Notes under the pieces: generated by a model
The model's input: the letters and a program-made list of their open reading frames with translations, nothing else
The model's database searches: none
What the model was told of the DNA's origin: nothing
In this document: piece by piece, positions 1 through 27,090 of the stretch
Layout: each line of letters starts with the position of its first letter
How positions within the stretch are numbered: position 1 is the stretch's first letter
NCBI GenBank assembly: GCA_964651025.1
Contig: CAZYXF010000001.1
Coordinates: 1 to 27,090 of the forward strand
Direction: 5' to 3'
DNA length: 27,090 nt
Origin: an uncultured archaeon
GTDB lineage: Archaea > Aenigmatarchaeota > Aenigmatarchaeia > GW2011-AR5 > JAHLMP01
Translations under genes and position numbers: made by a program

Positions 1-1731
<1,731 letters not shown>

Positions 1732-1734
1732 CTT

Positions 1735-1750
1735 CTCACAAGCTCACAAG
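1735..1750. repeat. 8-bp tandem direct repeat (CTCACAAG x2) at the tRNA-Cys 3' end / sepS junction
   Basis: ctcacaag at 1735-1742 and 1743-1750. The second copy includes tRNA positions C72 and U73. Confidence 0.6.
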
Positions 1751-1819
1751 CCGGGGAGGGGATTCGAACCCCTGTGAACCGGTCTGCAGCCGGTCGCATA
1801 GCCACTCTGCCACCCCGGC
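1749..1819 (-). tRNA. tRNA-Cys(GCA)
   Basis: Reverse complement folds as acceptor GCCGGGG/CCCCGGC, anticodon arm ACCGG-CTGCAGA-CCGGT, T arm AGGGG-TTCGAAT-CCCCT. U73 and G37 present. No intron and no encoded CCA. Confidence 0.97.
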
Positions 1820-1953
1820 ATTTCGGCCACAAGAACCTTAAAGCTAGAAACGAAAAATCTAGCAAACAGGAGAGAAATAAATTTAGGTTTTTACTTTTAT
1901 TTCTAGCAAAGGCAAACCTCTCTACCCATCATGCGAGTCCTTGGAGGAAATTT

Positions 1954-2334
1954 TTAAATAGGGTTCACTCTTATCTCCTTAGCAACGAGCTCGAGCTCAC
2001 CCTTATACTCGACCAATTTGCCAACGACCTCTATTTTACTTCCTTTTCTAATCTTCTCCAACACCGCTTTGTTCTTTCTCGCAGTGTTCGCGAAGATCAC
2101 AACCTTTATGCTGCTCTCATTCTCTAGCGTTAGGAAAACGTGACCAGCTTCGTGCTCTCTTATTTTGGTTACGTAGCCGGAGGTTGCAATGAACTTCCCA
2201 AGCAAGGACTCGTCTATTTCCTTTATGCTAACCTTCGTTGGCTCCAAGCAAATGGAGAGGAGGAAAAGGCCGAGCAACCCGAGCAAGGAAAGGACAAGCG
2301 AAAGCCTTTGAAGCGATTCATCATTCATGCTCAT
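1954..2334 (-). CDS. OB-fold nucleic acid-binding protein with N-terminal transmembrane anchor
   Basis: Start moved to ATG 2334, which overlaps the CBS gene TGA (ATGA); 126 aa. Hydrophobic LSLVLSLLGLLGLFLLSICL is followed by an OB pattern (GYVTKI, HVFLTL, IKVVIF, IEVVGKLVEYKGELEL). Confidence 0.75.
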   Translation of the reverse strand: MSMNDESLQRLSLVLSLLGLLGLFLLSICLEPTKVSIKEIDESLLGKFIATSGYVTKIREHEAGHVFLTLENESSIKVVIFANTARKNKAVLEKIRKGSKIEVVGKLVEYKGELELVAKEIRVNPI

Positions 2335-2777
2335 CCTCCAACTTCTGTCTTCCTTCTCACAGGAAACCACTTGGCGAGCTTCTCTATTATGGCGTCTTCT
2401 AGCTTAACACCACTCGCAACTATATCGGTTACAGTGATTATCCCAACTAGTTCGTCGTTTTCAACAACTGGCAACTTCTTGATTCTGTTCTCCGTCATTA
2501 TCTCGGCCGCTTTTTCTATTGGCGTGTCTGGCGTTGTAGTTATAACATTCCTCGTCATTATCTCCTTGACAGGTGTTTCCAAACTCCTCCTCTCATTGAC
2601 TATCTTAGAGAGTACATCATATTCCGTAACGATTCCTATGACCTTCTTTCCAGTCTCCTTATCGACTATGACAACGCTTCCAGCGTGATTCTCGACCATC
2701 AAATCTAAAACGTCTTTCACTGTAGCGTCTTCTGTCAAAACGAGCACATTTCGCTTCATTATGTGCTTGACCAGCAT
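2331..2777 (-). CDS. CBS-domain pair protein
   Basis: 148 aa with two CBS repeats (VKHIMKRNV...GIVTEYDV; VKEIMTRNV...LPVVENDELVGIITVTDI). Confidence 0.92.
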   Translation of the reverse strand: MLVKHIMKRNVLVLTEDATVKDVLDLMVENHAGSVVIVDKETGKKVIGIVTEYDVLSKIVNERRSLETPVKEIMTRNVITTTPDTPIEKAAEIMTENRIKKLPVVENDELVGIITVTDIVASGVKLEDAIIEKLAKWFPVRRKTEVGG

Positions 2778-2856
2778 GCTAATATTTGGAGGCTGTATAA
2801 AAAGCTATCAAATTAATTCCTTCTGCTCTAAATTTTCATAGATTAATGACGGGTGA

Positions 2857-3999
2857 TTGGTGATCGCTGTGAAAGAACAAAAGATAAACGTGCTCGATCC
2901 ATTTGGAGCGAGCGTGATTAGGGATTACTCTCGGCTCTTTCAAGAATTTGGCCTGGAAAGAATAGACGAGAAGCTGATCGCGAGAATGAAAGAACTTGGA
3001 ATTGAAATAAGCGTTTTCATCCGCCGTGGCATAGATTTTGCGCATAGGGATTTTGACAAGGTGCTCGACGCTTACGAGCGTGGCGAGCCAATAGCGATAT
3101 TGAGCGGGATAAAGCCGAGCAACGTTTTCCATTTGGGAACAAAGATAACAGCCGAGAAAATAATCTACTTCCAGCGCGTCCTTAAAGCGCGCGTTTTTTA
3201 TTGCATCGCTGATCTGGAAGCCCTTGTCGATAATCAAATACCACTCGAGAAAGCAAAGGAAATAGCGATAGATAACGTAGCTGATTTACTTGCTCTGGGT
3301 TTAGATGCGAACAACGCTTACATTTACTTTCAGTCTCGGGAAAAAAGAGTTACAAATCTCGCTTATCTCTTCTCAAGAAAGATAACGCTGAACACGCTTC
3401 GCAGCTTATATGGCGAGCGCAGTCTTGGCTTGTACTTCGCAGCATTGACACAAGCGGGCGATATATTGCTTCCACAGCTCAAAGACTTTGATGGAAAGAA
3501 GGTCGTGCTCGTCCCAGTTGGAATTGACCAAGACCCGCACATTCGCTTGACTCGCGACCTCGTTGCAAAAGTTCGCGAGCTATACGATTTCTTGCCGCCT
3601 GCTGCTATCTATCACAAGCTCTCCCGCTCTTTGACCGGAGAAGCTAAGATGAGCAAGCGCTCCCCAATGGGAATGATATCGCTCAACGACGAGCTTGAGC
3701 TTGTTGAAAGGAAGATAAAGCTCGCCCTTGATGCTGGTGGTGGAACTGCAGTCGAGCACAGGGAAAGAGGCGGGAGACCGGAGCTCTGCCCTGTTTTTGA
3801 GCTGTTGAAGTTTCATTTCCTGTACGACGATTCAAAGCTGAGGGAATTTGAGGAGCGATGCAAATCTGGCGAGCTTCTGTGCGGTGAGTGCAAAGAAAAA
3901 GTTGCGGAGATAGCAGTTCGATACCTGAAAGAACACCAGGAGAAGAAAAGGAAACTGATGGATAAAGCGAGAGAGATAATCGAGAATTCATGGAGGTGA
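2857..3999 (+). CDS. trpS: Tryptophanyl-tRNA synthetase (archaeal type)
   Basis: HIGH-like FHLGT, YFQS, QAGDIL, VPVGIDQDPH, KMSKR and C-terminal LLCGECK. The true start may be GTG 2860 or 2869 (GGTGA elements upstream). Confidence 0.93.
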   Translation: MVIAVKEQKINVLDPFGASVIRDYSRLFQEFGLERIDEKLIARMKELGIEISVFIRRGIDFAHRDFDKVLDAYERGEPIAILSGIKPSNVFHLGTKITAEKIIYFQRVLKARVFYCIADLEALVDNQIPLEKAKEIAIDNVADLLALGLDANNAYIYFQSREKRVTNLAYLFSRKITLNTLRSLYGERSLGLYFAALTQAGDILLPQLKDFDGKKVVLVPVGIDQDPHIRLTRDLVAKVRELYDFLPPAAIYHKLSRSLTGEAKMSKRSPMGMISLNDELELVERKIKLALDAGGGTAVEHRERGGRPELCPVFELLKFHFLYDDSKLREFEERCKSGELLCGECKEKVAEIAVRYLKEHQEKKRKLMDKAREIIENSWR

Positions 4000-4682
4000 A
4001 GTTCGTTCGCGGATATCCTTGCATGTTAATGGGGAGAACTTTAATCCTTGCTGACTTGCACATTGGCTATGAGTTGATGTTAAGAGCACGAGATGTGCAC
4101 GTAAGCGAGGTAAGAACGCTTGTGAACTCAATTTCAACAATAAGAAAGAAAACGAAAGCAAGGTCTATCATCATAGTTGGGGACTTAAAGCACCAACTTG
4201 TTAGAAGGTTGAGAGACGAAGCTTTACTGCTGCGAGGCTTTGTAAGATTTTTGCACAGGGAGTTTGAAGATGTGTTGCTCGTAAAGGGAAACCATGATGG
4301 AAAAATAGAGGAAATTACAAGCAAGCTTCGCGTTTGCAAGTTCGTTTCTTTCAATGGCGATGTTCTCTTGCTTCACGGTCATGCACTTTTCGGTTTGGAT
4401 GTCGAGCATTACAAAACTGTAATCATGGCACATGTTCATCCAGCGATGAAAAGTCTAACAAGAGACGAAAGGGTGTGGATCGTTATGAGAAATCGAAACG
4501 GACAAAAACTCATCATAATGCCAAGCTTCGCTTCACTTGTCGGCATGCTCTATCTCACTCGGGATAGCCTATTCTCGTTGGTGAAAGAGAACGCGATCGT
4601 TAAGAAATTCTCGCCTGTCAATTGTGAGATTTATTCTCTCTTTGGAAAGAAACTATGTGAGCTTTATGAGCTACGAGCTTGA
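3990..4682 (+). CDS. Calcineurin-like metallophosphoesterase, Lhr-associated type
   Basis: Motifs ADLHIG, GDLKH, GNHD, HGH, HVHP. Overlaps the start of the Lhr helicase gene, a known gene pairing. Confidence 0.88.
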   Translation: MEVKFVRGYPCMLMGRTLILADLHIGYELMLRARDVHVSEVRTLVNSISTIRKKTKARSIIIVGDLKHQLVRRLRDEALLLRGFVRFLHREFEDVLLVKGNHDGKIEEITSKLRVCKFVSFNGDVLLLHGHALFGLDVEHYKTVIMAHVHPAMKSLTRDERVWIVMRNRNGQKLIIMPSFASLVGMLYLTRDSLFSLVKENAIVKKFSPVNCEIYSLFGKKLCELYELRA

Positions 4683-7302
4683 CCTGCTTCACCCAAAGGT
4701 TCGCGAGCTAGCCAAAAGCAGGTTCAAGAAGCTTACGTCGATTCAATCCTTGGCTATACCTCGCATACTTAAAGGCGAAAGCCTGCTCTTGATTGCAGGA
4801 ACTGGATTTGGAAAAACAGAAGCAGCGATGCTACCGCTCTTCAGCAAGTTGCTCGAGGAAAAACCAAAGCCAATCGCACTGCTCTACATAACTCCGCTTC
4901 GCGCTTTGAATCGCGATCTATTCTCTCGACTCTTTTGGTGGGGAGATAGGCTAAACTTAAGCATTGGGATAAGGCATGGAGACACGCCTGAAATAGAAAG
5001 AAGGGAGCAGAGGGAAACACCGCCTTTAATACTGATAACCACTCCAGAAAGCCTGCAGATAATTTTGGCCGGCAAGGTAATGAGAAAACACCTTGCAAAC
5101 GTGAGATATGTCGTTATCGATGAGGTTCATGAGCTACTAGGGAGCAAACGTGGCGTCTCGCTTCTCTTCGCTCTAGCTCGCTTACGCTTGCTCACGAGAA
5201 AAAAATTTCAGACGATTGCTCTTTCTGCTACGATTGGAAATCCCCAAGACTTCGCAAAAGCCCTTGGTGTTAAAGTTGTCAAAAGTCTAGAGGAAAGAGA
5301 GCTAGAAGCCACGATTTTGGTGAAAGGAGATATCGATACCCTAGCCGAACTAATTAACAAAGCCAAGAGCTCAATAGTCTTCACGAACACAAGAGATCAA
5401 GCTGAGTGGCTCACGAAGAAGCTAAAGGAAAGATTAAACAAAGTAGAGGTTCATCACAGCTCCATAGAAAAGTCGCACAGAAAGCTTGTTGAAAGCAAGC
5501 TCAGAGAAAGCGCGCTCCAATGCGTTGTCGCAACTAGCTCGCTAGAGCTCGGCATAGATATAGGCGAAGTTGAGGTTGTCATTCAATACTCTTCTCCAAG
5601 ACAGGTTGTTAAGCTCTTGCAAAGAGCAGGTAGGAGCTTGCATCGCGGAATGAAAAAGCAAAGGGTTGTGATTTTAGCTAGCGAAAGCGAGCTTCACGAG
5701 TGCGCCGCAATCGTCGAGCTTGCCCTCGAAAGAAAGCTCGAACGCACCGAGATTCCTTCTCTTTCCCTCGACATCTTAGCGCACCAAATCGTTGGTCTCT
5801 GTCTGAATCGCGATTTTGTAAACCTAGAAGCGATTTATGAACTGGCGAGAAGCGTTTATCCATTTCGCAAGCTTAGAAAGAAGGAGCTGATAGAAGTTGT
5901 TGATTTCCTCTGTGATTTGGGTCTCATAAAGAGATGCGGGAATTTGATAAGAAGAAGGAGAAGGGCTTGGGAGTACTATTACGAGAACGCATCAACCATA
6001 CCAGAGAGCAAGTTCATTAGCATGAAGGATATCGCGAGTGGTAAGCTCATCGCGAAACTTGATTCGAATTTCGTTAGCGAGTACTGCTCTCCTGGTGCAA
6101 CATTCGTATGCGCAGGCATTACCTGGCGCGTTGTAAGCGTCGAGGAAGCTTGCGTTCACGTCGAGAGATGCGAGCATGACTTTTACGCAATTCCGTATTG
6201 GTCTGGAGAGCTCATACCAGTTTCCAAAGAAGTTGCAGCACACGCTGCAGAGCTGTTGGCAGGAAATGGGCTTGAGAGTTTAGAATTCCTGAGCGAGCAT
6301 GCTAGAAAAGTGTTGTTGGAGATGAAGAGAGCGCAAGAAAATTTCTTCAGGCCGAGCACTTCGAGCATAGTGATAGAAAAGTGGAGAGGGAACACGATAT
6401 TGCACGCGTTCTTTGGACAGCGAGTAAATGAAACGCTCGCTTACTATTTGGTCTCCAAGCTAAAAGCAATAAGCGGTGTTTCACCTCGTATCAAGGTGAC
6501 ACCTTATGCAATTGTAGTCTCAACCAGTTTGGAAAAGAATTTTCTCAAGGAGCTGCTTTGCGCTAGCAGCAAAACCGCTTTCATAGCAATTGTGCTCGAG
6601 TTTTTGGTTAACACTCCGCTTTTCAAAAAGGTCTTTCAGCAAGTCGCTGTGAGGTTTGGCATCTTGAAAAGGAGTAGCGATGTTTCATTGGAATTACTAG
6701 GAAAGTTGATAAAAACCTATGAGAACTCTCCTGTTTACAAGGAAACACTAAACGAGATCTCCCAAAGAAAGCTAGACTTAGATGGGGCATATGAGGTGAT
6801 AAAGAAAATCGCAAGTAACGAGATCAGACTAGAAGAGACAAAAGCCCTTTCGCCGCTTGGAAAAATAGCGCTTGAGTACGGCAAGCCTATTGCGAGAGAA
6901 CTTGAGTCAAGCGAGGCCTCGTTAGAAGACTTTAAGAGAAGGATAGAAAATAGATTAGCGAAACTTGTCTGCGCGAATTGCAAGCGAGTTATTTGCAAGC
7001 GATTCGTGAGGGAAATTCGCGAAGCTGATTTGGCTCACTCATGCAAATGTGGCTCAAGGTTAATTGCAGCCCTCTTTGGAGAGGAAAACCTTCCGAAGAG
7101 CAAACTCATTGAGAACGCCGAGCTAATAAAAGAATATGGAAGGCTAGCCCTCTTAGCTCTTGCAACACCTGGAGTTGGCCTGAAAACAGCTAAGCGATTG
7201 CTCGCTAGATTTCCAAGAGATGAGAAAAACTTGCTTTCGAGATTGTACGAAGCCTGGCGTGTTTATCTGAGGACGAGAAAATTCTGGAAATTGGAGGAAT
7301 AG
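4666..7302 (+). CDS. lhr: Lhr-like SF2 helicase (archaeal, C-terminal Cys cluster and HhH)
   Basis: Likely start ATG 4666 (MSYELDLLHP; 878 aa). GTGFGKT, LYITPLRALNRD, TTPESL, DEVH, SAT, LELGIDIG, QRAGRS, C-terminal CANC..CKCG and PGVGLKTA. Confidence 0.92.
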   Translation: MSYELDLLHPKVRELAKSRFKKLTSIQSLAIPRILKGESLLLIAGTGFGKTEAAMLPLFSKLLEEKPKPIALLYITPLRALNRDLFSRLFWWGDRLNLSIGIRHGDTPEIERREQRETPPLILITTPESLQIILAGKVMRKHLANVRYVVIDEVHELLGSKRGVSLLFALARLRLLTRKKFQTIALSATIGNPQDFAKALGVKVVKSLEERELEATILVKGDIDTLAELINKAKSSIVFTNTRDQAEWLTKKLKERLNKVEVHHSSIEKSHRKLVESKLRESALQCVVATSSLELGIDIGEVEVVIQYSSPRQVVKLLQRAGRSLHRGMKKQRVVILASESELHECAAIVELALERKLERTEIPSLSLDILAHQIVGLCLNRDFVNLEAIYELARSVYPFRKLRKKELIEVVDFLCDLGLIKRCGNLIRRRRRAWEYYYENASTIPESKFISMKDIASGKLIAKLDSNFVSEYCSPGATFVCAGITWRVVSVEEACVHVERCEHDFYAIPYWSGELIPVSKEVAAHAAELLAGNGLESLEFLSEHARKVLLEMKRAQENFFRPSTSSIVIEKWRGNTILHAFFGQRVNETLAYYLVSKLKAISGVSPRIKVTPYAIVVSTSLEKNFLKELLCASSKTAFIAIVLEFLVNTPLFKKVFQQVAVRFGILKRSSDVSLELLGKLIKTYENSPVYKETLNEISQRKLDLDGAYEVIKKIASNEIRLEETKALSPLGKIALEYGKPIARELESSEASLEDFKRRIENRLAKLVCANCKRVICKRFVREIREADLAHSCKCGSRLIAALFGEENLPKSKLIENAELIKEYGRLALLALATPGVGLKTAKRLLARFPRDEKNLLSRLYEAWRVYLRTRKFWKLEE

Positions 7303-7325
7303 CGTTTCTAATCGTTTTGTGAAAA

Positions 7326-7333
7326 TTTAAATA
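7326..7333 (+). promoter_or_regulatory. TATA box (TTTAAATA) with purine-rich BRE-like GTGAAAA upstream, for the Lys-rich small ORF
   Basis: Lies just downstream of the lhr stop and 31 nt before ATG 7365. Confidence 0.55.
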
Positions 7334-7364
7334 GTGGATAAGTGCAAAAACTTTTAGTGGAAGA

Positions 7365-7463
7365 ATGGCGAGGAAGAAGAAAAAGACGAAGAAAAAGAAG
7401 ACCGCAAAGAAAAAGAAGGCGAAAAAGAAGAAAGCTAAGAAAAGGAAGAAGAAAAAGAAGTAG
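7365..7463 (+). CDS. 32-aa Lys-rich, protamine/histone-H1-tail-like peptide
   Basis: MARKKKKTKKKKTAKKKKAKKKKAKKRKKKKK* (23 K, 2 R). AAG and AAA codons are mixed, with a TATA upstream and a T-rich tract downstream. Below the ORF track cutoff. Confidence 0.72.
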   Translation: MARKKKKTKKKKTAKKKKAKKKKAKKRKKKKK

Positions 7464-7470
7464 CGATTAA

Positions 7471-7504
7471 CCCTTCTTTTTGTTGTTGGCTTGTTTCGTT
7501 TTTC
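7471..7504 (+). terminator. Oligo-T terminator-like tract
   Basis: cccttctttttgttgttggcttgtttcgtttttc, 7 nt after the small ORF stop, in the gap facing the convergent taw1. Confidence 0.5.
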
Positions 7505-7547
7505 ATAGGTTATTCAAAAGTGTAAAGGCAGTTCAAACGAAGTTAAA

Positions 7548-8477
7548 TTACTTCCTCAAGAGCGCAACCCTGCTCTCTCTACTTTCGTCAACAAGCTTAT
7601 ACCCGCTTTCCCTCGCTATAATTCTAGCGAACTCCACTATCTCTTCATGAAGTGGCATGGCTTCATAGGGCAATCGTTTCCTTGCGAATCCAACGCTCAT
7701 AAACGATTTAACTTCGACGAACTTCGGCTCATAGCGAGCTATCAATTTCGCATAGGCTTCTGGCCTTATGAAATTGAGGTTTTTCACAAGCGTTAGCCTG
7801 ATCACTGTGTTGCAAGAGAAAGAAGCGAGCAAGGAGAGGCTCTCGTTTATCCGCTTCCACCCATCGCTTATCAATGGTCTGCACGTCTTTTTATAGGTTT
7901 CTTCGTCTGGTGCTGGAAGCGTTATATATAACTGCGTAGGCTCTTCCATAGTTTTCAAAACTTCTGGCAGCGTTCCATTCGTAACGACAAAACAAGTCAT
8001 GCCCCGTGATTTTATCTCGCTTATAAGTTCCGAAACTTTAGGATAGAGCAATGGTTCTCCTGCCAGGCTCAAGGTCATGTGCTTTGGTCTCATTGCTTCT
8101 TCGAAGAGCTTTCTCGAAACTCGCGGATTTCCCTTAAAGCCCTGAAGTAGCTCTTTGTGAGCCTTGATGCAAGCGTCTACTATCTCGCTTGGCTCGTCTA
8201 TTTCAACATTGCTCATGCTCGTCCCAAATGTCGCGTCTACATTGCGCCAGCAGAACAGGCAGCGATGGGTGCACCAAAATAGCGCAGGCGTTATCTGAAC
8301 GCAGCGATGCGAAGCTATTCCATAGAACTTGTGCTTGTAGCAAAAACCTTCGCCTCTCAATGCTTTCTTGCACCAAAGGCAAACCTTAACAGCACTATGC
8401 TTGTGCTTTCCAACTACGCGATATGCCTTTTCTTCGTATTCCCTTATAGCACGCTCAAGTTTGGCTTTCTCTATCAT
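7548..8477 (-). CDS. taw1: 4-demethylwyosine synthase Taw1/TYW1 (radical SAM tRNA modification)
   Basis: HSAVKVCLWC, CYKHKFYGIASHRC, radical SAM CTHRCLFCWR, LSLAGEP, VTNGT, VEVKSFM. Start moved to ATG 8477 (309 aa). Confidence 0.94.
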   Translation of the reverse strand: MIEKAKLERAIREYEEKAYRVVGKHKHSAVKVCLWCKKALRGEGFCYKHKFYGIASHRCVQITPALFWCTHRCLFCWRNVDATFGTSMSNVEIDEPSEIVDACIKAHKELLQGFKGNPRVSRKLFEEAMRPKHMTLSLAGEPLLYPKVSELISEIKSRGMTCFVVTNGTLPEVLKTMEEPTQLYITLPAPDEETYKKTCRPLISDGWKRINESLSLLASFSCNTVIRLTLVKNLNFIRPEAYAKLIARYEPKFVEVKSFMSVGFARKRLPYEAMPLHEEIVEFARIIARESGYKLVDESRESRVALLRK

Positions 8478-8515
8478 GAAGAACTTGTCTATAAAATTGA
8501 AAAGCAATAGCTATC

Positions 8516-9193
8516 ATGCCTTACTGCGATCTGCGCGTTGAAATTAAAGACAAAAAGAAGGCAGCGAGATTTGCGAAACTCTTGGGCATAAATTACATAG
8601 GGCTTGAAACAGCCGAAATTGGCGAGCGAGTTGATGAAGTCGAGCTTGTTAAGATACTGGTCTTAAGGCCGAGAAGCGATGAAGAGCTTAGGTCGATGAT
8701 AAGGAAGGTTAGAAATAAAGTCGAAGTTGTGATAGTCGAGAGCGACGAATATGATCTCATCAGACTTGCCTGTAGCGACACTCGCGTGGATTTGTTATCT
8801 TTGGTTTATCCAAGGGGCGCGGAGAGCTTTGACCACATATGCGCGAGATTGGCGAGTGAAAACAACGTTGCCGTCGAGATAAACTTCTCTTTCATGCTAA
8901 ACTCAAAGAACAGGGTTAGGACGTTTCGCGCCTTGAGAAAGGTGATAATGCTGTGCGAGAAGTATAAGACGCCGATGATCATAGTTAGTGGAGCCCGCGA
9001 CGAATGGGAGTTAAGAGCTCCTCGAGATCTAGCTTCAATTGCGAGTGTGCTTGGAATGGATGTCGCGAGGGCGATAGAGGGTGTTTCGGATATACCATTC
9101 AACCTTATAAAAAGGAATAGAGAAAAGCTGAGTGGCAAGCGAATTGGAGATGCTCTTAAAGTCGTTGAAGGAGGTGATTTAAATGAAGCCTAA
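8516..9193 (+). CDS. rnp3: RNase P protein component 3 (Rpp30)
   Basis: PHP-like pattern FDHICARLASENNVAVEINF and IVSGARDEWELRAPRDL. Directly followed by Pop5. Confidence 0.92.
   Translation: MPYCDLRVEIKDKKKAARFAKLLGINYIGLETAEIGERVDEVELVKILVLRPRSDEELRSMIRKVRNKVEVVIVESDEYDLIRLACSDTRVDLLSLVYPRGAESFDHICARLASENNVAVEINFSFMLNSKNRVRTFRALRKVIMLCEKYKTPMIIVSGARDEWELRAPRDLASIASVLGMDVARAIEGVSDIPFNLIKRNREKLSGKRIGDALKVVEGGDLNEA
9170..9177 (+). promoter_or_regulatory. Shine-Dalgarno GGAGGTGA for rnp2
   Basis: Perfect archaeal SD 5 nt before ATG 9183. Confidence 0.75.
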
Positions 9194-9557
9194 AGTTCTG
9201 CCCCCAACCCTAAGGGAAAAGGATAGGTATATAGTCTTTGAAGTCATAAGCGATGGGGACTTTACCCTAGAGGATTTGATAAAGGCCACGAGAATTTCTT
9301 TCCTCTCGCTTTTTGGCGAGCTTGGGCTAAGCGAGTGCGGAATTAGGTTTTTGAGAAATCTCTATGATGAAAAGAATAAACGTGGTGTGATAAGGTGTGT
9401 TCACAACAAGATAGAAGAAGTGAGAACTGCACTTGCTTTCATAAGGAAGGTAAACGAGGTTAACGTCATCGTTCGCGTTCTCGGCATTACAGGAACTGTG
9501 AAGTCTGCGAGGAAAAAGTTTTTAGGCCAAACAAATCTGATTGGATATGGAGAGTAA
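9183..9557 (+). CDS. rnp2: RNase P protein component 2 (Pop5)
   Basis: MKPKVLPPTLREKDRYIVFE, LFGELG, GVIRC, GITGTVKSARKK. Confidence 0.93.
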   Translation: MKPKVLPPTLREKDRYIVFEVISDGDFTLEDLIKATRISFLSLFGELGLSECGIRFLRNLYDEKNKRGVIRCVHNKIEEVRTALAFIRKVNEVNVIVRVLGITGTVKSARKKFLGQTNLIGYGE

Positions 9558-9972
9558 AGCTGAGAAATTCAACTACAGCTCGCTCTTCCAGCGAGCAAAA
9601 GCTAACATAAAGTTCGTTGGAAGCGAAGCGAAGTTCACACCACCTGAGCTGAGGATAGATGTCATTGGAAGGAAGACTATCATAAGGAACTTCGTTGATT
9701 TCTGCGATTTCTTCCGTCGCGACCCAAAGCAAGTTGCTCGTTATTTGTTTCGCCAGCTTGGGATACCAGGCACGATAGAGGGAAAGCGACTAATTCTACA
9801 GCAGCGTTATGATGAGCGAACCATAAAGAAAGTCCTTGACGAATACCTTGAATACTACGTCTATTGTAAGGAGTGTGGATCAAAGGATACAGTTATCTTA
9901 AAGCGAGGGAAGAACATTTACTTGCGTTGCGAAGCCTGCGGTGCCGAGCGCGGATTGAGAAAAGTGAAATAA
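9547..9972 (+). CDS. eif2b: Translation initiation factor aIF-2 beta
   Basis: KTIIRNF, RRDPK, LGIPG, YVYCKECGSKDT and CEACGA (C4 zinc ribbon). ATG 9547 preferred to TTG 9541. Confidence 0.92.
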   Translation: MESKAEKFNYSSLFQRAKANIKFVGSEAKFTPPELRIDVIGRKTIIRNFVDFCDFFRRDPKQVARYLFRQLGIPGTIEGKRLILQQRYDERTIKKVLDEYLEYYVYCKECGSKDTVILKRGKNIYLRCEACGAERGLRKVK

Positions 9973-10334
9973 TGCGAGGGCAGTGGTTCATAATAACAGC
10001 TGTTTCGATAATCGCTTCTCTCGCTTTGTTTTCCTTAAGTCTAACCATTCCAGTTGAGCTCGATGTGACAGAGCCGGCTAGAGTAAGCGAGGGCTTTTAC
10101 TTCAGGAATTTCGTTGAAGAGCTGAACAAAACCGTGAACTATTGCCTTACCGATTCGCTTGACTGTGAGAAAGAAATCAAGTGGTTCATAGCCTATGCGA
10201 GAAAGGAGCTCGCTGGAATGGGCTATAATCTCGTTGTTAAGAACAGGACTTCGCTTCTCTCCTTTCCCATAAAATTCTACATCGAGCTCTCATCAGAGAG
10301 AGCAAACATATCGCAAGTGTTTTCGTTTCCTTGA
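9972..10334 (+). CDS. Small secreted protein with class III (prepilin-type) signal peptide
   Basis: ATG 9972 overlaps the aIF2-beta TAA (TAATG). N-terminus is MRG|QWFIITAVSIIASLALFSLSL; 120 aa. Confidence 0.65.
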   Translation: MRGQWFIITAVSIIASLALFSLSLTIPVELDVTEPARVSEGFYFRNFVEELNKTVNYCLTDSLDCEKEIKWFIAYARKELAGMGYNLVVKNRTSLLSFPIKFYIELSSERANISQVFSFP

Positions 10335-10342
10335 TTCTCGAG

Positions 10343-10429
10343 CGCCGGCGGCAGGATTTGAACCTGCACGGGGCAAGTGCCCCACCCGCTCTCGAGGCGG
10401 GCGCGTTTACCGGGTTCCGCCACGCCGGC
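10343..10429 (-). tRNA. tRNA-Ser(CGA)
   Basis: Acceptor GCCGGCG/CGCCGGC, G73, anticodon arm CCCGC-CTCGAGA-GCGGG, long variable arm GGGGC-ACTT-GCCCC, T arm GCAGG-TTCAAAT-CCTGC. Confidence 0.96.
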
Positions 10430-10537
10430 AATTAAAAGTTAGGGAGAAAAGTGAAAAAGATATCGATTGATTTCTGCATTCTAGGCAAATCAGCGATTAC
10501 GTGAAATCAATTTTTCATAAGATTCGTTAATTCTTTT

Positions 10538-11296
10538 ATGAAAGTCATCATTGGATGTTGTGGTTGGGGCTTCTTCAGGCCAAAGTTGTATTTCGGAAAG
10601 GAATGGAAGTCGAGGTTCAAGAGCACCCTGCAAGCCTATGCCAGCCTGTTTGACCTTGTAGAGGTCAACTCGACTTTTTACAAATTGCCAAAGGCGAAAA
10701 CAGCCGAGAGGTGGAAAGAAGAGGCAAGGGAAGCGAATGAAGACTTTAGCTTCACCGTGAAATGCTCTCGAGTGGTTACGCATGAGGATAGATTCGCGAC
10801 TAAGCAAAGCAAAGAGGCGTTTGAAGCCACAGTAAAGATAGCAAAAGCTCTTGACTCAAATCTTTTACTTCTTCAAACCCCAGCCAGCTTCAAGTGCGAG
10901 AGCAAAAGCGTTAAAAACCTGCGCTCGTTCTTAAGATGGGTGAGAAGGCGGTTTAAAAACTTAATCATCGCGTGGGAGCCACGTGGTAAAAGCTGGGTGG
11001 AAAACGAAAGCGTTGTTCTCTCGATTTGCAAGGAGTTTGACTTGATTCACTGTGTCGATCCATTTAGAGATGAGCCGCTTTACTTTTCAAAAAAGAAAAT
11101 AGCCTATCTCAGATTGCATGGAATGGGAAAGCCGAGCATGTACAACTACAAGTTCACGAAGAATGACATGAAAAAACTCGGGAATTTTCTGTTATCCCTC
11201 AAAAAAGAAAAGGTAAAACTCGCCTATGTGCTCTTCAACAACATATACATGTACGAGGACGCTCTATCGTTCAAGCAAAGCTTAAAGAAGCTATAA
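10538..11296 (+). CDS. DUF72 (YecE-like, TIM barrel) protein
   Basis: IGCCGW, LVEVNSTFYKLP, FTVKC, LLQTPASF, AWEPRG, HCVDP, YLRLHG, YVLFNN. Confidence 0.9.
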   Translation: MKVIIGCCGWGFFRPKLYFGKEWKSRFKSTLQAYASLFDLVEVNSTFYKLPKAKTAERWKEEAREANEDFSFTVKCSRVVTHEDRFATKQSKEAFEATVKIAKALDSNLLLLQTPASFKCESKSVKNLRSFLRWVRRRFKNLIIAWEPRGKSWVENESVVLSICKEFDLIHCVDPFRDEPLYFSKKKIAYLRLHGMGKPSMYNYKFTKNDMKKLGNFLLSLKKEKVKLAYVLFNNIYMYEDALSFKQSLKKL

Positions 11297-12025
11297 GAAC
11301 CTCAACTTCTCTTTCATCAATCCCCTAAGCCATAGTTTGACCACGATTTTAAAATCGCGAAGATAGTCAAGCAAGTTTCTCTTTCTCCTCCTTATCAGAT
11401 GAAAGAATATCCTGAAGCCATCTTTAACTGTTACACCCTTAACGTAAATTGGCGAGCTAACGTTAACGTTCGCGCATTTCAAGTTTTTGTGCCCTGCTAT
11501 TATCACCATCTCGCTAGCTATAGCATAGCCGCTTTCCCTTGTTTGCGATAGAAAGAGCATAGCAGCCTTTTTGTTGAAGGCTCGAAAACCGCTTTCCGTG
11601 TCGCTAAGAGTTGTGCCAGAAATTAAATTCGTTAAGAAGTTCAGGATGAAGTTCCCTATCTTCTTGATGAGCGGATAAACCCTTAGATTTCTCCTTCCTA
11701 TGACGAAATCATAACCCTCTCTTATCTTTTCTAAGAGCTTTGGTATATCGTTTGGGTCATGTTGCCCGTCTGCGTCAATCGTTACTATTACGTCTGCTTT
11801 CCTTTTTAGGGCTTCCCTTATCCCGCTTCTTAGAGCACAGCCGAGGCCAAGATTCACCTTGTGCCTTATAACTATTGCACCTTCCTTTCTCGCTATCTCA
11901 CTAGTTCTGTCAGTAGAGCCATCGTCCACAACGATAATTTCATCGACGTGCTTTCTCGTTTTTCTTACGACTTCTCCTACGCTTCTCTCTTCGTTATAAG
12001 CTGGTATTACCGCTACGACCTTCAT
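11291..12025 (-). CDS. Glycosyltransferase family 2 (DPM1-like)
   Basis: VIPAYNEE, VVDDGSTDRT, NLGLG, DADGQH, DTESGFRAF. Confidence 0.9.
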   Translation of the reverse strand: MKVVAVIPAYNEERSVGEVVRKTRKHVDEIIVVDDGSTDRTSEIARKEGAIVIRHKVNLGLGCALRSGIREALKRKADVIVTIDADGQHDPNDIPKLLEKIREGYDFVIGRRNLRVYPLIKKIGNFILNFLTNLISGTTLSDTESGFRAFNKKAAMLFLSQTRESGYAIASEMVIIAGHKNLKCANVNVSSPIYVKGVTVKDGFRIFFHLIRRRKRNLLDYLRDFKIVVKLWLRGLMKEKLRFL

Positions 12026-12072
12026 TAACCAGCTTGGAAAAAGCGTTTAATAGTTATTGGCAAAGGAAAGAA

Positions 12073-12246
12073 ATGAATCGATTCGAGAGAGCTCGCATTC
12101 TAGCAGCGCGCGTGCTTCAGCTCGCGATGGGAGCAAAACCTCTAGTCAAGATAAAGAGCGATGATCTACTCGAAATCGCAGAGGCCGAGCTTGAGGCTGG
12201 CCTATTGCCATTTAAAACCGAAATAAAGAAGCCGAATGAGCGTTAG
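12073..12246 (+). CDS. rpoK: RNA polymerase subunit Rpo6/RpoK
   Basis: MNRFERARILAARVLQLAMGAKPLV...IAEAELEAGLLP. Sits in the conserved rpoK-eno-rps2 order. Confidence 0.92.
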   Translation: MNRFERARILAARVLQLAMGAKPLVKIKSDDLLEIAEAELEAGLLPFKTEIKKPNER

Positions 12247-12249
12247 AGC

Positions 12250-13305
12250 ATGAGGATAAAATCGATTGATTTGCGTGTTGTCTATAACTCATTTGGTAAG
12301 AAAACCATAGAGGCTGTTATAAACTCGAAGTTCAGAGCGAGCAGTCCAAGTGGGACTAGCAAGAGCGAGTTCGAAGCTCGTGAGATTGAGCCAGAAATAG
12401 CTATAAGGAGGTTTAACAAGATAAAAGGCCTTTTCATAGGGAATTTCACCCAGCGAGAATTCGATGAGCTTCTTCAACGTTATATCAATGAGATTGGGAC
12501 AGCAGCAACAACGGCGCTTTCTCTGGCTTTCTTCTCCTCGAGAAAGATGAAAGAGAAGCGTGTTCCTTATTTGATCGGAAACGTCATGGGAGGTGGAAAG
12601 CACAGCTTTGGGTTATCAAGGCAAAAGATACAGGAAATCCTTGTGATAACCCGCAACAAATCGATAAGAAAACAGATGGAAATAAGCAGTGAAATCTGGC
12701 ACGAAGTGAGAAAGGCTTTGATGAAAAGGAAAGCGCTGCTTGGATTGAACCACGAGTTTGCCTGGCTTCATAAGCTAAGGGATGAAGAAGCGCTAAGAGT
12801 AGCGCGCGAGATAGCGAGTTCGTTTAACGTTAGACTTGGAGTAGATGTGGCAGCGGATCACTTTTCAGGCTACAGAAGAGAAAAGCAAGTCGAATTTATA
12901 AAAAAACTCATAACGAAGTTCGAGCTCTATTACGTTGAAGACCCATTTAGAAGTGATGATTTCAAGAGTTTTGGAAAGTTAACCCATGAGTTTGGAAGCT
13001 CGTGTCTCATCTGTGGTGACGATCTCATAGCAAGCAGGCTGGAGAGGTTGGAAATCGCCTTAAGATATAACGCGGTAAATGCCGTGATAGTCAAACCAAA
13101 TCAAGTTGGCACAATCACGGCTTGTCTTGATTTAATGAAAATGGCAAGGGAAAATAAGATAGAGCCAGTTGTGTCTCATCGCTCGCAGGAAACCTGTTGT
13201 GCAGTTCTAGCAAAGCTAGCGGTGCTAGCGAACTACGCAAAAATAAGCGTTTGTGGCATTGACATAGAAAAGAGAAATGAGCTCCTACGTTTACTAGAAG
13301 GTTAG
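12250..13305 (+). CDS. eno: Enolase, compact and divergent (351 aa)
   Basis: PSGTS, GGGKH, QEI, GVDVAA, YVEDPF, GDDL, IVKPNQVGT, SHRS and K.NELLR motifs, plus rpoK-eno-rps2 synteny. Confidence 0.85.
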   Translation: MRIKSIDLRVVYNSFGKKTIEAVINSKFRASSPSGTSKSEFEAREIEPEIAIRRFNKIKGLFIGNFTQREFDELLQRYINEIGTAATTALSLAFFSSRKMKEKRVPYLIGNVMGGGKHSFGLSRQKIQEILVITRNKSIRKQMEISSEIWHEVRKALMKRKALLGLNHEFAWLHKLRDEEALRVAREIASSFNVRLGVDVAADHFSGYRREKQVEFIKKLITKFELYYVEDPFRSDDFKSFGKLTHEFGSSCLICGDDLIASRLERLEIALRYNAVNAVIVKPNQVGTITACLDLMKMARENKIEPVVSHRSQETCCAVLAKLAVLANYAKISVCGIDIEKRNELLRLLEG

Positions 13306-13332
13306 CTTTTTAACTTTAATGAAAAATTTCCT

Positions 13333-13911
13333 ATGAAAATGCTAGTGGAAAAGGAAGTTTACGTTCAACATGGAGTGCACATAGGAACCAGCACGAAAAA
13401 TGAGCAGATGAAAAAATTCATTTACAGGATATTGCCGAATGGGCTTGCTCTTTTTAAAATAGAGCTAATCGATCAAAGAATAAGAATCGCGGCAAATTTC
13501 CTTTCTAAGTTCAACGAGATCTTAGTAGCGAGCAAGAAGGCGAGAAAGCCTGTTGAGCTTTTTTGCAGCGTTGTCGGAGCGAAACCAGTTATCGGTCGCT
13601 TTCCGCCTGGGATGCTAACAAACCCAAACTACGAGCTGTATTACGAGCCAGAAGTCGTTTTGGTTGTCGATCCATTTGTTGACAAGCAAGCTGTTAGCGA
13701 GGCTTCAAAGGCTCGCTTACCTATAGTTGCTCTTTGCAACACGTTTAACTCGCTCTCGCTGGTTGACCTTGCGATACCTTGCAACAATCGCGGTCGCAAG
13801 TCGGTTGCGCTGGTTTTTTACTTGTTGGCAAGGGAGATAGAGAAGATAAGAGGAAAGATAAGAACTTACGCGGATTTCAAGTACAAAGTCGAGGACTTCC
13901 TGGACGTTTAG
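13333..13911 (+). CDS. rps2: 30S ribosomal protein uS2
   Basis: GVHIGT, GRFPPGMLTNP, VVDPFVDKQAVSEA, PCNNRGRKSVALVFYLLAREI. Confidence 0.96.
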   Translation: MKMLVEKEVYVQHGVHIGTSTKNEQMKKFIYRILPNGLALFKIELIDQRIRIAANFLSKFNEILVASKKARKPVELFCSVVGAKPVIGRFPPGMLTNPNYELYYEPEVVLVVDPFVDKQAVSEASKARLPIVALCNTFNSLSLVDLAIPCNNRGRKSVALVFYLLAREIEKIRGKIRTYADFKYKVEDFLDV

Positions 13912-13942
13912 TCTTTATTCTGCTCGTGGTTTTTAAATCCAT

Positions 13943-14038
13943 CTAAAGAGCTGAAGTGAAGAACACGAAAGTTACGATGAAGAGAAACGTAAATGCTAAC
14001 AAAAGCAAGAGCAATGCTTCGCCAAAACCCAATCTCAT
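13943..14038 (-). CDS. Putative 31-aa single-transmembrane peptide
   Basis: MRLGFGEALLLLLLAFTFLFIVTFVFFTSAL*. Fills the rps2/tRNA-Pro gap, with TTTAAA 21-27 nt upstream of its ATG. Confidence 0.55.
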   Translation of the reverse strand: MRLGFGEALLLLLLAFTFLFIVTFVFFTSAL

Positions 14039-14065
14039 AAAAGTTTCATCACCTTAACTTTAAAT

Positions 14066-14139
14066 GGGCCCGTAGTCTAGCCTGGTCAGGACCCCGGCCT
14101 TGGGAGCCGGAGACCCCGGTTCGAATCCGGGCGGGCCCA
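14066..14139 (+). tRNA. tRNA-Pro(TGG)
   Basis: Acceptor GGGCCCG/CGGGCCC, A73, anticodon arm CCGGC-CTTGGGA-GCCGG, T arm CCCGG-TTCGAAT-CCGGG. Confidence 0.97.
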
Positions 14140-14180
14140 CTCTTCAAAGTTAGAATTTGGGGTAAAGAGAGCTCAAGAAC

Positions 14181-14699
14181 TTAATTGAACTGTCTCATAA
14201 AATGTTTTACGAGCAACTCGTTCACAGCAGGATTTTCACGCGTTTGATGATGTAGGAGCTCTTCTGCGGTTACTTCAACAGGGTCTAATGAAAGAGTGTA
14301 AGTTATGCCAGGGAAACACATGTATGTGCCACTTTCTATGTCAACTGCACAAAATGGCACTTCATCGAACATAGCTTTGTTGAGGACAATCGTATCGCCT
14401 ACTTGATATCCGCCTATAGCTCCTATCTTCAGAGTTTTAGTTTCTCTGTCTATTCGAAAGAGCAATGGAAGTGGTTCTTCCCTGACTTCTCTCGGCAGTC
14501 TTGTGTTCATGTAAATTAGCATGTCCTCCTTTGGGATTTCTAGCTCTTTGGAAAGCAAGTCAGCAACATGATTATAAGCTTCGTTGACTATTTCAACTAC
14601 ACGAGAAACATAGCGCGGATCAGCGAAAACGTAGATTTTACCTCTCGTCTCCTTCACATTATAGAGATCTTCGTAGAATTCGTTCAGCGATCTGTTCAT
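14181..14699 (-). CDS. Hypothetical 172-aa protein, possible zincin-like fold (EExxH variant)
   Basis: Has an SD-like AAGGTGA and TTTTAA upstream, and no competing gene. GGYQVGDTIVLN...VTAEELLHH resembles the zincin strand plus HExxH helix. Confidence 0.6.
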   Translation of the reverse strand: MNRSLNEFYEDLYNVKETRGKIYVFADPRYVSRVVEIVNEAYNHVADLLSKELEIPKEDMLIYMNTRLPREVREEPLPLLFRIDRETKTLKIGAIGGYQVGDTIVLNKAMFDEVPFCAVDIESGTYMCFPGITYTLSLDPVEVTAEELLHHQTRENPAVNELLVKHFMRQFN

Positions 14700-14748
14700 G
14701 TTCTCGCTTCACCTTCAAGCTTTTAAGTTTTGGGACAACAATTCACAT

Positions 14749-14838
14749 GACAACGACAAGCGAGCTCATGCTCATCGCTTCATCGCTCATGAAATTGCAA
14801 CGAGAAACGAAATAGCGTATTCCTCGCTTGTCGTTGTC
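14749..14838. repeat. Perfect 16-bp inverted repeat with 58-nt spacer
   Basis: GACAACGACAAGCGAG (14749-14764) and CTCGCTTGTCGTTGTC (14823-14838). The spacer contains tandem TCATCGCT x2 and GCTCAT x3. Confidence 0.9.
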
Positions 14839-14845
14839 TGATAGC

Positions 14846-15964
14846 ATGGCAAAACTACCGCAGAGTTTCGTGAAGTATTTGATAAAGGCAAAATTTGAAG
14901 CAAGTGGAATAGTTGAGCGACCAGACGTGATTGGCGCTATATTTGGGCAAACAGAAGGATTGCTTGGGGATGAGCTCGATTTGAGGGAGCTTCAGAGAAC
15001 TGGGAGAATAGGAAGAATAGAAGTGACTGTGCAAAGCAAGAACGGCAAGAGCTTTGGAGAGATAACAATCCCTAGCTCCCTTGACATGAGCGAAACAGCA
15101 TTGATAGCAAGCGCTTTGGAAACCATAGAGAAAATTGGCCCTTGCGACGCAAAAGTTCGCGTTGAGAGCGTTGAAGACGTGCGTTCGCAAAAGAGGAGAT
15201 ACATAATAGAAAGGGCAAAGCAAATACTTCGCGAGATGATAGAAAAGACGAGAGAGGAGACGAGAGAGCTAAGCGAAGTTATTAAAGAAGCGGTTCGCGC
15301 ATATGAGTTAACTAGCTATCGCAACTTGCCCTGTGGCCCCGGAATTTACGAGAGCGATGAGATAATAATAGTCGAAGGTAGGGCAGACGTCATAAACTTG
15401 CTAAAACACGGGATTAAAAACGCTATAGCCATTGAAGGCAACACAATACCCCAAGCCATTATAGAGCTCTCTAGGAAGAAGATAACAACTGCATTTGTTG
15501 ATGGCGATAGGGGAGGAGAGCTTATATTGAGGAAGCTATTAGAGCTCGCTGATATAGATTACGTTGCTCGCGCTCCTGAGGGAAAGGAAGTAGAGGAGCT
15601 CACCAAAAAAGAGATATTTAAAGCCCTTCGCTCCAGAGTTCCAGCGGATCAAGTAAAAGGAAAAGAAATAGCAAGCGAAGCGAAAAACTCGCTTGAAAAG
15701 GCTGTTGAAAAAACGTTGAGGGAAATCTTTGGAAGCAGGGCTGCTGTGCTAATAGATAAAAGCGGCAGCGTAATCGCGCGAATTCCACTTAGCCAGCTAT
15801 CGGTTGCCATTCACGATTTTCCTCGAGCCTATGCTTTGGTTGTTGATTGCAACCTAACCCAAGAGCTCGTTGATCTGGCTTCAAGAGCAGGCATAAAGGT
15901 TTTGGCTTGTAATAGCGCTGGAGAGGTAAACCCAAGGGGGCTGAAGATAATAACCCGCGTTTAA
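14846..15964 (+). CDS. dnaG: Archaeal DnaG (TOPRIM; exosome-associated, primase-like)
   Basis: GIVERPDVIGAIFGQTEGLLG, LQRTGRIGRI, IIVEGRADV, DGDRGG. ATG 14846 preferred to TTG 14828. Confidence 0.95.
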   Translation: MAKLPQSFVKYLIKAKFEASGIVERPDVIGAIFGQTEGLLGDELDLRELQRTGRIGRIEVTVQSKNGKSFGEITIPSSLDMSETALIASALETIEKIGPCDAKVRVESVEDVRSQKRRYIIERAKQILREMIEKTREETRELSEVIKEAVRAYELTSYRNLPCGPGIYESDEIIIVEGRADVINLLKHGIKNAIAIEGNTIPQAIIELSRKKITTAFVDGDRGGELILRKLLELADIDYVARAPEGKEVEELTKKEIFKALRSRVPADQVKGKEIASEAKNSLEKAVEKTLREIFGSRAAVLIDKSGSVIARIPLSQLSVAIHDFPRAYALVVDCNLTQELVDLASRAGIKVLACNSAGEVNPRGLKIITRV

Positions 15965-17412
15965 TAAGCCTTTGCCACGTAAACGATCGCTTTTGCCTCC
16001 CTTCCACACCAAGCACATGTGTCTTTGGCAATTGTTTGTTCTTCGTTCAAGGCGATGCCGCGAACCTTTGCCCCATTCGTCTCGCTTTTTAGCTCCATTG
16101 CGCAATCCTCGCGCATGCAAAATGGCATTTTGACAACGAATCCAGAATTTATCAACCTTTTCACGTCTTCCCTGCTTTTCGCCTCCCTTAGCTTGCTATC
16201 AAACAGCTTTCTCGCCCTTTCCTTAAGGGATTGCAAAAGCAAAGATGCAAGCTCGTTAACCTTTTCCACAACTTCACTTTCGTTTATCTCAATTTTTTCC
16301 CTCGTATCCCTTCTCACAAGCGTTAGTTTCTTGCTCTCGACTTCCTTTGGTCCTATCTCTATCCTTATTGGCACTCCTTTTAACTCCCAATCGTTGAACT
16401 TAAAGCCAGGCGTAACATCGCGAAAATCGCACTCGCACCTAATGCCCGCGTCCGCTAATGTCTTTTTCACTTCCTCACACCTTGCCTCGACCTTTGCTCT
16501 TTCCTCCTTTGTAGAGTAAATCGGCACTATGATAACCTGAATCGGCGCTATTTTGAATGGAAGCACTAAGCCTTTGTCATCGCCGTGGATTGCTATCAAC
16601 GCGGCCATTATCCGCCAAATCCCTGGACCAAAGCAAGTTTGCCATACGTGCTTTTTCTCTCCGTTTTCGTCCATGAACTTTATGTCAAAGGCTTTCGCGA
16701 AGTTTTGTCCTAAATCATGCGTCGATGATATTTGGTTAACTTTGCCATCTGGCATTATCGTATCTGCAGCATATGTATTGCGAGCTCCAGCGAACTTATC
16801 CCAGGGTGGGCGCTTGAAGAAGAGGAATGGTATCGCTAGCTCTTCCCAGATCACACGCTCACAGACTTGCATGTCTTGCTTTATCTGCTCTAGAGCCTCG
16901 TCATGAGTAGCAAATGCGCAATGCGCCTCTATCCAGAGAAACTCGCGACCTCGCAAGAATGGACGAGTGTGTGATTCATAGCGATAGACTGCAACGCTTT
17001 GATAGAGCTTTAATGGCAAGTCGCGATAGCTTCGGATCCAGAGCGCGTACATGGGATAAAATGCTGTCTCGCTCGTTGGCCTGAGCGCGAGCTTACGCTC
17101 TAGCTTTCGGTCGCCAGCGTGAGTTATCCAGAAGACTTCTGGCTTAAAGCCAGCTACGTGCTCCTTCTCTTTTTCTAAATTCTCCTCTGGTATTACAACT
17201 GGGAATAAAACTGGCTCATGACCACGCTTTTCCAACTCATGCTCGAAAAGCTTGTATATCTCGCGAATTATCCGCATTCCCCATGGTAGGTGAACAACAA
17301 AGCCTTGAACACCATAGCGCAAATCAACTAATCCAGCTTTGAAACAGACTTGGCTAAACCACTCCGAGAAGTTCTCGCTTTTCTTCACAGTGATTCCTAG
17401 CTCTTCGCTCAT
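15961..17412 (-). CDS. proS: Prolyl-tRNA synthetase (archaeal/eukaryotic type)
   Basis: LRPTSET, YRYE..PFLRGREFLW, HDLGQNFAKAF, GVPIRIEIGP, terminal AKAY. Start ATG 17412 has SD GAGGTG and TTTTATAA upstream. Confidence 0.96.
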   Translation of the reverse strand: MSEELGITVKKSENFSEWFSQVCFKAGLVDLRYGVQGFVVHLPWGMRIIREIYKLFEHELEKRGHEPVLFPVVIPEENLEKEKEHVAGFKPEVFWITHAGDRKLERKLALRPTSETAFYPMYALWIRSYRDLPLKLYQSVAVYRYESHTRPFLRGREFLWIEAHCAFATHDEALEQIKQDMQVCERVIWEELAIPFLFFKRPPWDKFAGARNTYAADTIMPDGKVNQISSTHDLGQNFAKAFDIKFMDENGEKKHVWQTCFGPGIWRIMAALIAIHGDDKGLVLPFKIAPIQVIIVPIYSTKEERAKVEARCEEVKKTLADAGIRCECDFRDVTPGFKFNDWELKGVPIRIEIGPKEVESKKLTLVRRDTREKIEINESEVVEKVNELASLLLQSLKERARKLFDSKLREAKSREDVKRLINSGFVVKMPFCMREDCAMELKSETNGAKVRGIALNEEQTIAKDTCAWCGREAKAIVYVAKAY

Positions 17413-17595
17413 GTTAAAAACACCTCTTTGCATTATAAAAGGCCGGTAAAGACATGACATGCTTTATGAGCTCAAATACTAGCTCAATCAGAAATCTGAA
17501 TTTTCCTTTCACTTCGCTGGTTGGCGCGTGCTCACCATGCAGCAAGTTTACAACAAGTTTTAAAAGTCTATAGGGCAACAACACCGTCCTAGCAT

Positions 17596-18900
17596 TTACT
17601 CAATAACATAAACCGAGAGCTCGCATTTCTTCAGCTCAAATCTCTCATCTTGACAGAGCACATCTCTTTCAAACGCGTGTACGTTCGCAGCCCTTGGAAT
17701 CGCTTTTCCAAGCTCAAATACAACATCGCTCTCATTTCGAAGCTTTACTCTGAAATCCCTTCCCAGACCAATTCTACGTTTTAGGATGAGATAATCGAGG
17801 TGTTTAAAAAGCTCAATTTTCCTTAGCTGCATGACTTTTCTGCTCAGAAATGGCACCGATTTCTCAACGATGCTATTGTTTCCAACTACGCTTGAGTTGC
17901 AAAAAGCATTCGTGTAATTGGAATCGTCGTCAAAGCGAACCGTGAAGAGCTTCGTCTCATTTATCGAGAGGTTCGTCACAAAACTTAACGTTGCGTTGCT
18001 TGGGCTAACGTTGCAAGGCACTTGGTTAAAGTTCTCATCAAATACCTTGACGGAGTTGAAATCGATGCTTGCAAAGCCAAGCTGCGAAAAATTAACGAGG
18101 ATTAGCTCGTTCGTTAAGTTCGTTACGTTTGCGCTTTGGTTTATGTAAAATGGCTTCGAGTTGTTTGCAATCACCTTAACTTCATATATTCTCGTCCCAA
18201 GACCAAATTGCAAAGGTAAAAGCTTGCTTTTTGTCCAGTTCAGTTTTACGCTCGCGTAGTCCATGCAGAGCTTGGCTTCGGCTTCCTGAACGTAATAAAG
18301 CGTTATCCTGATGGAATTCGCTTGCTCCGGCGTTTCAACATGCTCGCCAATGTTAAAGCTCCAGTTCGTCCATTCATCACTCGCTATTCCACCCCAATCA
18401 GCAAAGTACTTTGAAAAGATGAGCGCATCGTCCTTCTTATCTCCTTTCCCACTATCTCGCTCAAAAGCTGTTGCGTTATAAACTACGAGAAAAACCGAGC
18501 TTCCAACGATTACGTCGCTCGTCAAGTTGGCGCTCTCAAAAACTATTTCAATCGCGTTTTCCCCATTTGCTGGAGAGATGCAGAAATAGCTTCCGTCTCC
18601 ATAGCTTTTCAGCTCGTTAGTTACGATTGATTTCGTCTCGTTCGTAAAAGCATTGAAGACACGAGCAAAAGCTACGCTGAGCGTGCTTTGATTAATGGAA
18701 ACGTTCTCATACCACTTAGCTGGCAGGCCAAAGCTAGAGAGCGAATTAAGTAAGCTAAGCGCATCGCTTCTACTTGCGAGCTCCTTGAGCTCCTCCTTCA
18801 CGGAAATGAGATGGTCGCTAGTTGTCCCCACGAAAAGAGCGAACAATAAAATGAACATTCCCGTAGCTATGGCAAAATCGACTTGAGATATGCCTCGCAT
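17596..18900 (-). CDS. Large class III signal peptide (pilin-like) surface glycoprotein, 434 aa
   Basis: Real start is ATG 18900, since the ORF-track extension is antisense to rps10. MRG|ISQVDFAIATGMFILLFALFVG, then GLPAKW. About 20 N-x-S/T sequons. Confidence 0.72.
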   Translation of the reverse strand: MRGISQVDFAIATGMFILLFALFVGTTSDHLISVKEELKELASRSDALSLLNSLSSFGLPAKWYENVSINQSTLSVAFARVFNAFTNETKSIVTNELKSYGDGSYFCISPANGENAIEIVFESANLTSDVIVGSSVFLVVYNATAFERDSGKGDKKDDALIFSKYFADWGGIASDEWTNWSFNIGEHVETPEQANSIRITLYYVQEAEAKLCMDYASVKLNWTKSKLLPLQFGLGTRIYEVKVIANNSKPFYINQSANVTNLTNELILVNFSQLGFASIDFNSVKVFDENFNQVPCNVSPSNATLSFVTNLSINETKLFTVRFDDDSNYTNAFCNSSVVGNNSIVEKSVPFLSRKVMQLRKIELFKHLDYLILKRRIGLGRDFRVKLRNESDVVFELGKAIPRAANVHAFERDVLCQDERFELKKCELSVYVIE

Positions 18901-18928
18901 TTTAATGGTTTGCGCCCTGATTATTAAG
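18901..18928. promoter_or_regulatory. 28-bp back-to-back (bidirectional) promoter
   Basis: TTTAAT is 23-28 nt upstream of the rps10 ATG. TTAATAA on the minus strand is 21-27 nt upstream of the pilin-like ATG. Confidence 0.55.
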
Positions 18929-19252
18929 ATGCAGCGCGCGAGGATAAAGCTGTGGGGGCGAGATCCAAAGCAGATAGACGAGTTAGCGAGGGAAATAAGG
19001 AAAATAGCAGAAAAGGTTGGCGTTGCTGTTCGCGGCCCAATTCCATTGCCAACTAAGCGATTGCGAATAACTTGCATTCGCACCCCATGTGGAGATGGCA
19101 TGCATCGCGGTGGTCCAACGAACTGGGATCATTGGGAGCTTAGAATCCACAAGCGCATAATAGACGTCGCAGCAAACCCTCGAGTACTGAAACAGATAAC
19201 TCGCTTGCCGATTCCTCAAGGGGTTAAAATGGAGATTGAGCTAACGGATTAG
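18929..19252 (+). CDS. rps10: 30S ribosomal protein uS10
   Basis: ARIKLWG, VRGPIPLPTKRL, RTPCGDG, WDHWELRIHKRIIDV; 107 aa from ATG 18929. Confidence 0.96.
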   Translation: MQRARIKLWGRDPKQIDELAREIRKIAEKVGVAVRGPIPLPTKRLRITCIRTPCGDGMHRGGPTNWDHWELRIHKRIIDVAANPRVLKQITRLPIPQGVKMEIELTD

Positions 19253-20529
19253 AAAGGTTTGGTTATGCTTACTTCTCTAACAAGCGCATATGGAACTATG
19301 CTCGGCGTTTCGACTTCCCACCACTTCACCTTGCAGCGCTCCTTTGAGAGCGCCTCTATGCCCTTCAAAAGCCTCGGAAAGCTAGCGGTGATTCTTAAGT
19401 TTTTGACCAATCCCTTCACTTCGCCATTTTCAAATAAAATCGCAACGTCTCTTGGCAAGGTTGAAAACTCTCCAGTTCTGTAGTTGGTGAACCTCGTGTA
19501 CCAAACGTTGTTTATGAAGATTAGCCTTCTTGAGCTCTCAAGCATGGAAGCAAGTCTTTCGTTTCCGCCAGCAACGCTTATTAGCCATGCTCTCGGGACG
19601 AGCAAGCCAGCATTGCTCGTGCTGCTTGCGTTCAGCTCAATTGCTGTCGAGGTGTTGTGCAAATAGTTTTTTAGGACCCCGTTTTCTATTATCCTCGTCC
19701 TTTGCGTTCTCCTTCCTTCTTCGTCAAACGCTGCTATTGCACTTCCGAGATCGTGAAGCGTGAATCGAGAGCTCGCAACTCTTTTCCCAAGCTTTCCACA
19801 TAGAAACGACTCTCCTAAGAGGACGTAGAAAGCTGAGGCAGCGCAAGCTAAGTGCTCACACAAGTTCGCGAATGCCATTGGATGAAAAAGAACGTCGTAT
19901 TTTCCAGCCTTGAGTTTTGCTAGCTTTGCTCCTTTAGCTAGTTCAAGCAGCCTGCTAACCTCGCTTATAGCTCTCTCCACCTTCAAATCCCCTTGGGAAA
20001 ACGCAAAGGTCGAGGCATGTGCAGAGGTTTCGTCGCTAATAACGCGAAGTGAGAAGTCCAAAAAGCTTCTCGACTCGCTAGCTCTCGCTCCGCTACTTGT
20101 CAAAAGCTCGCGCTCATAGCTCGCGAAGTTGAGCACGCCAGCGAATTCCGCTTCTATCTCACTCCTAACTCTCTCGACGGCTTCAATTGGGTTGAAGAAA
20201 TCGAGTGATTTGTCCCTTTTGTCATAGCTTCCCCTTGCTAGTCTATCGCTAGCTATCCCATGGTAATCCTTTTTTTCCCTCGCGACTCTTAGCAACTTCA
20301 GGGCGTTTTTTACGAACTCCTTCACTTTGTTCTCCCTTAGATCTTGGGTTGAAAGGCAAACCACCTTTTTCCCTTTTGCCAGGAATAGGGTTAGGCTCTC
20401 TTCTCTCCATCTTTTCTCTATCGTTGGTTGTGAGTTCGCGAACTTAAGCTGGTGATCATCGCTTCTCACAATCTCGATAACAAAATCATCAACCTTTGCT
20501 TCTATCTTTCTCGCTATCGTTTCTATCAT
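19249..20529 (-). CDS. tldE: TldE/PmbA family protein
   Basis: Start ATG 20529 overlaps the tldD TGA (426 aa). LKFANSQ, FDEEG, IIENGVLKNYLHN, VWYTRF, ENGEV. No HExxxH. Confidence 0.88.
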   Translation of the reverse strand: MIETIARKIEAKVDDFVIEIVRSDDHQLKFANSQPTIEKRWREESLTLFLAKGKKVVCLSTQDLRENKVKEFVKNALKLLRVAREKKDYHGIASDRLARGSYDKRDKSLDFFNPIEAVERVRSEIEAEFAGVLNFASYERELLTSSGARASESRSFLDFSLRVISDETSAHASTFAFSQGDLKVERAISEVSRLLELAKGAKLAKLKAGKYDVLFHPMAFANLCEHLACAASAFYVLLGESFLCGKLGKRVASSRFTLHDLGSAIAAFDEEGRRTQRTRIIENGVLKNYLHNTSTAIELNASSTSNAGLLVPRAWLISVAGGNERLASMLESSRRLIFINNVWYTRFTNYRTGEFSTLPRDVAILFENGEVKGLVKNLRITASFPRLLKGIEALSKERCKVKWWEVETPSIVPYALVREVSITKPF

Positions 20530-21929
20530 CTCACCACCACGTTGCGAAGCCTTATATACGGACCGCCCATGAAAACCGGGATTCCCTGCATTGGTTCGCC
20601 CTTTCCACAAGTCCCTGCGACGAATTGCAAGTCGCGAGAGCAGGCGTCGATAGAAGAGAGAAAGGTAAAGGTTGTTAGCTCTATAACTGGGCGCCTCACA
20701 AGACCCTTTATCTCGCCGTTCTCTATCAAATAAGCCTCGCATCCAACGTACTTTTGGTTAACCCTCTTATCATCTATGTTCCACTCAGTAAAGGAGTTTA
20801 TGAAGATCCCTCGCTTTACATCTTCGATTAGCTCGTCAAAGGTGTAGCTTCCTGGCAAGATGAAGGTGTTCGCCATCCTTACTATCGGCTCTCTCGCATA
20901 GCTGCTAGCCCTAGCTGCTGCATTGCTCTTTGTGTTGAAAGCGAAAGCTGTCTCCCTATTTTGAAGGAACTCTTTAACTACGCCGCGCTCTATTAGCATC
21001 CTTCTCCTAGCTTTCACACCTTCGTCATCATAGAGATAAAAGCCATAGCTCCCTTTTATCGTTGGGTCATCGACAACGCTGACTTCAACGCTTCCAATTC
21101 TCTTGCCAAGCAGTTCAACGCTTGCATAGCTCTTCCCAGCTTGTGCTGCCTCTCTTCCAAGTATCCTGTCAGCCTCAAATGGGTGACCAACGCATTCGTG
21201 TACAATTATGCCAACAAGCTCTGGAGAAAGGATCACATCATACTTTCCGGCTTTTGCTTTTTTGGCGTGAAGCGTGCTTTGCAGCAAGGTCGCTTCCCTT
21301 GCTATTTTCTCGCTTGCGTTCCATCGCTTCACCCATCTAAAACCGCCGCTGCAACCGAGATAAAAATACCTTTGCTCGCATTTCCCAGCGAACTTAGCTA
21401 AAAGATTGTAAAAGAGGTGATACCTCTCGACTTCGCTTCTAATCTCACTTCCCTCTGAGTTAACGAAGAGCTTCTCCTGTTTGGTGTGGGTTAGCTCAAG
21501 GAATCGCATCGCAAGCTTCACTTCCTTAAGGTTCCCATCTATTCCCTTTAGGAAATCCATTAGCTCATCTATCGTAAGCTCTTTTCCAACTGCTCGCCAC
21601 CTTGCCTTTTTTGATTTCTCTTCACTCAGCTCAATCCTCTCCTTTCTCTTCTCCCCTATCAATCTAGCTCTTTGAACGGCGCGCTTCACCAAGCTCTTTA
21701 TCTCGCTTCTCGCAAGCTTTGTCGTCGAAGCAAATGCCTCGCCTCCATTTGCGATTACTCTTATCCCAATTCCGATGCTAGAGCTTTGAAGTGGAAGTTC
21801 CCAATCTCCGTTTTTCATGGCAACTTGCTCTGTTTCGCAAGCTTCCACCCTTGCATCCGCATAAGACGCTCCCAGCTTAACAGCAAACTCAACAGCGAGG
21901 TTTGCTAAATCAATTGCATGGCTTTCCAT
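20526..21929 (-). CDS. tldD: TldD family zinc metalloprotease
   Basis: YADAR, GIGIRV, HECVGHPFEADR (HExxxH), YDDEG, RMANT, CGKGEPMQ. Confidence 0.93.
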   Translation of the reverse strand: MESHAIDLANLAVEFAVKLGASYADARVEACETEQVAMKNGDWELPLQSSSIGIGIRVIANGGEAFASTTKLARSEIKSLVKRAVQRARLIGEKRKERIELSEEKSKKARWRAVGKELTIDELMDFLKGIDGNLKEVKLAMRFLELTHTKQEKLFVNSEGSEIRSEVERYHLFYNLLAKFAGKCEQRYFYLGCSGGFRWVKRWNASEKIAREATLLQSTLHAKKAKAGKYDVILSPELVGIIVHECVGHPFEADRILGREAAQAGKSYASVELLGKRIGSVEVSVVDDPTIKGSYGFYLYDDEGVKARRRMLIERGVVKEFLQNRETAFAFNTKSNAAARASSYAREPIVRMANTFILPGSYTFDELIEDVKRGIFINSFTEWNIDDKRVNQKYVGCEAYLIENGEIKGLVRRPVIELTTFTFLSSIDACSRDLQFVAGTCGKGEPMQGIPVFMGGPYIRLRNVVVR

Positions 21930-21983
21930 TCAAAGAGATAGCAACATTTCTAAAAGCTTTTTCGGAAGGTGAAAAGAAATAAG

Positions 21984-22481
21984 ATGAAAAGGGATAAACT
22001 AGCTTTGCTTGAAGCAGCACTTTTCACGACAGAGAGGCCGCTCACGAAGCGAGAGCTGGCGAGGTTCTTGAGGGTTAGCGAGAAGGAAGTTGAGAGACTG
22101 ATAGATGAGCTCAAACGCAGATATAAGAGCGAGGAGCATGGGATAGAGGTCGTTGAGCTAAATGGATATAAGTTGAGCGTAAAGCCGCAATTCGCTGGCT
22201 TGGTAGCTAGGTTCGCAAAGCGGAGTGAGCTCTCTCGCGGCTTGTTGAGAGCCTTATCTATAATAGCGCACTATGAGCCGATGAAGCAAAGCGATTTGGT
22301 TCGCGCGATAGGGAATCGAGCCTATCAGTACGTTCGCGAGCTTGAAAGGCTTGGATTTATAAGGAGTGAGAAGTATTCAAGAACGAAGCTGTTAAAAACA
22401 ACGAGGTATTTCAAGCAATACTTTGGAATAAAAAGCAAGTCCGATTTAAAGAAAGTCGGGGCGAGAAATCATGAAGTATGA
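21984..22481 (+). CDS. scpB: Segregation and condensation protein B
   Basis: LEAALF, ELSRGLLRALSIIAHYEPMKQSDLV, T..F.QYFG. Start is ATG 21984 or GTG 21969. Confidence 0.9.
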   Translation: MKRDKLALLEAALFTTERPLTKRELARFLRVSEKEVERLIDELKRRYKSEEHGIEVVELNGYKLSVKPQFAGLVARFAKRSELSRGLLRALSIIAHYEPMKQSDLVRAIGNRAYQYVRELERLGFIRSEKYSRTKLLKTTRYFKQYFGIKSKSDLKKVGARNHEV

Positions 22482-23721
22482 GCTGACAGCGGAGGGAAAG
22501 AGATACGCAGAGCTTGGATTGCCAGAAATTAGGCTTCTCGCGATTTTAAAGGAGCTTGGAGGAGAGGCAAAGCTAAGTGAGATAGGAAAAAAGCTAAAAG
22601 AAATGCCAATTGCTCTCTCTTGGGCGAAGAGAAATGGCTGGATAGAAATAAAGGGAGATCGCGTTTTTTTGCTTAAAGCTCCGGAAAAATACGAGCTGCA
22701 AGAAGCTTTAGAGCTGTTTGCTAGGGGTAAGGAAATAAAGGAAAAATTCTTGCGGATTCTGATCTCAAGGAAGCTTGTTAGAAAAACCGTGAGAGTTGAG
22801 ATTCCAAAAGAGATAACAAGGCTCACGAGCGATTTGATAAAAGCTAGAGCTTGGGAGAAAGCGAGGCTTCGGGCTTATAACGTGGAAATAGTAGGAAAGA
22901 AAACTTTCATAGGAAAAAAGCATCCTTATCGAGTTGTCATAGATTACGTTCGCGACGTTTTAGTTTCGCTTGGCTTCGTTGAAGCTCGAGGCCCACTTGT
23001 CGAGCTGAACTTCTGGAACTGCGACGCTCTCTTCATGCCCCAAGATCACCCTGCTCGTGGAATACACGACATGTTCTTCCTGAAGAAGCCAAGATATGGG
23101 GAAATAAAAGAAAAGGAAATTCTCTCAAACGTGAAGCAAACGCATGAAAATGGTTGGATAACAGGCTCAAGGGGTTGGAGATATGAGTTCGATGAAAGAG
23201 AAGCGAAAAGGCTCATACTGCGAAGTCAAACAACAGCGGTCTCTGCAAGAGTTCTCGCAAAGTTAAAGGAGGGTGAGCTTCCAGCCAAATTCTTTTGCAT
23301 AGATCGCAACTTTCGGCCAGATGTGATAGACGCGAAGCACTTCATAGAGTTTTATCAATGCGAGGGCATTGTTGTCGCGAAAGAAGTGACTTTTCGCGAT
23401 TTGCTCGGCTATTTGAAAGAGCTAGCAAAAGCGCTTGGGTTTGAAAAAGTGAAATTCAAACCAGGTTATTTCCCATTCACAGAGCCGAGTGTCGAAGGCT
23501 TTACTTACATTCGCGGTTTGGGCTGGGTGGAGACGCTTCCAGCAGGTATCTTGAGACCAGAAGTTACGATACCACTTGGAATTCGCTATCCAGTTTTGGC
23601 ATGGGGGCTTGGCTTAGATAGGCTTGCGATGAAAATGCTAGAGATAAACGACATTCGCTACATCTTCTGTCGCGACTTGAAATGGCTTCGCGAAAAGGTT
23701 GTGATACCATGCCTACGATAA
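22471..23721 (+). CDS. pheS: Phenylalanyl-tRNA synthetase alpha subunit (N-terminally shortened)
   Basis: WNCDALFMPQDHPAR, RSQTT, FRPD, EFYQCEG, YFPFTEPS, GLGLDRL. Confidence 0.95.
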   Translation: MKYELTAEGKRYAELGLPEIRLLAILKELGGEAKLSEIGKKLKEMPIALSWAKRNGWIEIKGDRVFLLKAPEKYELQEALELFARGKEIKEKFLRILISRKLVRKTVRVEIPKEITRLTSDLIKARAWEKARLRAYNVEIVGKKTFIGKKHPYRVVIDYVRDVLVSLGFVEARGPLVELNFWNCDALFMPQDHPARGIHDMFFLKKPRYGEIKEKEILSNVKQTHENGWITGSRGWRYEFDEREAKRLILRSQTTAVSARVLAKLKEGELPAKFFCIDRNFRPDVIDAKHFIEFYQCEGIVVAKEVTFRDLLGYLKELAKALGFEKVKFKPGYFPFTEPSVEGFTYIRGLGWVETLPAGILRPEVTIPLGIRYPVLAWGLGLDRLAMKMLEINDIRYIFCRDLKWLREKVVIPCLR

Positions 23722-25358
23722 CGATGGATAAGCAAGCCTTGCTCTCGCTCATAGGAGTGAAGCTCAGCGACGACAAGCTCGTTGAACTCATAAACTCGCT
23801 AAAACCAGAGGTTGAAGAAATAACGGAAAACGAGATAACAATCGAGTTCACTCCTGATAGGCCGGACATGTTCTCGTTAGAAGGGTTGGCAAGAGCGATT
23901 AGACTGGCCCTTGGTCTGGAAAGGCCGAGGAAAATTAGAGCGAGAAACGCGAGGCTGAGCGTGAAAGTAGAAAAAGTTCGCGCTCGCCCATTTGTTGCCT
24001 GCGCGATAATAAGAGGAGCGAAGCTCAACGAGGCTACGATAAAGAACCTGATGAACTTCCAAGAAGCTCTTCACCAGACAATCGGAAGGAATAGGAGGAA
24101 GGTTGCAATTGGCTTGCACGACCTCGACAAGATAAAGCCACCGATAAAGTATTGTGAAGTATCGCCAGAAACAAAGCTAATTCCTCTTGGCTGGGAAAGC
24201 GAGGCGACGATGAAAGAAATACTGCAAAGGCATGAGAAGGGAGTTGAGTTCGCGCATTTGTTAAGGGATGTGAAAGGCTATCCAGCATTCGTCGATGAGC
24301 TTGGTGTCTTCAGCTTTCCTCCCATAATAAACTCAAAGCGCACGATGGTAACGGAGAAGACGAGGAACTTCTTCCTTGACATGACAGCAACAGATGAAAC
24401 AGCACTCGACCAAGCCATGCGGGTTTTCGTAGCCAATCTCGCCTGGAGGGGGTGGAGAATAGAGAAAGTGATTTTGATAAAAGATAAGGCTCGCTACGAA
24501 ACCCCAAACTTATCGGAAAGGAAAATCGAGATAAACGCGAGCTATGTCAACCGATTGCTCGGCCTTAACTTGAAAAGAGAAGAAATAGAAAGCTTGCTGA
24601 AAAAGGCTGGCTATAGAGTTCTTGGAAAAAAGAAGGCGAGCTTAAAACTCGCAGTTCCTCCTTATAGAGTTGATGTCCTCCATCCAGTTGATGTCGTGGA
24701 AGATGTGGCGATAATTTACGGGTATAGCAACTTTGAGCCGAGGTTGCCAAATATAACAACGATTGGAAAAATCAGCGATTTCTCAAAGTTCCTCGACGTG
24801 ATTCGCGAGCTCTGCATTGGCGCAGGTCTAGTTGAGGTCATGCTTCCAGTATTAGCTGCGAGTGAGAAGCAAAGGTTCTTTTGCGAAGGTGAAAAGCTCG
24901 TCATGCTCGAAAACCCTGTTTCAAGAGCTTATGATACAATGCGCTGTTCTTTGCTACCTGGTTTGCTCGACTTTCTCGCGGCTAACAAGCACGAGGACAT
25001 GCCGCAAAGGATTTTTGAAATCGGTAGAGTTGTTGAAATCGATGAAAAGAGCGAGAATAAAACGAGGGAAACTTGGATGTTGGCCTGCGTTATCACGGAT
25101 TACGAGATAGGTTATGAAGCTATAGCAAGCGTTTTAGACGCGATACTTCGCGACCTTGTTGATTACAAGCTGAAAAGAGGCGAGCACAAGTGCTTCATAA
25201 AGGGAAGGGTAGCCAGCGTTCTTGTGAGTAAAGAGGAGATAGGTAAAGTCGGTGAGATACATCCAGGTGTTCTGCTCGCTTTCAAGTTGGAATCGCCAGT
25301 AGTGGCTTTTGAAATTAACTTGACAAAACTTTTTAGGATTTTACGGGCCTCCACTTAA
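23709..25358 (+). CDS. pheT: Phenylalanyl-tRNA synthetase beta subunit (archaeal type)
   Basis: MPTI start, TPDRPDM, GRNRRKVAIGLHDLD, PPIINS, PPYRVDVLHPVDVVEDVAI, GEIHP. Confidence 0.95.
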   Translation: MPTITMDKQALLSLIGVKLSDDKLVELINSLKPEVEEITENEITIEFTPDRPDMFSLEGLARAIRLALGLERPRKIRARNARLSVKVEKVRARPFVACAIIRGAKLNEATIKNLMNFQEALHQTIGRNRRKVAIGLHDLDKIKPPIKYCEVSPETKLIPLGWESEATMKEILQRHEKGVEFAHLLRDVKGYPAFVDELGVFSFPPIINSKRTMVTEKTRNFFLDMTATDETALDQAMRVFVANLAWRGWRIEKVILIKDKARYETPNLSERKIEINASYVNRLLGLNLKREEIESLLKKAGYRVLGKKKASLKLAVPPYRVDVLHPVDVVEDVAIIYGYSNFEPRLPNITTIGKISDFSKFLDVIRELCIGAGLVEVMLPVLAASEKQRFFCEGEKLVMLENPVSRAYDTMRCSLLPGLLDFLAANKHEDMPQRIFEIGRVVEIDEKSENKTRETWMLACVITDYEIGYEAIASVLDAILRDLVDYKLKRGEHKCFIKGRVASVLVSKEEIGKVGEIHPGVLLAFKLESPVVAFEINLTKLFRILRAST

Positions 25359-25428
25359 CTGGTCTTAGATCACGCTCGCTCTCCTCTTCTATGAGCAATC
25401 GCTTTTTCTTCCGCTTCTTTCGCTTCAT
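25333..25428 (-). CDS. Putative 31-aa basic peptide translationally coupled to minD
   Basis: MKRKKRKKKRLLIEEESERDLRPVKWRPVKS*. ATG overlaps the minD TGA (ATGA). Overlaps the pheT 3' end by 26 nt. Confidence 0.4.
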   Translation of the reverse strand: MKRKKRKKKRLLIEEESERDLRPVKWRPVKS

Positions 25429-26183
25429 CTCAGGAACGGAAATATTCGCTTGTACCATGGTATCCTCTCTTCATATCTTGCTCCTATCAGTCGAGCTGCT
25501 ATTTGCTTTATCGCAACGCTTGCTCTTGCTCTCGGATCGTAGACAACGACTGGAACGCGAAGCGCAATGGCTTTTTTGACTGTTTCGTCCTCTGGTATCT
25601 CGCCGAGGATTTCCATGTCTATTAGCTCGCCTATCTCTCTAGCCGAGAGTTCAAAGCTCTTCCTCGTAACCCTGTTCAAAACACAACCAGTTACCTTAAC
25701 GCCAAGTTGCTCTGCCATCTTGCTCGCCTTTAACGCGTCGAGAACAGCTGGAAGCTCTGGATTAGTTACGAATACAGCTTCATCGCTCGCTTCTATAGCA
25801 GCCAATGCCTCTCTTCCAAGACCAGCTGCAGCATCTATCAAAACAATTTCCTCCTTTCCAACGAGCTCTAAAAGAGCTGGAGCGAAGTCGCGAGCGTCGA
25901 CGTTTCTGAGGTCGTTTATCGATATGCCAGCCGGTATAACTCGCAAGCCTGTGTCGTGTTCATATATGGCTTCCAAAAGCGTAGCCTTGCCTTTCAAGAC
26001 GTCGTGAATCGTCTTCGGGAAGAATGACATTCCAAGATGCAGTGCCAAATTTGGCGTCGTTAAGTTGCCATCGACAACCGTAACGCTCTTCCCCATTTCA
26101 ACCAGCGCTACACCTAAATTCGCGACGAGAAATGTCTTGCCAACTCCGCCCTTTCCTGAAAGGAAAGCTATGACACGTGTCAT
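25425..26183 (-). CDS. minD: Archaeal MinD/ParA-family ATPase
   Basis: GKGGVGKT, VVDGNLTTPNL, LIDAAAGLGREA, VTNPE, C-terminal amphipathic WYKRIFPFLR. Confidence 0.92.
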   Translation of the reverse strand: MTRVIAFLSGKGGVGKTFLVANLGVALVEMGKSVTVVDGNLTTPNLALHLGMSFFPKTIHDVLKGKATLLEAIYEHDTGLRVIPAGISINDLRNVDARDFAPALLELVGKEEIVLIDAAAGLGREALAAIEASDEAVFVTNPELPAVLDALKASKMAEQLGVKVTGCVLNRVTRKSFELSAREIGELIDMEILGEIPEDETVKKAIALRVPVVVYDPRARASVAIKQIAARLIGARYEERIPWYKRIFPFLR

Positions 26184-26216
26184 GAAATGAAGTGTTAAAA
26201 GAGCTTAAATAGAGGT

Positions 26217-26978
26217 TCATAATAACACGAGTTGCCGTTTCTGTTTGTCAATTATCCCTAACTTATCGTTGAAATTGATAAGCGCCTGACTGTTGCAAAC
26301 CCTTAACAACTCGTCTATGCAGCTCGCGTGAAATTCCTCATCCGTGTCTATGAACTTAAGAACGTCTATACAAGTAACCACATCAGCACAGTTGTCTCTA
26401 AACGGCAAATGAGGTAAAGCAGCTTGGATTATTTCAACATTGCAATTCTCGCCGTGCTTTTCTTTCCACGTTTTTAATTCTTCAATGACAGGCGTTTGTG
26501 GTTCGACGAGAACGAACAAAGTATTACGCTCGGAAGCCCTTTTTACAAGGGGTAGCATGCCAATTTCACCTTCACTTTTCCATTCGTCGCTACTTGGCCT
26601 CTGATATCCACCATAACCTGTTCCGACATCTATCATGACGTTGGGTCTCTTATATTCCACAAACTGCTCTATCATCTTCCAAATCCGCGTAGAATGAGAA
26701 GCCGGGTTTGGATTTAGTGTGAAGATTAGGTTATCATCTTCTTCGAGAATGAAGTATTGCCTAGGATTTTCCTCTGTTGTGTAAATTATCGAGGGATCGT
26801 TGTCTGTAATGGGTCTTAACACAATGACCTCCTCTTTACCACGCCTGTAAATTGCTAACTCAACGTTTTCACCTCCAAATCTATCTCGATACTTGTTTGC
26901 GTCTTCTTCTGATATAACGCTCTCCTTTATTAGCCTCTCTAACGAGCCTCTGAAAGCTATCGTTACCTTATATGTCAT
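26217..26978 (-). CDS. Class I SAM-dependent methyltransferase with unrecognised N-terminal domain
   Basis: Start moved to ATG 26978 because the ORF-track start lies inside the tRNA; 253 aa. IDVGTGYG (motif I), VLVEP, LPHLPFRDNCADVVTCIDVLKFI. Confidence 0.75.
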   Translation of the reverse strand: MTYKVTIAFRGSLERLIKESVISEEDANKYRDRFGGENVELAIYRRGKEEVIVLRPITDNDPSIIYTTEENPRQYFILEEDDNLIFTLNPNPASHSTRIWKMIEQFVEYKRPNVMIDVGTGYGGYQRPSSDEWKSEGEIGMLPLVKRASERNTLFVLVEPQTPVIEELKTWKEKHGENCNVEIIQAALPHLPFRDNCADVVTCIDVLKFIDTDEEFHASCIDELLRVCNSQALINFNDKLGIIDKQKRQLVLL

Positions 26979-27037
26979 ATCTATTTGGTAGTTACAAAAA
27001 TAAAAAAGGTTATCATTTTTGCTTCTCGAAAAATCAG

Positions 27038-27090
27038 TGCCCCCGGGAGGATTCGAACCCCCGACCACCTGGTTAGAAGCCAGGCGCTCT
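27038..27090 (-). tRNA. tRNA-Arg(TCT), 3' part (5' end beyond the window)
   Basis: Anticodon arm CCTGG-CTTCTAA-CCAGG, T arm GGGGG-TTCGAAT-CCTCC, acceptor 3' strand CGGGGGC then A73. Confidence 0.92.

Follow-up and report, generated by a model that had tools for sequence, protein, structure and literature searches.

Protamines, the C-terminal tails of histone H1 and bacterial H1-like tails share a pattern in which amino acid composition is kept while sequence and length drift, and Coxiella ScvA is a basic chromatin peptide of 30 aa. Polyamines stabilise nucleic acids at high temperature, and multivalent cations are important for nucleic-acid stability in geothermal habitats. Set beside these systems, the locus described here holds a micro-gene, predicted to encode a lysine/arginine (K/R) peptide of 8-33 residues, which heat-loving DPANN archaea have retained at the same place in the genome. 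Full-text literature searches on lysine-rich, protamine-like and micro ribosomal proteins of archaea returned no account of such a gene.

The micro-gene and its transcription signals

The window, i.e., the whole 27,090-nt stretch of DNA that was analysed, is 93% coding, and its largest internal intergenic gap (245 nt, 7303-7547) holds the micro-gene. Read directly from the DNA, the ORF MARKKKKTKKKKTAKKKKAKKKKAKKRKKKKK (7365-7463, plus strand) comprises 32 codons with an ATG start and a TAG stop. With 23 Lys and 2 Arg, 25 of its 32 residues are basic; its net charge is approximately +25, and no acidic, aromatic or hydrophobic residue follows Met1. The Lys codons are 16 AAG and 7 AAA, AAA is never doubled, and the longest A-run is 5 nt. 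The probability of a maximum A-run of 5 nt or less was 0.10 on shuffling the micro-gene's own codons and 0.024 when codons were drawn at window usage (54% AAG); as a sign of selection on the protein, the short A-runs are suggestive, not strong, and give mild support. The repeat periods in the Lys tract (12, 15, 18 and 30) are all multiples of 3. Besides the micro-gene, the window has K/R-dense open sequence only in an out-of-frame stretch within the upstream helicase gene lhr.

Upstream of the ORF on the plus strand, a BRE-like GTGAAAA (7319-7325) is followed by the TATA box TTTAAATA (7326-7333), a motif with only three occurrences in the 27 kb when both strands are counted. A conserved element, TTAGTGGAAGA (7354-7364, plus strand), would serve as initiator and short leader, with transcription predicted to start at approximately 7356/7357 and a 5'UTR of approximately 9 nt. 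This leader may include a partial Shine-Dalgarno sequence (GTGR); its GTGA is part of the Shine-Dalgarno sequence GGAGGTGAT, which is present 5' of the window's Pop5 gene and of the micro-ORF at locus L009. An oligo-T region (7474-7503, plus strand) lies downstream of the stop codon, with T5 runs at 7477-7481 and 7499-7503. Because archaeal RNA polymerase terminates at oligo-T, the transcript of the micro-gene would end at these runs. On the opposite strand, the complement of the Lys codons forms a pyrimidine tract (7373-7460, minus strand) that includes several runs of T4-T5. The convergent gene TYW1 has its stop codon at 7548, and its strand offers just one T4 before this tract; a probable secondary, non-exclusive role of these antisense T-runs is to end transcription of TYW1. 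Rfam covariance models gave no match at E≤1 on either strand of 7250-7600, and the predicted RNA fold of the micro-gene was no better than shuffled controls (z = -0.46).

The initial annotation had described a stand-alone, lysine-rich, protamine-like gene of 32 codons with its own promoter and terminator in a genome that wastes little DNA, and the ORF, the flanking signals and the coding density all agree with that description. Its statement that gene callers would miss this family was wrong, as five public contigs already have a gene call, without annotation, for the identical 32-aa product. One contig with the identical peptide comes from IMG sample 3300014887, a Guaymas Basin hydrothermal sediment (PMC8065059). 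The contigs carrying the micro-gene (the five with the called gene, a JGI copy of one of them and one further strain) are 95.5-99.9% identical to the window overall. Across seven strain variants, diverged by up to 4.5%, no indel was found in the slippage-prone Lys tract, and the three variable sites of the micro-gene consist of two synonymous changes and one K>R replacement. The exact 32-aa sequence was not found in the clustered protein collection, and a cluster look-up by exact sequence with five peptide variants likewise found none of them there. A phmmer search of the 32-aa peptide against 1.84 billion representatives gave no match at E≤0.001, as expected for a query of 32 aa and low complexity. 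A protein search with the C-terminus of Lhr gave no match either.

Genomic surroundings and orthologous units

The upstream neighbour, 62 nt from the micro-gene, encodes an Lhr-type helicase (4624-7302, plus strand; Pfam DEAD, Helicase_C, WH_Lhr and DEAD_assoc), and the convergent neighbour encodes the radical-SAM wyosine enzyme TYW1/Taw1 (7548-8507, minus strand; Pfam Radical_SAM and Wyosine_form on called genes). Public calls of TYW1 give a 309-aa product, as would result from initiation at an internal ATG near 8477. Among named relatives, this TYW1 is closest to those of Aenigmatarchaeota (60% identity), followed by MAGs of other DPANN and Hydrothermarchaeota. The window is a housekeeping stretch containing the genes for O-phosphoseryl-tRNA synthetase (SepRS), tRNA-Cys, a Trp/Tyr-type tRNA synthetase (called TrpRS here from Pfam tRNA-synt_1b), a metallophosphoesterase (MPE), Lhr and TYW1, together with RNase P Rpp30, Pop5, aIF2beta, enolase, uS2, ProRS, TldD/PmbA, ScpB and PheRS alpha and beta.

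Several other features of the window were recorded. The SepRS gene (205-1731, minus strand; Pfam tRNA-synt_2d and SepRS_C) lies 17 nt from tRNA-Cys(GCA) (1749-1819, minus strand), which points to the indirect Sep-tRNA:Cys pathway in a DPANN-like archaeon. A second perfect TTTTTAAATA box is present at 1950-1960 (plus strand), at the edge of a 134-nt gap (1820-1953); neither strand has an obvious ORF following it. The box may drive an unannotated small RNA or micro-ORF, or else it may be a TATA box of the minus strand, upstream of tRNA-Cys. Four ORFs of 501 aa (17596-19101, minus strand), 172 aa (14181-14699, minus strand), 153 aa (9873-10334, plus strand) and 182 aa (2140-2688, plus strand) had no Pfam match at E≤0.001-0.01, and the first of these is the largest unexplained gene of the window. 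The tandem TldD/PmbA-family genes (19249-20742 and 20526-21929, both minus strand) overlap by 217 nt in their longest ORFs, and the true start of the downstream one probably lies at a codon past the listed ATG. A tRNA gene at 27038-27090 (minus strand; Rfam tRNA, 41 bits) is truncated by the window end and lacks its 5' part. In addition, a 31-aa ORF, MKRKKRKKKRLLIEEESERDLRPVKWRPVKS (25333-25428, minus strand), starts on the stop codon of a ParA/Mrp-like gene, and PheRS-beta on the opposite strand overlaps it with its 3' end. This ORF is probably spurious, being K/R-rich at its N-terminus only, with an acidic stretch and without a TATA box.

Orthologous micro-ORFs were found at further loci, encoding 33 aa at L001 (MAARRKTRKKKAARRTKKKTARKKSRRKKRRKR), 22 aa at L020 (MAAGKKVKKKATKKTSRRKRKK), 8 aa (MAKKKKKK) at the Aenigmatarchaeota loci L002 and L003, which originate from hot springs at 60 °C and 86.5 °C. 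A comparable micro-ORF of 32 aa is present at the Woesearchaeota loci L009/L034 (MAVKRKKVAKRKTATKRKTTTKRKTATKRKRR). Both L001 and L020 have the gene order aIF2beta-Pop5-Rpp30 / TYW1 / micro-ORF / Lhr, with MPE and TrpRS also present beyond Lhr at L001; their identities to the window are 43-46% for Lhr, 45-47% for Rpp30, 59% for Pop5 and 73-75% for TYW1. At L002 and L003, the order TYW1 / micro-ORF / Lhr-MPE is kept, and Lhr is 39% identical to that of the window. Lhr directly precedes the micro-gene in the window, L001, L020, L002 and L003, and these five share, between the convergent Lhr and TYW1 stop codons, a common unit consisting of TTTAAATA, a spacer of 20-21 nt, TTAGTGAG, a further 2-5 nt, ATGGC, Lys/Arg codons, a stop codon and T-runs. 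Specifically, TTAGTGAG starts 20-21 nt past the TATA box in all five lineages, and TTTAAATA lies 31-34 nt 5' of the ATG in L001, L020, L002 and L003 as well. At L001 and L020, approximately 30 nt separate the stop codon of the micro-ORF from that of TYW1.

In the Woesearchaeota L009/L034, the micro-ORF lies between TatD and TYW1, upstream of TYW1 and on its strand, with no convergent gene. A near-perfect Shine-Dalgarno sequence, GGAGAGGTGAT, precedes its ATG by 5 nt, T-runs follow the stop codon, and TYW1 of L009 has an AT-rich promoter-like element directly upstream that is separate from the micro-ORF. TYW1 thus adjoins the micro-gene in all six lineages of this small survey, and a T-rich tract follows the stop codon in every orthologue. 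For peptides so short and of such low complexity, homology is statistically unprovable, so the Woesearchaeota copy could be convergent. No micro-gene lies downstream of TYW1 in L017-L019, the relatives with the most similar TYW1 (79-80% identical), where a tRNA gene and a different upstream gene occupy the site; this layout indicates that the neighbourhood was rearranged at least once within the clade.

Composition and reading frame are conserved across the lineages, unlike sequence and length. In alignment A1, the identity of the window peptide to those of L001 and L009 is 42-57%, and the K+R share is 78% in the window, 70% in L001, 59% in L020, 75% in L002/L003 and 56% in L009. The remaining residues of the peptides are A, T, S, V and G only, without D or E. 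The ATGGC and the K/R frame are kept in six lineages, and the GTGA element in those other than L009. In every lineage the ATG frame is the K/R frame, and no D or E occurs although purine-only codons include GAA and GAG (as well as the Gly codons GGA and GGG); the other frames of the micro-gene DNA are Glu-rich or contain stops. Interruptions of the purine run are always whole codons for Ala, Thr, Ser, Val, Gly or Arg. At L001, many Lys residues are replaced by Arg codons (CGA, AGA and AGG) with charge retained, which means that the simple repeat has been lost in the DNA. Moreover, L002 and L003 are 87.7% identical overall, and the block of approximately 85 nt that begins at the TATA box and ends shortly after the stop codon carries 2 substitutions where approximately 10 differences are expected (Poisson P ~0.002, hand arithmetic); the intergenic DNA flanking this block has substitutions and indels. 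A scan of approximately 195 kb (the window and the fetched loci) sought open stretches in which 18 residues include 11 or more K/R; of those found, only the micro-gene units were both ATG-initiated and acid-free.

The weightiest evidence for a gene is synteny with distant lineages: the unit is kept at 39-46% Lhr identity, where neutral intergenic DNA would be unalignable, which argues that it is not a chance polypurine tract. A slippage artefact or neutral tract is ruled out by this conservation, by the purity of the frame and by the lack of indels among strains, and a detached C-terminal tail of Lhr by the conserved TATA box between the two genes and by the absence of a K-rich tail in the Lhr orthologues examined. 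The check for a conserved frame in close relatives, which the initial annotation had proposed, thus came out in favour of a gene: an ATG-GCN-K/R frame, promoter and terminator are kept where the flanking proteins are 39-60% identical, as expected of a stand-alone gene. On these comparative grounds, the micro-gene is probably translated. Its conserved entity is a length-tolerant oligo-cation rather than a defined 32-aa protein, since orthologues of 22 aa and 8 aa exist. The family became visible through synteny and promoter architecture only, and similar micro-genes have therefore probably been overlooked systematically.

The promoter and leader were also searched for in viral sequences. In IMG/VR, a back-translated N-terminus pattern gave no match, and a promoter-leader pattern gave 14 matches, none of which precedes a K/R micro-ORF. 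Eleven of the 14 belong to one group of related viral contigs. In ten related contigs (L038, L040-L045 and L047-L049), TTTAAATA-N21-TTAGTGA(G/A)TAA(T/A)TATGGC lies just 5' of a conserved 265-aa protein (MANFNGTRDSNVA...). Of these, L038 was checked, and there the preceding ORF contains the match within its coding sequence, at the 3' end. The idea that these matches represent a generic strong-expression module was dropped; they look like a chance resemblance, with no K/R micro-ORF following.

Proposed role and alternative explanations

In the reading favoured here, which is quite possibly right, the micro-gene is translated into a polycation of flexible length, and charge is what lets this peptide bind nucleic acids. 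It would be an independent, strongly promoted transcription unit of approximately 125 nt whose sole product is an oligo-Lys/Arg peptide (32 aa; 8-33 aa in relatives). Selection would act on charge and reading frame and not on a particular sequence or length, and the peptide, being disordered, would neutralise nucleic-acid phosphates electrostatically and compact or stabilise DNA and/or RNA in the geothermal habitat. We infer transcription, translation, nucleic-acid binding and the nucleic-acid target of the micro-gene alike. The occurrence of lengths of 8, 22, 32 and 33 aa at one site, together with a kept composition, favours a disordered electrostatic binder, and by analogy a protamine-like role is plausible. 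Several points count against this reading. The 8-aa MAKKKKKK is very short for a chromatin protein, so that the act of translation or the RNA could matter more than the peptide. The Woesearchaeota copy could be convergent, and the close relatives L017-L019 have no micro-gene at this site. In addition, the composition of the Lys tract could be due in part to a second use as a T-rich terminator for the opposite strand.

If the peptide is made, the micro-gene would be among the shortest and compositionally most extreme conserved genes known, with an orthologue of 8 codons, and selection could maintain a gene for charge alone. It would be an unannotated addition to the very small DPANN proteomes, as a counter-ion of chromatin or nucleic acids or as a ribosome-associated peptide. 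Consecutive Lys codons slow ribosomes in other systems, which also counts against the reading, and translation of the micro-gene would raise the question of how ribosomes avoid stalling on an ORF in which as many as 23 of 32 codons specify Lys.

The polycation might also act in bulk. As a "ribosomal polyamine" from a dedicated and highly expressed micro-gene, oligo-Lys of 8-33 residues, its length shifting by codon slippage, could serve as the general polycation that stabilises DNA, rRNA and tRNA in the heat in thermophilic DPANN unable to make polyamines, a proposal that we regard as rather unlikely. It arises from comparative genomics of DPANN, in which spermidine/spermine synthesis was reported mainly in Micrarchaeota and Parvarchaeota and attributed to lateral transfer (PMC8407392), so an encoded surrogate for polyamines is conceivable. 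The lineages bearing the micro-gene would presumably be without polyamine synthesis. If the proposal were true, the peptide would belong to a class of gene product not recognised before, in which charge is all that selection acts on.

The conserved feature could instead be a unit of DNA or RNA, either a bidirectional terminator or insulator between Lhr and TYW1, with an A-rich tract followed by a T-rich one, or an antisense or purine-rich small RNA, with the ORF as a by-product and the peptide irrelevant; this seems rather unlikely. The complement of the Lys codons does give T4-T5 runs exactly where TYW1 needs a terminator, whereas the CGA and AGG codons of L001 break these antisense T-runs yet preserve charge. 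A convergent layout, kept in five lineages, would suit a terminator between two genes, but the unit of L009/L034 has no convergent gene: it shares the strand of TYW1, lies upstream of that gene and has a strong Shine-Dalgarno sequence. Although the predicted fold has the purine tract base-paired to the U-tract further downstream, no significant RNA structure and no Rfam match were found. The shrinkage of the orthologue to 8 codons in L002/L003 would be in keeping with an irrelevant peptide; a terminator, however, needs no consensus TATA box at a fixed distance, no conserved ATGGC and no frame free of Glu and stop codons.

A ribosome- or rRNA-bound micro-protein, present once per ribosome in an rRNA groove as an analogue, not a homologue, of eL41/eS32, bS22, bL37 and bTHX, is quite unlikely. 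Tiny, extremely basic and strongly promoted genes are typically ribosomal, and the surroundings of the micro-gene are rich in translation genes (TYW1, Rpp30, Pop5, aIF2beta, aminoacyl-tRNA synthetase genes and uS2), with adjacency to TYW1 recurring in Woesearchaeota. The distribution of eL41 in archaea is patchy, the protein being missing from many archaeal phyla (PMC9932298), which would leave room for such an analogue. Nevertheless, three family members matched nothing in Pfam at E≤10 (including Ribosomal_L41, Linker_histone and Hc1), and family members matched no NCBIfam model (including bS22 and bL37) and no PDB chain, ribosomal chains included, at the same threshold. As a control, the 25-aa yeast eL41 retrieved the archaeal eL41 chains 4v4n, 6skf and 6sw9 (E 0.05-0.5), a comparison to be read with the caveat that the micro-gene queries are short and of biased composition. 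W, L, I, F and internal M are absent from all five peptide variants; aromatic or hydrophobic residues for packing are missing, and a range of 8-33 aa between related lineages is hard to square with a fixed rRNA pocket. The identity of the peptide with eL41/eS32 itself was rejected on the same searches and on the absence of W, M and L; the peptide is not detectably eL41, and the distinction that the initial annotation had drawn from the missing W and Arg-rich pattern was borne out.

Highly unlikely is a regulatory micro-ORF whose Lys codons, on translation, would sense Lys-tRNA or translation capacity and tune read-through or antisense transcription into TYW1 (sense in Woesearchaeota). TYW1 is the neighbour in six lineages, L009 has promoter, Shine-Dalgarno sequence, micro-ORF, T-tract and TYW1 in this order on one strand, and leader peptides tolerate changes in length and usually have 8-33 codons; but in the window, L001, L020, L002 and L003 only a convergent gene lies downstream, no alternative hairpins are apparent (z = -0.46), TYW1 of L009 appears to own the AT-rich promoter just upstream, no known logic ties lysine to wyosine synthesis, and attenuation by a leader peptide is, to our knowledge, not established in archaea.

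Comparison with known systems

The micro-gene has features in common with bacterial leader peptides and attenuator micro-ORFs, namely 8-33 codons and a run of a single amino acid followed by a U-tract. Unlike these, the window clade has neither a co-oriented downstream gene nor alternative hairpins, and the micro-gene has a promoter and a terminator of its own. The combination of a co-oriented gene and mutually exclusive hairpins was not found; L009 has the co-oriented layout, but with a separate AT-rich promoter-like element in front of TYW1.

With eL41/eS32, bS22, bL37 and bTHX, the micro-gene shares the size class (24-37 aa), a very high pI and a tiny stand-alone gene that is easily overlooked. 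However, eL41-type proteins keep a recognisable sequence across domains and contain W, M, L or H, whereas the micro-gene family varies four-fold in length; the eL41 trait of a Trp and Met/Leu in an Arg-rich helix (KWRKKR-type motif) is absent. Likeness to polyamines such as spermine and the long or branched polyamines of thermophiles lies in being a small multivalent cation, and AKKKKKK, after removal of Met, would carry a charge of approximately +7, within the polyamine range. Unlike polyamines, the peptide is ribosomally encoded and not enzymatically synthesised.

The closest resemblance, drawn from established knowledge and not from a tool match, is to protamines, H1 C-terminal tails, Chlamydia Hc1/Hc2, Pseudomonas AlgP, the tail of mycobacterial HupB and Coxiella ScvA. 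These polycations are extremely rich in K/R, have small neutral spacers (A/T/S) and keep their composition under drift of sequence and length. The features of this class (more than 50% K+R, small neutral spacers, no acidic residues and low complexity) are all found in the micro-gene peptide, and electrostatic binding of polyanions is presumably common to both. The peptide differs from the protamine/H1-like families in being archaeal, without a globular domain and without detectable homology to them; it is also shorter (8-33 aa versus 50-200 aa, ScvA excepted) and nearly pure in lysine, in contrast to the arginine of protamine and the Arg/Gln of ScvA. Judged by the conservation of its frame, charge and position, the micro-gene appears to represent a genuine, conserved and so far undescribed family, which would belong with the tiny polycationic nucleic-acid-binding peptides.

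Follow-up and report, generated by a model that had tools for sequence, protein, structure and literature searches.

An inverted repeat upstream of dnaG

In the stretch of archaeal DNA analysed here (the window, 27,090 nt), a long inverted repeat stands directly before the gene for an archaeal DnaG-type TOPRIM protein, raising the question of whether the repeat works as DNA or as RNA, and what it does for dnaG. The encoded protein scores 477 bits against the NCBIfam model NF003108 'DNA primase DnaG' (cut-off 300). The gene shares a 146-nt intergenic region with a divergent orphan gene, the product of which has no match in Pfam or NCBIfam and is not homologous to that of the gene found at the same position in a same-genus relative. 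With a tRNA G+C content of 0.73, against 0.45 for the genome, the organism appears to be thermophilic.

An earlier note on this DNA described a perfect 16-bp repeat that encloses 58 nt and ends 7 nt before the dnaG ATG (14846-14848), and both direct reading of the sequence and a repeat finder bear this out, with 16 of 16 positions complementary between the arms. The smaller motifs named there are likewise present: TTTTAA at 14721-14726, tandem TCATCGCT units in the loop at 14772-14779 and 14780-14787, and three GCTCAT units at 14764-14769, 14770-14775 and 14785-14790. Reading of the sequence gave no Shine-Dalgarno (SD) sequence between the 3' arm and the dnaG ATG. The loop also contains a partial copy of the 5' arm, CAACGAGAAACGA, which is able to pair with 14824-14836 (11 of 13 positions) in competition with the helix formed by the two arms (P1). 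It may provide an alternative pairing; no similar segment was seen in the relatives. The features of the locus are collected in Table 1.

Table 1. Features of the dnaG upstream region, in coordinates of the window.
Feature	Position	Strand	Sequence or size	Basis
Divergent orphan gene	14181-14699	-	172 aa	Open reading frame list; context, outside the element
BRE/TATA-like element	14717-14727	+	AAGC-TTTTAAG	Aligns with the conserved 'AAGCTTAAAAAC' block before dnaG in relatives
P1 5' arm	14749-14764	+	GACAACGACAAGCGAG	Perfect complement of 14823-14838; matches the position of the purine-rich 5' strand in relatives
Four UCAU motifs	14766-14790	+	TCAT at 14766, 14772, 14780 and 14787	TCAT enrichment within the helix across lineages
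Upstream open reading frame (uORF)	14768-14815	+	MLIASSLMKLQRETK and stop, 15 codons	Read from the sequence
Loop segment	14798-14810	+	CAACGAGAAACGA	85% copy of the 5' arm (repeat finder)
P1 3' arm	14823-14838	+	CTCGCTTGTCGTTGTC	Equivalent to the pyrimidine-rich conserved block 'CTAkTTCTG' of relatives
dnaG coding sequence, archaeal DnaG-type TOPRIM protein	14846-15964	+	372 aa	NCBIfam NF003108 and Pfam Toprim domains

The whole 544-kb genome contains only four perfect inverted repeats of at least 15 bp within 300 nt, and shuffled genomes contain about 0.1 repeats of 15 bp and nothing longer. The 111-nt stretch folds with a predicted energy of −39.9 kcal/mol (z = −4.07), a value equalled by none of 200 shuffles. 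A metagenome contig from a different sample (L048) carries both arms unchanged, with five SNPs in the approximately 180 nt around them, and a further contig (L036) ends exactly after the 5' arm; assemblers typically break at inverted repeats, as seen here. The earlier note had left room for an amplification or assembly artefact, against which the independent, SNP-bearing contig speaks, and for a MITE-like relic. The latter, or any other mobile-element remnant, was rejected on the grounds that a genome-wide search returned a single copy and that the position before dnaG is syntenic across phyla. A match at 1043-1056 was dismissed as a second copy (14 nt, E = 0.6, inside a coding operon), and the flanks (CACAT before GACAAC... 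and TGATAG after ...GTTGTC) hold no direct repeat of the kind left by target-site duplication. Together, the rarity among shuffles, the independent contig with both arms and the absence of a second copy disfavour chance, assembly artefact and MITE alike.

Conservation of the helix in relatives

Besides Aenigmatarchaeota, Hydrothermarchaeota, one Nanobdellati MAG and a second class of DPANN archaea with small genomes have a helix equivalent to P1 before dnaG. Its sequence differs among these lineages and pairing is maintained with compensating changes; a same-genus relative has a wholly different helix, GCATCGATGGAC / GTCCGTCGATGC, with the same architecture and one U-G pair on the sense strand. 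Because MAFFT failed to hold the 5' strand of P1 in register, also with subset selection, the two 16-nt strands were anchored by hand on the AGAA/TTCT core. Across the 33 sequences anchored in this way, 72.9% of cells are paired (57.3% when shuffled) and the covariation score is 0.454 (0.192 when shuffled), a score reached by none of 500 shuffles and compared with values of at most 0.2 in slid registers; these shuffle tests control for the choice of anchor, and compensate for it only in part. The energy of the long-range duplex, set against dinucleotide shuffles, gave a median z of −3.0, with p ≤ 0.05 in 27 of 34 sequences. RNAalifold applied to one genus was uninformative, owing to little divergence and one misaligned insertion. 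The covariation analysis called for in the earlier note thus finds a helix at the same position with compensatory changes, and pairing is kept on the dnaG sense strand, in the manner of a cis-regulatory leader.

The family helices contain 49 G-U/U-G pairs and 16 A-C/C-A mismatches. This excess favours an RNA read from the dnaG strand and disfavours an element acting as DNA. Pointing to the sense strand across the family, it also led us to reject an antisense RNA, even though the minus strand has the slightly more stable predicted fold (−46.8 kcal/mol, compared with −39.9 kcal/mol for the plus strand). The same observations bear on the broader proposition that the repeat is not an RNA element at all, being instead a MITE-like relic, a DNA-level operator or cruciform, or an inversion introduced during amplification or assembly. 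The arms in the window are perfect and contain no G-U pairs, so that this copy alone cannot separate DNA from RNA, and the break of L036 at the repeat is as an artefact would have it. Yet the arm sequences differ between relatives at a syntenic position, the sense-strand G-U excess speaks against a DNA-level element, and the spacing between the arms (45 to 130 nt) is more variable than that of a transcription-factor palindrome; with the single genomic copy (save for the chance-level coding match) and the independent assembly described above, a DNA-level or artefactual origin is so improbable as to be nearly negligible.

Known RNA classes did not account for the leader. A search of Rfam 15 with positions 14000-15500 of the window returned nothing at E ≤ 10 except a neighbouring tRNA and overlapping chance-level matches, and the leaders of 27 relatives' loci (from four lineages) gave no match at E ≤ 1, so the Rfam search proposed earlier identified no family. 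For a C/D box sRNA, a CUGA is present at 14838-14841, but neither strand has a matching box C and no snoRNA-type Rfam match was obtained. H/ACA RNA and 5S rRNA were dropped on reading the sequence, as the boxes are absent and the interior is too variable. A replication origin (ORB) was rejected, with no adjacent orc1/cdc6 gene and the real ORB-like repeats of this genome elsewhere, and so was a riboswitch, as an interior varying from approximately 45 to 130 nt has no alignable conserved ligand-binding core. In the relatives, the interior is unalignable except for a UCAU motif and a stop codon.

A putative promoter at near-constant distance from the helix

If transcription started inside or beyond the 5' arm, no RNA helix could form. 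The BRE/TATA-like element, conserved in relatives, probably drives the dnaG leader, and it may serve the divergent gene too. From its TATA-like box to the helix core there are 34-35 nt in the window and 32-40 nt in most relatives, a near-constant distance which suggests that both strands of P1 are within the transcript. The corresponding start would fall at approximately 14749-14751, 22-24 nt past the box, and agrees with the start at approximately 14750 predicted in the earlier note; the 5' arm would then constitute the 5' end of the dnaG transcript. In a weak check of the description of the genome as largely leaderless, a TATA-like box stood at leaderless distance before 22% of crudely assigned gene starts, compared with a background of 4%. 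The conserved 3' block was considered as the promoter of a leaderless dnaG and rejected, because it covaries with the 5' strand and stands anywhere between 15 and over 80 nt from the ATG.

An upstream open reading frame enclosed by the helix

The loop of P1 contains a short uORF that the earlier note had overlooked, the ATG of which lies 3 nt past the 5' arm and the TAG of which lies 7 nt before the 3' arm. Among the related leaders, 23 of 33 have an ATG-initiated reading frame of at least 8 codons that ends beside the 3' strand, compared with 4.4 ± 1.9 for shuffled interiors and 7 for the reverse-complement control. TAA, TAG and TGA are all used as the stop at this one position, the frame remains open in the strain variant, and the same-genus relative encodes MPTLLLSFVP with its stop 8 nt before the 3' strand. 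Many relatives place a GGTGA Shine-Dalgarno sequence ahead of the uORF ATG; the uORF in the window has none and its start is buried by P1. On this comparative evidence, a leader reading frame appears to be conserved in presence and position. In Hydrothermarchaeota, the uORF varies, partly at synonymous sites, between helices that do not change. As the peptides themselves are barely conserved across the relatives, the act of translation, rather than its product, appears to matter. We discarded [ILF]-I-(T/S)-H as a candidate for a conserved peptide, since it could not be told apart from TTCAT, a nucleotide motif, translated in different frames.

With the 5' arm 3 nt from the uORF start, and the 3' arm 7 nt from the SD-less dnaG start and inside its ribosome-binding window, folded P1 would occupy the windows of both. 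The predicted pairing probability of P1 is 0.96 at 75 °C and 0.78 at 85 °C, with both start regions poorly accessible. In most relatives, a Shine-Dalgarno sequence lies between P1 and dnaG and is itself unpaired by P1, which makes masking less obvious there.

The explanation that we favour, at a probability of roughly one half, is that the inverted repeat forms the closing helix of a structured 5' leader of the dnaG mRNA and that translation of the uORF opens this helix and delivers ribosomes to dnaG. The 5' arm would be the extreme 5' end of the RNA, and P1 would enclose both the UCAU-rich segment and the 15-codon uORF, keeping dnaG translation low for as long as it remains folded over the two starts. 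Ribosome loading on the uORF, which would be easiest co-transcriptionally, before the 3' arm exists, would hold P1 open, and a ribosome terminating 30 nt upstream of the dnaG AUG could re-initiate there. DnaG synthesis would in this way be coupled to translation of the uORF, that is, to the translational capacity of the cell. Judged from sequence comparison, the conserved helix, with the uORF that it encloses, most likely controls the amount of DnaG protein.

The position of the 3' arm, adjoining an SD-less start, and the apparently thermophilic host (from the tRNA G+C content) would also be consistent with an RNA thermometer, in which P1 melts as the temperature rises and uncovers the dnaG start. 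Known RNA thermometers use weak, mismatched helices, whereas P1 is a perfect 16-bp helix that is predicted to be 96% formed at 75 °C. Moreover, its length among relatives grows with habitat temperature, from approximately 10-12 bp in MAGs from groundwater to 16-22 bp in those from hot habitats, which points to selection for staying folded. We consider a thermometer very unlikely. The interpretation put forward in the earlier note is supported in part: a structured cis-regulatory leader has a conserved covarying helix, no dispersed copies and an independent assembly in its favour, and the thermosensor variant is disfavoured.

The longer helices of hot-habitat MAGs are also what would be expected if folding is needed in vivo for another purpose, such as shielding the dnaG mRNA from 5'-to-3' exonucleases or marking a cleavage that releases a stable small RNA of approximately 90 nt, with no direct role in translation. 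In all lineages P1 begins at the predicted 5' end, and stable small RNAs typically have paired 5' and 3' ends. Against release as a separate RNA, the helix is followed by only 7 nt before the ATG, without a T-tract, and no separate promoter is visible, so the element must belong to the dnaG mRNA; the interior varies more than would be expected of an RNA acting in trans on a conserved target site, and a stability or processing role leaves the positioned stop codon and the enrichment of reading frames unexplained. We consider such a role distinctly unlikely.

A cluster of UCAU motifs

Of all 4-mers inside the helix, TCAT shows the strongest enrichment (29 of 30 lineages; 55 occurrences, with 10.6 expected; z = 13.9), and a leader has up to four copies at variable spacing. 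The GCTCAT and TCATCGCT units of the window, not recognised as such in the earlier note, are instances of this family-wide motif. Nowhere else in the genome is TCAT packed as densely as at 14766-14790, and no other TCAT cluster is flanked by a strong helix. The cluster includes both in-frame ATGs of the uORF. About one third of the relatives have ATA in place of the ATG of the conserved 'ATG TTC AT' motif and begin the uORF at another ATG; the UCAU motif is thus not simply start-codon context.

Several copies at variable spacing resemble a cluster of binding sites more than a codon pattern, and P1 with its UCAU motifs may instead be an operator at which an RNA-binding protein acts to repress the dnaG mRNA or to process it, with the uORF secondary or incidental. 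Candidate binders are DnaG itself, as a TOPRIM protein with a distant relationship to RNase M5, or an exosome or KH-domain protein, with autoregulation resembling that of the rnc and rne leaders. Archaeal DnaG is an established RNA-binding subunit of the exosome, the protein in the window has a weak match to the RNase M5 family, and RNase M5 cleaves its precursor at a helix in which the 5' and 3' ends pair. The element is specific to dnaG within the genome, the AGAA/UUCU core of P1 keeps its sequence as well as its pairing, and in Hydrothermarchaeota the helices are invariant as the interior drifts. Conversely, DnaG has been reported to prefer A-rich RNA rather than UCAU, the window has ACAA/UUGU in place of the AGAA/UUCU core, and an operator leaves the uORF signal unexplained. 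We regard an operator as possible, though unlikely. A more ambitious version is speculative and in our view improbable: that the helix with its UCAU motifs is an ancient dnaG operator common to DPANN archaea and Hydrothermarchaeota, recognised and perhaps cleaved in the manner of RNase M5 by DnaG or the exosome, so that DnaG sets its own level and the uORF acts as a translation-dependent override. If true, this would give archaeal RNA-decay factors their first known autoregulatory mRNA operator.

Discussion

To our knowledge, cis-regulatory mRNA structures have seldom been described for archaea and hardly ever for the DPANN lineages, which cannot yet be grown alone. The dnaG leader combines clear covariation, a positioned uORF and a recurring UCAU motif before one housekeeping gene in at least four lineages, is absent from Rfam and could seed a new RNA family. 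Should the coupling mechanism hold, reduced and largely leaderless archaea would still use leader-based translational control, and the dose of DnaG, an exosome subunit and primase-like protein, would be tightly regulated. The leader is also a compact and testable model of how re-initiation may depend on a uORF and of what 5'-terminal helices do in archaeal mRNAs.

The UCAU cluster has a counterpart, by resemblance only, in the YCAY clusters bound by the KH-domain protein Nova, which likewise comprise several irregularly spaced copies in a single-stranded region; unlike the dnaG leader, the Nova system belongs to eukaryotic splicing regulation, and we know of no archaeal KH protein that reads UCAU. 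In the bacterial rpsU-dnaG-rpoD operon, dnaG is kept low by an internal terminator, a poor ribosome-binding site and RNase E processing. There too, a low-dose gene called dnaG is restrained by features before its start, but the proteins are unrelated save for the TOPRIM domain, and the bacterial case has neither a closing helix nor a uORF. A parallel to the putative operator is provided by the Escherichia coli rnc leader hairpin, which is cut by RNase III, and the rne 5' UTR hairpin, which is sensed by RNase E. These share with the dnaG leader a long, stable, gene-specific leader helix ahead of the gene for an RNA-binding or RNA-cleaving protein, and differ from it in that the dnaG leader has a uORF and UCAU repeats and that action of DnaG on the helix is hypothetical.

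The coupling that we favour resembles the leader-peptide or uORF control of bacteria, in which structures are unmasked by translation, as in ermC translation attenuation and secM-secA. A small open reading frame in Salmonella opens a sequestered ribosome-binding site (PMC8092293), and translational coupling has been reviewed (PMC12548453). As in these systems, a short leader reading frame lies in or beside a helix that would occlude a downstream start, passage of the ribosome would be expected to remodel the helix and allow downstream initiation or re-initiation, and it is the act of translation that appears to matter. The dnaG leader, known here from its sequence alone, differs in its archaeal host, in the gene regulated and in having no evident stalling signal or ligand; in addition, one long helix ties the extreme 5' end of the dnaG mRNA to the stretch just before the dnaG start and encloses the whole of the uORF.

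The putative dnaG leader in its locus

A perfect inverted repeat precedes dnaG in the window, its arms complementary at 16/16 positions and enclosing 58 nt; together they form P1, the closing helix of a putative leader RNA. The arms, loop units, TTTTAA element and dnaG start codon described in the earlier note all match both our reading of positions 14400-15100 and the output of a repeat finder. The loop opens with CTCATGCTCATCGCTTCATCGCTCATG, which contains three GCTCAT units, tandem TCATCGCT and four TCAT in total. The downstream ORF, beginning 7 nt past the 3' arm, encodes archaeal DnaG (it scores 477 bits with NCBIfam NF003108, whose cut-off is 300, and contains Toprim domains), and the 146-nt intergenic region is common to dnaG and a divergent orphan gene that gave no family match in Pfam or NCBIfam. 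The convergent gene for prolyl-tRNA synthetase shares its last 4 nt with the end of dnaG, and no room for a terminator lies between them. The window also holds a tRNA (66.6 bits, anticodon loop UGG) with 73% G+C; set against the 45% G+C of the genome, this value fits a thermophile.

Coordinates of the features in the window and of side observations elsewhere
Feature	Location	Strand	Detail
14-nt exact match to P1 arm, with palindrome	window 1033-1057		ACAACGACAAGCGA; TTGTCGTT-C-AACGACAA
tRNA (Pro)	window 14066-14139
Divergent orphan gene (ORF list)	window 14181-14699	minus	172 aa
TTTTAA element	window 14721-14726
P1 5' arm	window 14749-14764		GACAACGACAAGCGAG
Four TCAT	window 14766-14790
Upstream ORF (uORF)	window 14768-14815		opens MLIASSLMKLQRETK; stop 14813-14815
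Loop segment	window 14798-14810		CAACGAGAAACGA; pairs 11/13 with 14824-14836
P1 3' arm	window 14823-14838		CTCGCTTGTCGTTGTC
dnaG ATG	window 14846
dnaG/prolyl-tRNA synthetase gene overlap	window 15961-15964		4 nt
ORB-like repeats	contig C15:3372-3519, same genome		CCTTCATTTCCTATGGAA / TTCCATAGGAAATGAAGG; ACCTTTATTTCTT units
G+C-rich helix	contig C9, same genome, ~80-95 nt upstream of 12034	minus	GCAGCGAAGTCCGCGTTGCAG / TGCAGCGCGGATGCTCGCTG
SRP RNA genes of relatives	L209:1135-1404; L219:1147-1415	same as dnaG	RF01857

Rarity, copy number and assembly

In the genome that holds the window (544 kb, 70 contigs, 86% complete, 45% G+C), perfect inverted repeats of at least 15 bp within 300 nt number only four; shuffled genomes yield ~0.1 at 15 bp and no longer ones. 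The region upstream of dnaG folds at z = −4.07 on the plus strand, and its helix (−30 kcal/mol versus a genome mean of −16.9 ± 3.4) ranks in the top four among 604 crude gene starts. A genome-wide search for further copies returned no second copy of the element in the 544 kb, the sole other match being 14 nt long (E = 0.6). An identical DnaG is encoded on two metagenome contigs that come from other samples. L048 carries both P1 arms unaltered and differs by five SNPs, four of them upstream and the fifth in the loop; L036 (Ga0190319_1006524) starts at the first base past the 5' arm, an assembler break of the kind typical at inverted repeats. Given the rarity in shuffles, the strong fold, the single copy and the presence of both arms in L048, chance, a MITE and an assembly or amplification artefact are each unlikely. 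The earlier note had offered the last two as alternatives; the MITE-like relic is opposed by the single copy and by dnaG synteny, and the inversion artefact by the SNP-bearing L048 from another sample.

The 14-nt match lies in the SepRS/SepCysS coding region (operon), adjoining a small palindrome, and is probably due to chance. Of the other three among the four strongest upstream helices, one is the mirror image of P1 before the divergent gene, another is formed by ORB-like repeats and the last is G+C-rich. The ORB-like repeats, also one of the genome's other three long inverted repeats, comprise an 18-bp perfect inverted repeat and repeated units directly upstream of a 423-aa ORF resembling Orc1/Cdc6, and probably represent a replication origin. 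The G+C-rich helix, the strongest long-range helix upstream of any gene start in the genome (−32.2 kcal/mol, 78-nt span), may be an unannotated structured RNA.

Conservation and covariation of P1

An alignment of the 250 nt that precede dnaG in 29 same-order relatives (Aenigmatarchaeota, DPANN) reveals four conserved blocks in the order TATA-like (AAGC)TTAAAAAC, ATATTCAT (~55 nt downstream of the first), CTAkTTCTG, and GAGGTG followed by the ATG. In single-sequence folds of each relative, the CTAkTTCTG block pairs with a purine-rich stretch (nnCAGAAnnAGG) that begins ~25-30 nt past the TATA-like box. In a same-genus relative, whose DnaG is 68% identical, the sequence of this region is dissimilar to that in the window; at the same position it nevertheless has a helix, GCATCGATGGAC / GTCCGTCGATGC (z = −3.7), one pair of which is U-G when read on the sense strand of dnaG.

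MAFFT lost the register of the variable P1 5' strand, and 33 sequences were hand-anchored, 16 nt per strand, on the AGAA/TTCT core. In these, 72.9% of P1 cells are paired (57.3% when shuffled), and the covariation score of 0.454 (0.192 shuffled) was matched by 0/500 shuffles; sliding the register by 1-3 columns gives ≤0.2. Immediately flanking the core, three pairs are each represented by four to six kinds of base pair (e.g. CG 16, UA 7, AU 5). The compensatory change that the earlier note had proposed to look for in relatives is thus present. Since picking the 5' partner for its complementarity may raise these pair counts artificially, duplex energies were also compared with 200 dinucleotide shuffles per genome: the best duplex of the 3' block with real upstream sequence has a median z of −3.0, with p ≤ 0.05 in 27/34. 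The sequences are phylogenetically related, so that shuffle statistics overstate their independence; the uORF signature described below represents ~16 independent lineages.

G-U and U-G pairs outnumber A-C and C-A pairs (49 versus 16) in P1 of the relatives, so that the sense strand of dnaG gives the better helix. This points to an RNA of that strand and speaks against an antisense transcript or an element acting as DNA. A DNA-level or mobile-element reading is disfavoured by this asymmetry together with the single copy and synteny. The core of the earlier note's reading, a structured leader of dnaG, is supported.

The loop segment that is a direct copy (85%) of the P1 5' arm has the family-typical AGAA core missing from the perfect arm; it could be an alternative fold or a duplication trace, and its alternative pairing with the 3' arm was not seen in relatives.

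The spacing from the proximal TATA-like box to the P1 core downstream of it is 32-40 nt in most relatives; in the window it is 34-35 nt. This near-constant distance fits transcription starting at the first bases of P1, where the earlier note had placed it; the spacing is consistent with that assignment, and the start position itself is still an inference.

A UCAU motif and an upstream ORF inside P1

Among the 4-mers of P1 interiors, TCAT shows by a wide margin the strongest enrichment (55 observed, 10.6 expected, z = 13.9), and it is found there in 29/30 lineages; TTCAT (30 versus 3.5 expected) often occurs in two to four copies per leader. The four TCAT of the window form the densest such cluster in its genome, and the sole one with a strong flanking helix. 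Because of this enrichment, we take the GCTCAT/TCATCGCT units to be the family's hallmark UCAU motif. In another DnaG lineage (the MGKLAQSTIKYL type; loci L051, L055, L058, L063, L070, L088 and others), the spacer from the Shine-Dalgarno sequence AGGAGG to the dnaG ATG reads ATGTTTATC or near variants, the same 'ATG TTY ATY' string as the leader motif, there in frame with dnaG.

The uORF of the window starts 3 nt past the P1 5' arm and stops 7 nt before the 3' arm; in the same-genus relative (uORF MPTLLLSFVP) 8 nt separate the stop from the 3' strand. Of 33 leaders, 23 contain an ATG-ORF that is 8 codons or longer and ends at −16 to +5 of the TTCT core, compared with 4.4 ± 1.9 for shuffled interiors (maximum 11 in 1000) and 7 for the reverse complement. 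The modal stop position (−9) is occupied by TAA (6), TAG (5) or TGA (2), indicating that stop function is conserved and not a specific sequence. GGTGA Shine-Dalgarno sequences precede the uORF ATG in many relatives, and the peptides are poorly conserved past a hydrophobic start (M-F/L/I-I...).

Proposed mechanism and alternatives

The dnaG of the window is without a Shine-Dalgarno sequence. A ribosome requires ~15 nt on each side of a start codon, so folded P1, 3 nt and 7 nt from the two starts, should hinder initiation at both the uORF and dnaG. The uORF start region has a predicted unpaired probability of just 0.28 at 75 °C, and ribosomes would load on the uORF mainly prior to transcription of the P1 3' arm. 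A translating ribosome would then hold P1 open, terminate 30 nt upstream of the dnaG AUG and could re-initiate there, whereas closure of P1 would shut both starts; DnaG output would track translational capacity and otherwise be low. P1 measures 16-22 bp in MAGs from hot habitats versus ~10-12 bp in groundwater MAGs, as expected if the helix must fold stably in vivo, a supporting but indirect observation. An RNA thermometer, the thermosensor of the earlier note, is disfavoured, as P1 appears too stable (its predicted probability of being paired is 0.96 at 75 °C and still 0.78 at 85 °C). P1 could also be a 5'-terminal helix with a protective or processing role, a reading that leaves the positioned stop codon unexplained. 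Or it may be a protein-binding operator, perhaps for DnaG autoregulation: the UCAU motif is multi-copy, the AGAA/UUCU core is conserved in sequence, and DnaG has the TOPRIM fold in common with RNase M5, to which it gave a weak match.

Distribution across archaeal lineages

The same layout, with a long helix, UCAU, a uORF stop at the 3' strand and 15-25 nt to dnaG, recurs in several lineages outside the order (lineage names are from record titles, some clearly mislabelled). Four Hydrothermarchaeota MAGs have an invariant 22-bp P1 and nested 13-bp helix, and a uORF (MKVNIILITHL...) that varies, in part at synonymous sites; one Nanobdellati MAG has a 20-bp P1 and the uORF MINLILLITG; and a second class of 0.5-1.3-Mb genomes has GAGAA/TTCTC cores with TCAT within. 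Thermococci showed neither the P1 helix nor TCAT enrichment. The genomes behind loci L169 and L183, whose records bear the title 'Methanosarcinales', and L168, with a 'Woesearchaeota' title, belong to a single GTDB class with genomes of 0.5-1.3 Mb; their DnaG proteins are 67-70% identical to one another, and the 'Methanosarcinales' labels look wrong. At L209 and L219, from the second class of small DPANN genomes, an archaeal SRP RNA gene (149-154 bits) adjoins dnaG.

The Rfam search suggested in the earlier note matched no family to the leader, in the window or in any lineage examined, and the literature searched yielded no description of a dnaG leader in archaea. We regard the dnaG element as a previously undescribed form of structured leader with a uORF. 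It is conserved in several lineages of archaea, and its uORF and UCAU motif extend the leader as first proposed.
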